In this document: positions 1 to 16,586 of the stretch, one piece after another
Layout of the letters: the number at the start of each line of letters is the position of its first letter
Position numbering within the stretch: position 1 is the stretch's first letter
Assembly (NCBI GenBank): GCA_030587475.2
Contig: JAUQYZ020000084.1
Span: forward strand, 1 to 16,586
Length of the DNA: 16,586 bases
DNA from: Candidatus Sigynarchaeum calidifontis
GTDB lineage: Archaea > Asgardarchaeota > Lokiarchaeia > Sigyniarchaeales > Sigyniarchaeaceae
Direction: 5' to 3'
Program-made: the position numbers and the translations under genes
Notes under the pieces: generated by a model
What the model was told of the DNA's origin: nothing
Database searches by the model: none
What the model saw: the letters and a program-made list of their open reading frames with translations, nothing else

Positions 1-1404
1 TCGATGGCACTGCGGCGCCACTCCATACCGTTCCATGCACGCGTGGTCAAGCAAATCTCCGCGAAGTACATCGGCGACATCGCTTCGGCTGGCCCACAAC
101 AGGAGAAGCAGTTAACGGGAGATGAGATCGCCGAACAAAAGTTTTTCGTTTTCACGGACTTCGGGAGCGGTCAGCTTGATTTTCTCGCAAAGAACCTCCG
201 GCGCGAACGCGTGCTGATCATCGATCACCACGAGATCGAGGATGTCAAGGAGAAAGCTATCCTCTCGGGCATGTTGCACGTGAACCCGTGGTTGTTTGGG
301 ATAAATGGCTCGAGCGAGATTTCCGGGGCCGGGGTCACATACTTGTTTGCACGTGCGATGGATCCTGAGAACCGGGTACTAGCCCCGTTGGCCATCATGG
401 GTGCCCTGGGAGACATGCAAGACAAGGGTGACAAGAATTCTCTCACGGGCATGAACCGGATCATCGTCGATGACGCGAAAAACCTCCGGCTGGTGTCCGA
501 GAACGTCGATTTGAGACTATTCGGCCGGTATAGCAGGCCCATCCACCTCGCGCTCAGCTTCACGACGGATCCGTTTCTCCCTGGCTTGTCGGGTGACGAG
601 ACCGCGTGCGCAAATTTTGTCCAGCGACTCAAGATACCCATGAAGCATGGCGGGGAGAAGTCCCGCACGATCTCCGATTTGACCAAGGATGAGAAGTCAC
701 AACTCATATCGGCGCTCATCGAATGGTCTTTGAAGCACGGCATGACCGCGAGCATCATTAAAAACTTGCTAGGCACGATATACACGTTAGATAACGAGGA
801 TCCATCGACCAACTTGAAAGACCTTCGCGAGTTCGCGTCTGTCCTTAATTCTTGCGGCCGGCTCGGCTTCGGTGGCATCGGCCTGGCGATCGCGATGGGC
901 GACCGCAAGGAAATATTCGCGGAGGGGCAACATGCCATTTCAGAGTACCGGAAGCGCATAGCCAACTACATGGACTGGATACAGACAACGGGTGCGATAA
1001 AGAAGCGGGATGGCTTACAAGTACTCGAAGGTGCCGCATACATCGACGACGCCATGATAGGGACGATCTTGTCGATGCTGCTTTCGTCTCGTCACGTGTC
1101 GAGCGATAGCCCAATCATCGGCTGGTCGCACCTCAAGGACGACCCGGAAATGGTAAAGATCTCGGCAAGGGCAGTGCAAGACCTCGTTGATAAAGGATTA
1201 AACCTCGGCATTGCGATCCGCGACGTGTTAAAAGAATTAGATATCGATTCCCCCGGTGGTGGCCACGCGCCCGCCGCCGGCGTCGAGATTCCCAAAGCAA
1301 AACTCGACAAGTTCTTGAAATCGCTCGGGCGCAAGGTCGCCGGGCAGCTCCAGCCTAGCGTTTTGGCGGGTTCACAGTCGAAGAAAACCCAATCGTGGAT
1401 TTGA
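1..1404 (+). CDS. DHH-family phosphoesterase, archaeal RecJ/GAN (Cdc45-related) type; 5'-truncated by the window edge
   Basis: Motifs TDFGSGQ, IIDHHE (DHH), NP..G..G..EISGAGVTY, GALGDMQ and C-terminal DHHA1 GGGHAPAAG. The frame is open to base 1 and the N-terminal DxDG motif is absent, so the true start lies upstream of the window. Confidence 0.9.
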   Translation, partial: SMALRRHSIPFHARVVKQISAKYIGDIASAGPQQEKQLTGDEIAEQKFFVFTDFGSGQLDFLAKNLRRERVLIIDHHEIEDVKEKAILSGMLHVNPWLFGINGSSEISGAGVTYLFARAMDPENRVLAPLAIMGALGDMQDKGDKNSLTGMNRIIVDDAKNLRLVSENVDLRLFGRYSRPIHLALSFTTDPFLPGLSGDETACANFVQRLKIPMKHGGEKSRTISDLTKDEKSQLISALIEWSLKHGMTASIIKNLLGTIYTLDNEDPSTNLKDLREFASVLNSCGRLGFGGIGLAIAMGDRKEIFAEGQHAISEYRKRIANYMDWIQTTGAIKKRDGLQVLEGAAYIDDAMIGTILSMLLSSRHVSSDSPIIGWSHLKDDPEMVKISARAVQDLVDKGLNLGIAIRDVLKELDIDSPGGGHAPAAGVEIPKAKLDKFLKSLGRKVAGQLQPSVLAGSQSKKTQSWI

Positions 1405-1463
1405 CATGCCCCTTTTCCCCCGTGCTCGGTTCTGATCATTTCGATTCTGGATCGATCGGTTTA

Positions 1464-1503
1464 TTTCATATGAAAGTGTTAAATATTAGTTTCGATATTT
1501 AAC
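1464..1503. promoter_or_regulatory. Two adjacent palindromes over an AT-rich TATA-like segment; candidate operator/promoter of the oxidoreductase
   Basis: TTTCATATGAAA (1464-1475, perfect 12-bp palindrome) and GTTAAATAT-N8-ATATTTAAC (1478-1503, perfect 9-bp arms). Confidence 0.45.
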
Positions 1504-1656
1504 CGTGCTCCAATCTCGCGTGATTATATCGTGGATCCCGCGCGTCTTGGCTAATAACGATGGCCAGGATCTTGCTATCTTCGCTATAGACGCACCGGCG
1601 CATCGACCCACGTGTATGACGCCCTCCACACCATTTAACTCGAAAGGAACTTTACC

Positions 1657-2958
1657 ATGAAAGTTGCGATCATCGGAAATGGGCTTGCTGGCGTGACTTT
1701 AGCGTCTAACCTGTTCAATTTGGATGATAGCATCGAAATCCACATGTTTTCAGAGGAAAAGCATCCATATTATTCCCGCGTGCGTCTTGTTGATTATGTC
1801 GTCGGTAACATTTCACTCGATGAACTTTTTATTTATGACAAGAACTGGTACGCGCAGCGGAACATCAACCTCCACTTGAATTCGACCGTCAAGACCGTGA
1901 ACACCTCCAAGTCCACGATCGCGGTCGAAGTGAAGGATGGCTCGGCGACTAGCATGATGGATTTTCACTATGACGTTCTCGTGATCGCGAGCGGGAGCAA
2001 GCCGATCATCCCTGACATTCCAGGAAAGGAAAAATATGGCTGGCACGTGCTTCGGAACATCGAGGACGCGGACGGAATCAAGGAGCATCTCAAGCAAGTG
2101 GAACGGATCACGATCCTTGGTTCCGGTGCTCTCGGGTTGGAGCTGGCCAACGCGTTCCGCGCGGGGCCTAACTCGCGAGACACGTCCATCATAGAAATCC
2201 AACCAATGGTGGCGCCTGTATATCTTGACAAACAAGGCGCGACGGTCTTCTTGAACTTGCTCGAGCGGGCCGGCGTGAAGATCCTCGTCAAGACAGAGGT
2301 GACCGAGCTCGTGGGTGATGACAAGCTTATCAAGCATGCAGATGGCCGAACATACCGTGGATCCATCGAGGGCTGTCGCCTCGCCGACAAGACGATCCAC
2401 AAGGGCGACATGGTCATCTTCGCTTGTGGCATCAAGCCCAACGTAGATTTCTTGCGCAACACCCCGCTGGAAATCATCGACGGCATCGTCGTGAACGATT
2501 ATCTCCAGACATCTGTCAAGAACGTTTATGCTATCGGTGATTGTTGCGAACACAACGCGTTTATCTACGGCATCAACCCTGCAGCGATTGAACAAGCCAA
2601 GATTTGCGCGTATAACATTGTCAAGCCGGATGGAAAGCCTCGCGTCTACCGAGGCACGATTCCATCTGTTTCTTTCTACGGCTTCGGTACGGAGCTCGTA
2701 AGTCTCGGCCGGGTCAACGATTTCACTATCGATCCAGACGAGTTGAAGGAAATCTATTCCTATTACAAGGTCGACATGACACTCGGTATTTACAAGAAAA
2801 TTTTGCTTAACAAAAAACACCACGTTATCGGGGCAATCTTGATCGGGGACCTGGAACAGCAGCTCGATCTGCGGCGGATGATCTTGGAAGAAATAGACGT
2901 GTCCGGCTTCGAAGAGAACATTTTGCAAGATGGCTTTTCCTTGCGCGAATGGATCTAA
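1657..2958 (+). CDS. FAD-dependent NAD(P)H oxidoreductase (NADH:rubredoxin oxidoreductase / NirB N-terminal-like)
   Basis: N-terminal GNGLAG FAD motif, YDxLVIASGS, second Rossmann motif GSGALGLE, TSxxxVYAIGDC, and a C-terminal YKKI...GAILIGD domain. No NirB [2Fe-2S] or siroheme domains. Confidence 0.88.
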   Translation: MKVAIIGNGLAGVTLASNLFNLDDSIEIHMFSEEKHPYYSRVRLVDYVVGNISLDELFIYDKNWYAQRNINLHLNSTVKTVNTSKSTIAVEVKDGSATSMMDFHYDVLVIASGSKPIIPDIPGKEKYGWHVLRNIEDADGIKEHLKQVERITILGSGALGLELANAFRAGPNSRDTSIIEIQPMVAPVYLDKQGATVFLNLLERAGVKILVKTEVTELVGDDKLIKHADGRTYRGSIEGCRLADKTIHKGDMVIFACGIKPNVDFLRNTPLEIIDGIVVNDYLQTSVKNVYAIGDCCEHNAFIYGINPAAIEQAKICAYNIVKPDGKPRVYRGTIPSVSFYGFGTELVSLGRVNDFTIDPDELKEIYSYYKVDMTLGIYKKILLNKKHHVIGAILIGDLEQQLDLRRMILEEIDVSGFEENILQDGFSLREWI

Positions 2959-3056
2959 AAAAGATTCCTCGATTCAAGGTTTCAAGGATAAAGTCGCGGT
3001 GGTCAGAGAGTTCTTGGTGAAATGCAAGAATCCATCAGAGGAAGTATGATCCCGAT

Positions 3057-3113
3057 GTCTTTATAAATAGACCGCTGTCAATAACTGCCTTTTTTTTGCT
3101 ATGAAGTCATAGC
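3057..3113 (+). promoter_or_regulatory. Candidate TATA box with downstream palindrome, upstream of the PAC2 gene
   Basis: TTTATAAA at 3060-3067 flanked by GTCT/AGAC; GCTATGA-AG-TCATAGC at 3098-3113, near the expected transcription start. Confidence 0.4.
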
Positions 3114-3182
3114 CCCCGATAAAACACGGATTATACAAACTCTCGCGCATTTATTTAATCCTCTGCGGAAGATCCACTAGCA

Positions 3183-3980
3183 ATGGTGACTAAATTGGAA
3201 GGTACAAAGATAAAGAAGTGTTGTATGCTGAGCAATGGGGTTTCAACTGATGCGGTCGCGATCGTCGGCGTGGCCAATGCTGGCCTTGTCGGCGCCATTG
3301 CGGCAAGCCACATAATTGAGAAAATGAAGCTCGAGGAGGTCGCTCATATAAACTCCTCCATTTTTCCCCCAATTTCGGTATTCATCGACGGGGTCTTGAA
3401 GAATCCTTTTAGAATCTACGCGGACGTGAAGACTCTAGATGGAAAGATGAAGCAAGCCACGACCTTCGTGGTGACCACGGAGCTGCCCCTCAACAAGGAA
3501 ACCTATCACGAGATCGCCCATGTACTCGTCGATTACATCCAGGAAATAGGGATCAAGCAAATCGTAACACTTGTCGGATTTCCCGTTGAAGAAATGGACA
3601 CGATCGAGATATATTATGCCGCGGAACCGGTAATCTTGGAACGGCTTAAAAAGATACCGAGCATCCAGCCTTTGCCCAAGGGCATGATCTTTGGCATCGA
3701 GGCACTCGTACTCAACGAGGCACTCGAGCGTGAGATCGATGGTTTCACGCTCATCGCGCCCGTGAAGGAATACCTGCCCGCGACACGCAGCGCGGCCGCG
3801 CTCATCGAGGCACTGAACAAGATCTTCCCGTTCCTCAACGTGGAAGTCAAGGAATTGTTGATGCGCGATGACCAGCTGCAAGCCAAGCTCAAGGAACTCG
3901 CGGAACAAGTGCGGCGATCCCAAGTGGAAGAGTACACGCCACCGCCGCCATCGAAAAGCATGAACTCGCTCTTCACCTGA
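3183..3980 (+). CDS. Proteasome assembly chaperone (PAC2 / PbaA-PbaB family)
   Basis: GxxxxGLVGxIAAxHIIEK, FPPISVFxDG...PFRIY, IVTLVG, GxIxGxxALVL, PxxxSAAxLIE, followed by the typical C-terminal helix and a hydrophobic-aromatic-X terminus (LFT). Confidence 0.88.
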   Translation: MVTKLEGTKIKKCCMLSNGVSTDAVAIVGVANAGLVGAIAASHIIEKMKLEEVAHINSSIFPPISVFIDGVLKNPFRIYADVKTLDGKMKQATTFVVTTELPLNKETYHEIAHVLVDYIQEIGIKQIVTLVGFPVEEMDTIEIYYAAEPVILERLKKIPSIQPLPKGMIFGIEALVLNEALEREIDGFTLIAPVKEYLPATRSAAALIEALNKIFPFLNVEVKELLMRDDQLQAKLKELAEQVRRSQVEEYTPPPPSKSMNSLFT

Positions 3981-3988
3981 GCGATGGT

Positions 3989-4014
3989 AGATTTAGTTTT
4001 CTAAATCTTTTTTT
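3989..4014 (+). terminator. Hairpin plus oligo-T terminator after the PAC2 gene
   Basis: AGATTTAG-TTTT-CTAAATCT running into a T tract, 8 nt after the stop codon. Confidence 0.6.
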
Positions 4015-4115
4015 AACTTGTATAGTTCTATTTTTCACGTACCCGGTGCCTACCGTCGAGCTTGCAAGTTTATCTGGCCTTGAAATGCCTTTAGTGGACG
4101 CCCGGGGAAAAAAGG

Positions 4116-4508
4116 TCAATCTTGCCTCGGGTAGGTCTTGGCGATTTCCTTCGCGTAGTAACGGAAGACCGAGACGATCTTACCCATGTCGCTCAGCTTG
4201 TTGCTGGCACCAACGAGAAAAAAGCGCCCCGCGTCGGAGAGTACAAGGAACGCGTTCCCGCCGCGTAACACGAGCTCGAGCAGTTGCTTGTAACCGATCC
4301 GGTCTATGGCTTGGGTGCCAGCTTGGAGCAACACGGCAGCCATCGAGCAGAGCATGTCCGGTTGCAACTGCGTGCCGGGGATTGCCGAAAAAGCAAGGCG
4401 ATCGCCGACACGACTCACGAGGGCGAGTGCTTCCAGCTCCGTATGCGCGATTATCTGCCCCAGGTATTGCGCGAGATTATTAGCCTCATCCTCTGTTAAC
4501 TCGTTCAA
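4116..4508 (-). CDS. Roadblock/LC7 (MglB/LAMTOR2-like) domain protein
   Basis: 130 aa with the roadblock pattern: helix, ALVSRVG beta pair, D.LCSMAAVLL..G helix, ELVLRGGNAFLVL strands and C-terminal helix. TTG start; an in-frame TAG five codons upstream limits any extension. Confidence 0.85.
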   Translation of the reverse strand: MNELTEDEANNLAQYLGQIIAHTELEALALVSRVGDRLAFSAIPGTQLQPDMLCSMAAVLLQAGTQAIDRIGYKQLLELVLRGGNAFLVLSDAGRFFLVGASNKLSDMGKIVSVFRYYAKEIAKTYPRQD

Positions 4509-4564
4509 GCGTGCATCATCCTAAAGGGTATGTTATCGAGCGACCTACTATCTATCATCTCGCT

Positions 4565-4630
4565 ACAGATTTAAAAAACTAATCTGTCTATTGTTTTTGT
4601 ACTGAAGAGGGGAAACCTAAAACAAGGTTT
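4565..4630. promoter_or_regulatory. Divergent promoter region (roadblock / Sm) with two inverted repeats
   Basis: ACAGATT-N9-AATCTGT (4565-4587) spans a TTTTTAAA box on the minus strand; AAACCT-N6-AGGTTT (4613-4630) runs into TTTTAAT on the plus strand. Confidence 0.35.
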
Positions 4631-4685
4631 TAATTCACACGATCCTACACTCCACTATCCAATTTCCTCTATCTGGGATTTTTCA

Positions 4686-5297
4686 ATGCGACCGCTCGAC
4701 TTGTTAGGGCTTAATTTGAACCGCGCCGTGACCATCCAGATCAAGAGAAACCAGCGCTACGTGGGGACACTCACCGGATTTGATGAGCACTTGAACATGT
4801 ACCTGGAGAACGTGAAAAACGAGTATTTCGAGGTACCCGAGGAGGAAGAGCTAGAAGAAGATGATGACGATTCCCTCAAGTCGTTGACTCCCGCCGACAA
4901 GCCTGAACCACGACAACCCCCCGCCGTGCCGGAAAAACACGAGGAAATGATCGGCAACATCATTTTACGAGGCGATAATGTTATCTTCTTGCGAATCGAC
5001 CGGCCGGTCTTTTTAGCCCGTCAACCGCAGAGAATTGGTTATGGCAAGCCTATACATGATGCAGGTGGCCGGCGCGATTACCCGCCCCGGCGTGACCAGG
5101 GTAGCCACGGGGGCCGGCGGGATTATCCCCCGCGGCGGGACGGTGGTGGCGGGCGTCGCGATTATCCACCCCGCCGCGAGGGAAGTGGTCATGGTGGTTC
5201 ACGGAGGGATGGGTCACCGAGACGTGATAACTGGCACGACGAGGGCGGCCCGCGCAAGCCGCAAGGAAAGCCCGCTCCCCGCCGTGAAAGAGAATAG
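4686..5297 (+). CDS. Sm/LSm-family RNA-binding protein (SmAP) with acidic loop insertion and Arg/Gly-rich repeat tail
   Basis: Sm1 motif RPLDLL...V.I.IK....Y.G.L.GFDEHLNMYLENV and Sm2 motif IGNIILRGDNVIFL; 203 aa versus about 75 aa for a typical SmAP1/2. Confidence 0.9.
   Translation: MRPLDLLGLNLNRAVTIQIKRNQRYVGTLTGFDEHLNMYLENVKNEYFEVPEEEELEEDDDDSLKSLTPADKPEPRQPPAVPEKHEEMIGNIILRGDNVIFLRIDRPVFLARQPQRIGYGKPIHDAGGRRDYPPRRDQGSHGGRRDYPPRRDGGGGRRDYPPRREGSGHGGSRRDGSPRRDNWHDEGGPRKPQGKPAPRRERE
5064..5228 (+). repeat. Coding repeat: three copies of GGRRDYPPRR(D/E) plus one degenerate copy (GSRRDGSPRRD)
   Basis: Copies start at 5064, 5109 and 5148; the degenerate copy starts near 5196. The nucleotide copies differ mostly at synonymous positions. 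Confidence 0.9.
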
Positions 5298-5302
5298 GCG
5301 CA

Positions 5303-7084
5303 TCACTTGCCACGCGCGTTCTTTGTCGCGATAGCTTTCTGCAGTAATTGTATTTCCTTCCGTGACACTTGTGCCCAGCGGAACGAGTTCTCGACCCGCG
5401 CCCGTGCATTTACCCGCATCGCCTCGTATAGCCTGGGGTTCTTGATCACCGCCCGCTTCAGCCGGGAATCCAAGATATTTACGGCTATCGAGGGGTCGTT
5501 CGCCTCGCAAGCATCGATCGCCCGGGCCATGTCGACGATTGCACCAGCGAGCTCTTCAGGGTTTTCTTTCTCGACGAGCAAGCCGGTTCCTTGAATATCG
5601 TTCTCGCGGATGTCGATTATGGTTTCCTTGATACCCCCGACGCGGGCTCCGATGGCAGGCAAGCCAACCGCGTTGGCTTCGAGGATCATGATTCCAAAAG
5701 GCTCCCAGCGTGATGGCCCGATGTACAAGTCCGCAGCCACGTGCGCGAGCATGAAGATAGATGGTGCGTTTCCGAACACGTAACGCACGTGATCCCGCAC
5801 ATCGGGCTTGATAGCAAGATCTGCATAAATTTTAATCAAGGCTTTCTCCCCTTGGGTTGGTAAATTCAAGAGCAAGAAATTGAGATTTGGATATTCTGCG
5901 ATGGCACGCGGGACGGCATCCAGCAGCGTGTCAATGCCCTTTTGGCTGGACGTGCGTCCCGTGAGGAGGCAAAGCTTGCCATCCTCGGGGAAGCTCGTCA
6001 TCCTGCCGTCCCGCGTGTAGGGCGCGATCCCGTCGTATTCCTTGATGATTTTTAACAACTCTGGATCGTCGATAAAAGGTTCGCTGGCTGGCAAGTTGCC
6101 GATTTTACACGTCGAAAGGAACCGTCTTAACTCTTGCCTGGTTGCCGGTTTCTTGGGTTTGCGACCCGTGAACGATGCATATTCGCTGCTATTCGCCGTC
6201 CAAACGCCACGGACGATCTCGTCGTGATCCCAGTCACAGCCATTATATATGAAATCGGTCTTGCCATCGAGCAGGTCACCACCGCAACCAGGTATCACGT
6301 TTTCATTCAGGTATGTCTTGGACACGCTGGTCACGGTATCGGCCACGTACGCGGCCATGCGTTCCAGTTTGTACTTGCACGAGATCAAGAGGTCGGAGAT
6401 CCTGGACTCGGTCCTGCCACCCTTGATCGTGCACGGCAGTGGCGTGTCCGCGACGCCGCAGCAAGCCAGGTATTCCATGGTCACTTTCGGCCCGGTGAGC
6501 AAGTGGATGGTGAGGATCGTCGCCACGTCGGTGCCACGCTTGATGAGCTCCTGGCGCAATCCCAGTAGACCGGGTACCGCGTGATAATCGTGCACGTGCA
6601 CGACGTCTGGAATGTTACCGGCTTTGGCCTCTTGCACCATGAATTCCTTCAAGGCGCGAGAAAAAACGGCGATCTTCGCCCGCAAACCCGCCATGCTGTA
6701 GATAACCGGGTCTTCGAGGATCCGGCTAGTACGATCATCCCCGCCAGCGAAAGCCAGCACTCTCGCCTTTATGCCAGGCAAGGCTAGCTCGTGCAGTGAA
6801 ACCGTGACCCGCGCCTCGGGGGGATACCCATCGAGGAACCGGCTTGCCGGGTCGTCGACGATGCCCGCGAACCGCTGCATGTACCGCAAGTCGAAATCAA
6901 GTTTCCTGGATCCGAAATCCCCGCCGTTTTTTCCACGAATCAAGCCATGTGCAGGCATGAGAACCGTGATATCAAGGTCATCCCCGAGATGCTTGACCTG
7001 GTTCGTTGGCACCTCGCCAAGCCCGCCGAGCTTGGCCGGCCCGAACTCGAACGTCATTATCCACAGCTTGGACTTGATAGCCAT
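5303..7084 (-). CDS. glgA: Glycogen synthase (GT5 family, GT-B fold)
   Basis: KLGGLG (KxGGL nucleotide-sugar motif) near the N-terminus, PDVVHVHDYH, VTSVSKTY, IYNG, GRxxxQKG.D and PSRWEPFGIMILEA. Confidence 0.85.
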   Translation of the reverse strand: MAIKSKLWIMTFEFGPAKLGGLGEVPTNQVKHLGDDLDITVLMPAHGLIRGKNGGDFGSRKLDFDLRYMQRFAGIVDDPASRFLDGYPPEARVTVSLHELALPGIKARVLAFAGGDDRTSRILEDPVIYSMAGLRAKIAVFSRALKEFMVQEAKAGNIPDVVHVHDYHAVPGLLGLRQELIKRGTDVATILTIHLLTGPKVTMEYLACCGVADTPLPCTIKGGRTESRISDLLISCKYKLERMAAYVADTVTSVSKTYLNENVIPGCGGDLLDGKTDFIYNGCDWDHDEIVRGVWTANSSEYASFTGRKPKKPATRQELRRFLSTCKIGNLPASEPFIDDPELLKIIKEYDGIAPYTRDGRMTSFPEDGKLCLLTGRTSSQKGIDTLLDAVPRAIAEYPNLNFLLLNLPTQGEKALIKIYADLAIKPDVRDHVRYVFGNAPSIFMLAHVAADLYIGPSRWEPFGIMILEANAVGLPAIGARVGGIKETIIDIRENDIQGTGLLVEKENPEELAGAIVDMARAIDACEANDPSIAVNILDSRLKRAVIKNPRLYEAMRVNARARVENSFRWAQVSRKEIQLLQKAIATKNARGK

Positions 7085-7195
7085 GCGCGCTAGAAAGGTT
7101 GCCGTTTTTCAAACGTTACCAAAAGCAAACCCGCTCGGCAAAGATGTATATCAAGGGTGATTGTTTTTTAGTCTCCAAACAAGAATCGATGGTTG

Positions 7196-8692
7196 ATGAC
7201 GATGGACGCGCTGCAATACTCAAGGAACCGGGGTTTATTCACCGACTATTACCAGTTCACCATGGCACAAGGTTATTTCGAGCTCGGCATGCAAAGCAAG
7301 GTCGCCACGTTCGACTTGTTCTTCCGGAACAACCCGTTTGGAGGGGGCTATGCCGTCGCCGCGGGCATCGGCCCGGCCCTTGACTATGTCGAGCGGCTGC
7401 GGTTTGACGACGTGGATCTCGGGTACTTGGAAGGGTGCGGGGTCTTTTCAGATGCCTTCCTAGGTTATCTTCGGGGTTTCAAGTTCACCGGTTCCATCCA
7501 AGGCGTGCCAGAAGGCACGGTCGTGTTTCCACACGAGCCTATCTTGCAAGTCGAAGCACCGATAATCGAGGCACAGATCATTGAGACCGGGCTCTTGAAT
7601 ATCATCAATTATTCGACCCTTGTTGCGACAAAGACATCAAGAATATGCATGGCGGCACGTCCATCTAGCGTCGTCGACTTCGGTCTCCGTAGAGCGCAAG
7701 GTGATGGTGCATATCTCGGGACTCGAGCCTCCATTATTGGTGGCGCGTCTGGCACGTCGTTCGTGGACGCGGCACGGTTGCTCGGGGTGCCGGCCATCGG
7801 GACACACGCGCACTCGTGGGTCCAGCTTTTCCCGTCGGAACTCGACGCGTTCCGCGCCTATGCGAAGGTCTTCCCGTCGAGATGCATGCTGCTCCTCGAC
7901 ACGTACAACGTGCTTCGATCGGGCGTGCCGAACGCGATCACGGTAGCCAAGGAATTGAAAGCAGCAGGGAAGGATATATTGGGTGTACGTATCGATTCGG
8001 GAGATCTGGCTTATCTAGCCGTCGAGACCTACCGGGCTTTTAAAAAAGCTGGTTTTCCTGGCATTAAGATCGTGCTATCTAACGATCTCGATGAATTTCT
8101 CATTGAAAGCATCGCGCGGCAGATCGAGGCACCGCTCGGCTCTCCCAGCGCGGCCGAGAAAAAGCTCCGGAAGGAAGTGGTCGAGCACATCACGTACGGG
8201 GTCGGGACGAAGCTCATAACTGGCGGAGAACAAGCAGCGCTCGGCGGCGTTTACAAGCTCGTTGCCGTCGATGGAAAACCGTGTATCAAGGTAAGTGAGA
8301 ACGTGACGAAGATCATCGATCCCGGGGTCAAGGCATTGTACCGTTTTTCGGATAAGAAGAATTCAATGCTTGCTGCTGACGTGATAGCCTTTTATAACGA
8401 GCCAGCACCGTTACCTGGCGACACGGCCTATATCCCGCTCGAGGAGGGCAAGAAGTTCGTCATCGATACCAACACGACTCGCGAGTGTCTCCTCAAGCCG
8501 CTTATCACCAAAGGGCGCCGGGTCGCGGGCGTTGATGATACGGGCATCGAAACGGGCAAGGAAAGGTGCAAGGATCAGCTCGCCCGCCTGCATCCGGCGA
8601 GCCGGCGTTTCCTCAATCCCCAACCGTACAACGTGGGCTTGTCATGCCAGCTATTCTCGCTGCGACGGGATTTGATCTCCCGCTATGGCTGA
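7196..8692 (+). CDS. pncB: Nicotinate phosphoribosyltransferase
   Basis: LFTDYYQFTM, DFGLRRAQG, GTHAHS (phospho-His), LLDTY, GVRIDSGD, SNDLDE, GVGT and GGVYKLV. Start could be 7193 (TTG), 7196 or 7202 (ATG). Confidence 0.95.
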   Translation: MTMDALQYSRNRGLFTDYYQFTMAQGYFELGMQSKVATFDLFFRNNPFGGGYAVAAGIGPALDYVERLRFDDVDLGYLEGCGVFSDAFLGYLRGFKFTGSIQGVPEGTVVFPHEPILQVEAPIIEAQIIETGLLNIINYSTLVATKTSRICMAARPSSVVDFGLRRAQGDGAYLGTRASIIGGASGTSFVDAARLLGVPAIGTHAHSWVQLFPSELDAFRAYAKVFPSRCMLLLDTYNVLRSGVPNAITVAKELKAAGKDILGVRIDSGDLAYLAVETYRAFKKAGFPGIKIVLSNDLDEFLIESIARQIEAPLGSPSAAEKKLRKEVVEHITYGVGTKLITGGEQAALGGVYKLVAVDGKPCIKVSENVTKIIDPGVKALYRFSDKKNSMLAADVIAFYNEPAPLPGDTAYIPLEEGKKFVIDTNTTRECLLKPLITKGRRVAGVDDTGIETGKERCKDQLARLHPASRRFLNPQPYNVGLSCQLFSLRRDLISRYG

Positions 8693-8753
8693 TGCCTTAT
8701 TTATCCGGATGTTGAACTGACTAGCGGCACTTCTCGAGAACCGATGACGAGCC

Positions 8754-8960
8754 ATGAAACCAAAGCCATGCAAGACGTGCAACAAGGTCCAGGGCGATGC
8801 TGAACTAGCAAAATCGCTGTATTGCTTCTCGTGCGATGCTCTCTTCTGTCCTTCCTGCATCAAGCGGCAAGTCCGCATGGATGCCGGCAAGTGGTTGTGC
8901 CCGTTCTGTCGCCAATGGTGGAGCGTAGAATCATCCACCCTGGTCCGCGAAAAAAATTAA
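8754..8960 (+). CDS. Small 8-Cys cross-brace zinc finger protein (RING/PHD/FYVE-like, C4C4)
   Basis: C-x2-C-x14-C-x2-C-x4-C-x2-C-x13-C-x2-C ending in WLCPFCR; ATG start; fills the pncB-afpA gap without overlapping either gene. Confidence 0.8.
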   Translation: MKPKPCKTCNKVQGDAELAKSLYCFSCDALFCPSCIKRQVRMDAGKWLCPFCRQWWSVESSTLVREKN

Positions 8961-8966
8961 GAAATT

Positions 8967-9527
8967 TCACGAGCCGCGCAGTTTCTCGAGCGTCGCGGCC
9001 ATTTCCTCTATATTCTTGAATACTGTCACGTCGTCCATGGCACGCACCTTTTCGAGGTTATCGAGATCGACCTTGCGAGGGTAAAGCTTGAGCGTAGACC
9101 CGTCACGGAGCACGGTCTCGACCTCGGTGCCCTGGTCGGTCGGGTACAAGTAGACGGGGACGCGCGCCTTGAGCCCGAGGGAGACGCAGTTGCTCACGAG
9201 GGAGTCCGCGATGCCACAAGCGATCTTGGCCATCGTGTTCGCGGTCACCGGGGCGACAAGGATGAAGGCATATCTCTTCCGCTGGATCTGGCCGCCCAGG
9301 AACGGCGTGTTGGGTCCTTTTTCTTCCATCACCTTTGAAAAATGATCCTTGAGGACTTTCCAGCAATCGTAGTACTTTAGCACGAAGGGAGCCTCGCGCG
9401 ACAATGCGACCTCGATGTCCCACGCGTGCCACGACTGCACCTCGATCATAAGGTCAATTGTCTCGCGGAGCTTGTCACCCGAGGACGTTATGCACCAAAG
9501 GATCTTTCGTCGGGCTCCAGCACTCAT
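8967..9527 (-). CDS. afpA: Archaeoflavoprotein AfpA (HFCD-superfamily FMN protein)
   Basis: ILWCITSSGDKL.ET, VLKYY, PNTPFLGGQIQ, APVTANTMAKIACGIADSLVSN, VPVYLYPTDQ and R.VDLDN.EK match the AfpA pattern. Confidence 0.88.
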   Translation of the reverse strand: MSAGARRKILWCITSSGDKLRETIDLMIEVQSWHAWDIEVALSREAPFVLKYYDCWKVLKDHFSKVMEEKGPNTPFLGGQIQRKRYAFILVAPVTANTMAKIACGIADSLVSNCVSLGLKARVPVYLYPTDQGTEVETVLRDGSTLKLYPRKVDLDNLEKVRAMDDVTVFKNIEEMAATLEKLRGS

Positions 9528-9671
9528 GGATCGTCATCTCGTTCAGAAATTCCGTGCACCGCGGGAGATTAAATCGGCCGTCACGGCATTACATGGTAAA
9601 TAACGAACAGATAATAAATCGTATTTCATCTAGCTATTTAAAAACAACAGAAATCACGACGCGTGAATTCG

Positions 9672-10853
9672 ATGGCAAAAAAAAGCGCGAAATCGAAGAG
9701 CACTTCGGAGAAAGCCGAAATGGAGCAGGTCGGCGAGCCAGAGGGGGTAAAGCCAGGAGATAACGCCGATAGCGAGGAGATCGACAGGGCATTCGAGGAA
9801 GCAATGAAGGCAGAGACATCGAGCGAGGAACCCGTCGAGAACGTGGAGGAGGACGTGGACATCGATGTCATGGCCGCGTTGGAGGCTGGTGGCGGGCATG
9901 TTGACGTTGATAGTCTCACGGTCAAGGATATTCCAGGTGTGGGCCCGAGCGTGGCAAAGAAGCTCATCGACAGCGGGTTCAAGAACATCAGGGCAATCGC
10001 CACGCTCCCACCCAAGACTTTGATGCAGGAGAGCGGCATCGGCGACAAGACAGCGGAGAAAATCGTCAGGGCAGCACAAGAGCTTTGCAAGATGGAGTTC
10101 ACCACGGCCGATGTCGTGTTCGAGAAACGCAAGAATCTCGGACGCATCGTGACGAGCAGCAACGCACTAAACGAGATCCTCGGCGGGGGCATAGAGACGG
10201 GTGCCATCACGGAGCTGGTCGGCGAGTTCCGCACGGGCAAGACCCAGATCGCGCACCAGTGTTGCGTCAACGTGCAACTCCCGGTGGACCAGGGCGGGCT
10301 CGGGGGAAAGGCCTTGTACGTGGACACCGAGGGGACGTTCCGGCCGGAGCGGCTCGCGAAGATGGCCATGGCCAAGGGTATGGACGTGAAGGAAGCCCTC
10401 AAGAACGTGATATACGCGCGGGCATACAATAGTGAACACCAGATCAATATCTTGAGGCAAGCACGAAAGATCATCGAGACCCAAAATGTCAAGCTCATCG
10501 TGATCGACTCGTTGATTAGCCACTTCCGCGGCGAGTATTTCGGGCTCGGTTCGCTCGGCCCGCGCCAGCAGCTGTTAAACATGCACATCCACCAGATCAT
10601 GCAGCTCTGCGACACGTACATGATCGCCGCGATCGTCACGAACCAGGTCCAGGCCAAGCCCGACGTGTTCTTCGGCAATCCCATCGTGCCCGCTGGCGGG
10701 AACATCATCGCGCACGGCAGCACGTATCGGGTCTATCTCCGGAAGGGAAAAGGTGACACGCGCGTGGCCAAGGTCATCGACGCACCTGGACTACCCGAGT
10801 CGGAAGCCGTGTTCAAGATCAGCGACAAGGGCATCGAGGACGCGGAAGCCTGA
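9672..10853 (+). CDS. radA: DNA repair and recombination protein RadA, with long acidic N-terminal extension
   Basis: HhH motif DIPGVG, polymerisation motif FTTA, Walker A GEFRTGKT, YVDTEGTFRPER, Walker B LIVIDS and L2 region NQVQAKPD...GGNIIAH. ATG at 9672 preferred over GTG at 9663. Confidence 0.95.
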   Translation: MAKKSAKSKSTSEKAEMEQVGEPEGVKPGDNADSEEIDRAFEEAMKAETSSEEPVENVEEDVDIDVMAALEAGGGHVDVDSLTVKDIPGVGPSVAKKLIDSGFKNIRAIATLPPKTLMQESGIGDKTAEKIVRAAQELCKMEFTTADVVFEKRKNLGRIVTSSNALNEILGGGIETGAITELVGEFRTGKTQIAHQCCVNVQLPVDQGGLGGKALYVDTEGTFRPERLAKMAMAKGMDVKEALKNVIYARAYNSEHQINILRQARKIIETQNVKLIVIDSLISHFRGEYFGLGSLGPRQQLLNMHIHQIMQLCDTYMIAAIVTNQVQAKPDVFFGNPIVPAGGNIIAHGSTYRVYLRKGKGDTRVAKVIDAPGLPESEAVFKISDKGIEDAEA

Positions 10854-10935
10854 TTTGTTTTCATAACTATCTTTTGTCTGGTTACTTTGCTCTAAAACCC
10901 ACACGTTTATTGCATTTCCCGGTAGATCCGATCTC

Positions 10936-11184
10936 ATGGTATCCGAAGGAGTGCAAGTGAGCGAGAAGCAGAAATTGAGGCCTATAATCGACGAGGAGAA
11001 GTGCATGGGTTGCGGGCTCTGCATGGATAGTTGCGAATCCCATGCCATAAAGGGCTGCTTGCTTCTCAAGAACGGGGTGATGTGCGTCATCGATGACGAG
11101 GCGTGCCAGGCCGCGCAGCCTGCATGTGAATACCGGTGCGTCAAGCTATGCCCGAACAAAGCTTTCTCTCTCGTGAAGGCATGA
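10936..11184 (+). CDS. Dicluster [4Fe-4S] ferredoxin-like protein
   Basis: IDEEKCMGCGLCMDSC (Cx2Cx2Cx3C) and a variant second motif C-x6-C-x3-C-x3-CP followed by NKAF. Confidence 0.85.
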   Translation: MVSEGVQVSEKQKLRPIIDEEKCMGCGLCMDSCESHAIKGCLLLKNGVMCVIDDEACQAAQPACEYRCVKLCPNKAFSLVKA

Positions 11185-11292
11185 ACTATCCTGGTTTCCG
11201 TGGATCGATGCTCTTGGATGTATTTACTATTTTTTCATTTTTTGCATCACGTGTAATTTTAAAAAGATGGCAAGGAATGACTGGATCATTAG

Positions 11293-11321
11293 AGAGTTGG
11301 CAATCGCCAACTCTTTATAAA
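11293..11321. promoter_or_regulatory. Perfect 9-bp inverted repeat (candidate operator or leader hairpin) in front of the wHTH gene
   Basis: AGAGTTGGC-AATC-GCCAACTCT (11293-11314) abutting TTTATAAA; a second TATA-like TTTTAAAAA lies at about 11257-11265. Confidence 0.55.
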
Positions 11322-11332
11322 CACGATGGAAC

Positions 11333-11617
11333 ATGGCCAAGGAAGCCTTGATCTTGAAGGTCTTGCTCGACGGGATCCCGCGGACCATACCCGAGATCGC
11401 CGCAGCGACCGGCATGTCAGACACGTACTGCCTCACGCTATGCAACGAGATGTCGGGTAACGGCACGATCAACCTCCGTAAAAGTGCCGGGACGTGGATC
11501 GCGTGGCGAGCAAACGTGCGCGGGACGCACGAGCATGATGTTGCCAAGACACGTGCTATCGCGGTTAAAACCATCGTGGCAAGGAACACGCGAAATAGCG
11601 AGGAGAATAACGCATGA
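11333..11617 (+). CDS. Small winged helix-turn-helix protein, putative transcription regulator
   Basis: ILKVL...PRTIPEIAAATGMS...helix...G.I..RKSAGTWIAW fits a wHTH with beta-wing; the stop overlaps the next start (ATGA, 11614-11617). Confidence 0.7.
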   Translation: MAKEALILKVLLDGIPRTIPEIAAATGMSDTYCLTLCNEMSGNGTINLRKSAGTWIAWRANVRGTHEHDVAKTRAIAVKTIVARNTRNSEENNA

Positions 11618-12525
11618 AGACGGAGAAATGCCTGGCTGATCTCCAGCTAGAAGTCATTTACAACGACAAGTGCATCTTGTGCGGATCTTGCGGTGCATTC
11701 TGCCAGAACATCTACTACGAGGGCGGGAAGCTGAACTACAAGGAACAATGCTCGGAAACGGTTGGCGTGTGCTATAATTTCTGCCCGCGATCCGAACTGA
11801 ATATCCCCGAGCTTGATATGAAGATCTTCGGGAAAAAGAGGGAGGATCAAGCTCTCGGAGTGTATCATAAGGCCATCAAGGCAACGCTCAAGAACGGATC
11901 CTTGAAGGACATCACGACCGCGGTGCTCGTCGCGGCCCTCGAGACCGGCTTGATCGACAGCGCGGTGCTTGGCAGCGCGAAGGTGGAAAAGGCGCTCGAG
12001 CCCGTCTTGTGCAAGTCGAAGGAAGAGATCGTCGCGAACGCGGGCGAGCGCAAGGGCTTGGGCCCTATCGTGCAAGGCGTTGGCCAGGCCATCAAGAAAA
12101 AGCAAGACAAGATCGCCGTGGTGGGCCGCCCGTGCCACGCGCAAGGGCTCGCGAAGATCCGGAAAAACCCCGATTTCCTCGTCAACCAGGACAAGATCGC
12201 CCTGGTCATCGCCCACGCTTGCCTCGCGCAGGGCAAGGGATGCACCGTGTGCATCGATTATGCGGGCGACTTCTCCGACTTGTCGATCGACGTCAAGACC
12301 GGGGAGATGCTCGTGCGGTCCGACGCCGGCCAGAAGGCGATCGACGCGGCCGTGAAGAAAGGATACATCGAGGTCGGGCAAGGCAACATCGACGCCATGC
12401 AGAAGGCCGCGGCCACCAAGCGCGTGAAGAATTTTGCGAAGGTACTCGCCAAGGGCAACGACGTGGTGTCTGCGGATTATCTCAAGATGGACTTGGCCGG
12501 CATGAAGTTCGTCACCAAGGAATGA
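11614..12525 (+). CDS. Divergent FrhB/FpoF-like (coenzyme F420 hydrogenase/dehydrogenase beta subunit family) Fe-S protein
   Basis: N-terminal ferredoxin (CILCGSCGAFC ... C-x6-CYNFCPR), LGVY, ALETGLIDSAV, KIAVVGRPC, GCTVCID...SDLS and LVRSDAG. Flavin-binding motifs look degenerate. Confidence 0.82.
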   Translation: MKTEKCLADLQLEVIYNDKCILCGSCGAFCQNIYYEGGKLNYKEQCSETVGVCYNFCPRSELNIPELDMKIFGKKREDQALGVYHKAIKATLKNGSLKDITTAVLVAALETGLIDSAVLGSAKVEKALEPVLCKSKEEIVANAGERKGLGPIVQGVGQAIKKKQDKIAVVGRPCHAQGLAKIRKNPDFLVNQDKIALVIAHACLAQGKGCTVCIDYAGDFSDLSIDVKTGEMLVRSDAGQKAIDAAVKKGYIEVGQGNIDAMQKAAATKRVKNFAKVLAKGNDVVSADYLKMDLAGMKFVTKE

Positions 12526-12558
12526 GAAAAACAAGAAATAGCAGGGTATTTCCCTTTT

Positions 12559-13323
12559 CTATTTTTTTCTCGGGATAAAATCATCCGCGCGAAACTTGTT
12601 CGTGACTTTTTTATCCGCTCGCGTGGTCATCTTGCTACCGAGCTCCATGTCTTGCTCGTACTCGTCCTCCATCGCATCGACTTCCTCGAGCTCCCTTTCG
12701 ACCTTCAAGACGTCATCTTTCAAGCCCATGTTCTTGAAGATCTCGAGTGCTTGCTCCAGGTGGTCGCGTGCATCGTCGAAATTGCCCTCGTCGGCCTCGC
12801 TCTGGCCGATGTAGTACAAGGACAGTGCCTCCCCGCGCCGGTCGCCCATCTTCCGCTTCAAGTCGAGGGATGCCGTGTGGGCTCGCAGCGCGAGCACGTG
12901 GTTGCCGAGCTTGGTGTGGATCATGCCGATGTTCCGCAGCGCGATGGCCTCGCCTTCCTTGTCATCGAGCTCCTTGCATATTTCAACGGATTTCATGTGG
13001 TAATTCATGGCGGAGTTCATGTCGCCCTTGAGGAAGTACAGCTGGCCGATCTTGTTCATGGTCGATGCAAGGCTCTTGCGATCGTGCATGTCCTCGTAAA
13101 GATCGAGATTGTTCTTGTAATACTGGATCGCGTGATCCCTGTCCTTGAGCTGATCGTAAATCCTTCCGAGATAGTCGTTCACGACGAGTGCATCCTTGTC
13201 CGAGCCGAGTTGGTAACTTTTCTCGAGTGCCAGCTCGAACTTGAGCAATGACAAGTCGTATTGCTGCTTTTCGAAGAATTGCTTCCCCTCGTTCACGAGC
13301 TGGTCAAATTCTTCGCGTGTCAT
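12559..13323 (-). CDS. Tetratricopeptide-repeat protein (40-aa period) with acidic C-terminal tail
   Basis: Repeated LG/IG..Y...G....A..Y...(S/A)L.I....GD units (LGRIY, IGQLY, IGMIH, IGQSE) at 40-aa spacing. Confidence 0.88.
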   Translation of the reverse strand: MTREEFDQLVNEGKQFFEKQQYDLSLLKFELALEKSYQLGSDKDALVVNDYLGRIYDQLKDRDHAIQYYKNNLDLYEDMHDRKSLASTMNKIGQLYFLKGDMNSAMNYHMKSVEICKELDDKEGEAIALRNIGMIHTKLGNHVLALRAHTASLDLKRKMGDRRGEALSLYYIGQSEADEGNFDDARDHLEQALEIFKNMGLKDDVLKVERELEEVDAMEDEYEQDMELGSKMTTRADKKVTNKFRADDFIPRKK

Positions 13324-13496
13324 GGACTGCGAGCCTCTGGCCGTGTAGCTGTTCCGATGTCAGCTATTCTAAGTAAATCGTTCGCAAATATAAACTATTG
13401 GGCACGGGTGCCGTTGCTATTCATCTTTGCACGAAAAGCGCATGAAGAAAGGCTATTTCATCCGATCGCGTTTCGGATCGCACGGTTATTTTCGAA

Positions 13497-14756
13497 TCAC
13501 ATCTTCAAAAGCGGTTCCTTCGCGCAAAAGGCTCGCCAATGCTCGATGACCTTGTCGACTGGTGTGTGGACGAAATCTTCGGGGAACGCGACGTTGATCA
13601 TGTGCCGGTAGACTTTTTCCCACACGGGGATGACGTTGCTCATCTTGTGCGTCCGGGTGACCTCTGCAAGGGCATTGTTTCCGAGTTCCTCTTGCAAGGT
13701 CTTGTTTGTCAGTACTTTCGCGATGTACCGGGCGAAATCACGCTCCGTGTTTGCCAGGAATCCGGTCTTGCCGTGGACGATCACGTCCTTGATGCCGCAC
13801 GAGTTCTTGCCGATGCATGGCGTGCCTTGCGCCATGGCCTCTAGCAGCACGAGGCCCTGGGCCTCGATGTCGTTGTAGAGGAGCGACACGTCCGCTGCAT
13901 CGTACACCTTTCGCTGCCAGCCGTGCTTGATCCACCCCGTGAAGGTCACGTTCTCGGTGATCTTGAGTTCCTGGGCGTATTTCATGAGAGCGGGGATGTG
14001 CGGCCCGCCACCGGCGGAGATGAGGTGGGCATCGATGCCCTGGTCCCTGACGGCACGCAGCGCCCGGAGGATCGCCTCGATGTTTTTTTCAGGGCCATGG
14101 CGCCCCGCGTAAAGCATGATCTTCTTGTCGAGCGGGATCTTGTAATGCTCCAGCACTTCCGAGCGGGCATCGTGGGTCTTGAGGAAGTACTCGTCAAGGA
14201 TGCCATTTGTCAAGGCAAAGATGGGCTCTTTTATCTTGTATTGGAGGATGAGCTGTTTCTTGGACAACGTGGGGACGTGCCGCACGTGAAACCTGTTGTA
14301 GAACAGTCTCTCGTATTTCCACGCGTAAAACGCGAATGCCTTCCCGATCACGGGGAAATAGTCCCCCGCGTAGTACTTGAGCGGCGAGTGATGCGTGATG
14401 ATCTTGGGAATGCCTTGGATCTTGGACACGTCAAGGCCGAGCGCGCCGACGGTCATCGGCGTGGCCGCGTGCACGATGTCCAGCTCCTTGTAATAACCAT
14501 AATTGTTGAAAACGTACCGGATGAACGGGATGGACAAGTAAAACTCGGGATCGCGGGACATGCGGAAGTTGATGATGTGCGCCGCTTGGTGGAAGTTCAC
14601 GTTCGGCTTGCCGGCGACGCCATTACCCGGGGCGAACACGTGGACGGTATGGCCCGCCTTGCCAAGTCCAATGACGAGCCGGCGCACCGCTTCCGCGGTA
14701 CCATTGCATTCGGACAGCATTTCCGAGAAAACGCCGATGGTGAGCTTGTTCTTCAT
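13497..14756 (-). CDS. GT4-family glycosyltransferase, similar to diacylglycerol glucosyltransferase (glycolipid synthase) types
   Basis: IGVFSE....NG, GHTVHVFAP, DIVHAATP, NGI, YAGRHGPEKNIE, EAQGLVLLEAMAQGTP and DVIVHGKTGFL. ATG at 14756 preferred over GTG at 14765. Confidence 0.88.
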   Translation of the reverse strand: MKNKLTIGVFSEMLSECNGTAEAVRRLVIGLGKAGHTVHVFAPGNGVAGKPNVNFHQAAHIINFRMSRDPEFYLSIPFIRYVFNNYGYYKELDIVHAATPMTVGALGLDVSKIQGIPKIITHHSPLKYYAGDYFPVIGKAFAFYAWKYERLFYNRFHVRHVPTLSKKQLILQYKIKEPIFALTNGILDEYFLKTHDARSEVLEHYKIPLDKKIMLYAGRHGPEKNIEAILRALRAVRDQGIDAHLISAGGGPHIPALMKYAQELKITENVTFTGWIKHGWQRKVYDAADVSLLYNDIEAQGLVLLEAMAQGTPCIGKNSCGIKDVIVHGKTGFLANTERDFARYIAKVLTNKTLQEELGNNALAEVTRTHKMSNVIPVWEKVYRHMINVAFPEDFVHTPVDKVIEHWRAFCAKEPLLKM

Positions 14757-14877
14757 GGTAGTCACGAGTGACGCGTTATCCTCAGCGATAATCCCTCGAG
14801 CTAGAAAATCGGCCCGTTCATACTGTTCCGTATATTGGAGATCTGTAAGTGCTCAGTTGATCAAACCGTGGATTCTG

Positions 14878-14887
14878 TTATATAAAA
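14878..14887. promoter_or_regulatory. TATA-like box in the divergent GT4 / lipid kinase intergenic region
   Basis: TTATATAAAA, the main AT-rich tract between two divergent genes in a GC-rich context. Confidence 0.4.
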
Positions 14888-14975
14888 ATTCTCCTCGTGG
14901 TGCGTTCGCCGATCGAGTAATATACGGGGCGCGCGTGGCAAGGATTCTTATTCGGCAGCGCCTTCTCCCGCAACC

Positions 14976-16034
14976 GTGTACGTGTCCCCCTTCTCGATCC
15001 CGCTCGTCGCGGTCAACACGGCGTTCGTCGTGGCGCTCGCGTGGCATGCCCGGGCGTCAAAGGCGATCGAATCGCGTCGCGATGCCATTCTCCTTGCCAT
15101 GGGCTTCGCGGTCTCCGCGATTTTTACCCCGTTCATCTTGAAGCTCGGCGGTACCACGGACGCTGGGGAGGATTTGCTGTACAACATCGGCACGATCTTT
15201 TTCGGTGCCGTGCTCGCGACGCTGGTCATCATCGTGTCGCGGAACCATCATATCTGCAAGCGAAAGCCCGAACAAAAGGCACGGCTGTCATACGAGGCTT
15301 TCCTCGCATCGCTGCCGGCCGGCGACGAGAAACGGCGCGACAACTCGCGGAAGATCCTCCACTGCGTCATCTCGGTCTCGCCCATCATCGTGTATGCCAT
15401 ATGCTTGAGCGCCGACGCGTATTTCAAGTCGGTGGGCATCATGCAAGAGTACGGGGTCACGGGCATCGTCGCGGGCCGCGGCGTGAACCTGCTCATCTAC
15501 TGGGGGTTCTCCTACATGGCCACGATGGAGGACCTGGCGCGGCTGAACGCCTTCCACTTGATTCCAGGCTGGGGCCGGCGATGGCTGCGCACGAGCATCG
15601 AGGCCAAGGAGCACCGCACGTTCACTGCCGCCGTGCCGTTTCTCATCGGGCACGTGCCCCTCTTGCTCGCGCCGCTGCCCGCGTTTTTCAGCACGTCGTT
15701 CGTCGCGTCCATCGGGGACGCGGCAGGGTCAGTCTTTGGCAAGCGTTTCGGCAAGCACAAGTTGCCCGGCGGTGGTGGTGGGCGTGGCGGCCGTGGCGGG
15801 AAAAAGTCGTGGGAAGGGCTCGTCGCGGGGATGCTCGTGTCGTTCGTTGCCGTTCTCGTGGTGAACCTGTCATTCGACCCGGGAAACGTGGTCAAAGCGG
15901 TTATCATGGCGACCGCGCTCGCCGGCATAGCGGGGCTGTTCGACGCGACCGTGACCTACGTCGACGACAACTACATGAACACGTTCGTGCTCGGCGCCAT
16001 CGCGTGGGTGCTGTACTTGCTCTTGCACGCGTGA
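14976..16034 (+). CDS. Polytopic membrane protein of the CTP-dependent polyprenol/diacylglycerol kinase (dolichol kinase/phytol kinase/Dgk1) - cytidylyltransferase superfamily
   Basis: RKILH, GDAAGSVFGKRFGKHKL...KKSWEG and DDN motifs with multiple hydrophobic segments; GTG start. Confidence 0.82.
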   Translation: MYVSPFSIPLVAVNTAFVVALAWHARASKAIESRRDAILLAMGFAVSAIFTPFILKLGGTTDAGEDLLYNIGTIFFGAVLATLVIIVSRNHHICKRKPEQKARLSYEAFLASLPAGDEKRRDNSRKILHCVISVSPIIVYAICLSADAYFKSVGIMQEYGVTGIVAGRGVNLLIYWGFSYMATMEDLARLNAFHLIPGWGRRWLRTSIEAKEHRTFTAAVPFLIGHVPLLLAPLPAFFSTSFVASIGDAAGSVFGKRFGKHKLPGGGGGRGGRGGKKSWEGLVAGMLVSFVAVLVVNLSFDPGNVVKAVIMATALAGIAGLFDATVTYVDDNYMNTFVLGAIAWVLYLLLHA

Positions 16035-16093
16035 GGGCTCGCCGGCCTAGCACCATCTTGTCGCGCCCGGCCGCGCACGGCTGCGTCGGGTCG

Positions 16094-16381
16094 CTATCCG
16101 CCCGCGATCACGGGCATGAACACGACGACGTCGCCCTCGTGCAGCTCGGTGTCCAGCCCGTTCTCCCTCCGGATGTCGGTGCCATTCACGAGAATGACCA
16201 GCACGTTGCTGATGCTAGCCTTGTTCTCGAACATCCGTGCTCCTTCTGCTTTCCCGTATTTTTGATGCAAGATGTCGAGCACGGTCGCGATGGTGCCGCC
16301 GGCCGGGAGCTCCACGTCGACCTGTCGCTCCTTCGTGAAATGGGCGAGCGCGGACACGAATTGCAGCTGGATCTTCGGCAT
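16094..16381 (-). CDS. MoaD/ThiS-family ubiquitin-like protein (SAMP/Urm1-like), 95 aa
   Basis: Beta-grasp pattern with VILVNGTDI....GLDTELHEGD.V..MPVIAGG and a C-terminal di-glycine. Start set at MPKIQ (16381); the longer track ORF to 16567 adds sequence that does not look protein-like. Confidence 0.9.
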   Translation of the reverse strand: MPKIQLQFVSALAHFTKERQVDVELPAGGTIATVLDILHQKYGKAEGARMFENKASISNVLVILVNGTDIRRENGLDTELHEGDVVVFMPVIAGG

Positions 16382-16586
16382 GTGCCTCGTGACATGCATG
16401 GTTTCGTCGTTCATATCCGCTTCGCTGACCGTGCATGACCCGTGGGAAAAACTCGCCTTTGAGGCAGCCGGTGATGGCGTGGATGTGCGCACGGGACTCA
16501 GCCATGCATGGCGTCGCTGGATTCCCCTGTGGCCACCATCCTGGATCCCGACTCCCGCCCGTCGCATCGTTGGTTCGTGCGGGGGG

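Follow-up and report, generated by a model that had tools for sequence, protein, structure and literature searches.

RING, PHD and FYVE fingers are characteristic modules of eukaryotic signalling, and their prokaryotic roots are being traced in Asgard archaea. Binuclear treble-clef/RING families of prokaryotes (Pfam Prok-RING_1 and others) were reportedly described by Burroughs, Iyer and Aravind in 2011. Among eukaryotic fingers, the C4C4 RING of NOT4/CNOT4 (zf-RING_4, PF14570; PDB 1e4u, 1ur6 and 5aie) has eight ligands, all of them cysteines, and is the N-terminal domain of a large protein. Its structure has been solved in complex with an E2 enzyme (1ur6, 5aie). The FYVE_2 fingers (PF02318) include those of rabphilin, Slp4, melanophilin and RIM (5x6t, 2csz, 2zet and 2a20), and in such Rab effectors the finger is embedded between long helices. 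PHD fingers (PF00628), such as those of KAT6A, BRD1 and KMT2D, are built on a C-x2-C-x4-[H/C]-x2-C core and a W-x-C-x2-C ending.

In archaea, an Asgard cascade of E1, E2 and RING E3 has been reconstituted and is active in vitro (bioRxiv 10.1101/2023.07.25.550441). A small RING finger E3 termed srfp belongs to archaeal ubiquitin operons, in Caldiarchaeum and Asgard (cited in bioRxiv 10.1101/2023.07.25.550441 and its reference 42). Reader domains such as PHD are regarded as eukaryotic innovations in a study of chromatin evolution (10.1101/2021.11.30.470311). The RING fold class is already known, as are RING-type fingers and E1/E2/E3 cascades in Asgard archaea. What is new in the locus described here is a distinct and unnamed family, restricted to one order, that consists of a bare C4C4 finger and a conserved tail. 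One of its genes lies in the window, which is the whole stretch of 16,586 nucleotides from Candidatus Sigynarchaeum calidifontis that was analysed.

The gene, its relatives and its neighbours

The gene occupies positions 8754-8960 of the window on the forward strand and encodes a protein of 68 amino acids, from an ATG to a TAA stop codon at 8958-8960. Its translation places cysteines at residues 6, 9, 24, 27, 32, 35, 49 and 52, which gives the ligand spacing C-x2-C-x14-C-x2-C-x4-C-x2-C-x13-C-x2-C, or four pairs in an arrangement compatible with RING fingers. A tryptophan, W47, lies two residues N-terminal to C49, and an arginine, R53, directly follows C52. The eight-cysteine spacing, W47 and R53 had all been read correctly in the initial annotation, as each is exact in the translation, and the cysteine pattern together with W47 is far beyond chance. 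The same annotation had considered the gene small enough for pipelines to miss. However, NCBI and JGI already list the protein as a "hypothetical protein", which means that gene calling does pick it up.

A six-frame search found open frames of 64-90 amino acids with the same cysteine pattern in most of 41 related genomes, and 27 loci were retrieved for the definition of start codons. When 400 genomes from the phylum were searched with the family profile, orthologues of 61-72 amino acids were found in about 125 of the 154 genomes of one Asgard order. They occur in four taxonomic families of this order, here termed f1 to f4, of which f1 contains the window's genus: all 3 genomes of f1, 3 of 14 in f2, the single genome of f3, and 117 of 135 in f4. 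Matches within these families have E-values of 1e-15 to 1e-31, while the best profile matches elsewhere in the 400 genomes are at 1e-5 or worse and lie inside proteins of 300-1700 amino acids, leaving a gap between 1e-15 and 1e-5 that separates the finger family from all else. A set of 1.8 billion representative proteins yields only about 17 family clusters at 50% identity, all of them with 53-72 amino acids. The carriers are labelled Promethearchaeota, Lokiarchaeota or Sigynarchaeum, and the cluster for the window's genus includes "Candidatus Sigynarchaeum springense". The finger family is limited to a single order of Asgard archaea of the Lokiarchaeia type.

The initial annotation had made its reading depend on the existence of homologues and on purifying selection. 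The former are the orthologues in about 125 genomes of the order, and the latter is seen in pairwise dN/dS values of 0.04-0.16 (Nei-Gojobori, ten pairs). The open frame of 68 amino acids is a genuine gene under strong purifying selection. Within its own genome, this frame reaches 73 bits against the family profile and the next one 16.6 bits, so the gene is single-copy there, and it is usually single-copy across carriers. Correspondingly low is its similarity to the other RING-like frames of the genome, none of which reaches significance, the 16.6 bits being the next best score. One of these frames, at G000:C209:4847-5062 on the reverse strand (G000 being the genome of the window), is a small RING-like frame of 72 amino acids with a zf-RING_2 E-value of 0.04 and 13.8 bits against the family profile. 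It might be the small RING finger protein that this genome encodes independently of an operon.

Upstream of the finger gene in the window lies a nicotinate phosphoribosyltransferase gene (NAPRTase, pncB; 7193-8692, forward strand), and the finger gene begins 61 nucleotides downstream of it. A gene similar to starch/glycogen synthase (5303-7084, reverse strand) precedes NAPRTase. Downstream, a PF02441 flavoprotein gene (8967-9527, reverse strand) is convergent with the finger gene and is followed by radA (9663-10853). The alignment of two upstream regions reveals a block of 19 nucleotides, GCTGATGCCTTATTTATCC, at 8689-8707 of the forward strand, which contains the NAPRTase stop codon as well as a TATA-like element, TTATTTAT, and is identical in the sister genome. 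The TATA-like element lies about 50 nucleotides upstream of the finger ATG, so that the block with this element is a candidate archaeal promoter. The identity of both in the sister genome suggests that the finger gene perhaps has its own promoter. A sigma-70 promoter scan was discounted, since such models do not apply to archaea.

In f1, the gene order is glgA, finger, flavoprotein, radA, Fer4 ferredoxin and a gene similar to FrhB. Only in the window's genus (G000 and G001, compared with L026 and L028) is NAPRTase inserted between glgA and the finger gene, and NAPRTase at 7193-8692 looks like a genus-level insertion. In the other two genera of f1, no gene separates glgA from the finger gene, and in G003 these neighbours are divergent, with about 60 nucleotides between them. 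A different order is found in f4, with a coiled-coil-like protein of 84 amino acids, the finger, a protein of 161 amino acids and a protein of 282 amino acids. These neighbours are conserved in f4 and have no Pfam match. At the example locus L010 they lie at 3395-3649, 4359-4844 and 4931-5779, the last two on the same strand, and their positions are unchanged in L006-L022. About the first 130 residues of the 282-residue protein have weak paralogues in the window's genome (G000: C192, C206 and C157), and this region appears roadblock/longin-like by eye. In f3, the finger gene is convergent with L027:4316-5299 (reverse strand), whose product of 327 amino acids carries an Arf-family GTPase domain at its C-terminus (Pfam Arf, E 5.7e-28) and is extended at the N-terminus by about 150 residues. 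The presence of such a GTPase next to the f3 orthologue fits an Asgard origin.

When the f1, f3 and f4 loci are compared, no neighbouring gene is conserved across the order. Synteny was therefore dropped as functional evidence. The linkage to pncB and to the flavoprotein gene, which the initial annotation had suggested checking, extends to one genus for the former and to one family for the latter, the flavoprotein gene being lost as a neighbour in the largest family.

Nor does the finger gene adjoin genes of the ubiquitin system at any of the loci compared across families. The same genome does contain a ubiquitin cluster, at G000:C26 (L031:200-2861), which encodes a ThiF-type E1 of 409 amino acids (L031:200-1429), a UBC-type E2 of 175 amino acids (L031:1483-2007), and a JAB/MPN-like protein of 297 amino acids that overlaps the E2 stop codon and was identified by eye from its sequence motif. 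A weak RING match is present after this cluster, in a frame of 379 amino acids at C26:9472-9612. The genome has a second E2 at G000:C42. Across the order, E2 is encoded in 152 of 154 genomes with or without the finger; in f2, E2 is found in 14 of 14 genomes and the finger in 3 of 14. Since E2 is equally present in genomes that lack the finger, its co-occurrence is uninformative for an E3 role. A six-frame search of the window's genome also found frames that pass the PHD or zf-RING_2 cut-offs, at C86:48313-48456, C63:27302-27433, C97:61414-61539, C138:1794-1925 and C142:1245-1403 of G000. These fingers lie within frames of 346-744 amino acids, which means that the repertoire of cross-brace fingers in this genome is sizeable.

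Conserved residues and resemblance to known fingers

Conservation was counted in an alignment of 30 diverse family members. Residues C6, C9, Y23, C24, C32, C35, W47, C49 and C52 are invariant (30/30), and C27 is kept in 29, P50 in 28 and D28 in 27 of the 30. The first zinc knuckle, C6-K-T-C9 (8769-8780), is ligand pair 1, both of whose cysteines are among the invariant residues. Pair 2 lies in Y23-C24-F-S-C27-D28 (8820-8837), a segment that can be aligned to the NOT4 RING. Pair 3, C32-P-S-C35, opens a predicted helix that extends over residues 33-39 or 33-40 in both structural models (8847-8873 with the helix). Pair 4 lies in W47-L-C49-P50-F-C52 (8892-8909), and the C-terminal tail, S61-T-L63-V64-R65, is encoded at 8934-8948, all on the forward strand.

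In most members, including those of the large family f4, pair 2 reads Y-C-x-C-D, which is the C-x-C spacing of the NOT4 type. A one-residue insertion converts this pair to CxxC in the window's genus and in a minority of others, including the rest of f1, and as a result the finger of the window's genus looks PHD/FYVE_2-like. The aspartate D28 was considered as a metal ligand and rejected, because this residue is glycine, asparagine or glutamate in three members. The f3 orthologue (L027:3977-4189, forward strand) is the sole member with seven cysteines; it has an aspartate at the fourth ligand, with Y-C-L-T-D-D in place of Y-C-F-S-C-D, and its sequence may form a Cys3Asp zinc site.

The arginine after the last cysteine had been described as a RING-type "linchpin". 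In the 30 members, this column contains lysine in 10, asparagine in 6, histidine in 5, glycine in 4, arginine in 2, and serine, glutamine and glutamate in 1 each. Arginine is confined to the window's genus, and R53 is not a feature of the family. The tail is much more uniform, with the consensus [ST]-x-L-[FI]-[RK] at 2-4 residues from the C-terminus: serine or threonine in 28 members, leucine in 29, a hydrophobic residue in all 30, and arginine or lysine in all 30. The models assign lower confidence to the tail region (pLDDT blocks of 63 and 71 in the two). By its column counts, the [ST]xL[FI][RK] tail is a signature peculiar to the family. The net charge of the members varies between -5 and +6 and has no conserved character, and nucleic-acid binding by charge was rejected.

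No member that was scanned reaches the gathering score of any Pfam model. The best match of the window's protein is to PHD, with 19.9 bits against a cut-off of 24 (E 7.7e-4, model positions 1-47 of 47), followed by zf-ANAPC11 and other RING models, all below threshold. Among the 30 members, the most frequent sub-threshold matches are to zf-RING_4 (13 members at E 0.01 or better, best E 5e-6), FYVE_2 (13 members, best E 2.5e-5), FYVE (7 members) and PHD (6 members). The best zf-RING_4 score in the members scanned is 24.3 bits, below its gathering cut-off of 27, and the best FYVE_2 score is 24.9 bits, below 27.2. The window's own protein is not among the zf-RING_4 matches. As for PHD, the histidine that defines ligand position 5 is absent, being replaced by the invariant C32, while the PHD-type tryptophan two residues before the seventh ligand is present as W47 in all 30 members.

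When the family profile was compared with all PDB sequences, the top matches were the FYVE_2 fingers of Slp4 (E 4.9e-5), melanophilin and RIM2. Further leading matches are PHD fingers, those of BRD1, KMT2D and KAT6A, and the C4C4 RING of NOT4 (8e-4), so that all of these come from cross-brace families. The initial annotation had proposed a mixed resemblance to RING, PHD and rabphilin-type fingers, and this is borne out both by the sub-threshold Pfam matches and by the profile matches to the same classes. Its further likening of the finger to the ADD domain of ATRX/DNMT3 found no counterpart, since no such chain is among the best 60 of 144 PDB profile matches. To say that the protein carries "both RING and PHD features" is a fair description, as the family sits between the curated models.

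Predicted fold and competing explanations

Two AlphaFold2 models were built with the family alignment, one for the window's protein and one for an f4 member of a different subfamily (pLDDT 83.2 and 83.8, respectively). In each, two short strands precede pairs 2 and 3, a helix (residues 33-39) begins at pair 3, and pair 4 lies between a hairpin and one more strand. Neither has a helix that is longer than seven residues or that flanks the finger. The models were compared with 48,161 chains by VIA-align, in which, by the tool's own warning, Z-scores below 8 are common. RING domains rank first for both models (values for the window's protein/f4 model): the Slx1 RING with Z 6.3/5.9 over 61/59 residues at rmsd 2.8/2.5, the Nse1 RING with Z 5.2/5.5, and the CTLH RING with Z 5.7/5.0. 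The RING alignments span 52-61 of 66-68 residues with rmsd 2.5-3.3, and about 40 of the best 50 neighbours of both models are RING or U-box domains. The remaining neighbours include the atypical PHD of VIN3 (Z 5.3/4.8), a few ZZ domains and CNOT4 (Z 3.8/3.6), and FYVE domains rank low. The best Foldseek matches are the RINGs of TRIM23 and TRIM2 (E 0.015-0.05, probability up to 0.99), with no match at E 1e-3 or better for either model. Modest structural scores are expected for a domain of 68 residues.

From these models, it is highly probable that the finger is a two-zinc cross-brace of the RING superfamily, the pairing of ligands being taken from the RING resemblance of models that are free of metal. 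This is put as highly probable rather than as shown because the Z- and E-values are modest and the models metal-free. Zinc site 1 would be formed by C6/C9 and C32/C35 (pairs 1 and 3), and zinc site 2 by C24/C27 and C49/C52 (pairs 2 and 4), around a predicted beta-beta-alpha core whose helix begins at C32.

Catalytic residues and a second domain are both absent from the protein, which for this reason is most likely a protein-docking module. We regard it as somewhat more likely than not that a separately transcribed gene produces one binuclear RING-type finger with a tail, which acts as such a module. The leading specific guess is a minimal E3-like cofactor. As such, the finger would bind a UBC-type E2 of its own genome by way of the usual RING surface, made up of the residue after C1+1, the helix hydrophobics I36 and V40, and P50, and would use the conserved tail to dimerise or to bind a partner. 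Such a role is biologically possible in view of the Asgard cascade reconstituted in vitro (10.1101/2023.07.25.550441). Of the columns of this surface, the second position after C1 is isoleucine, valine or leucine in 21 of the 30 members, I36 is hydrophobic in 26 and V40 in 29, and P50 is kept in 28; all of them also have a structural part. In the window's protein, as in its genus, K7-T8 takes the place of a hydrophobic residue between C6 and C9. Arginine or lysine after the last ligand, in the linchpin position, is not conserved among the 30 members. The linchpin is dispensable in some active RINGs. An E2-docking mini-E3 or cofactor is a tentative guess, albeit the leading specific one and ahead of a PHD/FYVE_2-like adaptor. 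Against the E3-like explanation stands the invariant tryptophan, which in terms of sequence is a PHD/FYVE_2 trait, as well as the fact that the best PDB profile match is to a FYVE_2 finger and not to a RING.

These same observations would be explained if the cross-brace fold served as a PHD/FYVE_2-like reader or adaptor, a bridging subunit with no role in ubiquitin transfer, whose target might be a peptide, a protein tail (for example, the Lys-rich tails of Lokiarchaeal histones) or the effector surface of a small GTPase. PHD is the top Pfam match of the window's protein and covers all 47 model positions, the profile prefers the FYVE_2 fingers of Slp4, melanophilin and RIM2 and the PHD fingers of BRD1 and KAT6A, and W47 never varies. 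In addition, the C-x2-C-x4-C-x2-C of the window's genus is the core spacing of PHD and FYVE_2, the linchpin column is variable, and VIN3 is among the structural neighbours. However, the PHD score stays below its cut-off and only 6 of 30 members match that model, while most of the family has the NOT4-type C-x-C spacing. A seven-residue helix that directly follows pair 3, like that of RING domains, and the dominance of RING and U-box domains among the best 50 neighbours also speak against a reader or adaptor, as do the absence of the long flanking helices of FYVE_2 and of any identifiable aromatic-cage positions. The central helix at 33-39 and the structural neighbours make the models lean towards RING over PHD. 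Moreover, with PHD regarded as a eukaryotic innovation (10.1101/2021.11.30.470311), a true PHD reader is the less expected reading. For these reasons, a reader or adaptor without a part in ubiquitin transfer is considered unlikely.

HVO_2753-type proteins are a family of archaeal ribosome-associated zinc micro-proteins, and the finger could in principle be a comparable protein of purely structural function, a stoichiometric subunit of a machine associated with the ribosome, the polymerase or repair, in which the RING shape has no signalling meaning. Its high conservation, single copy, tiny size and lack of any other domain would suit such a subunit, and there is a weak likeness to zinc proteins of the archaeal ribosome (9fhl_a with Z 5.1/4.3 and rmsd 1.9-2.1; 9fhl_C and 9fny_A1 in the Foldseek list). 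The family profile, for its part, matches 9fhl_C at E 0.041 only. In f1, the gene is two genes from radA, and Slx1 and Nse1 are RINGs of repair complexes, although this is perhaps coincidence, and the linkage to radA is lost in f3 and f4. Subunits of core machines are seldom limited to one order, and a net charge of -5 to +6 gives no conserved nucleic-acid-binding character. Furthermore, the genome has a bona fide HVO_2753-type protein of its own (G000:C241:3554-3688, forward strand; PF07754, 67.4 bits, in a frame of 62 amino acids), and the finger has no match to that family, either at E 0.01 or better for the open frame or at E up to 10 in the Pfam scan of the window's protein. A purely structural role is thus improbable.

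A more elaborate version of the E3-like explanation borrows from well-studied dimeric RINGs. The tail appears to lie at a position like that of the hydrophobic C-terminal tail of dimeric RINGs of the IAP/MDM2/RNF4 type, about 11-12 residues past the last cysteine and 2-4 residues from the end of the protein. By analogy, the family might represent a dimeric RING E3 or E2 cofactor in minimal and self-contained form, which arose in this one order and whose tail would prime E2~Ub as in IAP, MDM2 and RNF4, an idea that we hold to be quite doubtful. When the last 43 residues of an f4 member were used as a query, no match covered the tail, and RNF4 is a neighbour at the level of the fold only (Z 3.8-4.1). 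An IAP/MDM2/RNF4-like tail was rejected as a candidate on these two grounds. Were a dimeric, tail-assisted RING E3 true, no smaller complete core of a ubiquitin ligase would be known, and tail-assisted activation of RINGs would predate eukaryotes.

LIM domains, too, have a short link between their fourth and fifth ligands. Two sequential knuckles or ribbons (pairs 1+2 and 3+4) in a LIM- or double-zinc-ribbon-like protein, an arrangement that the initial annotation had set against the cross-brace, are very improbable: the spacing alone is compatible with them, the models are metal-free and a few of the 30 members weakly match DZR, Zn_ribbon_RanBP or rubredoxin-like models, but both models are RING-like and not double-ribbon (Z 5-6.3) over nearly their whole length, LIM and double-zinc-ribbon chains are absent from the best 50 neighbours of either, and the profile matches are nearly all to cross-brace families.

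Relation to described systems

The finger family leaves the known picture unchanged, to which it adds a very small member that combines the RING spacing of the NOT4 type with the tryptophan of PHD and FYVE_2. At 7.5 kDa, the finger is well suited to studying which role such modules played before they became part of large eukaryotic proteins. It also raises the question of whether several free-standing RING partners serve the Asgard E2 enzymes.

Like the families attributed to Burroughs and colleagues, the finger is a RING-like domain that stands alone or in a simple architecture in a prokaryote. Prok-RING_1 is weakly matched by 3 of the 30 members (best E 9e-4, below significance), and the ligand spacing and the tail differ from those of the Prok-RING families. 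Both srfp and the finger family are small archaeal RING-type proteins of organisms with an E1/E2 cascade. Unlike srfp, the finger family is never found in a ubiquitin operon at the loci compared, and it is confined to a single order.

PHD fingers, among them that of KAT6A, to which the window's protein can be aligned, share with the finger the C-x2-C-x4-[H/C]-x2-C core and the W-x-C-x2-C ending, and they differ in their defining histidine, in whose place the finger has cysteine, and in the RING-like helix predicted for the finger after pair 3. The FYVE_2 class, to which Slp4, the best PDB profile match, belongs, has the pattern C-x2-C-x13/14-C-x2-C-x4-C-x2-C...W-x-C-x2-C in common with the finger, including the tryptophan. 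Unlike FYVE_2 proteins, the finger is free of flanking Rab-binding helices, and the structural neighbours of its models are RINGs.

The NOT4 RING has an all-cysteine set of eight ligands like that of the finger family, and its spacing, C-x2-C-x13-C-x-C-x4-C-x2-C-x11/12-C-x2-C, is common to most family members. When an f4 member is aligned to the NOT4 RING (1e4u, 5aie), all eight cysteines align with a single gap of one residue in the last loop. Both also have the C-P-x-C ending and the helix after pair 3, with a RING fold predicted for the finger. In contrast to NOT4, the finger stands alone, and pair 2 of the window's protein is CxxC where NOT4 has CxC. The family differs further from NOT4 in its additional invariant tryptophan at position -2 of pair 4 and in its [ST]xL[FI][RK] tail, and in W47-L-C49-P50-F-C52 the window's protein joins this PHD/FYVE_2-like tryptophan with the C-P-x-C of a RING.
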